Source: a virus (taxonomy: Duplodnaviria; Caudoviricetes). Taken from it: a DNA stretch of 32,388 bases. The stretch spans positions 1 through 32,388 of the IMG/VR virus record IMGVR_UViG_3300044820_000156; one strand, written 5' to 3'. Numbering within the stretch: the stretch's first letter is position 1; each line of letters begins with the position of its first letter. The position numbers were made by a program, and so were the translations under genes. This document shows positions 1-32,388 of the stretch, piece by piece. The notes under the pieces are model-generated. The model did not search any database, had not been told where the DNA came from, and saw only the letters and a program-made list of their open reading frames with translations.

Positions 1-1653
1 GGTCGTTGACGGCTTGTTGGTGTCGACCGAGCCAGGAAGCAGAATGGGCGGCACCGTCGGGTTCGTCGGAGCAGAGCCGCTTGCAAGGATGCCCTTCTCG
101 TAGTCGCGCAGCTTCTTCTCGACTGCGCTGTTCCATGTGCTCGGTGTCGCGATGCCGGAGAGGGCCGGACGTGCGTCGCCGGGCGGATCGTCTCCGACGC
201 GCGGGTTGTTCACCTTGAAGAAGGTGGTCCAGTAGAGACCGATGTCGCGTCGGACGAAGTCCGGCACGTACGCCGAGCTCGTGTCGAGAGTGCGGTAGTC
301 CGCCGTTGCACCTGACAGCGTGTGCGTCGTGACTGAGCGGCAGATGAGCGCCTGCGAACCGGTTGGGCTCGTGTACACGGCAGTGAGGCCGTTGTTGACC
401 GCGCTTTGGAGCGTGGCGTTCGACGGCCAGTCCGCGCGCTGCGATTGTGGCGCGACGTTGACGAGCAATGCGTCGTCGTAGCCTGCGCATGGATCGGTCT
501 GCTCAGTCGCAGTGCGGAGTGCAGCGAAGTATGCGGCCATCTCGGCGGGGTAGGTCTCGCCGTTGAGGTACCAGAGCAACTGCATGCGTTGGCTGTTCAT
601 CGTCACGGTCGCGAGGGTCGTCGCTGCGGAGAGCGAGGAGTTCACGCCGCCGATCCAGTGCTGCAGGATGTTCTGCGTTGGACCCGCTTGGGAGTTGAGC
701 TGCGTGAGCCAGAGCCCGAGGCTGGTCGAATCGTTCTCCGCGCAGCAGATGCGATCGTACTGTTGGGGGAGCAACACGCCGAGCAGCGTTGCAACCGATT
801 CGGTGCCGGTCCCTTGAGCGAACGATGCGACGCCGCCCGTGAGGAGCTGACCCCAGCACGTCCAAGTGATCTGGTTGGCACCAGGGTTGTCGATGACGGT
901 CGAACCCAACGTGGTTGGCCACGTCGGTTGTGTGACCGGTGCCGAGGTGCCCGTGCCAGCGATGGCGGTGGCCTTGTAGTAGAAGCCGTTCGCAACGGTC
1001 GGGACGACGAACGAGTTCAGGGCGTATGGTGTTGCAGCCACCCACGCTGAGCCAGTTGTCGTCGCAACGAATCCGCTCGGGACTTGCGTGACGTCCTGCA
1101 CGAAGAGGTACTGGTTGCCGCGTGCACCCTTGCTCTTGATGGAGAGGGTGACGGTGCCGGAGACGTTCGCTGCCGTGCAGGGGCGACGCGGATCTGAGTT
1201 GAGCGTCGAAGCGAGGTTCGCAGCGAACGTCGAAGGCGTGTCGCTTGCTGCGATGACCTGTTGGATGACTTCACCGTTGAAGCGGCACGTGTACGTACCT
1301 GCGATCGACCACGTACCGGAGAAGGTGATGACGAACGTGGATGCGACTGCGCCACCTGCTTCAGCGACGGGTGCCGCTTTGATGGTGACACCGGGCACTT
1401 TGAGGCCGGCCAGGCACATGCGCTCGATCTCCGCACCTTGACCGAGGTAGTTGTCGGCATCGGTGACAGAGAGAACGTTGACGACGTCTTGGTTCGGAAC
1501 GCTCGTTCCTGCGGTCAGCTTGGTGCCAACCATGAGCAGGATGAGCGGGATGGATGCAGCGCTGATCGCGCCAGCTCCGTACACGGTCTCGCCGTAGAAG
1601 CCGGGGACGCGGTTGTTGCTCGCGAACCCGACGATGCTGATCGGATTTCCCAT
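1..1653 (-). CDS. Contractile tail sheath protein, Mu gpL-like (3' end runs off the window)
   Basis: Absent from the ORF track, which lists only complete ORFs; I translated both ends by hand and they share a frame. The ATG at 1653 overlaps the upstream TGA (TGATG) and follows GGAGG. It reads MGNPISIVGFASNNRVPGFYGETVYG...YLGQGAEIERMCLAG...VTLSIKSKGARGNQ, matching the Mu-type sheath N-terminal pattern (RVP-x-Y-x-E, G-x-G-S/A...RM, K-x-x-G-x-x-GN). At least 550 aa. Confidence 0.85.
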   Translation of the reverse strand, partial: MGNPISIVGFASNNRVPGFYGETVYGAGAISAASIPLILLMVGTKLTAGTSVPNQDVVNVLSVTDADNYLGQGAEIERMCLAGLKVPGVTIKAAPVAEAGGAVASTFVITFSGTWSIAGTYTCRFNGEVIQQVIAASDTPSTFAANLASTLNSDPRRPCTAANVSGTVTLSIKSKGARGNQYLFVQDVTQVPSGFVATTTGSAWVAATPYALNSFVVPTVANGFYYKATAIAGTGTSAPVTQPTWPTTLGSTVIDNPGANQITWTCWGQLLTGGVASFAQGTGTESVATLLGVLLPQQYDRICCAENDSTSLGLWLTQLNSQAGPTQNILQHWIGGVNSSLSAATTLATVTMNSQRMQLLWYLNGETYPAEMAAYFAALRTATEQTDPCAGYDDALLVNVAPQSQRADWPSNATLQSAVNNGLTAVYTSPTGSQALICRSVTTHTLSGATADYRTLDTSSAYVPDFVRRDIGLYWTTFFKVNNPRVGDDPPGDARPALSGIATPSTWNSAVEKKLRDYEKGILASGSAPTNPTVPPILLPGSVDTNKPSTT

Positions 1654-2255
1654 CAGCTACCTCCCTTGGGGGCTTCGGCGGGTTTGGCAGCCGCCTTCTT
1701 CGCTTCAGCAGCTTTTGCAGCCGCATCCGCAGCATCTTTGGCCTTCTTTTCGATCGCTTCTTTCGCCTTCTTGCGCCGTTCGATCGCATCCTTCATCGGA
1801 CCGAACGAGTGCGCGAGCAGGGGCTTGGTGAAGTCGTCGTCGTGCTCTTCGTGCGCGAGGATCTTCAGCTGACCGAGCGCAGCATCTTTGGCTGCTTCGA
1901 GTGCTGCACTGGGCTCGACGAAGTTGTCTTCAATCGCGTTGGTGTTGGCCATCTTCGCCGTGGCGAAGTCGGCTGCGATGAGCTCACCGCGACGAATTGC
2001 GTTGAGGTAGTACGCGCTGGCGGGCAACCGCACGGGCTCGTCGTCGTACACGACGTGGTTCGCCTGCAGCATCTCACCGCGTGCATCTCCGGGCTCGTAC
2101 TGCTCGAGCACGACATGACCGATGCGCGCACCGACGAACCCGCGATCGGGGTTGTGGTCGACGGGGTCCCACGGGCAGATCGCCGATGGGCGACCCTCGT
2201 GATCGATGTGATGGTACGGGTTCGGATGAACCAGTACGAACTTGGGCTTCGGCAT
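1653..2255 (-). CDS. Virion-module protein upstream of the sheath, with an Ala/Lys-rich C-terminus
   Basis: True start is MPKPKFVLVHPNP (ATG 2255, GAGGA upstream). The segment VRLPASAYYLNAIRRGELI resembles the small Mu gp38/DUF2635-type pre-sheath motif (VP...YW.RR...GD). Confidence 0.65.
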   Translation of the reverse strand: MPKPKFVLVHPNPYHHIDHEGRPSAICPWDPVDHNPDRGFVGARIGHVVLEQYEPGDARGEMLQANHVVYDDEPVRLPASAYYLNAIRRGELIAADFATAKMANTNAIEDNFVEPSAALEAAKDAALGQLKILAHEEHDDDFTKPLLAHSFGPMKDAIERRKKAKEAIEKKAKDAADAAAKAAEAKKAAAKPAEAPKGGS

Positions 2256-2278
2256 CGCTGTCCTCGCGTGCGGGTGGC

Positions 2279-3052
2279 TTATTGGTAGAGAGCGGTCTCG
2301 GTGATGAGCGTTCCGAGTCCGGTGCCCTGGTCGGGCGACGTGATGGTTGCGCCAATGAAGTTGTTGGGCGCGGTGGACGCGAGGTTGATGTCGACGGTGA
2401 GCTTCTCCTCGACGAAGAAGGTCATCTCGAGCATGTCGAAGAGGGCGGGAGCTCCAGCGCCTTTGGCACCGCCGTCTGTGGCCATACGATCGATGCGCAG
2501 TGCAGCGCGGCGTGCTTTTTGGAGATTGAAGATCGTCCAGCCAGCCCAGACGTCGAGAAGCGAGCCGTACGTTGCAGCTTGAGGGTTGGGATCGCTCGGC
2601 ACGACCCACGACGGATCACGACCGCGCTCGATTGCTTCGTCGAGCACCTTCACGATCGCGTTGATGATCTGCCAGCGGTTGCGTTTGGTGTCCTGCGGTG
2701 CAGGAGGCATCACCCAGTAGGCCTTCAGGAGGCCGTGCGACATGCGGTACTCGTCGGCGATGAACTCGGCGTTGTCGACGAGGTTCTCATCGCGAAAGAC
2801 GTAGAGCGCGGGAAGTGCTTGGCGCTTGAAGACTTCCTCTTTTGGGTTGTGCACGAATACTGCGCTCACGATGTTTGGAGCGGTCGGCTGCGTCGTAACG
2901 CTCGCCCATGCGGCTTGGCAGTAGGTGTTCATCACAGTCTTGATGAAGTCCGCGACGTACCCGAGCAGCGGATCGCCGACGGCCATGACCGGCGGGAACG
3001 CACCTGCGGGCACTTGCACCGGGACGGTGACTGCGCCGTAGTTGTCCGCCAT
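2279..3052 (-). CDS. Putative tail terminator/completion protein
   Basis: 257 aa, between the neck genes and the sheath; contains a LPALYVF beta-strand typical of tail terminators. Positional inference. Confidence 0.5.
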   Translation of the reverse strand: MADNYGAVTVPVQVPAGAFPPVMAVGDPLLGYVADFIKTVMNTYCQAAWASVTTQPTAPNIVSAVFVHNPKEEVFKRQALPALYVFRDENLVDNAEFIADEYRMSHGLLKAYWVMPPAPQDTKRNRWQIINAIVKVLDEAIERGRDPSWVVPSDPNPQAATYGSLLDVWAGWTIFNLQKARRAALRIDRMATDGGAKGAGAPALFDMLEMTFFVEEKLTVDINLASTAPNNFIGATITSPDQGTGLGTLITETALYQ

Positions 3053-3061
3053 CGTGACCTC

Positions 3062-3448
3062 TTAGCGATTGATGCGTTCGGCGAACCCGTCGATGCTCTG
3101 ATCGACGCGACCGTCGAGGACTGCTTCGGCGGTCTCGATCGCCTCGGGCGTGAAGTCGAAGGCGCCGTCGCTCACTTCAGTCACGAAGGACGCGTAGTCC
3201 TTGTTCCACACCATCTCGGCTTGGATCTCGTTGCCGACGGTCTCAGCTCGTGTCGCTCGTGCGGTCTCGGTGAGTTGGTAGGTGCGATCGGTGTATGGAT
3301 GCGAGTCTTGCGCGGCCTTGATGCCGTCGCTCGCTGCCTCAGTGACAGCACGCGCGACGTTGGTGAGGAGGTCGCGATGTGCAAGCTCCCAGTCGCGCTC
3401 GAGGTCCTCGAGGCCTTCGATCTCGATGGTGAACTCGAGGTCGGCCAT
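3062..3448 (-). CDS. HK97 gp10-like neck/tail-completion protein
   Basis: IEIEGLEDL N-terminus, HPYTDRT motif and a YASFV segment; located in the neck cluster. Confidence 0.6.
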   Translation of the reverse strand: MADLEFTIEIEGLEDLERDWELAHRDLLTNVARAVTEAASDGIKAAQDSHPYTDRTYQLTETARATRAETVGNEIQAEMVWNKDYASFVTEVSDGAFDFTPEAIETAEAVLDGRVDQSIDGFAERINR

Positions 3449-3451
3449 GGC

Positions 3452-3805
3452 TCACGTGAAGTGGAGGTTGAGGGTCTCGATTGCTGCAGCGTTGATCACG
3501 AAGCTCGCGACTCCTGAGCCCAGCGCGAAGTAACTCGGGGCTGCCTGCGCCATCGCGACACCGGTGTCTCCGTTGACACCCTTGAAAGTCTTGTTGTTGG
3601 TGCTGCCCGTTGGAGGGCAAATCAACACCCCCGTTGCTCCAGATGGCACGGCAATTGTGTTGTTGCCCGCGGAGAGCGTCACGCTCTGCGGACCTGAGGT
3701 TGGAGCAGCTTGGTTTTGTATCGGTGAGGTTGGTGGCGTGAACGTCGTTGATACGCCGTCGCCTTGCACAGTGGCAGAGAGGGTGACCGTGGAGAGCTTC
3801 GCCAT
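3452..3805 (-). CDS. Small beta-rich virion protein
   Basis: 117 aa, rich in Thr/Ser/Gly/Ala, tightly coupled to the flanking structural genes. Confidence 0.55.
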   Translation of the reverse strand: MAKLSTVTLSATVQGDGVSTTFTPPTSPIQNQAAPTSGPQSVTLSAGNNTIAVPSGATGVLICPPTGSTNNKTFKGVNGDTGVAMAQAAPSYFALGSGVASFVINAAAIETLNLHFT

Positions 3806-3807
3806 GG

Positions 3808-4278
3808 CTAAAAGTCTCCGCCGTTGGAGGTGCCGTCGGGACTGTCGACGATCATGCGCGGACCGGCGGAGTAGACGATCGCTCCGACGTTCTTTGGCTT
3901 GATGTTCGCTGCCCAGTCCGGGAGCTGCTGCAGCGCGTCGGCGACTCGCTCCATGAGGGCGAGAGCGCGCTCGTATTGCGATGCCGCGTTGTAGTTCTGA
4001 CCGAACGTCCGGACGTAGTCGGGGTGTCGCTCGAACGCGAAGGCCTTCGCGAACTCAATCGCTGCTTCGACCACGAGCGCCGGTGGAGTTCCTTGGATGG
4101 GAAACGGACCGGTAAACGTGCGCGCGAGGAAAGAGTCGACGTTGGCACACGCGCGCGTGAGCACTGCCGCCAGCGCGACAGAGCTCACGACGCCCGTGTT
4201 GGTATCATCGAAGAGTGCGAGAACGGTCTGGGGAGAAAGGGCGCTCTCCAAGTCGGTTTGAGCGATGTAGAGCGCCAT
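3808..4278 (-). CDS. Head-tail connector, Mu gp36/DUF1320-like
   Basis: Y...DL...L..L.D....G......A...VDSFL.....P....P.L...A......YE.AL..M..VA pattern of the gp36 family. Confidence 0.8.
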   Translation of the reverse strand: MALYIAQTDLESALSPQTVLALFDDTNTGVVSSVALAAVLTRACANVDSFLARTFTGPFPIQGTPPALVVEAAIEFAKAFAFERHPDYVRTFGQNYNAASQYERALALMERVADALQQLPDWAANIKPKNVGAIVYSAGPRMIVDSPDGTSNGGDF

Positions 4279-4284
4279 GTCACC

Positions 4285-4656
4285 TCACTCGAGGACGGGA
4301 TCGCTCGCGAGCATCTCGAGCATCTCGTTCTTGAGCTTCTCGGCTTCGACGCGCGCTTCATACGCTTCCTCGGTCTCGATCGGCGGCGCATCTGCTCGCG
4401 CGACCCGACCGGCCTTCACGGCTTGCTGGTGCAGGCGCAGGATCGAGAGAGCCTCGTCGTGCGTGAGTTTGACCATCTTGCCGCCGATGGTCTCGCCGTG
4501 CTTGCCCACGACACCATCACCGTCACCGTCGCGTTTGCCGTGCGTGACTCGATACCCCTCACGGACACGGTACATGCCCGCGAAGTTGGGGGTGGATTTC
4601 TTGGGCGCGAGCTTGGGCTCGACGCGCTCGACCTGCGCAGTTGCTTGTTCGCTCAT
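4285..4656 (-). CDS. Hypothetical protein (head module)
   Basis: Start MSEQATAQ at ATG 4656 (ATGA overlap with the upstream stop, AGGAG RBS). It is the C-terminal part of track ORF 4285..5058. Confidence 0.6.
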   Translation of the reverse strand: MSEQATAQVERVEPKLAPKKSTPNFAGMYRVREGYRVTHGKRDGDGDGVVGKHGETIGGKMVKLTHDEALSILRLHQQAVKAGRVARADAPPIETEEAYEARVEAEKLKNEMLEMLASDPVLE

Positions 4657-5045
4657 GACTGTTTCTCCTGATGTGACTCCGCCGGCTCGGTGGCCAGGGG
4701 TGCGTCGACTGGCTCGACCGTCGGAGCGGGAGCAGGGTCGATGGGTTCGAGCGTGACGACGGGATCGAGTTCCACAGGAGGCAATTGCTCTCCGTGCCCG
4801 ACAGGTCCGTCGGTCTCCTCGATGGTGCCTTTGATGTCTTCGGGTGGTGCGGGCTCCGTGTCTGCGACGGCAAGCGTTGCTTCCACGGGTACCTCGGACT
4901 CGACACACTCGACGGCGCCGAGCTCCAAGAAGCGCTTTGCGTCGACATGACCGAGCACCACCTCGCTCCCAGGCGGCATTTGGCCACTTGGGAGCGAGAG
5001 GTTGAAGCCGGGGCGAGCGCGATAGCGTCCGCCGAGGTCGCTCAC
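4653..5045 (-). CDS. Small post-capsid protein with acidic Pro-rich tail (Mu gp35-like position)
   Basis: GTG at 5045 overlaps the capsid TGA. Reads MSDLGGRYRARPGFNLSLPSGQMPPGSEVVLGHVDAKRFLELGAVE; the PG..V.L....A..L...GAVE pattern is typical of this slot. Confidence 0.6.
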   Translation of the reverse strand: MSDLGGRYRARPGFNLSLPSGQMPPGSEVVLGHVDAKRFLELGAVECVESEVPVEATLAVADTEPAPPEDIKGTIEETDGPVGHGEQLPPVELDPVVTLEPIDPAPAPTVEPVDAPLATEPAESHQEKQS

Positions 5046-6172
5046 TGGTGAGCTCCAACTGCGAGGCCGGAGACGACCGTTGAGGTCATCACTTCGGCGT
5101 CGTTGTGCGTGACGACGATCTGCGTTCCGCCGCGCGGCCCGCGGTACGGGTTGAAGAACGATCGCACGATGAAGCCGCCCTGCACGACTGCGTCGCCGAC
5201 GTTTCCGCCGTTCCAGCGGAACGTGTAGCTCGGCGCGATGTCTTGGCCGTCCTTCGGTGCACCGTTTGGAGGCATGTGCAGAAGGATGACGTCGCCGCCC
5301 CAGATGTAGGAGTACGCGCCGGTCGTGTCCTTGTACTTGATCGCTGCCACGTTGATGCGCGGCAGACCGAGAAGTGCAGAAAACTGTTGCGCCTGGCCGT
5401 TGCTCGAGCCGTCGCTCGGCATGTACGGAATGCCGGGCACGCCCTGCTTGTACGCGACGAACTTTTGGACCGCCGCGTTCTGTGCGAAGTCGTGCCACAC
5501 CTGCTCGGACATGACGATGTCCGTGACGGGCATGAGCGCGTTCTCGATGAGCGTGAAGAGGTCCTGCACGGGGTTGGAGCCACCGCCGCCGTTCCACTTG
5601 TTGCCCGCCGCGATGACGGTCTTGAACGTGTGGTTCGCCTGTGTGCGCAGGAGCGCCTGAACGCGGAACTCTCGCGCGAGCAAGAGGGCGTTCATGATGC
5701 GTCGCATCGCTGCGAGCACCGGGTTCAGCGGGGCATCGGCGTTGGCCTGCACCTCGGTCGGGATGAACGCTTGGAGCGCGAAGCCCTGGGTTTGGAAAGG
5801 CGCGTTGCTGAGGCGCGGCGAGACTTCCTTGACGTCAGCACCAGGTGCCGTCGCGATGTCCTGAACGAGCTGGAACGCGTCGTCCTGGTTCCACGTCCAG
5901 AACTTGTCGCTCGCGTTCGGTACGACGATCGGAGGGGATGCCACGTCGGCAACGCCCATCGCAAGTCGGTAGCCGGCCGCGTAGTTGACGAGCGTCTTGT
6001 CGATGTGAACGTCGGCTTGGCCGAGGTCCATGGTGACGAGCTGTCCGCCGCGATCGCGCAGCTTGACAGTGGAGTTGAGGAGGTCGATCTCCTCACCTTG
6101 GTACTTGCCGAGGGCGCCGCCGTTGAGGACGTCTCCCTGGACATCGCGGAGCTTGATTTGTGCGAGGCTCAT
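5042..6172 (-). CDS. Major capsid protein (HK97 fold)
   Basis: 376 aa directly after protease and decoration genes. DVHIDKTLVNYAAGY, LLAREFRV, KW....SNPVQD and YIWGGDVIL motifs are typical of capsid proteins that accompany DUF935 portals. Confidence 0.85.
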   Translation of the reverse strand: MSLAQIKLRDVQGDVLNGGALGKYQGEEIDLLNSTVKLRDRGGQLVTMDLGQADVHIDKTLVNYAAGYRLAMGVADVASPPIVVPNASDKFWTWNQDDAFQLVQDIATAPGADVKEVSPRLSNAPFQTQGFALQAFIPTEVQANADAPLNPVLAAMRRIMNALLLAREFRVQALLRTQANHTFKTVIAAGNKWNGGGGSNPVQDLFTLIENALMPVTDIVMSEQVWHDFAQNAAVQKFVAYKQGVPGIPYMPSDGSSNGQAQQFSALLGLPRINVAAIKYKDTTGAYSYIWGGDVILLHMPPNGAPKDGQDIAPSYTFRWNGGNVGDAVVQGGFIVRSFFNPYRGPRGGTQIVVTHNDAEVMTSTVVSGLAVGAHQ

Positions 6173-6188
6173 GATGTTGGGGTCCTTC

Positions 6189-6869
6189 TCAGTTGATGAT
6201 CAGCCAGTCGACGACTGACGTATCTGCAGCGTTGGCGGTTCCGGCGGCGACCGAGGCTTGCAGGACCATGGTTCCTGCGCCGACGTTGCGCGAAGCAGAA
6301 GGAGCCTCGTACACGATGGTGCTCGTGACGGTGCCGCCCTGCGTTTTGCGCGAGACGATGATGATGCTGTTGGCCGTGAGAACGACGTTCGACACGATGA
6401 CCGAGCCAGCCGCAAGGATGGCCGATCCGCTCTGGCGCTGAGCGCCTCCGAGCATGAGAAGGACGAGCAATTGATCGCCGTCCGCTGCGGTCTGCGAGAT
6501 GCAGATGCCGAGGGCTGGCGTGTTGCCTTGCGCGAGGCGCACGCGTCCGAGCTTGGTGTTCGCGTTCGAGACTTCGACCCACTGGCCGTACGCGATCGCA
6601 CCGTCAGCAGTGCACACCGCACCACCGAGGACACGCACGCGTCCGCGACCACCAGCCTTGAGTGTGTCGAGCGTGACGCCGACTGCCATCGGCATTTGCG
6701 CCGGTGCAACGGTCGGGAGCACGACACCAGGCGGGTCTTGTGACGTGCCGGTGTTGGAGACGTCGATGAGGACGCCGAGGTTCGCCCCGATGTCCGAGCC
6801 GCCGTAGTTCTTGAACGCTACGTCTCCGCCCGGAACGGGAATCGACGTGATCTGGTTCTGGATGGCCAT
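6189..6869 (-). CDS. Capsid decoration/cement protein (DUF2190-like) with an extra C-terminal beta domain
   Basis: VGVT....AG....VRVLG.....ADGAIAYGQ.V......GR......ALGI....AADGD pattern; sits between scaffold and capsid genes. Confidence 0.7.
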   Translation of the reverse strand: MAIQNQITSIPVPGGDVAFKNYGGSDIGANLGVLIDVSNTGTSQDPPGVVLPTVAPAQMPMAVGVTLDTLKAGGRGRVRVLGGAVCTADGAIAYGQWVEVSNANTKLGRVRLAQGNTPALGICISQTAADGDQLLVLLMLGGAQRQSGSAILAAGSVIVSNVVLTANSIIIVSRKTQGGTVTSTIVYEAPSASRNVGAGTMVLQASVAAGTANAADTSVVDWLIIN

Positions 6870-6878
6870 GTCAGCTCC

Positions 6879-7418
6879 TCACTTCCGCCCTGCGGCAGCT
6901 TTGCGCGCGGCATCGGTGCGCTCGCCGATCGCCTTCTTGGTTTTCTTGGTGAGCTTCTCGTAGGCCTTCAGGTTCACCTGCTCCCACGACATGGTCGGGG
7001 CCTTCTCTTGGATCTCCTGGCAAAGCTCCTCGATGGAGGGCAGCTCGTCGGTGATGTCCGAGAGACGGATCACGTTCGTGTCCGTGGTGTCCTCGCGCTT
7101 GCCCGAGAGATCGCGGAGCAAGTGCGCCTTGTCGGCCGCGACGACGGGGTACATCGCGTCGAACGCCTTGCGATCGTTCTTCGCCCACGAGAGCAAGTGC
7201 GGCCGCATCTCCGGCGTCGCGCCCTTCGTGTCCTTGTAGGTCAGAATGGCGCGGTCAACGGCCTCCTCGATTTCTTTCGACTCGATCTCCGCGATCCGAG
7301 TCTTGAGCGCAGTGTTCTCCGCTTTGAGCTGCACGACCTCGCCATCCGCAGCGCGGAGCTTGAGCGTGAGCTCGGAGACCTGGCCCTGTGCGTCGCTCAA
7401 CAGCTTCGCGTGTTCCAT
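6879..7418 (-). CDS. Putative in-frame internal scaffold protein (Mu Z-like)
   Basis: In-frame ATG at 7418 (MEHAKLLSDAQG) preceded by GAGAAGGACGAAACC, at the start of the coiled-coil region. Confidence 0.55.
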   Translation of the reverse strand: MEHAKLLSDAQGQVSELTLKLRAADGEVVQLKAENTALKTRIAEIESKEIEEAVDRAILTYKDTKGATPEMRPHLLSWAKNDRKAFDAMYPVVAADKAHLLRDLSGKREDTTDTNVIRLSDITDELPSIEELCQEIQEKAPTMSWEQVNLKAYEKLTKKTKKAIGERTDAARKAAAGRK

Positions 7419-8219
7419 GGTTTCGTCCTTCTCGCCGTCTGACGCTCGGGCTGGCGCCACTTCCGTGTTGGAAGCGGGAACTTGGTGGTGCTCGGTGAGC
7501 CATGCGCGCGCGGTGTCGATGACATCGCTGGCAGTCGACGTGAGCGTGAGTCGAAGATCCGTGCGCAGTCGCGCGACCTGCTTGTCGGTCGCCGCGTCCA
7601 GCGCGGAGAGGCAGGAGGCAGCGCTTGCTTCGTCGGCGAGCTCGAGAGCGTCGGCGATCACTGCAAGAGGTGACTCGGGTTGCGTGTCCTTCGCGGCAAG
7701 CGGCGCCATACCGTCGAGGAAGGGTTGATTGGTGAGCCCTGCACTCGTGAGGCGTGCACCGATGGGTTTGCCGCTCACGCGATCGCGCGACCCGAATCGA
7801 ATCGCCGGCGAGATGTAGCGGTATTGCCCGGTCTTGATGTACTCGCGAGCGGTTGGTTGCCACTCGACGAGACCCCAGAGGTTGCCGTCGGTGCGAACCT
7901 CGAGGTCCTTGATCCATCCTTGCGCCGGAGCGCCGAGGACGGGAATGGTGCCTTCGGTGGGGTCCGACTCCGATGCGTGCTCGAAGTCGATCGGGACGAG
8001 TTTGTTCTGCGAGTCGCGGAAGTTCGCGATGATCTCGGTGAACACCTGCGCGTTGAGTGCGAAGGGTCCAGCGTGGTGCCCGCGGAACTCGCCGGGCTTG
8101 GCGAGCTGAATCCAGACGGGTTTGCCGGCTTCGTCCGCGAGCGCGAGAACGTGTTCGAGCTCGAGGCGGTTGGTGGAGACGCGATCGAGCGTCTCAGCGA
8201 TGCGCGACTTGCGGCTCAT
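6879..8219 (-). CDS. Mu-like prohead protease (gpI) fused to scaffold
   Basis: Start MSRKSRIAE (ATG 8219). Motifs WIQL..PGEF.G, PIDFEH, APAQGWI..L, LWGLVEW, YRYISPAI and SAGLTNQPFLDGM.PL are diagnostic of the Mu-like protease family. C-terminal half is coiled-coil. Confidence 0.9.
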   Translation of the reverse strand: MSRKSRIAETLDRVSTNRLELEHVLALADEAGKPVWIQLAKPGEFRGHHAGPFALNAQVFTEIIANFRDSQNKLVPIDFEHASESDPTEGTIPVLGAPAQGWIKDLEVRTDGNLWGLVEWQPTAREYIKTGQYRYISPAIRFGSRDRVSGKPIGARLTSAGLTNQPFLDGMAPLAAKDTQPESPLAVIADALELADEASAASCLSALDAATDKQVARLRTDLRLTLTSTASDVIDTARAWLTEHHQVPASNTEVAPARASDGEKDETMEHAKLLSDAQGQVSELTLKLRAADGEVVQLKAENTALKTRIAEIESKEIEEAVDRAILTYKDTKGATPEMRPHLLSWAKNDRKAFDAMYPVVAADKAHLLRDLSGKREDTTDTNVIRLSDITDELPSIEELCQEIQEKAPTMSWEQVNLKAYEKLTKKTKKAIGERTDAARKAAAGRK

Positions 8220-8224
8220 CGCGC

Positions 8225-8908
8225 TCACCAGTTCTGGACTGACCAGGCGATGACGTCGGTCGTGGTCCCTGTAAGTGCGAGCGTTCCAGTGCCTGCACCT
8301 GCAGTGAGCACGCACTTGACCGCTGCCGCAGCCGTCGTGTCCATGCCACCAGGCACCGAGAGCGTGGCGCTACGAACCCAAAGGTTCGAGACGGTCGCGG
8401 CGCCGGCGGAGAGTGCCTGAGTGCCGCTCTGCAAGCGAGGCCAGAACGCGAGCGCCGTCGTGGCGATCGTGATGGGCCCGTTCGCGAAGAGCTTCCAAGT
8501 CGAGCCACCCCATGCCGTGCCGATAGTGTCGACCGTGACGATCATGCCGCTCACGCCGATGGCGCCGTGCAGCATGTCGGCCGCGCGCTGGAGAATGAAT
8601 GGCGTAGTCGTCGAGCCGAGTTGGTTCACGACGTAGATGCCGTTGTCGGCACCTGCCGCACCAGCGACGAGCAACACGCGATCGCCCACTGCGAGAGTGA
8701 CGCCGTCTGGCGCGGCCAGCGCGCCGTTGGCGTTCGCAGTGATGAGGCCGACCGTCGGTTGGTTCGTCGGGTTCGTGTACGTGTACGCGCTCAGCGCGCT
8801 CGCGATCACGGCTCGGACTTGGTTGTCCTGTGGCAGGAAATCCGCCACCGCCAACGCGGGCGGGTAGTTCGGCATGTTCTGCTGATTGGGAGTCGCTGCG
8901 TTGGGCAT
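8225..8908 (-). CDS. Fibre-like virion protein
   Basis: Start MPNAATPNQQ (ATG 8908). Contains DGVTLAVGDRVLL...A.DNGIYVV......L.RAAD, a motif common in phage tail-fibre and head-fibre proteins. Confidence 0.7.
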   Translation of the reverse strand: MPNAATPNQQNMPNYPPALAVADFLPQDNQVRAVIASALSAYTYTNPTNQPTVGLITANANGALAAPDGVTLAVGDRVLLVAGAAGADNGIYVVNQLGSTTTPFILQRAADMLHGAIGVSGMIVTVDTIGTAWGGSTWKLFANGPITIATTALAFWPRLQSGTQALSAGAATVSNLWVRSATLSVPGGMDTTAAAAVKCVLTAGAGTGTLALTGTTTDVIAWSVQNW

Positions 8909-8915
8909 GGTTAGC

Positions 8916-10583
8916 TCACTTGGCGGACTGGTCCTTGCGGGCCGGTCGTTGGTTGGGTGTGGCCTTTGCGTCCTTGCGGTCGCGTGGCGGGTTCTTCGCG
9001 GGGTCGGACTTCTTTGGGTCCTTCGCGTCGGGATCGCTTCCGTCGCTCGACCCATCACCGCCGCTCATGTCGGGCACGGGCGCGGCTTTGTAGCGACTGG
9101 GGTAGTGCGCGGATGTCGCCGTCGGAGACAGCGGCACGAGGATGCGGGCCTGGTCTTTCGGTGTGACGACCGGATTGGGATTGTTGGGATTGAGTGGAGG
9201 CGGATCGTCGGGAGGCGCGAGCACCAGGCCGAGCTTCTCCGCGAGCACGTCGGCATCGACGGGCATGCCATTCGCCGCTGCCTTGGCCGCGAGGTCCATG
9301 ATGGTCGACGGATCGGGCTCAGCGTCGACGACGACGGTGATGGTGGGTCGCTTGTCGAAGTCGCTCGGGTAGTTGAGTCGAACGATCCAATCGACGATGT
9401 CTCGCTGGAAGGTGGACGCGAGCGCGAAGGCGTCGAAGCGCGCGAGCTGGTCGCTACCGCTCTTCGAGACAGCCGCGCGGGCCATCGAGCCGCCCTTGCC
9501 GCTCTCGGTCGTGTCGCTCTGTCCGAGGATCGCTTTGGCTTCCTCTCGATTGCAGAGGTCGATCCACTCTGAGTGCGTGATGTTGTGCGCGGACTTGACC
9601 TGATCGATGAGGATCTTGATGGAGTCAGGGATCGTCGCGCCTGCGAGAGAACCCGTCCCTAGAGCTCGGAGTGCGTTGTCCGCAGCAGAGATGTCGTTCT
9701 CATCGGCCGCGCGCGGAACGCCGTCGCTCTTGGTCGTGTAGGTCGCAGTGGCCCACGGTTTCGCGTAGCGCTCGACGAATTGGGCAGCGCCTCGAGCTCC
9801 CATGCCCTTGAGCGCCGACCACATTGCGATCTGACGACCGAGACCTTCGCGCACGGGATAATCCGCGCGGAGCTGCGGCGTGTGCGTGACGAACTTGCCG
9901 GGGTAGTCCTTGGCTCGAATGCCGAAGAGCGATTGGGAGGTCTTAGACGTCGCCCAGTTCTGGTCGTACGGGCCGACTTGGCCTTGGTCCCAGATGTGGA
10001 GTGCCCACGTCGCGGGGTCGGGGTAGTTGAGTCGGCGAGAGTGGATGAAGTGCAGCCGCGTGGGTGACCAACCATCGCTGTTGTCCCAGGCAGTCTCGCA
10101 AGCTCCGACGCCGTAATAGAGCCCTGAGAAGAGCAGTGTTGCGATCGACTGCTGCAAGTCGACGATGCGACGAAAGCGCGTGCGAACTTCATCGCAAATC
10201 TTCCGCGCTCGACGGTTGTCCTTGTCGCTCGGCGTGAACTCGATGCGGCAACCTGCGACTGTGAGCACACGTTGGTTGATCAGCGCAAAGGCTGTTGGGT
10301 CACGCTCGAGGATCTCGTTGAGCGCGTCGACGTACTCGCGGCGGTAGCCGGTGAGAGCGAGCCTGTAGACCGACGACAGGTACGTCAGCGAGAGGTTGCT
10401 GCCGACGATCGTCGGGTACTTGTCGATTAGCGGCCACGGCGCGAGAACAGCGCTCTCTTGCTTGGGCGCTTCGCCGTCGGCGAGCTTGTCTTTCGGCTGC
10501 GTCTCGCCTGGTCGCGGTCCCGGTTTGGGTGCGGGCGGACCCGAGTACTCCTTGATGCCGAGGAGGTTGTTGGGGTTTGCCAC
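8916..10583 (-). CDS. Portal protein, DUF935/Mu gp29-like
   Basis: GTG 10583 with GGGAG RBS. Motifs ILERDP...A....R...V, GLYYG....E..W, KFVTH, GLGR, FVERYAKP and CNREEAKAILGQ..TT. Follows TerL. Confidence 0.9.
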   Translation of the reverse strand: MANPNNLLGIKEYSGPPAPKPGPRPGETQPKDKLADGEAPKQESAVLAPWPLIDKYPTIVGSNLSLTYLSSVYRLALTGYRREYVDALNEILERDPTAFALINQRVLTVAGCRIEFTPSDKDNRRARKICDEVRTRFRRIVDLQQSIATLLFSGLYYGVGACETAWDNSDGWSPTRLHFIHSRRLNYPDPATWALHIWDQGQVGPYDQNWATSKTSQSLFGIRAKDYPGKFVTHTPQLRADYPVREGLGRQIAMWSALKGMGARGAAQFVERYAKPWATATYTTKSDGVPRAADENDISAADNALRALGTGSLAGATIPDSIKILIDQVKSAHNITHSEWIDLCNREEAKAILGQSDTTESGKGGSMARAAVSKSGSDQLARFDAFALASTFQRDIVDWIVRLNYPSDFDKRPTITVVVDAEPDPSTIMDLAAKAAANGMPVDADVLAEKLGLVLAPPDDPPPLNPNNPNPVVTPKDQARILVPLSPTATSAHYPSRYKAAPVPDMSGGDGSSDGSDPDAKDPKKSDPAKNPPRDRKDAKATPNQRPARKDQSAK

Positions 10584-10624
10584 GGCGGTTTGCTCCCGCC
10601 GCGTTGGCGGCAATCAGTCGGGGT

Positions 10625-12070
10625 TCATTCGAATCCCGTGCTCAGCGAATCGAGGTCGACGGTGCGTGGCGAACCAACGCGTTTTGCGCTGACTCCAGGT
10701 CGAAGGTCGGACTCGACCATCAGCTCGAGCAGTCCGTAGACCGTTGCGTCGAGTCGATCGGGGGACTTCATCTTCACACCAGGCTCCCAGCTGCATTGCT
10801 GGTCCTCGAGCTTCGCGAGCGTGCCGACGTGGTGCACGCGGCCTTGCTCGTAGAGCGACGCGACGGGCTCAGCGCGCAACTCTTTCCCGCGGTACGCGTG
10901 AATGCCTTTGAAGGAGATGTTGGGGTCGATGGACCGGATGGTTCGCTCGACCATCTCGCCGTTGAGATTCATCTCGGCGATCACGCGGTCTGCGCGGTAG
11001 TTTCGGTACGCGTCTACGACGATTCGACTCCACTCGCCGAGAGAGAATCGACCCGAGAGGTCGTCGAGCACATAGCCGTGGCCTTGGCGATCGATGCCGA
11101 CAACAATGATGCCGGTCTCGTCTGCTGTCTCCCGGGTGGAGAACGCGGGGTCGACTGCGACAACGACGCGCCAGATGCCGCGCGCTGCGATGAAGGCTTG
11201 GAGGAACTGCTTCTTGAGTTCCTCTTTGGTCGGGATGATGCGCAGCGCATCGATCTGCGACCGCTTGAACAGTGCTCCCGGCGCGTCGTCGAGGACGTCG
11301 CCGTCGAGCTCTTGTCGCCCGAGTCGGGTGCCGCCGTAGATCCGCTGGAGATCCTCGATGTACGTTGGTGCGAGGTTCGCTGCGTTGTCGAGTGTGCGGC
11401 CGCGCGTGATGAAGCTGCGCGGATCCGAGAGGAGTTCTTTGATTTCGACGGTGGGCCGCGGCGTTGTCGTGATGATTGTCCGCGGGACCAGCTTGCTCTG
11501 GACCGAGCGCATGACGAAGCGGACCTGCGCGAGCGCCGAACCGTGCTCGACTCCCTTGCCTGCGAACTTCCACGACGCGAGCTCGTCGAGCCAGGCCGTG
11601 TCGATGTTGTTGCCGCGGATGCTGTTGGGGACGTCTGCGCTGAAGGTTGTTGCTGTCGCTCCGGAGGGCCACGTGATGCGGCTCTTGCCCGGCTCGTAGA
11701 TGGGTTTGTTCCAGGGAGGGGAGATCGCGAGGATCCCGCTCTCGCCCTCGATCATGACGTCGCGAACTTCTTTCGCTGTCCGACCGACGATGATGATGCG
11801 ACGTGCTCCGAGCTGCACGCGATGGCGGAGCCACTCCGCGCCCGCTCGAGTCTTGCCGAACCCGCGACCCGCGAGAATCGTCCAAGTCGTCCAGCTTCCG
11901 ATCGGTTCGAGCTGCTCTGCGCGTGCCCAGAACGGCCACACGAACGCGAGCGCGCACCGTTCGATCGGAGTGAGCTTACGAAGGGTTGCTGCTCTTTCCG
12001 AGTCGGGCAGCGATGCCAGCCAAGTCGCTAGAGAGCCTTCGCTCGGCTTCGGCGAGAGCGCTGGCGTCAT
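10625..12070 (-). CDS. terL: Terminase large subunit
   Basis: WPFWARAEQL, ILAGRGFGKTRAGAEW (Walker A), AWLDELASW (Walker B), TTTP, LGRQELDG, VVAVDPA...DETGI and SPDRLDA (nuclease). Confidence 0.95.
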   Translation of the reverse strand: MTPALSPKPSEGSLATWLASLPDSERAATLRKLTPIERCALAFVWPFWARAEQLEPIGSWTTWTILAGRGFGKTRAGAEWLRHRVQLGARRIIIVGRTAKEVRDVMIEGESGILAISPPWNKPIYEPGKSRITWPSGATATTFSADVPNSIRGNNIDTAWLDELASWKFAGKGVEHGSALAQVRFVMRSVQSKLVPRTIITTTPRPTVEIKELLSDPRSFITRGRTLDNAANLAPTYIEDLQRIYGGTRLGRQELDGDVLDDAPGALFKRSQIDALRIIPTKEELKKQFLQAFIAARGIWRVVVAVDPAFSTRETADETGIIVVGIDRQGHGYVLDDLSGRFSLGEWSRIVVDAYRNYRADRVIAEMNLNGEMVERTIRSIDPNISFKGIHAYRGKELRAEPVASLYEQGRVHHVGTLAKLEDQQCSWEPGVKMKSPDRLDATVYGLLELMVESDLRPGVSAKRVGSPRTVDLDSLSTGFE

Positions 12071-12479
12071 CTGGCTCGTCCACTCCCGCTGCCTTCAGCT
12101 TGGCTTCGGTCGCCTTGATCGCGGCAGCGGCGACCTTGGGATACGCCTCCGCAGCACTGAGGTCCTTGAGCGCGCCGTCGTCACCGAGTGCGGCGTTCCG
12201 CACGGCGATCGCGACCTTCATCGCGTCGATGGCGATGTTGTCGAGTCGGCGAACGTCCGCGGTGACGGTCTTGGAGAGCTCCTCGCGCGCGACACCTCGC
12301 GAGACCTCAGCCCGTTCCGCTCGTCGTTCGCTCAGCCACCGTGCCACTGCGACGTGACCGATTTGGAGGCCGTGCTTCGTGGTGAGGGCCGCTGCGATTT
12401 CTCGCGTGCTCTTGCCCTCTCCCGCCAATTGGATGATGTCCGCTTCGTGCGGCTCGCGGATTTTGCCGGGTCGGGCCAT
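11976..12479 (-). CDS. terS: Terminase small subunit
   Basis: N-terminal HTH (GEGKSTREIAAAL...GHVAVARWL) plus helical body, immediately upstream of and overlapping terL. Confidence 0.7.
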   Translation of the reverse strand: MARPGKIREPHEADIIQLAGEGKSTREIAAALTTKHGLQIGHVAVARWLSERRAERAEVSRGVAREELSKTVTADVRRLDNIAIDAMKVAIAVRNAALGDDGALKDLSAAEAYPKVAAAAIKATEAKLKAAGVDEPDDASALAEAERRLSSDLAGIAARLGKSSNPS

Positions 12480-12557
12480 CTGTTCCGTCCAATCGGACCA
12501 CGTATCGAAACGCGTTCTGCTCCCGCGATCGTCGCTGGGCGCCCCTAGAAGATATGG

Positions 12558-12956
12558 CTAACCGTGTCCTGATGTGACTCGTGTTGTCCCGTTTCGTACT
12601 TCGCTTCGGAGGTCTCGCACGTTCGCGGCGACCGCAAGAACTTGCCGTCGCGTCTCTTTCGTTGCGACCTCGCAATTTTCCACGCGTGTCGCGAGTGATT
12701 CCACCTCGGCGCGTTCCACGTAGCGGACCGAGAAGAGCCCCGGATGTGCCGCGCGAAGGCGCTCGCGGTTGATGAGCACTCGACGCAGCTTCACCGTCGG
12801 TCCGGGCACACGTGTGTACCAATCGCCCCCCATGGCCGCGTGGAGACGAAACAGCAGGCGCGCGACCGTGCGCTTGGGTCGACCGAACTCCATGGCAAGC
12901 TCGGCGATGGTGCTCATGTGTGCCGCTCTCGGGATTCTCCCTCTGGGTTTCGTCAT
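12558..12956 (-). CDS. HTH/coiled-coil DNA-binding protein, candidate late regulator
   Basis: STIAELAMEFGRPKRTVARLL HTH-like segment and C-terminal heptads. Last gene before terS. Confidence 0.5.
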   Translation of the reverse strand: MTKPRGRIPRAAHMSTIAELAMEFGRPKRTVARLLFRLHAAMGGDWYTRVPGPTVKLRRVLINRERLRAAHPGLFSVRYVERAEVESLATRVENCEVATKETRRQVLAVAANVRDLRSEVRNGTTRVTSGHG

Positions 12957-13552
12957 GACCGACCTCTGAGGTATGCGTAAAGCTCCTCTCGACGTACGCG
13001 TGCCGCTTCTCGTGCAACCTGCTCTCGCGTCTGTCGAAGCGCCTCGTACTCAGCGAGGCTGCGTGTCCACGCGTCTGCGGCCTCGTCGCGCACGTTGACT
13101 AGACGCGCCGCGCTCTTGGCAGTCTTGGCGAAGTTGTCGAGCATCTCTATCAGACGGGCTGAACTAGGCTCTTCGTTGTCGCTGACGTAGCGCACGAAGA
13201 GCTCGCGTGCGGCCGGCATGTTCACGGCGACCGCGACGAGGCATCGCTCACGCCGGCGGAGCGAGAACACGCTCCGGAGCTGTGGCGTCCACACGTTCGA
13301 CGACGCGAACGCGGCCTCGGTGACCGCGAACGCCCATGGAGGGAGCTTCGCGACCGTCGGTGTGACGACCTGCTCGAGGGAGAGCTCTTCGCGGTAGCGC
13401 AGCGTGCGCTTGGCGAGGTGGAGACCATCAATGCGGGCTTCGTCCCACACGCCTCCGCCCGAGGAGTCGTATTTCTGCGCTCCCATTCCGAGCGCGCTCG
13501 CACGTCGCCCGAAGAACCAGCCGAGCTCCGCTTCTGCCTTGTCGCAGTCCAT
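12953..13552 (-). CDS. Hypothetical protein (late-activator/antiterminator position)
   Basis: 199 aa with GGAGAAGG RBS and ATGA coupling to the next gene. Function inferred only from position. Confidence 0.55.
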   Translation of the reverse strand: MDCDKAEAELGWFFGRRASALGMGAQKYDSSGGGVWDEARIDGLHLAKRTLRYREELSLEQVVTPTVAKLPPWAFAVTEAAFASSNVWTPQLRSVFSLRRRERCLVAVAVNMPAARELFVRYVSDNEEPSSARLIEMLDNFAKTAKSAARLVNVRDEAADAWTRSLAEYEALRQTREQVAREAARVRREELYAYLRGRS

Positions 13553-13589
13553 GTGCCTTCTCCTGGAACGGGACCAGCCCGTTCTGATC

Positions 13590-13850
13590 TCAGACGCGTT
13601 CGACGATTTGGATGCCGTGTGCGGTGCCGACTTGAACGCCGCGGACGAAGATGGGGAACTTGCCGATCATGCCAGGCTGCGTCTTGCGCGCCTTCATGAT
13701 CGTGTCCGCAGTCGCGCGGCGACGTTTGACGTTGTGACGGATGCGTTGGTGCATCCGCAGGCCGTAGAGCGTCGAGTAGCGCTTTCGGTTGAAGTGAGCG
13801 CAGAGGAAGCACTCGTGCAGGCCAGTCCAATCGGAGGTGTGGTGGCTCAT
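13590..13850 (-). CDS. Small basic C2H2 zinc-finger protein
   Basis: HECFLCAHFNRKRYSTLYGLRMHQRIRH; start coupled by ATGA overlap. Confidence 0.6.
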   Translation of the reverse strand: MSHHTSDWTGLHECFLCAHFNRKRYSTLYGLRMHQRIRHNVKRRRATADTIMKARKTQPGMIGKFPIFVRGVQVGTAHGIQIVERV

Positions 13851-14050
13851 GCTTCGACCTTTGTGATCACGTGATCGAACGCCTTGTTCCCTGCACGCAG
13901 GTCTCCATTTGCCACACGGCTAACATCGACAGCTGCGTCGCACTTCGGACACACGAGCATTCCTCGCGGTCCGCGCGACTCTTTCCACTCCATCTCCGTG
14001 CGAGCGTGCACGTAGTACTTCGGTCCACTACAAATGAGGACGCTGTTCAC
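13847..14050 (-). CDS. Small Cys/His protein
   Basis: GTG 14050 overlaps the upstream TGA. Reads MNSVLICSGPKYYVH...VCPKC. Confidence 0.5.
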   Translation of the reverse strand: MNSVLICSGPKYYVHARTEMEWKESRGPRGMLVCPKCDAAVDVSRVANGDLRAGNKAFDHVITKVEA

Positions 14051-14574
14051 GGCTTTCGCTCCCAGCCCATGACTTCGGCCGCGTCGCACTCGACCTTGTG
14101 TGGAGTCGTCGCTTTGTCCTCGTCCTTGACGTTCACGTCTCCGATGCCCAACGCGCCGCACCACGGGCAGACGTGGCCGTAGCCGTCGGCGTACGGCCAC
14201 TCCGCGTCCGCGATGATCTCTCGCTGCTTCGTACTCGCCGCTTCTGCCAACTCCGCACGCACGCGCAGGTCGTTGATCGATTGGTGTGCTTCGGCGAGCT
14301 CCGCTTGCAGCGCGGAGACCATGTCGTTGGACAGCTTGAGGGCTTGCTCGATGTCGTTGGGCATGGGTCCGATGTTAGGTGATCCGAAGTCTTCGGGCTC
14401 GTAGACACCGGTCAGCCAGTTCAGACGGCGTTGGCGCACTTCGAATCGCTTCGTCTTGCGGTCGTATGTCGTCTCGAAAACGGTGTTCGCGCCATCGCGA
14501 CCAGGGAACTCCTCGCAGAGTTGCTTCAGCCGCTCGCCGAGAGCCCGCATTATGACTTCGGGCTCGACGCTCAC
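14047..14574 (-). CDS. Hypothetical coiled-coil protein with C-terminal CPWC...H...C site
   Basis: 175 aa with coupled start and stop overlaps. Confidence 0.55.
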   Translation of the reverse strand: MSVEPEVIMRALGERLKQLCEEFPGRDGANTVFETTYDRKTKRFEVRQRRLNWLTGVYEPEDFGSPNIGPMPNDIEQALKLSNDMVSALQAELAEAHQSINDLRVRAELAEAASTKQREIIADAEWPYADGYGHVCPWCGALGIGDVNVKDEDKATTPHKVECDAAEVMGWERKP

Positions 14575-14777
14575 GGCTTCGACTTCTTCACGAGGTCACC
14601 GAGACACAGCTTCTCCGCGAGCCCATCGATGCACTTCTTCTGCAGCTCGACGGCCTCTTGGAGCAGGCGTCCTTGTCGACTGAGCGCTCCGACAAGCTCG
14701 ATGCTCACTGGTGGACAGACGTGCTGGTACTGCGAGTTCAACGCGCCGTCGCACTTGGGGCAGTGGCTGGCGTTCAT
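14571..14777 (-). CDS. Small CPKC protein
   Basis: 68 aa with coupled overlaps at both ends. Confidence 0.5.
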   Translation of the reverse strand: MNASHCPKCDGALNSQYQHVCPPVSIELVGALSRQGRLLQEAVELQKKCIDGLAEKLCLGDLVKKSKP

Positions 14778-14971
14778 TTGTGTCCGCCGAATTCTCTAGC
14801 GGCCGCCATTCCAGGATTGGTGTGTTCTAGTTGCGCTGCTCCTTTGTTCCATCTCGCAAGTCCAGCTTGAATCAGTTCATCGCCAGTGGAGCCGACTCTG
14901 GGTGAGGTGAGTTGTCCCTTTCTTGGGAGCACGACGAGTAGATCCCTGGCGGCAGTTGACACTTCGATCAT
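14774..14971 (-). CDS. Small hypothetical protein
   Basis: ATG 14971 overlaps the ATPase stop (ATGA). Reads MIEVSTAARDLL..., 65 aa. Confidence 0.45.
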   Translation of the reverse strand: MIEVSTAARDLLVVLPRKGQLTSPRVGSTGDELIQAGLARWNKGAAQLEHTNPGMAAAREFGGHK

Positions 14972-16452
14972 TTGGCTCGCTCGACTTTCTCCACGCCTTC
15001 GAGCGTGGCAACCCACTCTCGCAGCACGTCTACGTGGTCCATCTTCCGCTGCTCTTCGTACGTCTCGACGATCGCCGCGTGCATGTCGCCGTTCGCGAGT
15101 TGTCCGACCGGCAACCCATCGAGGATGAGAGTGCCCTTCTGCGACTTGGTCGCTGCGATCGAACGTCGAATCGCTTTCTGCGTCGCGCGCTGGACGATGC
15201 CGACGATCATCGCTCCGCTCACGACCGCGTCGAGCGACAACCGGTGACGATTCCCGTCCTTGGTCGTCGCCAAGAACAGCGGATACTTCGCCGGCAAGAA
15301 GAGTTCTTCTGCGGCCTCGGTCGCGAGCTCGTCCATCGCCGTCTTGCCACCGCGACCCTTGAGCGCGCGATAGAAGATGGCCTCGGCCTCAAGCTCGTTC
15401 GGTTGCTTCACGTGCACGCGTGCGTCGATGCGACCGTCTCGGATTACTGCAGGGTCGAGCGTGTCAGGTCGATTCGTTGCCAAGATCACGAACGCTCCGC
15501 TCTCGAACATCCCGTCCATCTCCGCGAGGAACTGCGGCACGAGCGTCCGCTCCATACCCTCCCAACGCGTCTCGCCACGCTTGCCGAGTAGAGCGTCTGC
15601 CTCGTCGATGAAGATGATCGCTGGATAGCCCGTTCTGGCCTTGTACTCACGGGCTTGCGCGAAGAGCGACCGCACCGCTGCCTCGCTCTCGCCGACGAAC
15701 TTATTGAGCACGTCAGGTCCCTTGCAGTAGATGAATCCGCCCGCGCGTGCCGACGCTCCGTGGATGAGCGCAAGAGCGGTCGCAGCCGCCTTGCCGAGCA
15801 TCGTCTTGCCGTTACCGGGCGGTCCATGGAGCAGCACGCCCTTCGGCGCTCGCTGCCCGAACTTCTCGTAGAGTTCTTTGTGCGTGTGCGGATGTTCGAT
15901 CGCTTCGATGAGCGCGCGCTTCGCCTCTTCGAGACCTCCGATGTCGTCCCAGCAGACGCCGGTCTCCTCGACGACCGTGCGCGACGTGTCGCCGCTGCCG
16001 AGGTTCTTCACGATCGCGTTGCCAGTGAAGTCGAGCACCACGCGGTCGCCTGGCTTCGGCGCAGGTGCACGATACGCGACCACCTTGGTCGATCCAGGCA
16101 CCTCGATCTCCGCAGTTGCGTCGTCGACGATCTGCTTGACGACTACGACCGAACCCACGGCAATCGGCGGATCGAGGATGCCGACGATCTGCTTCGAGTT
16201 CCCATGCAGACGCACGGTCTGTCCGCGCTCGACGGTGTGGTGAGTCGGTTTGCGCAGCTCCGCGACCTGCGAGCCCGTGTGCACCACGACGTTCTTCTCC
16301 GTGATACCGATCACCACGGCGAAGAGCGCGGGGGTGTCGTTCATCTCCTCGACGCGCGCCTTGAGAAAGCGTACCTCGGCCTCGAGCTGCTGCTCGCGCG
16401 TGCCGTGGAACGCTGGGAAGCCCCAGCTCGGTCCTGTCGTGGTGCTGTTCAC
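14968..16452 (-). CDS. Proteasome-type AAA+ ATPase, ARC/Mpa-like
   Basis: Short N-terminal coiled coil and two OB-like segments (VERGQTVRL, PKPGDRVVLD). AAA motifs: WDDIGGLEE, GVLLHGPPGNGKT, KGPDVLNKFVGESE, IIFIDEAD, TLVPQFLAEMDG, ATNRPDTLDPAVIRDGRID, SGAMIVGIVQRA. Confidence 0.85.
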   Translation of the reverse strand: MNSTTTGPSWGFPAFHGTREQQLEAEVRFLKARVEEMNDTPALFAVVIGITEKNVVVHTGSQVAELRKPTHHTVERGQTVRLHGNSKQIVGILDPPIAVGSVVVVKQIVDDATAEIEVPGSTKVVAYRAPAPKPGDRVVLDFTGNAIVKNLGSGDTSRTVVEETGVCWDDIGGLEEAKRALIEAIEHPHTHKELYEKFGQRAPKGVLLHGPPGNGKTMLGKAAATALALIHGASARAGGFIYCKGPDVLNKFVGESEAAVRSLFAQAREYKARTGYPAIIFIDEADALLGKRGETRWEGMERTLVPQFLAEMDGMFESGAFVILATNRPDTLDPAVIRDGRIDARVHVKQPNELEAEAIFYRALKGRGGKTAMDELATEAAEELFLPAKYPLFLATTKDGNRHRLSLDAVVSGAMIVGIVQRATQKAIRRSIAATKSQKGTLILDGLPVGQLANGDMHAAIVETYEEQRKMDHVDVLREWVATLEGVEKVERAK

Positions 16453-16655
16453 TTGGCGATCCTCGCGCGCACGGCAGCGTCCTTGCTCTCGAGCAGCTTG
16501 CGCAGCGCGACCGTTCGCTCGGCGTTGCGTGGCAGTGTCTGCACCACGTGCTGCGCGAGCTCGGCGTAGACCTTCGACACGCTCTGCAAGTGGTCGGGCA
16601 GGTGCTCGAACGTGAAGAATTGCAAGATGGGCTCGGGTTGTGCGACGTCGTTCAT
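16449..16655 (-). CDS. Conserved small phage helical-hairpin protein (possible Acb2/Tad1-like hairpin)
   Basis: ILQFF.FEHLP.HLQ.VSK...ELA...V..LP.NAERTVALRKLLESKDAAVRA, a family I recognise as widespread in phages. Strong AGGAGG RBS. Confidence 0.7.
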   Translation of the reverse strand: MNDVAQPEPILQFFTFEHLPDHLQSVSKVYAELAQHVVQTLPRNAERTVALRKLLESKDAAVRARIAK

Positions 16656-16664
16656 GGTGTCCTC

Positions 16665-16889
16665 CTAGTTGGCAGTCTTGTTGGTCTCTTGGCGCCGTGA
16701 TGCTCCGTGACGACGAGCGCGCATGGTGCCGAGGTGGTCGATGATTCCCATCAACGCGACACCCACGACGTTCGGCACCACGCGCGACACGACCACCCAG
16801 CCGTTCATCGCGATCGTCGCGTGATACGTGCCGTCGTCGAGCGCTGCAAAGGTCGCTTGCACCGCTGAGATGTCGAGTGCGGACTTCAT
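16665..16889 (-). CDS. Small hypothetical protein
   Basis: ATG 16889 overlaps the rusA stop. Reads MKSALDISAVQATF..., 74 aa. Confidence 0.5.
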   Translation of the reverse strand: MKSALDISAVQATFAALDDGTYHATIAMNGWVVVSRVVPNVVGVALMGIIDHLGTMRARRHGASRRQETNKTAN

Positions 16890-17311
16890 CGTTGCCTTCC
16901 CTTCGCTGGTCCCTTGACCTTCGCGGCGTCGATCACGCCTTCGAGCTTCCGAACCCAAACGATCGCGTGCGGGTTGTCGCGATCGAGCTCCATCTCGACG
17001 TGCGCTTTCAGCAGCTGGCGATCGTCGTGCCACACGCGTTTGCACTTGGTGATCCCGTCCTCGATGCCCTTGAGGAAGTTGCTCGCGTCTCCACGGAGCG
17101 CAGCGCGAAACACGTGGACCTCGATCGCGAGCGGGGTGTTCTTGTCGGGCACCGTCCAACCCTGCTTCGCTGCTGCTGCGAGAGCGCACCAGCCGACGCG
17201 CTGCATGTAGTGGTCGGAGTCGGTCGGCGTGTAGTGATGGCCTGCTCCCGAACGCGCTCGGGCAAGCGGAACGGGAACGCCGGGGACCTCGAAGCGGAGT
17301 TCGTTGGTCAT
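16886..17311 (-). CDS. rusA: RusA-family Holliday junction resolvase
   Basis: FEVPGVPVP.ARAR, YTP, GDASNFLKGIEDGI and VWHDDRQL catalytic motifs. Confidence 0.85.
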   Translation of the reverse strand: MTNELRFEVPGVPVPLARARSGAGHHYTPTDSDHYMQRVGWCALAAAAKQGWTVPDKNTPLAIEVHVFRAALRGDASNFLKGIEDGITKCKRVWHDDRQLLKAHVEMELDRDNPHAIVWVRKLEGVIDAAKVKGPAKGRQR

Positions 17312-17901
17312 GCGAGTTGCCCTTCCTTTCGGATCGCCTCGGTGCATCGATGTCGAAGGTGCGCAACCGCCGAGCGCGTGTTCTCGACCTTCCCCTCAAG
17401 CACGTCGATGGCGTCGAGAGCGATCTGTCGCCACTCGCCGTGTGCTTTGTACGAGTAGTCGCTGCGCAATCCAAACTCTTTGAGCGCTGCTCCGACTGAT
17501 GGCTTTGCGCTCTCGCAGAACCGGGTGAACTCGGCTTTGGGAATCTTGGCGAGCTTCTCGGCGTCGCGCGCTCGTCGAGGCGGAATGCCCGCTTCTGTGA
17601 GTCGTTCGTTCTTTGACTTCACTGTGGCAACGTGCCGACCGTCGAGCTTTGGAAGCTTGGCGCTGATCTGTCCGATCCGCCGCTCCGCTTGCAGCGAGAT
17701 GACCTTCGCGTCGCGTGCGAGCTTCTCTCCACCCGCGCGCATGCGCACCCATCGCGAGAACGCTTCCGCCTGTGACTGCACCTCCTGAATCACCATGAGG
17801 TTCCGCGTTTCGGAGAGCTTCGTCGCCAAGCTCGACAACGTGTTGAGCGATTCGATCGCGGGTGCGTCGTGCACGACGAGCATGCCAGGCCGCGCGATCA
17901 C
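17308..17901 (-). CDS. Helical DNA-binding-like protein resembling the N-terminal module of phage methyltransferases
   Basis: EV...AEA...W.R.........A..I.L.AERRIG......PK...L.E.GI....A...EKLA.IP..EF pattern. No catalytic domain follows. Confidence 0.5.
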   Translation of the reverse strand: MIARPGMLVVHDAPAIESLNTLSSLATKLSETRNLMVIQEVQSQAEAFSRWVRMRAGGEKLARDAKVISLQAERRIGQISAKLPKLDGRHVATVKSKNERLTEAGIPPRRARDAEKLAKIPKAEFTRFCESAKPSVGAALKEFGLRSDYSYKAHGEWRQIALDAIDVLEGKVENTRSAVAHLRHRCTEAIRKEGQLA

Positions 17902-19256
17902 GAGTCGCCTCCGTCTTCGAACTCGCCATCAGTGAGGTTGTCGAACCGAATGCACGACGCGTCGAACCTGCACTTCACGACGCCCGTCGGACCGTTGCGC
18001 TGCTTGCCGATGAGCAGTTCCGCGATGCCAGGCTCGTCGCTTTTGTCCTTGGTGTAGTAGTCGTCGCGATAGATGAAAATGATGTTGTCCGCGTCTTGCT
18101 CGATTGCGCCGCTCTCGCGCAGGTCGGCGAGCATCGGGCGCTTGTTGGTGCGCGTCTCAACGGCGCGGTTCAACTGCGAGAGCGCAATCACGGGACACGA
18201 GAGTTCCTTCGCCAGGCTCTTGAGCGCACGGGAGATCGCCGAGACCTCCTGCTCGCGATTGTCGCCGGGTCCGCTCGCGAGTTGGATGTAGTCGACCACG
18301 ACGAGGCGGAGCTGCTTGCCGATCTTCACGAGCTCACGCTGCACACGTCGCGCCTTCGCTCGCATCATCTGCACGGTCTGTCCGGCCTCGTCGTCGAGCC
18401 AAAAGGGCAGTCCACCAACGGTCGTCACCGACCCTAGAAACGATTCGAACGACTTTGGACCGAGGTTACCGCCGCGCACCGCGGACATCGCCACGCGTGC
18501 CTCCGACGCTGCGACGCGCATCGCGATCGACTTGCGCGGCATCTCGAGCGAGAACAGCAGGCCTCCGCCGCCATTGTGGGCGACGGTCACGAGTGCGGTG
18601 CAAGCGAGCGCGGTCTTTCCCATTCCGGGGCGTGCCGCGAGGATGGTGAGATCGCCGTCGTGAAGTCCGGTGAGTACGCGATCGAGCCGGTCAATGCCCG
18701 TGCGTTCGCCAGTGATTCCACCGGTTGTCTTGCTCGCTCGCAGTGCCTCTTCGAACGCGTCCTTGAGAGCGCCCTTCACGTGCTGCAACGTGTCGCGGTT
18801 CTGGCCGTCTGCGAGGTTTGCCATCGCTGCGGCATGCTCGTCGATGAGCTCGAGGCCCGCGCCGCAGTACGCCTCCGCGATCGCGCGTTGGGTCTGCGCG
18901 ATGAACTCTCGCATGCGTGCGTGGCGCTTCACCGTCTTCGCGTAGACCGGAGCTCGCGTTGGTGCGGGTGCGGCGTCGAGGATCTCCGCGAGGTAGCTCA
19001 TGCCGCCGACCTGCGCGAGGCGTTCGGAGATCTTCAACGAACCCCCAACCGTCACCATGTCGCACGGGTCGTTTTTCTCGTGCAGCGCAACGACGGCCTC
19101 GAAGATTCGTCGGTGCGACTCCGAGAAAAAGTCCTGAGGGCGCAAGATGCCGATGACCTCGTCGACGACGTCGCGGCCGTTCGAGAGCATGACTGCGGAC
19201 AGCACCGCAGCCTCGGCGTCGAGATCCATCGGCGGAACTTTGTGGTCGATGTTCAC
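17898..19256 (-). CDS. dnaB: Replicative DNA helicase
   Basis: VPP.DLDAEAAVL, ILAARPGMGKT, FSLEM, VVVDYIQL, NREQEVSAISRALK.LAKEL, LSQLNR, DLRESGAIEQDAD, KQRNGPTG. Confidence 0.97.
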   Translation of the reverse strand: MNIDHKVPPMDLDAEAAVLSAVMLSNGRDVVDEVIGILRPQDFFSESHRRIFEAVVALHEKNDPCDMVTVGGSLKISERLAQVGGMSYLAEILDAAPAPTRAPVYAKTVKRHARMREFIAQTQRAIAEAYCGAGLELIDEHAAAMANLADGQNRDTLQHVKGALKDAFEEALRASKTTGGITGERTGIDRLDRVLTGLHDGDLTILAARPGMGKTALACTALVTVAHNGGGGLLFSLEMPRKSIAMRVAASEARVAMSAVRGGNLGPKSFESFLGSVTTVGGLPFWLDDEAGQTVQMMRAKARRVQRELVKIGKQLRLVVVDYIQLASGPGDNREQEVSAISRALKSLAKELSCPVIALSQLNRAVETRTNKRPMLADLRESGAIEQDADNIIFIYRDDYYTKDKSDEPGIAELLIGKQRNGPTGVVKCRFDASCIRFDNLTDGEFEDGGDS

Positions 19257-20029
19257 GCGGTCCTCTTCGGCGCTTTGAGGGGCTGATAGTTCGGTTGTGG
19301 CTCGGCTTTCGGCGGACTGCCGCTCGCTCGGCCGCGCTCACGGGCTTGGATCTTCTTCGCGTCGACGAGCCACTTCTTCCAAGCCTCGAACCAATCGACG
19401 GCCATGTGTCCGTGTGCGAGGTGATGGGCTTTGAACTTGGCGAATTCGTCGGGTATTTCCGTGATCGGGATCATCTCTGCGTACGCTGACCACTCAGGGT
19501 CCAACACGAGGCGGGGGTCGAGGAAGTCCGGTGCCCGCCCCTCGCGCGCGCGAAGAGCTCCCGAAGGGAGATCTCTCTTATCTTCTCTTCTCTGATCTAG
19601 CCGCGTGACATCTTCCGGCGTTACGCGTGACTCGCCGGGACCGTTACGCGTAACGGTCTCGTGACTTACATCGACGTTCGGTTTCTGACGTGCGCGGTGT
19701 TCGCGCATGCGGCGAGCGGCGGTTTCGTCCACCGAGTTCCACTTGTCCCACGCTGTCACGACGAGACGTCGAGCCCCAGGCTCACCCTCGAAGCACACCA
19801 TGGAGAACGCTTCGCTCGCGAGGTCCTGCAGCGCAGTCGCGACCTCTTTGCGATTGCCACCAAGGATGTCGTGCACCGCGTCGACGTCCTCGAGGCCTCG
19901 CGCGAGCTCGATCACTCCACGACCGGGACGCGCCTCGTGCGCGAGCTCGAGGTAGACAAACCTCGACGCTCGCGAGAGACCGCGCTTGCTGCCCTTGCGC
20001 AGCTCGCCGTGGAACTTGATCCAACTCAC
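19253..20029 (-). CDS. Phage replication initiator (lambda O-like architecture)
   Basis: GTG 20029 overlaps the upstream stop. MSWIKFH N-terminus, A.RMREHRAR linker, C-terminal EFAKFKAHH....DW..AWKKW domain. Directly upstream of dnaB. Confidence 0.75.
   Translation of the reverse strand: MSWIKFHGELRKGSKRGLSRASRFVYLELAHEARPGRGVIELARGLEDVDAVHDILGGNRKEVATALQDLASEAFSMVCFEGEPGARRLVVTAWDKWNSVDETAARRMREHRARQKPNVDVSHETVTRNGPGESRVTPEDVTRLDQRREDKRDLPSGALRAREGRAPDFLDPRLVLDPEWSAYAEMIPITEIPDEFAKFKAHHLAHGHMAVDWFEAWKKWLVDAKKIQARERGRASGSPPKAEPQPNYQPLKAPKRTA
19568..19670. other. Candidate replication origin inside the initiator gene
   Basis: Perfect 20-bp palindrome GACCGTTACGCGTAACGGTC (19639-19658). Related CGCGTGAC / CGTTACGCGTGAC / CGTGAC copies at 19602, 19619 and 19660. 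Adjacent strand-asymmetric AT-richer tract ATCTCTCTTATCTTCTCTTCTCTGATCTAG (19571-19600). Confidence 0.6.
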
Positions 20030-20226
20030 GCCGCAGGACCTGTGACGACATCGAGGACTGCCAAGTCGAAGTTGCCCGCGGTGGCCTCCCAGCGACCATC
20101 TACGAGCAGTTGGAACCACTCGCAGTGAACGTGGCTCTCGTCCTCCTTGGCCTCGACTGCGATCGTCATCAGCGGCCCGCCAGACTTCAGCCGCACGACC
20201 ATCCCAGGCTTGAACTCGTTGCTCAT
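20026..20226 (-). CDS. YodC/DUF2158 family small protein
   Basis: FKPGMVVRLKSGGPLMTI.....V.CEWF signature. Confidence 0.85.
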   Translation of the reverse strand: MSNEFKPGMVVRLKSGGPLMTIAVEAKEDESHVHCEWFQLLVDGRWEATAGNFDLAVLDVVTGPAA

Positions 20227-20609
20227 GGCTTCACGTACTCCTCGTCGGTGGGTGCACTGCCTTCGGTTGCCGCCGCGTCGCGCTCAGCACGCGCCTTCGC
20301 AGCAGCGGCTTCCTTCGCCTTCTCGGCATCGCGAGCGGCGCGCATCTTGTCCCAACGCTTGTTGAGCCGCTTGCGCTTGCGATCAATCCGCCAACGCCGC
20401 TGCTCGACCTCGAGCGGCGCCATGTTGTAGCCAGGTCCGCCACCCTTGACTGGTTGCGGATCCGTCTCACCACTCGCACGACGATCGGCAGCAGCAAGTG
20501 CGTGATGGATCTGCTCACGAACGAGGGGGGTGCCCTCGCTCACGATGAACCGTGCCCGCGATCGCTCAGCCTGCTTTTGTTGCTTGCGAGTCGTCTTCGT
20601 GTACGCCAT
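20223..20609 (-). CDS. Basic hypothetical protein
   Basis: 128 aa with GAGGAGG RBS and ATGA coupling. Confidence 0.6.
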   Translation of the reverse strand: MAYTKTTRKQQKQAERSRARFIVSEGTPLVREQIHHALAAADRRASGETDPQPVKGGGPGYNMAPLEVEQRRWRIDRKRKRLNKRWDKMRAARDAEKAKEAAAAKARAERDAAATEGSAPTDEEYVKP

Positions 20610-20619
20610 CGGCGCCTCC

Positions 20620-21954
20620 TCAGGTCTGAATCGAGGGTGACCACTCTTCGCCGCGCAGGCCGAAGGTGGACGCCACTGCGTTCTTGCAGGTGAGCTTCTG
20701 GGGCATCCCGAAATTGTCTTCGTGGATGGGTCTCAACTGCGGATGGCAGACAAGCCCGTAGTCCTTGCGCGTGCCGTCGGGCTCGAGCGTTGAGTTCTTC
20801 ACGAGACACACGAGCAGGTCGGGAACACCCTCGCCGACGTGCCGACGAACGAGCTTGCGCGGCAGACCGAGCTCGTCGATATCGGAGTCGATCACCTCAG
20901 CATCGGCGACGTAGCGATCGATTCCCATGAGCGCCACCATCGCGCGGCGCACCTCAGCGTTCCTCTCTGCAGCGATGCGCTCGACAGTGATGTTCTCGGG
21001 CGACTCGATGACGTCCTTCGGAAGTCGCACGCCGTGCCAGAGGTGCAGACCCCAACCATCGGGCCACTCGATTGCGTGACCAGACGACGAATGGAGACGA
21101 CCTTGCTCATCTCGATTGATGGTGCGAGGTCGCTCGCAGACGATGCAAAAGTCCTTGAATGGCCACCACCAACCAGCGGACTCACACACGTCGGAGAGGG
21201 CCGCGAGCTTGTCCTTGGTTTGCTCTTCGAGATCGAGTCCACCGATCTCCGTCATGAAGGTGCAGAACGCAGGAAGCGCAGCCCAAAGCGATCCGCCTCG
21301 GTAGTAGAACCAAGATCTCCCCAGTTGAGATCGGACCGCCGAATAGACCGCCGAATAGACCGCCAAATCGACCGCCGAATCGACCGCCGAATAGACCGCC
21401 GAATCGACCGCCGAATCGACCGCCGAATAGACCGCCGAATAGACCGCCGAATCGACCGCCGAATCGACCGCCGAATCGACCGCCGAATCGACCGCCAAAT
21501 CGACCGCCAAATCGACCGCCGAATCGACCGCCGAATCGACCGCCGAATAGACCGCCGAATCGACCGCCGAATAGACCGCCGAATAGACCGCCGAATCGAC
21601 CGCCGAATAGACCGCCGAATCGACCGCCGATCGGACCGCCGAATCGACCGCCGCTTTCCTAACGGCTTCCGGATCTGCACCTTTTCCCGTGCGAAGTTGC
21701 TCGATCACGAACGCAGCAAGCGGTGCCGCGAACGCTCCGACGATCGGCGAGTTCACCCAGATGATCTTCTTCGGTTCCTCGAGTCGAGTCGCTCGGTAGC
21801 AGGCCCGGATGCCGCGCTCCGCGCGCGCACGGTCGGCAGGCTCGGTGGACAGCCCGATCTTGATCCACTTGTCGCGCCAAGTCGTGAGTTGCGCCTTCTG
21901 CTCTGGCGTGAGCTTCTCGAGGCGCTTCACCTTGCCCTCAGTCAGCGACTGCAC
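20620..21954 (-). CDS. DUF6745-domain protein with an internal AV[D/Y/R][S/L] tetrapeptide repeat
   Basis: LT.EQ......RDKW..IGLSTEPADR..AE N-terminus. C-terminal GWWWP....CIVCERP......GRLH...G.AI.WPDGW.L..WHGV....I..E.NAEVRR motifs. Confidence 0.8.
   Translation of the reverse strand: MQSLTEGKVKRLEKLTPEQKAQLTTWRDKWIKIGLSTEPADRARAERGIRACYRATRLEEPKKIIWVNSPIVGAFAAPLAAFVIEQLRTGKGADPEAVRKAAVDSAVRSAVDSAVYSAVDSAVYSAVYSAVDSAVYSAVDSAVDSAVDLAVDLAVDSAVDSAVDSAVDSAVYSAVYSAVDSAVDSAVYSAVDSAVDLAVYSAVYSAVRSQLGRSWFYYRGGSLWAALPAFCTFMTEIGGLDLEEQTKDKLAALSDVCESAGWWWPFKDFCIVCERPRTINRDEQGRLHSSSGHAIEWPDGWGLHLWHGVRLPKDVIESPENITVERIAAERNAEVRRAMVALMGIDRYVADAEVIDSDIDELGLPRKLVRRHVGEGVPDLLVCLVKNSTLEPDGTRKDYGLVCHPQLRPIHEDNFGMPQKLTCKNAVASTFGLRGEEWSPSIQT
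21328..21651 (-). repeat. Coding tandem repeat, 27 x 12 bp (GCGGTC[G/T]ATT[C/T]G)
   Basis: Read directly. Units encode AVDS, AVYS or AVDL, with AVRS at the second and last positions. Confidence 0.97.
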
Positions 21955-22258
21955 GAGACGCCTCCTGCTCCCACGCGTACTCGCGCTGGATGCGCACCAC
22001 GTAGTTCCCCGGCGCGAGCGGAATCGTCGCGTGCTCCTCGTGCGTCAGGAAGGCCTCGCCGGCGACGGTGAGATACCGATCGCCCGCTGTACCCTGCGAG
22101 AGCAGGCACACGCCTGGATCGCTGCACCGGTGTGCGTGTCCCGTGACCTTGCCGTAGGCCAAGATGACGTCTCCGCCATCACGCTCCACGGGCTTCGCTT
22201 CCGCTGGAATCTCGTCGGTGCTCATCACGAGCACGTCGCCCTGTCGAAGAATCATCAT
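21938..22258 (-). CDS. QGD-motif His-rich beta protein, usual partner of DUF6745 genes
   Basis: RQGDVL, VILAYGKVTGHAH and LTHEEH..I.L.PG.Y....QREY. Overlaps the DUF6745 start; AAGGAG RBS. Confidence 0.8.
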   Translation of the reverse strand: MMILRQGDVLVMSTDEIPAEAKPVERDGGDVILAYGKVTGHAHRCSDPGVCLLSQGTAGDRYLTVAGEAFLTHEEHATIPLAPGNYVVRIQREYAWEQEASRAVAD

Positions 22259-22286
22259 GGTCGGTCTCCTTGGTTGAAGCGGGAAG

Positions 22287-22493
22287 TCAGGCAGCGCTCT
22301 CGCGCAGCGACGGGATCACAACTCGAGTCATGGTCTCGTCGCGGACAACGACTCCTGCACCAGTGATGCGGTGGTGCTCTCGTGCACAGACGAAGGTGCA
22401 GAAGGCGAGAGGCTCAGGGTCGGGAGTGAAGTGGGGATGGGAGAGTGCGCAGCCGCAGCGCGCACACCGGTTCGTTTTGGTCGTGGTTGACAT
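22287..22493 (-). CDS. Small Zn-binding protein (CARC...FCTFVC)
   Basis: ATG 22493 with AGAAGGA RBS and a TRASH-like CxxC...FCxxxC pattern. Overlaps the tail of the methyltransferase ORF. Confidence 0.55.
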   Translation of the reverse strand: MSTTTKTNRCARCGCALSHPHFTPDPEPLAFCTFVCAREHHRITGAGVVVRDETMTRVVIPSLRESAA

Positions 22494-22966
22494 GGGTCCT
22501 TCTCTTTCGGCGTGCGCCAGTCCCACACCTCGAATCCGGGGCGCAGGCCATACACGCTCAGCATCAGGTCTCGATTGAAGGGTTGTGGCTCGCCCACAAA
22601 GGTGAGCCGCCCTCGAAGAGCAACGACGCGGGCGCGCAGGTGCACGTGACGCGCAAACCACGCAGAGCCCACCGACGCGAGCGACAGAACGGCGAGCAGC
22701 GAGCCGTCGAGACCACGCTCGAGTGCCTGCGACGCCTTCTCGAACCAGGGCTCGACACCAGCGAACTCGGGATTCAGCCAAAAAACGCCCGGATAGCTCG
22801 ACGCGATCGCGTTCCAGTCGCGCGTGAGGGAGTCTTCCTCTTTGCTCAGAAAGACGGGCGCCTGCGTGTTCTCCGCCGTCGCGGCAAGGTCGAACGTGAG
22901 CTTGCCATAGCGTCTCTCGACAGCCTCGATGAAGCTCGCCGGCGTTTGGTAGTCCTGCTTGCTCAC
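22328..22966 (-). CDS. Phage N6-adenine DNA methyltransferase (phage Dam family)
   Basis: QDYQTP, FDLAAT.EN, DSL...W, WLNPEF, W..KA and GRLTFVG motifs. Confidence 0.8.
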   Translation of the reverse strand: MSKQDYQTPASFIEAVERRYGKLTFDLAATAENTQAPVFLSKEEDSLTRDWNAIASSYPGVFWLNPEFAGVEPWFEKASQALERGLDGSLLAVLSLASVGSAWFARHVHLRARVVALRGRLTFVGEPQPFNRDLMLSVYGLRPGFEVWDWRTPKEKDPCQPRPKRTGVRAAAAHSPIPTSLPTLSLSPSAPSSVHESTTASLVQESLSATRP

Positions 22967-23118
22967 GGAACCTCCATCGCGCGGATCTTCTCAAGCTCCG
23001 CATGCAACCGTTCGGTGACCGCGATCGGACCCGACTGCGCGATGAGACGCTTGACCAGCGAGCAGTCCTCTTCGCTCAACGAGACGAGAGAGCGGCTGTG
23101 GGGAGCGTGAGCGCTCAT
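22963..23118 (-). CDS. Small hypothetical protein
   Basis: ATG 23118 with coupled overlaps at both ends; 51 aa. Confidence 0.45.
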   Translation of the reverse strand: MSAHAPHSRSLVSLSEEDCSLVKRLIAQSGPIAVTERLHAELEKIRAMEVP

Positions 23119-23267
23119 CGCCAGCACCGGACCTCGATGATTGCCCAACCGCAGATGCACACGAACGCGATGGCACCTGCGACCATCCCGATGGTGATGG
23201 AGCGCAAGGTGTCCAACTCGTCGAGCACGAGAATGGCGAGGCCCACTGCTGCAGTGAGGGCGATCAC
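23115..23267 (-). CDS. Small two-helix membrane protein
   Basis: GTG 23267 with GAGG RBS. Hydrophobic segments IALTAAVGLAILVL and ITIGMVAGAIAFVCICGWAII. Confidence 0.5.
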   Translation of the reverse strand: MIALTAAVGLAILVLDELDTLRSITIGMVAGAIAFVCICGWAIIEVRCWR

Positions 23268-23665
23268 TTGAGCACCTCTTCGATCTCCACGGCCAACGGG
23301 ATCGGCACCCCGAGCACGCACTCCATGTCGCGCAGAAAGCCTGCGACCTTGCGAAGCATCACCTCATAGCCAGCAAGGCGCGCAGCGTCGGCCTGTTGAA
23401 TCTCTTGCGCCGCTGGCGAAAGCGATTGGGCGAAGCAAAACGGACACTCGCCTCCAACGATGTGACGTTTGCATTTGGCGCACGGATGCACCGCGTGCAT
23501 CTGCAGCATTCCTTGCGAGGGGAGTGCCGCGCCTGGCATCGCAGGTTTCAACATGCAAACGATGCACGATTGACCCTCAGCGAGCATCGCACCGCACGTT
23601 GGACACGTTCGCGCGCCACCAGGCATTGGAGCGCCTCCGTATGCAAAGACGCCAGCGTTGCTCAC
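23264..23665 (-). CDS. Double zinc-ribbon protein
   Basis: CPTC...CIVC and CAKC...CPFC. Confidence 0.6.
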   Translation of the reverse strand: MSNAGVFAYGGAPMPGGARTCPTCGAMLAEGQSCIVCMLKPAMPGAALPSQGMLQMHAVHPCAKCKRHIVGGECPFCFAQSLSPAAQEIQQADAARLAGYEVMLRKVAGFLRDMECVLGVPIPLAVEIEEVLK

Positions 23666-24156
23666 GGCTGCACCGCCACTTCATCGGGCACCGGCACCGC
23701 GAGCTCGCGCGACACGTCCGCCTCGTAGAGATCGGCGACATGCGAACGTGCGCAATGTCCGGCGGCGTACTGCCAGAGTGGGTGATTCGGACAGCCATCG
23801 ATCGCGCGCATCAAGTCGCGCACGGCGAGGTTCGCTTGATCGGAGGGCGTTGCATTCGCTGGCAGTGCCGAGCAGAGACCCTGAAAAGCCCCGCACGCCT
23901 TTGCACCCTTCTCACGCGTGCAGAGCAACGAGCCTGGCTTCATCTTAGGGCAGTCACCTGCGAGCGAGGGTTTGTATCCGGACTCGTGTGCAGCGAGCAC
24001 GTCGAGATACGCCGCGAATAGGTACGGTGCACCAGTACTCATCGCTGCAGTGACAATCACGTCCACCGCCTTCGACGGCCGCGGGATGGGATACCCGTGA
24101 CCGTCGAGGATGAGAGCTTGCGCGAGCAACCACGCCTTGAGCGTCGCCGGAGTCAC
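23662..24156 (-). CDS. Lytic transglycosylase (SLT)-like protein with N-terminal hydrophobic segment
   Basis: LDVLAAHESGY (catalytic Glu-Ser motif), ACGAFQ (G-x-x-Q motif) and L.QYAAG (A-Y-x-x-G-like motif); six Cys. Confidence 0.6.
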   Translation of the reverse strand: MTPATLKAWLLAQALILDGHGYPIPRPSKAVDVIVTAAMSTGAPYLFAAYLDVLAAHESGYKPSLAGDCPKMKPGSLLCTREKGAKACGAFQGLCSALPANATPSDQANLAVRDLMRAIDGCPNHPLWQYAAGHCARSHVADLYEADVSRELAVPVPDEVAVQP

Positions 24157-24205
24157 GACTGCCTCACTGGTCGTGCGTTGCTCGCAAATGTGTCACTCGA
24201 CACAC

Positions 24206-24236
24206 AAAAAAAGGAGACCGTAAGCATCACGACTCC
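24206..24236 (-). terminator. Putative intrinsic terminator after the DUF2303 gene
   Basis: Minus strand reads GGAGTCGTGA-TGC-TTACGGTCTCC followed by T7. The hairpin has two G-U pairs and one bulge, and overlaps the stop codon. Confidence 0.55.
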
Positions 24237-25126
24237 GGTGCGCCGAAGAAGATCGGGAGTTCGGTCTTCGCGCGCACGGAATCGATCGCCTCGTTGAAGG
24301 CGTCCTCGAAGATGACATCCGTGCGTTGAAGCTCAACGCTCCACGAGACCGATCCGTTGAAGACGCGGTAACGCAAGCGAACCGGCACTTTGTACGCAGC
24401 ACCGCTGCGAAACACCGCGAGCTTGAGCAACAGCGCTCCAGGCACTTTGATGGGCGCGCCCGACGTGTCCGAGTGGTCTTCCGAGAAGGAGACCTCACCC
24501 TCGCCACTGGTGAGCGAAACCCTGTTCACGACCTTGCGACCGACGTTGATCGCGAGCCCGCGAGACAGCGTCATCAGCCGCGCTGGCGAGGCGTACTCGC
24601 AGCCGATCTGCTCGGCGAATGCGAGCGCGCTGGGAGATCCCACCGCTTCCTCTGGCGCCAACACATCGGCGATGCGCGCTTCGACGAACTCGGCGAAGGC
24701 CTCCTGCAGCAGGAACTTGCCCGAGACCGCCATCCACGCAAGCCACGCCGGCGAGAGCGGGAACGCGTAGACACCGCGATGCTCACCCCAACGCGGATTC
24801 TCGGCGTCGTGGTAGTCGAGGACACTCGTGAGCGTGGGCGCGGTCTGATCAGCATGCGCGAACACCGCCGACCCAGCGTCCTTGAAGCGGTTCGTGTGAT
24901 CGATGAACGCAGCGAGCGTCTCGAGCTTTGCCGTGCCGCGACGACGACGCGGGAAGGGAAGCGCCTTGTCGATGTACGGGCGCATGTCCTGGCCCTCCAA
25001 GCCTTCGGGCAGGACAAGGATGGTGGCCTTCGTGCCGTCGGCCTCGTGCGTGATGAGCCTTGGTTCGAAGTTCTGTTGAGCCGCCTGATAGAGGCTCTCC
25101 GTCTCTGAAGTCTGCTTGGGATCCAT
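24227..25126 (-). CDS. DUF2303/YfdQ family protein
   Basis: P.RRRGTA.L.T..AFI...NR, L..VLDYH, W.EHR..Y.FPLS.AW.AW, Q.AFAEFVE and RLRYR. Confidence 0.85.
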   Translation of the reverse strand: MDPKQTSETESLYQAAQQNFEPRLITHEADGTKATILVLPEGLEGQDMRPYIDKALPFPRRRRGTAKLETLAAFIDHTNRFKDAGSAVFAHADQTAPTLTSVLDYHDAENPRWGEHRGVYAFPLSPAWLAWMAVSGKFLLQEAFAEFVEARIADVLAPEEAVGSPSALAFAEQIGCEYASPARLMTLSRGLAINVGRKVVNRVSLTSGEGEVSFSEDHSDTSGAPIKVPGALLLKLAVFRSGAAYKVPVRLRYRVFNGSVSWSVELQRTDVIFEDAFNEAIDSVRAKTELPIFFGAPES

Positions 25127-25129
25127 AGG

Positions 25130-25528
25130 TCACACGCTCCGCACAGGAGCAGGTTGAACAGGGGCGTCCTTCGGCGCGGCGTCCTGCTTGACGTCGCGGA
25201 AGGGCATCTTGGTTTGCTTGGGGTTCTGGACTGAGAGGTTGTTGTCCTCGGTGAGCCAGAAGATGCCGATGCCGCGCTCGGGCTTCGGCGGTGCGACTTT
25301 TGTGTCGACCGCGACTGCGACGACGCCACTCGCGTCAATTGCGAACTGAAGGGTGAGCGACATCTTCCCTTTCGCCTTGCCGTGGCGCTTCGCGTGCTCA
25401 GCGAGATCGACGAGCAGGCCGTGCATCTCGCGCGAGACCTCTCCGTTGAATTCGCCGTCGCGGATGTTGGTGAGGAACACCGCAAAGTTCCTCGCAGCGT
25501 TCTCTTGCTTCTCTTGCTTCTCAGACAT
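25130..25528 (-). CDS. YfdP-like partner of DUF2303
   Basis: F..FL..I.DGE.....S..M..L, KGK.SLTL and P.PER...IFWLT.D.NL...NP.Q..M; AAGGAGG RBS. Confidence 0.8.
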   Translation of the reverse strand: MSEKQEKQENAARNFAVFLTNIRDGEFNGEVSREMHGLLVDLAEHAKRHGKAKGKMSLTLQFAIDASGVVAVAVDTKVAPPKPERGIGIFWLTEDNNLSVQNPKQTKMPFRDVKQDAAPKDAPVQPAPVRSV

Positions 25529-25751
25529 CGACTACCTCCTTCACGCACCGTTCAGTTGTGGTTGCATGTGCAACAAATCGACTATTTTATTTCAGGTGAA
25601 AGCACGCCTAGTTACGTGCATCCTGCACGCTTGCGACGCTTGACGCGTCAACAGTGGACAAACGAACAAAGACCAGCGCTACGCGTGCACGCAGTGCCGC
25701 TTTTGAACGAGCCGATCCACCACTGCTGAGATGCAGGTCCATCAAATCCCC

Positions 25752-26018
25752 CTACGCGCTGCGCTTGGTCGGTACGGCGTCAACGATGATCGCGGTCATG
25801 CTCAGCCAGCGCGACCAGCGCACCGCACCTCCGGTGGCCGTCTCGATCGCACGAGCGAAATCGACGCTGATGCGCTGCCACTGCTCGCCGTTGATCACGC
25901 GCTGCACGCGGATCCGGTCGAGGTGGTGCTCTTCGCAGAACGTCGGGATGCTCTTCTTCTGCTTCGTGAGCCAGGTCCGAAGGTCTCTTGCGCCAAGTGT
26001 GATGCGTCGCTCTGCCAT
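25752..26018 (-). CDS. cro: Cro-like HTH regulator
   Basis: L..WL.......F......R.RVQRVING...S...A.AIE.ATGGAV motif. Divergent from the repressor. Confidence 0.75.
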   Translation of the reverse strand: MAERRITLGARDLRTWLTKQKKSIPTFCEEHHLDRIRVQRVINGEQWQRISVDFARAIETATGGAVRWSRWLSMTAIIVDAVPTKRSA

Positions 26019-26025
26019 GGCGACC

Positions 26026-26062
26026 ACAATGGCTTTTATTTGGAACCGTGTCAATTAGAACG
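26026..26062 (-). promoter_or_regulatory. Leftward early promoter/operator for cro (probably leaderless)
   Basis: Minus strand TTGACA (26054-26049), 17-nt spacer, CATTGT (26031-26026), then ATG 7 nt later with no RBS. Confidence 0.7.
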
Positions 26063-26083
26063 TGTGGCACTGCACTTTCCGCA

Positions 26084-26689
26084 ATGAAGGCGATGGATTC
26101 CTATCAGGGCATGACGATCGAGCGGCGTGGCCGTGTCGGCATGACGGCTGAAGAAAAGTCGGCGCGTGCGCTGCGCTTCAAGAGCCTGCGTGTCGCGTTG
26201 TTTCCGACGCAGCAGGCCTTTGTGGATGCTGCGGGAGAGGTGGAGATCGAGCGCTCCTACCTCTCGAAATTCGAGAACGGCGACAATCTCATCACGACTG
26301 GTGACATGCAGGACCGAGTCGCGAAGGTCTTCAAGATCTCCTCGTCGACGCTGCGTGCGTACCTCGATGGCGACCTGCCGATGACCGAGGTGCTCGCCGA
26401 ACGGCACCGCGTTCCAACGAGTGCTCCGGACGATTCACACTTGCCCGCTGCTCTCGTGAACGCGATCGAGCACCATCCACTCAAACGACACGAACGCTTT
26501 CGCGGCGCAGTCGCGGCGGTCTCCGTCCTCCGAAACGAAGCCGGACTCGATAGGTTCACCGAGCAGGCATGGGCGGAGTTGATCGAGAAGACGATTCGAG
26601 CGCTTGAATATGGGGAGTTCCAATCGACGCGCACAAGTCAAGACGACTTGGAGAAGAGACCGCGAGGAATTCCAAAGCGTCCACGTTGA
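26084..26689 (+). CDS. XRE/HTH prophage repressor (ImmR/CI-like, no S24 domain); start uncertain (26084-26141)
   Basis: RFKSLR....TQQAFVDA....IERSYLSKFENG HTH; divergent from cro and upstream of an ImmA-like gene. Confidence 0.8.
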   Translation: MKAMDSYQGMTIERRGRVGMTAEEKSARALRFKSLRVALFPTQQAFVDAAGEVEIERSYLSKFENGDNLITTGDMQDRVAKVFKISSSTLRAYLDGDLPMTEVLAERHRVPTSAPDDSHLPAALVNAIEHHPLKRHERFRGAVAAVSVLRNEAGLDRFTEQAWAELIEKTIRALEYGEFQSTRTSQDDLEKRPRGIPKRPR

Positions 26690-26720
26690 CGCTGCTCGGC
26701 GATGGAGCTTCCATTGCGTG

Positions 26721-27356
26721 ATGGAGGGTGCGGCGCTCGAGGGATTGGCGGAAGCGCTGTATCGCGAGGCCGGTTTCGAACCCGACGAGCCCGAGTCCCC
26801 GGTCGCGATCGCGCGGAAGGTGATCGGCGCTGATGCAGTGGAGATCGTACCGCCAGGTGCACTTCGCTTCACGCCCGCGCAGCTCGCTCTCGTGAATGGT
26901 CGCTGGCGCATCTTCGTGCGTCGTTCCGAGCCGCAAGCGCTGACGTTCTCGGTCGCGCACGAGCTCGCGCACTGGGCACTTCGACGCGAGGGCTACCAGG
27001 GGCAAGACGAAGAGCGGCTCGCGGACTACCTCGGCGCGTGCCTCATCGCACCAGCAGCGGCGTTCGCGCGTGCGGTGAAAGCCGTCGGTGACGACATGGC
27101 GGAGCTCTCGGAGATCTTCGGCACGACGCAGTCGCTCGTGGCGCTGCGTTGGGGCGAGCGAACGTCGACGCCGCTTGCGCTCGTGCGGCCTGGTCTCGTG
27201 CGCGTCCGCAGCCAGCTCGAGTTTGTGTGGCCTGATGAGCGAACGATCCGACGGTGGGCGCATGGCACTCCACCGAAGGGCCTCGCAAAGACGAAGCTCA
27301 CCGATGACCCGCGGCGCGTGCTGTTGATGGCCGACGAGCTCGCCGAACTCGGCTAG
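26721..27356 (+). CDS. ImmA/IrrE-family metallopeptidase (anti-repressor)
   Basis: FSVAHELAHW (HExxH), EERLADYLGACLIAP and a C-terminal HTH-like ELSEIFGTTQS. Confidence 0.88.
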   Translation: MEGAALEGLAEALYREAGFEPDEPESPVAIARKVIGADAVEIVPPGALRFTPAQLALVNGRWRIFVRRSEPQALTFSVAHELAHWALRREGYQGQDEERLADYLGACLIAPAAAFARAVKAVGDDMAELSEIFGTTQSLVALRWGERTSTPLALVRPGLVRVRSQLEFVWPDERTIRRWAHGTPPKGLAKTKLTDDPRRVLLMADELAELG

Positions 27357-27745
27357 CCACGCTGCGCGATCGCGCCACCGATGGCGCTGACAAGCGGTTG
27401 AGCGGCAGCAGCTGAGGCGTACTTCGCGACCATAAACTCGCGACCGCCGACGTTGATCCACACCGACGGTTGGCTGGCGATCGCCATCTCGATCAGACGC
27501 TTCACCAGGATGATGCCGCCCGCGAGGGCGAGAACTAGTCCGAGCAGCACGATGATCGATCCCACGAGGAAGCACGGGACCGACAGCACAACCAAGAGCA
27601 GCGGAAACACGACGCTCACCGGCTGCGACGCAACGACGCGCACGCCCCCAATCGACGCCGTTGTCCACGTCCCCTGAGACGTCTGCACGTGCGTCGGAAA
27701 CACGCTGACCTGATTGTCGGCGAAGAGCGGCGCGGGTTCGTTCAT
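27353..27745 (-). CDS. Membrane protein, DUF6232-like
   Basis: Short beta N-terminus, a hydrophobic hairpin (VVFPLLLVVLSVPCFLVGSIIVLLGLVLALAGGIILV) and a C-terminal V.AI..AI..RG. Confidence 0.65.
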   Translation of the reverse strand: MNEPAPLFADNQVSVFPTHVQTSQGTWTTASIGGVRVVASQPVSVVFPLLLVVLSVPCFLVGSIIVLLGLVLALAGGIILVKRLIEMAIASQPSVWINVGGREFMVAKYASAAAAQPLVSAIGGAIAQRG

Positions 27746-27790
27746 CGACCGCCAAAGTACCGGCTTTCTCGGTCTCCCCACGGACCAAAC

Positions 27791-27837
27791 TTATTTGGAA
27801 CGTTCTACTTGACACCGTTCGAGGTGGTACGTATTGT
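27791..27837 (+). promoter_or_regulatory. Rightward early promoter/operator (PL-like)
   Basis: TTGACA (27809-27814), 17-nt spacer, TATTGT (27832-27837). Shares an 18/20 element with the cro promoter. Confidence 0.75.
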
Positions 27838-27879
27838 TAGTTCATCGGCAGCGTGGTGGCTGCGACGGAGGGTGCGGGG

Positions 27880-28098
27880 ATGGTTCAGGCGTTCGGGTGG
27901 TGCGACAAGTGCGGTGCGGATCTGGGCAAGGGCGACGAGGATCAGATCCTCTGCGGCAACTGCCGCCGTCGCGTGTTGCAGCGCAAGCTGCGCACGGCTG
28001 AGAAGGAGTACGCGACCACGAGTGACCGCTTGTGTGCGGAGCGCGCGTACCAGGAGATCCGTGAGATCGAGAATCGCCTGAGCGAGGTCGCGTCGTGA
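27880..28098 (+). CDS. Small Zn-finger protein (CDKC...CGNC)
   Basis: First ORF after the promoter; GGAGG upstream. Confidence 0.55.
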   Translation: MVQAFGWCDKCGADLGKGDEDQILCGNCRRRVLQRKLRTAEKEYATTSDRLCAERAYQEIREIENRLSEVAS

Positions 28099-28385
28099 AG
28101 CGCATCGTCACGCGTCTCGGTTCGACGGTGGTGATCGACGAGACCATCTGCTTCGTTCCGCGCCACGACTACCCAATCGACGTGACGACGCGTGTGAGCG
28201 CGTTGCATCCGCACGGTGATGTGATCGAGGCGTGCGCGTTATGGCACTTCGGCAACCGAGCATTTGTATCTGTCGCGTACTCGCACAAGTCCCGCGTCGC
28301 TGCCGTGAGGGCCGAAGCGAGTTTGGTCGGTGCCCTCAACACGATGCGCGGACTCGACGTGCTCGGAACCCGGAGGGCAGCATGA
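28095..28385 (+). CDS. Hypothetical protein
   Basis: GTGA overlap with the upstream gene and GAGG RBS; 96 aa. Confidence 0.55.
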   Translation: MKRIVTRLGSTVVIDETICFVPRHDYPIDVTTRVSALHPHGDVIEACALWHFGNRAFVSVAYSHKSRVAAVRAEASLVGALNTMRGLDVLGTRRAA

Positions 28386-28717
28386 GCCTCTGCGCTCGCA
28401 ACGCTCTCTGCATCTACGAGGAAGGCCACGGGGGAGCGTGCTTCAAGTGGCTCAGAAACCTGCAACCGTCGATCGCCAAGGCGCCCGTGCGCGTCTACGA
28501 CGTGCCCGCGTTGCAAGCCCACGTGCGCGAGCTGCGTGAGAAGGTCGTCGCTGGCTGCGATCTGCCGGTGAGCGATGACGGCGAGACGCTCTCTCTCGAG
28601 GTGGGCAGGCTCCACACGGCGCTCTCGCTCGGTGGGATGGCGCTGCACTTCGCGCGGCGTGAGCTGAAGGTCGAGCCGCTGCCGGCGATGTTGCCTCCTC
28701 TTCGGAGGGCCAAGTGA
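28382..28717 (+). CDS. Hypothetical protein with N-terminal C...C...GH.G.C knuckle
   Basis: ATGA overlap and GGAGG RBS. Reads MSLCARNALCIYEEGHGGAC. Confidence 0.55.
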   Translation: MSLCARNALCIYEEGHGGACFKWLRNLQPSIAKAPVRVYDVPALQAHVRELREKVVAGCDLPVSDDGETLSLEVGRLHTALSLGGMALHFARRELKVEPLPAMLPPLRRAK

Positions 28718-28869
28718 GCCCCGAGATGCTCTGGCTCATGGTGCGTCTGTTCCGCATCGAGCTTTCGCGCGCGTCGAACGACGAGGACGTCGAGCACTTC
28801 AAGAACTGCATCGCGCACTGGGAGCTGCGCGCCATCGAATCCGAATTCCCATCAGGAGAATACGCATGA
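28714..28869 (+). CDS. Small hypothetical protein (51 aa, below the track cutoff)
   Basis: Translated by hand as MSPEMLWLMVRLFRIELSRASNDEDVEHFKNCIAHWELRAIESEFPSGEYA. Fills the gap exactly with 4-bp overlaps; GGAGG RBS. Confidence 0.55.
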   Translation: MSPEMLWLMVRLFRIELSRASNDEDVEHFKNCIAHWELRAIESEFPSGEYA

Positions 28870-29243
28870 TCACGCTCAGAGACTTTGGTTCTGCACTCGC
28901 CGCGATCGAAAACTTCCGTCTGGCAGAAGAGAACGACGAGGCGCGCGAATTGCGCGGTGTGCTCGCGATCGACGTGATCACCTACGTTCGGAAGATCATC
29001 CACGCGCTCGAACGCACGACTCGCGACGAGTTCTTTGCTGCGACCGCACCGCTGCGCACCATCGAAGAAGCGATGAGTGAGACGACGTTGGATTCGGCGC
29101 GCGAGTACATGCTCAAGGCGCTGGGAGAGTTGTCGATCCCTATCGCAGAGGTGTGCTGCGACATCATCGATCCCGTCGCGAGCGTCGAGGTCGCCTCCAT
29201 ACCGGACAGCACGATCGGGTCGCTCCACGACGCGATCTTCTGA
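28866..29243 (+). CDS. Acidic helical hypothetical protein
   Basis: 125 aa with AGGAG RBS. Confidence 0.6.
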   Translation: MITLRDFGSALAAIENFRLAEENDEARELRGVLAIDVITYVRKIIHALERTTRDEFFAATAPLRTIEEAMSETTLDSAREYMLKALGELSIPIAEVCCDIIDPVASVEVASIPDSTIGSLHDAIF

Positions 29244-29253
29244 TCGCCACACT

Positions 29254-29366
29254 TCGGGCACGCAGCCCGAGGCAGCGCCGCGCGCGGCACCTCCAGATTG
29301 CCCCCCCCCAATCTGCCCCGCGCGCGACGTTGCCTTGGTCTGCGTGAAGCACGCACCAACAAGGAG
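29254..29366 (+). other. Structured intergenic leader (three predicted hairpins, one with a C8 loop)
   Basis: Hairpin 1: TCGGGC...GCCCGA. Hairpin 2: CGCGCGCGG/CCGCGCGCG outer stem with inner CAGATTG-C8-CAATCTG. Hairpin 3: CCTTGGT.TGCGTG-AAG-CACGCACCAA.AAGG, reaching the RBS. Confidence 0.55.
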
Positions 29367-29374
29367 ACACTCAG

Positions 29375-30355
29375 ATGGTTCAATCAGTCGAGGGAATGGT
29401 GGTCGATCCGGCCACGCCGAGCGCGTACCAAGGCCTCCAACAGCGCGTCTCGCCCGACGCCGCGAAGAAGCGCTTCATGCAGCTTCAAGCGTTCGTGCAG
29501 GCGGCGATGGTGAAGGGCGTCGACTACGGCGTGCTCTTCGAGAAGAAGGGCGACAAGGAGGAGAAGCAGGTGCTCTTCCAACCCGGCGCGCAGAAGCTCT
29601 GCGAGTTGTATGGCCTCACGTGGAAGTTCACGTGGCGCGAGGCTGTGAAGGACTGGGACAAGGGCTTCTTCTACTTCGAAGCCGAGTGCGTGCTCAGTGA
29701 CAACGCGACGGGTGCTTGGGTTGGCAACGGCATCGGATCGTGCAACTCGCGCGAGGATCGCTACGCGTATCGCTGGGAGTACCTCGATCGTGTCCCGAAG
29801 GGTGTGTCAACGGGGGGACTCAAAACCAAGAACGGACGGGACGGCAAGCCGTTCATGGTGCGGATGCCCAACGAGGACATCTACAGCCTCGTGAATACCC
29901 TTGAAAAAATGGCGTGCAAGCGCGCACTCGTGCACGCGGTGCTCGGTGCGACGCGATCATCGGGCCTGTTCGCGCAGGACATCGAGGACATGTCCGACGA
30001 CTTCTTCACCGAGATCGACGTCACCACGAAGACTGAGGTGGCGACCAAGACCAAGGCGGTTGTGATCCTCGAAGAGATGCTCGCGAAGGCGTTCACTGAC
30101 GAGGAGTGCAAGGCGGTCGGTCGGCACACCATGGGCGCTGAAGCGATTCAGTCCATCACTGCCGCGGAGCGCGCCGAGCTCACCAAGCAGATCGCCGCGC
30201 GTCGCAAGGAGATCAAGGACGGGAAGATCGTGTCGCCGCCCAAATCAGAGGAGAAGGCTGAAGCTGCTGCACCGGTGGCGCCCGCCGCTCCTGCGAGCGA
30301 GCCGAAAACCGCCTACAACCCATCGGAGCAGGACGCTCCGCCGCCGGAGGAGTGA
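29375..30355 (+). CDS. Putative single-strand annealing recombinase (Rad52/Sak-like)
   Basis: GVDYG, L.QPGAQKL, GIGSCNSRE.RY and NT.EKMA.KRALV.AV......SGLF.QD.ED, then a disordered tail. Paired with an exonuclease. Confidence 0.65.
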   Translation: MVQSVEGMVVDPATPSAYQGLQQRVSPDAAKKRFMQLQAFVQAAMVKGVDYGVLFEKKGDKEEKQVLFQPGAQKLCELYGLTWKFTWREAVKDWDKGFFYFEAECVLSDNATGAWVGNGIGSCNSREDRYAYRWEYLDRVPKGVSTGGLKTKNGRDGKPFMVRMPNEDIYSLVNTLEKMACKRALVHAVLGATRSSGLFAQDIEDMSDDFFTEIDVTTKTEVATKTKAVVILEEMLAKAFTDEECKAVGRHTMGAEAIQSITAAERAELTKQIAARRKEIKDGKIVSPPKSEEKAEAAAPVAPAAPASEPKTAYNPSEQDAPPPEE

Positions 30356-30356
30356 G

Positions 30357-31523
30357 ATGCGCGCCTCCGCATCGAAACTGGGATTGCTTCGGTCGTGCGC
30401 CTTCTTCGCGCGACCGGAGCTGCCCTGGGACGACTCCTCCGATCCGAGCGGGCAAATGGGCTCGGCATGCCACGACGCCAAGGAATCCTTGCAGAACGGC
30501 CGCGAGCCCGACGTCACCGCAATCGCAGCAGCGCGCAACCTCAACGCTCGCCAGACCGAGGCGCTCACCAAGGCGATCCCGATCCTCCGAACACTCGACG
30601 TGCCACGAATGGCACTCGCCGAGGTCGCGTTCGCGGTCGACCTCGCAGCGATGACTGGGCGTGAACTCGGACGCTCGATCGGTCGTTTGTACAAGGAGCA
30701 CGGCCAGACCGACGCAGAGATTGGCGCGACCGCCGACCTCGTGTGGATGCTCGTCGAAGAGAACGACCGCGTCGTCGTGTGCGATCTCAAGACGGGCATG
30801 TACGGTCGCGTTTCCGATCACCGCGACCAGCTCATGGCGCAAGCGCTTGGCGCGATGAAGGCCTACGGCGCCGAGAAGGCTCGCCTGATGGTCATCCACG
30901 CCCGACCGGGCGAGGAGCCGTCCTACGACTGGAAGGACGTCGAAGACTTCGAGGTCGAAGCATGGGCCATGGAGATGGCTGCGATCGTGGACAAGGTCTC
31001 CGAGTCGAAACCGACGCCGGGTGCGCACTGCGCGGACTACTGCCCGGCGCTCGCCGCGTGCCCTGTCGCGCAGCGCGTCGCCGAACTCGTGCCGGTCGAT
31101 CGGCTCACCGCCAAGCTCCTCGGTCCGATCGCTTCGCCGGCAGAGGCGAGCGCTCGCCTCGCTGTCTGGCCTGCGTTGAAGGAGGCAATGACCTCGTTCG
31201 AAGAGGAGTTGAGGCGGTACGCGATCGAACACGAAGGCATCGCGACCGAGGACGGGTTGTGGAAGCAGGTCGACAAGACTGACCGCACGCTCGTGCCGTC
31301 GCCTGACGCGATGGCGGTCCTCGTCGAAGAGCTCGGCGAGTTGCACGCGCATACGGCGCTCAAGTTCACGCTCACGCAGACGGCGATCAAGGCAGCGATT
31401 GAAGCCGCAGGGCTCGCTCCAGTGAGCGCAGCGATGACGCGAATCATGGGTCGGCTCGACAAGGCTGGAGCCATCGAGAAAACGACAGGCAAGAAGTTCG
31501 ATTTCGTCAAGAGGGTCGCATGA
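30357..31523 (+). CDS. PD-(D/E)XK exonuclease, Cas4/DUF2800-like
   Basis: N-terminal S.S.L....C, G...H, GATADLV, VCDLKTG, QL...ALGA and PGAHCADYCPALAACP (split four-Cys Fe-S pattern). Confidence 0.8.
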   Translation: MRASASKLGLLRSCAFFARPELPWDDSSDPSGQMGSACHDAKESLQNGREPDVTAIAAARNLNARQTEALTKAIPILRTLDVPRMALAEVAFAVDLAAMTGRELGRSIGRLYKEHGQTDAEIGATADLVWMLVEENDRVVVCDLKTGMYGRVSDHRDQLMAQALGAMKAYGAEKARLMVIHARPGEEPSYDWKDVEDFEVEAWAMEMAAIVDKVSESKPTPGAHCADYCPALAACPVAQRVAELVPVDRLTAKLLGPIASPAEASARLAVWPALKEAMTSFEEELRRYAIEHEGIATEDGLWKQVDKTDRTLVPSPDAMAVLVEELGELHAHTALKFTLTQTAIKAAIEAAGLAPVSAAMTRIMGRLDKAGAIEKTTGKKFDFVKRVA

Positions 31524-32388
31524 ACACGCAAAGAGACTTGAGCAAGATCCCGGTCATCATCAAATACGGCAGCCACCAAAAGCTCACCGCCAAAGAGAAG
31601 AACGGCGAGCTCCAGGCCTGCGTGATGGAGGCGGTCGCCTACGTCGCAGGCGAGCCGTGGAGCGACCATCCGAAGTGCGCGTGCCCAGTCATCACCGCGT
31701 TCATGATCCGGTGGAACGACAACCTCCCGAGCGACGAGGACCGGACGCGTCTCCTGCGTCCGCTCATTCCGATCATCGTCGGAACGCGTTCGACGAAGGC
31801 CATCGAGAAGCAGCGGGCGTGGATGGCGGTCGATTGGTCCGTTCGCGTGCGGACTCCGAAGATGCTCAGGCTCGCAAAGTTGGACGAGTGGGCCAACAAG
31901 CTCGAGGCACTTTCCACCATTGACTCTGATTCTGCTCTGACTGACGCGCGTCAGGTCATCGACGGTGCTCGCCAAGCGGCATGGGACAAGCGAAGCCAAC
32001 AGCGCGCAGCGATGTTGGCTTCGGTTGGACCATCAGCACACGCCGCCGCCTACGCCGCCGCCTCCGCCTACGCCGCCTACGCCGCCGCCTACGCCGCCGA
32101 CGCCGCCTACGACGCCGCCGACGCCTCCGCCTACGCCGCCGCCTACGACGCCTACGCCGCCGCCTACGCCGCCTACGCCGCCGCCTACGCCGCCGACGCC
32201 GACGCCGCCGACGCCGCCGACGCCGCCGCCGCCGCCGCCTACGCCTACGACGCCTACGCCGCCGCCTACGCCGCCGCCTACGCCGCCTACGCCTACGCCG
32301 CCGCCTACAAGAAGGTCTTTGAGGCAGCGAAGGTCGGTGGGTATTCGGAGGCCTATCGGGTCGCCCGAGAGTTGCTCATTCCGATCTT
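31520..32388 (+). CDS. Conserved phage protein with an Ala/Tyr/Asp low-complexity tract (3' end runs off the window)
   Basis: Not in the track because there is no stop in the window. ATG 31520 (ATGA overlap). Reads MNTQRDLSKIPVIIKYGSH...ACVMEAVAYVAGEPWSDHPKCACPVITAFMIRWND.LP....R..LL.P; I recognise this N-terminal motif from phage proteins that carry Ala-rich repeats. Confidence 0.8.
   Translation, partial: MNTQRDLSKIPVIIKYGSHQKLTAKEKNGELQACVMEAVAYVAGEPWSDHPKCACPVITAFMIRWNDNLPSDEDRTRLLRPLIPIIVGTRSTKAIEKQRAWMAVDWSVRVRTPKMLRLAKLDEWANKLEALSTIDSDSALTDARQVIDGARQAAWDKRSQQRAAMLASVGPSAHAAAYAAASAYAAYAAAYAADAAYDAADASAYAAAYDAYAAAYAAYAAAYAADADAADAADAAAAAAYAYDAYAAAYAAAYAAYAYAAAYKKVFEAAKVGGYSEAYRVARELLIPI
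32042..32308 (+). repeat. 89-codon aperiodic tract using only GCC/TAC/GAC/TCC
   Basis: Read codon by codon in the frame of ATG 31520; every codon fits [G/T][C/A]C. Confidence 0.95.

Follow-up and report, generated by a model that had tools for sequence, protein, structure and literature searches.

Genome context of the ATPase gene

The window analyzed here is the whole stretch of 32,388 nucleotides, a 32-kb linear virus contig from a peat metagenome with an estimated CheckV completeness of approximately 32%. Its phage genes include those for a terminase, a Mu-like portal protein, a protease, a capsid protein, DnaB, and RusA. An AAA ATPase gene (Table 1) sits among small open reading frames (ORFs), with dnaB and rusA on its upstream side and the terminase genes on its downstream side, all on the same strand; by analogy with the layout of the lambda nin region, it may be a delayed-early accessory gene. 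The reading frame begins with a GTG codon preceded by GAGG, contains no internal stops, and overlaps its neighbors at both ends (i.e., GTGA at the stop of the upstream gene and ATGA at the downstream ATG). Its GC3 is on par with that of dnaB, terL, and the portal gene (~0.8 in real genes of this contig), and a re-assembly, possibly from the same sample, shows no differences across positions 12000 to 19579. A scan for promoters and terminators returned signals at or below chance.

Table 1. Features of the ATPase locus (positions in the window; residues are those of the ATPase)
Feature	Position	Strand	Basis
RusA resolvase, unknown gene, and DnaB helicase, upstream of the ATPase	16886..19256	-	Domain/phrog searches
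Coupled upstream 68-aa helical-hairpin gene	16449..16655	-	phrog_1761/5120; common in phages, not conserved as a partner
ARC-sister-clade AAA ATPase, intact, 494 aa	14968..16452	-	HMM, AlphaFold, Foldseek, tree; GC3 0.80
N-terminal helix, predicted coil, residues 19-39, three heptads	16336..16398	-	AlphaFold; aligned against true ARC
First OB-like beta barrel, residues 42-93	16174..16329	-	AlphaFold strands; Mpa match by Foldseek; family profile meets 5kwa from position 40
Second OB-like beta barrel, residues 102-153	15994..16149	-	AlphaFold, Foldseek
Walker A GPPGNGKT, residue 210	15802..15825	-	Motif scan, clade alignment
Pore loop 1 KFVG	15691..15702	-	Motif scan; comparison with Mpa (PMC8755798, available part)
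Walker B IFIDE	15601..15615	-	Motif scan, clade alignment
Sensor 1 Asn327 through arginine fingers Arg338/Arg341	15430..15474	-	Invariant in 206/206 clade sequences
Beta-hairpin 391-406, aligned with the ARC beta-grasp hairpin (putative assignment)	15235..15282	-	AlphaFold, alignment, PMC8755798 (available part)
C-terminal helices (454-482) and last strand (487-492)	14971..15093	-	AlphaFold, alignment with ARC
65-codon ORF in the microprotein slot of relatives, without Cys motif; may not be a gene	14774..14971	-	GC3 0.47, GC 0.54
Coil plus CxxC zinc-finger ORF	14047..14574	-	Weak, nonreproducible similarity to the microprotein profile
Terminase large and probable small subunits, start of late region	10625..12479	-	Domain/phrog searches

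As the preliminary description had reported, the window carries no Pup ligase or proteasome gene: searches of the record (32% complete) for PF03136 and PF00227 found neither. PADLOC assigned only generic AAA matches to the ATPase (IetA and TRIP13, at most 72 bits) and none to its neighbors. A reading of the coupled upstream gene as an Acb2/Tad1-like antidefense sponge was considered and dropped, as Pfam, PDB-sequence, Foldseek, and VIA comparisons lent it no support and returned only generic helical hairpins.

Domain architecture and predicted fold

An AlphaFold model based on a 50-sequence alignment (mean pLDDT, 90.6; pTM, 0.79) consists of an N-terminal helix, two all-beta units, the AAA core, a hairpin, and C-terminal helices followed by a last strand, as delimited in Table 1. 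The coil predicted from sequence spans residues 18 to 41, the modeled helix has 21 residues, and both are shorter than the long coil with which true ARC binds the 30-residue Pup helix. Foldseek searches of the PDB placed Mpa structures in all of the top positions (E value, 4e-33; TM score, 0.60 to 0.69 over ~490 columns), with 26S Rpt subunits trailing (E value, 4e-23). Pfam OB models did not match the ATPase sequence; the two barrels are predicted from the model and its structural matches. The motifs on which the preliminary description relied were all recovered, i.e., KGPDVLNKFVGESE at residue 244, IFIDEAD (Walker B) at 280, TLVPQFLAEMDG at 303, ATNRPD at 325, IRDGRID at 337, and SGAMIVGIVQRATQKAIRR at 412. 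The motifs, the model, and the Foldseek matches together bear out its proposal of a short coil, two OB domains, and a single AAA module with intact Walker A and B motifs, pore loop, and arginine finger. The pore loop, of the Ar-Hb-Gly type, is intact, and that of Mpa (K340 to G343) has the same K-F-V-G sequence, according to the available part of a published study (PMC8755798).

Alignment and secondary structure suggest that the hairpin, the C-terminal helices, and the final strand correspond to the beta-grasp domain of Mpa; the Mpa hairpin lies in the region that touches the 20S ring, as described in the same portion of that study (PMC8755798). The window ATPase stops 4 residues past the last strand, whereas true ARC runs approximately 20 to 24 residues further to a GQYL terminus. 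The ending VEKVERAK (residue 487 to the end), without a GQYL/HbYX tail, was confirmed. No frame beyond the stop codon yields a GQYL-like ending, which rules out restoration of the tail by frameshift or read-through, and the distance from the conserved His to the C-terminus is 21 residues, compared with a median of 25 in relatives. Since no such downstream frame exists, relatives end similarly, and the re-assembly is identical, the C-terminus is not an artifact.

Phylogenetic placement beside cellular ARC

Mpa/ARC is known for feeding proteins to the bacterial proteasome, and the preliminary description had classified the window ATPase as a member of this type. The best NCBIfam model was TIGR03689, with a score of 279 bits that lies below the cutoff (504.75) and far from that of a true ARC control (732 bits). 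Models for PAN (188 bits), Cdc48 (188 bits), and FtsH (145 bits) scored lower; the window ATPase shares the classic AAA module with these families (and with 26S Rpt) but falls below their cutoffs and lacks their domain layouts, i.e., a single OB domain, two rings, or a protease domain. A single-sequence search of the PDB listed two-ring Cdc48/VAT proteins on top, because their two domains add up, with Mpa (5kwa) in 60th place yet with the longest coverage. With the 50-sequence family profile, Mpa was matched in a single stretch at ~300 bits, beginning at position 40 for 5kwa. Identity to true ARC is only ~28%.

In a 60-row tree, ARC and a set of phage-rich proteins including the window ATPase (here referred to as the orphan clade) grouped together with support of 100/100, PAN, Cdc48, and FtsH falling outside; within this group, support was 99/97 for cellular ARC and 96/90 for the orphan clade. 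A quick tree of 146 rows, which omitted three intein-like or split rows, had the same topology, and both trees recovered the window ATPase as monophyletic with tail-less phage homologs. The GQYL-ending references in the tree came from the candidate host phylum (see below), with no actinobacterial sequence included. On these sequence comparisons, the window ATPase belongs not to ARC itself but to a distinct, phage-rich sister group of cellular ARC. The earlier classification therefore stands in part: the architecture is that of ARC/Mpa, OB folds are predicted, and the protein branches inside the ARC-containing group, closer to ARC than to PAN, Cdc48, or FtsH, but it does so in the sister clade and below the ARC family cutoff. 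The 100/100 group also included one unplaced ARC-like ATPase (L083:4971-6596), from a MAG contig labeled Nanoarchaeota, which branched separately from cellular ARC and from the orphan clade.

Mpa/ARC (TIGR03689; PDB 5KWA, 5KZF, 7PX9-7PXD, and 7LJF) is thus the best HMM, profile, and fold match of the window ATPase as well as its sister in the tree, and the two have in common a coil, a double OB, a single AAA module, a putative beta-grasp-type C-terminus, and the KFVG pore loop. They differ in that the window ATPase has a coil of three heptads instead of a long one, has no GQYL extension, is phage borne, and belongs to a clade whose carriers are devoid of pup, pafA, dop, and prcBA (0/78 carrier records).

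A phage-borne clade with invariant catalytic residues

At least 119 homologs of the window ATPase were found at 40 to 52% identity, almost all of them metagenomic, and at least 47 (43 to 52% identity) have the same short coil and tail-less end. Clade ATPases are carried by approximately 90 viral loci and two cultured Brevundimonas phages; these carriers are diverse, ranging from 15-kb fragments to 530-kb genomes. No gene of the clade was found in the 251 phylum genomes and 301 order genomes searched (see below), and a single-protein viral scan gave no match. Genome and metagenome scans, which covered 1/64 parts and were swamped by Cdc48 and FtsH, recovered one orphan locus, in the metagenomes. 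We found no study of this clade in the main texts of the open-access literature.

The Walker A Lys, the Walker B Asp-Glu, the pore Gly, the sensor Asn, and both arginines are invariant in all 206 clade sequences. This invariance, together with codon use like that of core genes, argues that the motor has been kept active. By comparison, the GQYL tail is missing from 205 of the 206 sequences (a penultimate aromatic residue occurs in 1/206), whereas each of the 23 cellular ARC ORFs that could be recovered (25 loci fetched) has a penultimate Tyr. The sole member ending in GQYL is P0098. GQYL is likewise missing from three verrucomicrobial ARCs whose genomes encode Pup ligases, so that tail loss alone is not diagnostic. 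These ARCs of the UBact system (NF033388 neighbor; L084, L085, and L087) differ from the orphan clade in falling within cellular ARC (99/97), in scoring 422 bits on TIGR03689, and in coming from genomes with two Pup-ligase-family genes. Pup ligase and proteasome subunit genes were each found in 0 of 78 carrier virus records (from the set of 86 loci; 40 records at least 90% complete), with controls scoring as expected, and the phage ATPases indeed stand alone with respect to these two partners, as had been proposed. Four members (P0034, P0040, L046, and L058) are long or split, and P0034 and P0040 contain homing-endonuclease or intein Pfam domains within the ATPase.

The cultured Brevundimonas phages Polewnik and Strzyga encode a "proteasome-associated ATPase" (USN16546.1) that belongs to the same clade, is tail-less, and lies amid small early genes. 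It differs from the window ATPase in showing no match to the coil and OB part and in having a GCGDPxCxxC motif at its N-terminus instead. The available part of the paper on these genomes (PMC10070969) makes no mention of this ATPase.

A microprotein and a DUF1360 protein accompany many clade members

Clustering of neighboring genes revealed one conserved gene, always downstream of the ATPase, for a hydrophobic protein of ~120 aa with a CP[YW]CxS[HF]W motif (i.e., a DUF1360 membrane protein). Between the two genes lies that of a charged microprotein of 60 to 100 aa that opens with a K/Q/G-rich stretch, continues with a helix-like PxxDxxLxxL segment, and ends in CxC. Of 86 nonredundant loci, 43 have neither gene and 34 have both; in the other 9 the microprotein occurs without DUF1360, and DUF1360 never occurs without the microprotein. 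The microprotein is found within 1.1 kb of the ATPase in 43/86 loci, sometimes past an intervening gene, at a threshold of 11 bits that was set after inspection and with 24 to 26 of the counted proteins having trained the profiles; several loci end less than 1 kb from the ATPase, and short CPxC ORFs behind L003, L020, L029, and L037 were left out of this count. At least two copies occur in 10/86 loci, which suggests adaptor diversification; tandem microprotein-like genes behind one ATPase were seen in L011, L019, L024, L025, L027, L034, L045, L243, and L274. In L002, L065, L067, L071, L072, L076, and L079, the microprotein is of a variant type in which an internal GCGCG precedes a short acidic domain, and DUF1360 accompanies it each time.

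Single microprotein sequences matched neither Pup nor UBact families and end in a Cys motif instead of G[EQ]. At the profile level, three Pup chains ranked 9th, 10th, and 13th among 177,635 PDB sequences, with weak E values of 0.5 to 1.3, and a verified UBact ranked first among 1,372 ORFs from cellular loci (E value, 0.014). A sub-clade of ATPases lacks the coil and OB barrels, and 16 of its 25 members have a Cys motif at their own N-terminus, mostly GCGDPxCxxC; two such ATPases score against the microprotein profile. The N-terminal motif (GCGDPxCxxC or ICWCG[DN]PxC in L001:5599-7020 and 15 other OB-less loci, e.g., L049, L062, and L073) is like the Cys end of the microprotein and is also present in the cultured Brevundimonas phage ATPase. 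From this resemblance, an adaptor-motor gene fusion appears likely.

The preliminary description had envisaged an adaptor among the small ORFs coupled to the window ATPase. Six-frame profile searches of the window detected neither DUF1360 nor a convincing microprotein, and the slot behind the ATPase is ~200 bp long and atypical in composition. None of the five ORFs that follow the ATPase (14971 to 13590) gave a tblastn match in related loci, and the upstream 68-aa gene matches one contig only, ~5 kb from its ATPase. A coupled adaptor is therefore unsupported, since the family partners are absent and the flanking ORFs are not conserved partners. Flanking genes shared with related loci are limited to dnaB and the 12953-13552 gene in L044 and to the terminase in L289 and L051. 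No client gene is shared across related neighborhoods, and neighbors are not conserved among cassette-less loci; in this comparison, the nearest loci are ~1.3 substitutions per site away, and the closest homologs (P0002 to P0043, 44 to 52% identity) were not among them.

The cassette is present in the earliest-branching orphan lineages, which points to its loss in the lineage of the window. Eighteen of 49 full-length loci are cassette-less, and the records behind L010, L017, L031, L033, L039, L058, and L290 (92 to 100% complete) have no microprotein match genome-wide; the occurrence of full-length cassette-less copies in near-complete genomes indicates that this state is real in the family. 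We had considered the short coil as a marker of adaptor loss, but the idea was dropped: members with the cassette and members without it do not differ in coil length (medians of 28 versus 30; P = 0.40), and the short coil is thus no evidence of lost adaptor binding.

The window ATPase might still depend on a Pup-like adaptor, encoded either in the missing part of the genome or by ORF 14047-14574, and the frequency of the microprotein in related loci speaks for such dependence, as does the possibility that two thirds of the genome, and an adaptor with them, are missing from this contig. With profile A2, ORF 14047-14574 scores 15.1 bits, within the range of held-out true microproteins (11 to 28 bits), a value of 15 bits being reached by one unrelated ORF among 17,464 and no reversed sequence reaching 10 bits. 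With profile A6, however, it scores 4.9 bits (rank 141), and the alignment, from which the threader is missing, requires two long insertions. The ORF is about twice as long as the usual microprotein, has no homologs (Atlas matches were subthreshold), and resembles generic coil/zinc-finger phage proteins; it was dropped as an adaptor candidate. Microprotein matches in 49 whole records lie beside the ATPase or within its N-terminus, which counts against a distant adaptor gene, and we regard adaptor dependence of the window copy as unlikely overall.

Loss of both partner genes could also have left the ATPase as an orphaned remnant of a three-gene cassette, hitchhiking in an accessory region with little use to the phage. 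The atypical composition of the slot and the lack of conserved neighbors among cassette-less loci are consistent with this. The ATPase itself shows no decay, however, its frame, motifs, and codon bias being intact, and the many homologs with the same short coil and tail-less end, as well as the recurrence of cassette-less full-length loci, make a useless remnant highly improbable.

Candidate host and search for proteasome genes

Among 121 genomes of one phylum, the best matches of the window DnaB were 49 to 52% identical; this phylum is that of a Kofleriaceae genome (Myxococcota), and the host assignment is weak, since a single phylum was compared. True, GQYL-ending ARC was found in 45/251 genomes of the candidate phylum (L328 to L352), which lies outside Actinobacteria. 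In the order with the best DnaB matches, ARC was found in 0/301 genomes (at most 10 candidates scored per genome) and the 20S alpha subunit in 0/81. A lone Pup-ligase-like gene was present in 3/121 genomes of this order; these are single long Pup-ligase-family genes (L359 to L361). They fit the proteasome-free deltaproteobacterial Pup ligases described in the available part of an earlier report (PMC2588565).

These counts bear on two ways in which the window ATPase could act on host proteolysis. The first, raised in the preliminary description, is dominant-negative poisoning of a host Pup/UBact proteasome; the phage subunit could mix into host ARC rings or serve as a decoy for pupylated proteins. 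An Mpa-like N-domain, the missing tail, and the presence of true ARC in part of the candidate phylum would suit such a role. Against it, the order of the best DnaB matches yielded no ARC or 20S alpha and few Pup-ligase-like genes, identity to true ARC is only ~28%, invariant catalytic residues would be superfluous for a poison, and family members occur in Brevundimonas phages. As searches of the probable host order, itself weakly assigned, revealed no proteasome, we consider this reading the most improbable of those examined here.

The second is that the ATPase feeds a host protease core (HslV, ClpP, or 20S) through its beta-grasp face without an HbYX tail, redirecting proteolysis. The hairpin and beta-grasp region, which contacts the 20S ring in Mpa (PMC8755798, available part), appears to be retained, and one clade member keeps the GQYL end. 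There is also a precedent for tail-less docking, in that Cpa binds 20S without GQYL, as stated in the accessible portion of PMC8223512; together with the GQYL-less verrucomicrobial ARCs, this means that a missing GQYL is no proof of a missing protease partner. However, the carriers are very different phages, protease genes occur in 0/78 of their records, and the absence of 20S alpha from the 81 genomes of the candidate order counts against coupling to a host protease. We judge it rather improbable.

Proposed mode of action

The evidence tips modestly toward the window ATPase being an active, proteasome-independent unfoldase that acts without the adaptor of its family, a prediction made from sequence and modeled structure. 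During lytic development, the protein would be expressed from the operon that follows dnaB and rusA and would assemble as a ring-shaped hexamer. Three short coiled coils may catch a helix or loose end of a client, which the KFVG loop would thread, so that a complex is dismantled and the client is released rather than fed to a protease. Such disassembly would be analogous to the action of ARC in proteasome-less Corynebacterium: according to the available part of a review, ARC of Corynebacterium glutamicum unfolds pupylated ferritin without a proteasome (PMC8223512). Both would be ARC-type motors disassembling a complex without a 20S core, but the C. glutamicum protein, in that same portion, is a true ARC needing Pup, PafA, and Dop, whereas the phage clade has no ligase and the window copy has no nearby tag gene.

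The ancestral cassette would have supplied a ligase-free Pup-like adaptor, with a disordered N-terminal threader, a docking helix, and a C-terminal CxC that could hold cargo via a disulfide or a metal, along with the DUF1360 CxxC membrane protein. The lineage of the window would have lost both from the locus and likely picks its clients directly; host complexes, or the replication and recombination complexes of the phage itself, are candidates.

More tentatively, it is possible, although doubtful, that phages carry a third kind of Pup-like system composed of an ARC-derived unfoldase, a ligase-free Cys-gripping microprotein, and a CxxC membrane protein, with the module existing in three states: with a free adaptor, with the Cys motif fused to the motor and replacing the OB barrels at its N-terminus, and without an adaptor, the state seen in the window. 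If so, it would provide phages with a tool to dismantle chosen host complexes, possibly defense complexes, without proteolysis. A deep phage-borne sister clade that has kept its catalytic residues and shed tail, ligase, and proteasome would show that the ARC motor has, in viruses, a second career, one free of the proteasome. A Cys-tipped Pup-like adaptor that is free in some members, fused in others, and lost in yet others would bear on the origin of Pup tagging and suggest a targeting route without conjugation enzymes. With its partner genes absent, the window copy itself is in the state that reveals the least; the question is testable, because cultured Brevundimonas phages carry a clade member.

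Other features of the window and of related contigs

A very close homolog of the ATPase (P0003) and a close homolog of DnaB (P0140) are both on ENA contigs 10,317 bases long; the two may be a single contig, which hints at conserved linkage to dnaB. Elsewhere in the window, a helix-turn-helix gene followed by an IrrE/ImmA-type metallopeptidase gene (26048-27356, plus strand) is a possible repressor and antirepressor pair that would point to a temperate phage. Two head-region genes on the minus strand (6189-6869 and 8225-9058) have weak matches to K1-lyase C-terminal and head-decoration/tail-fiber proteins.
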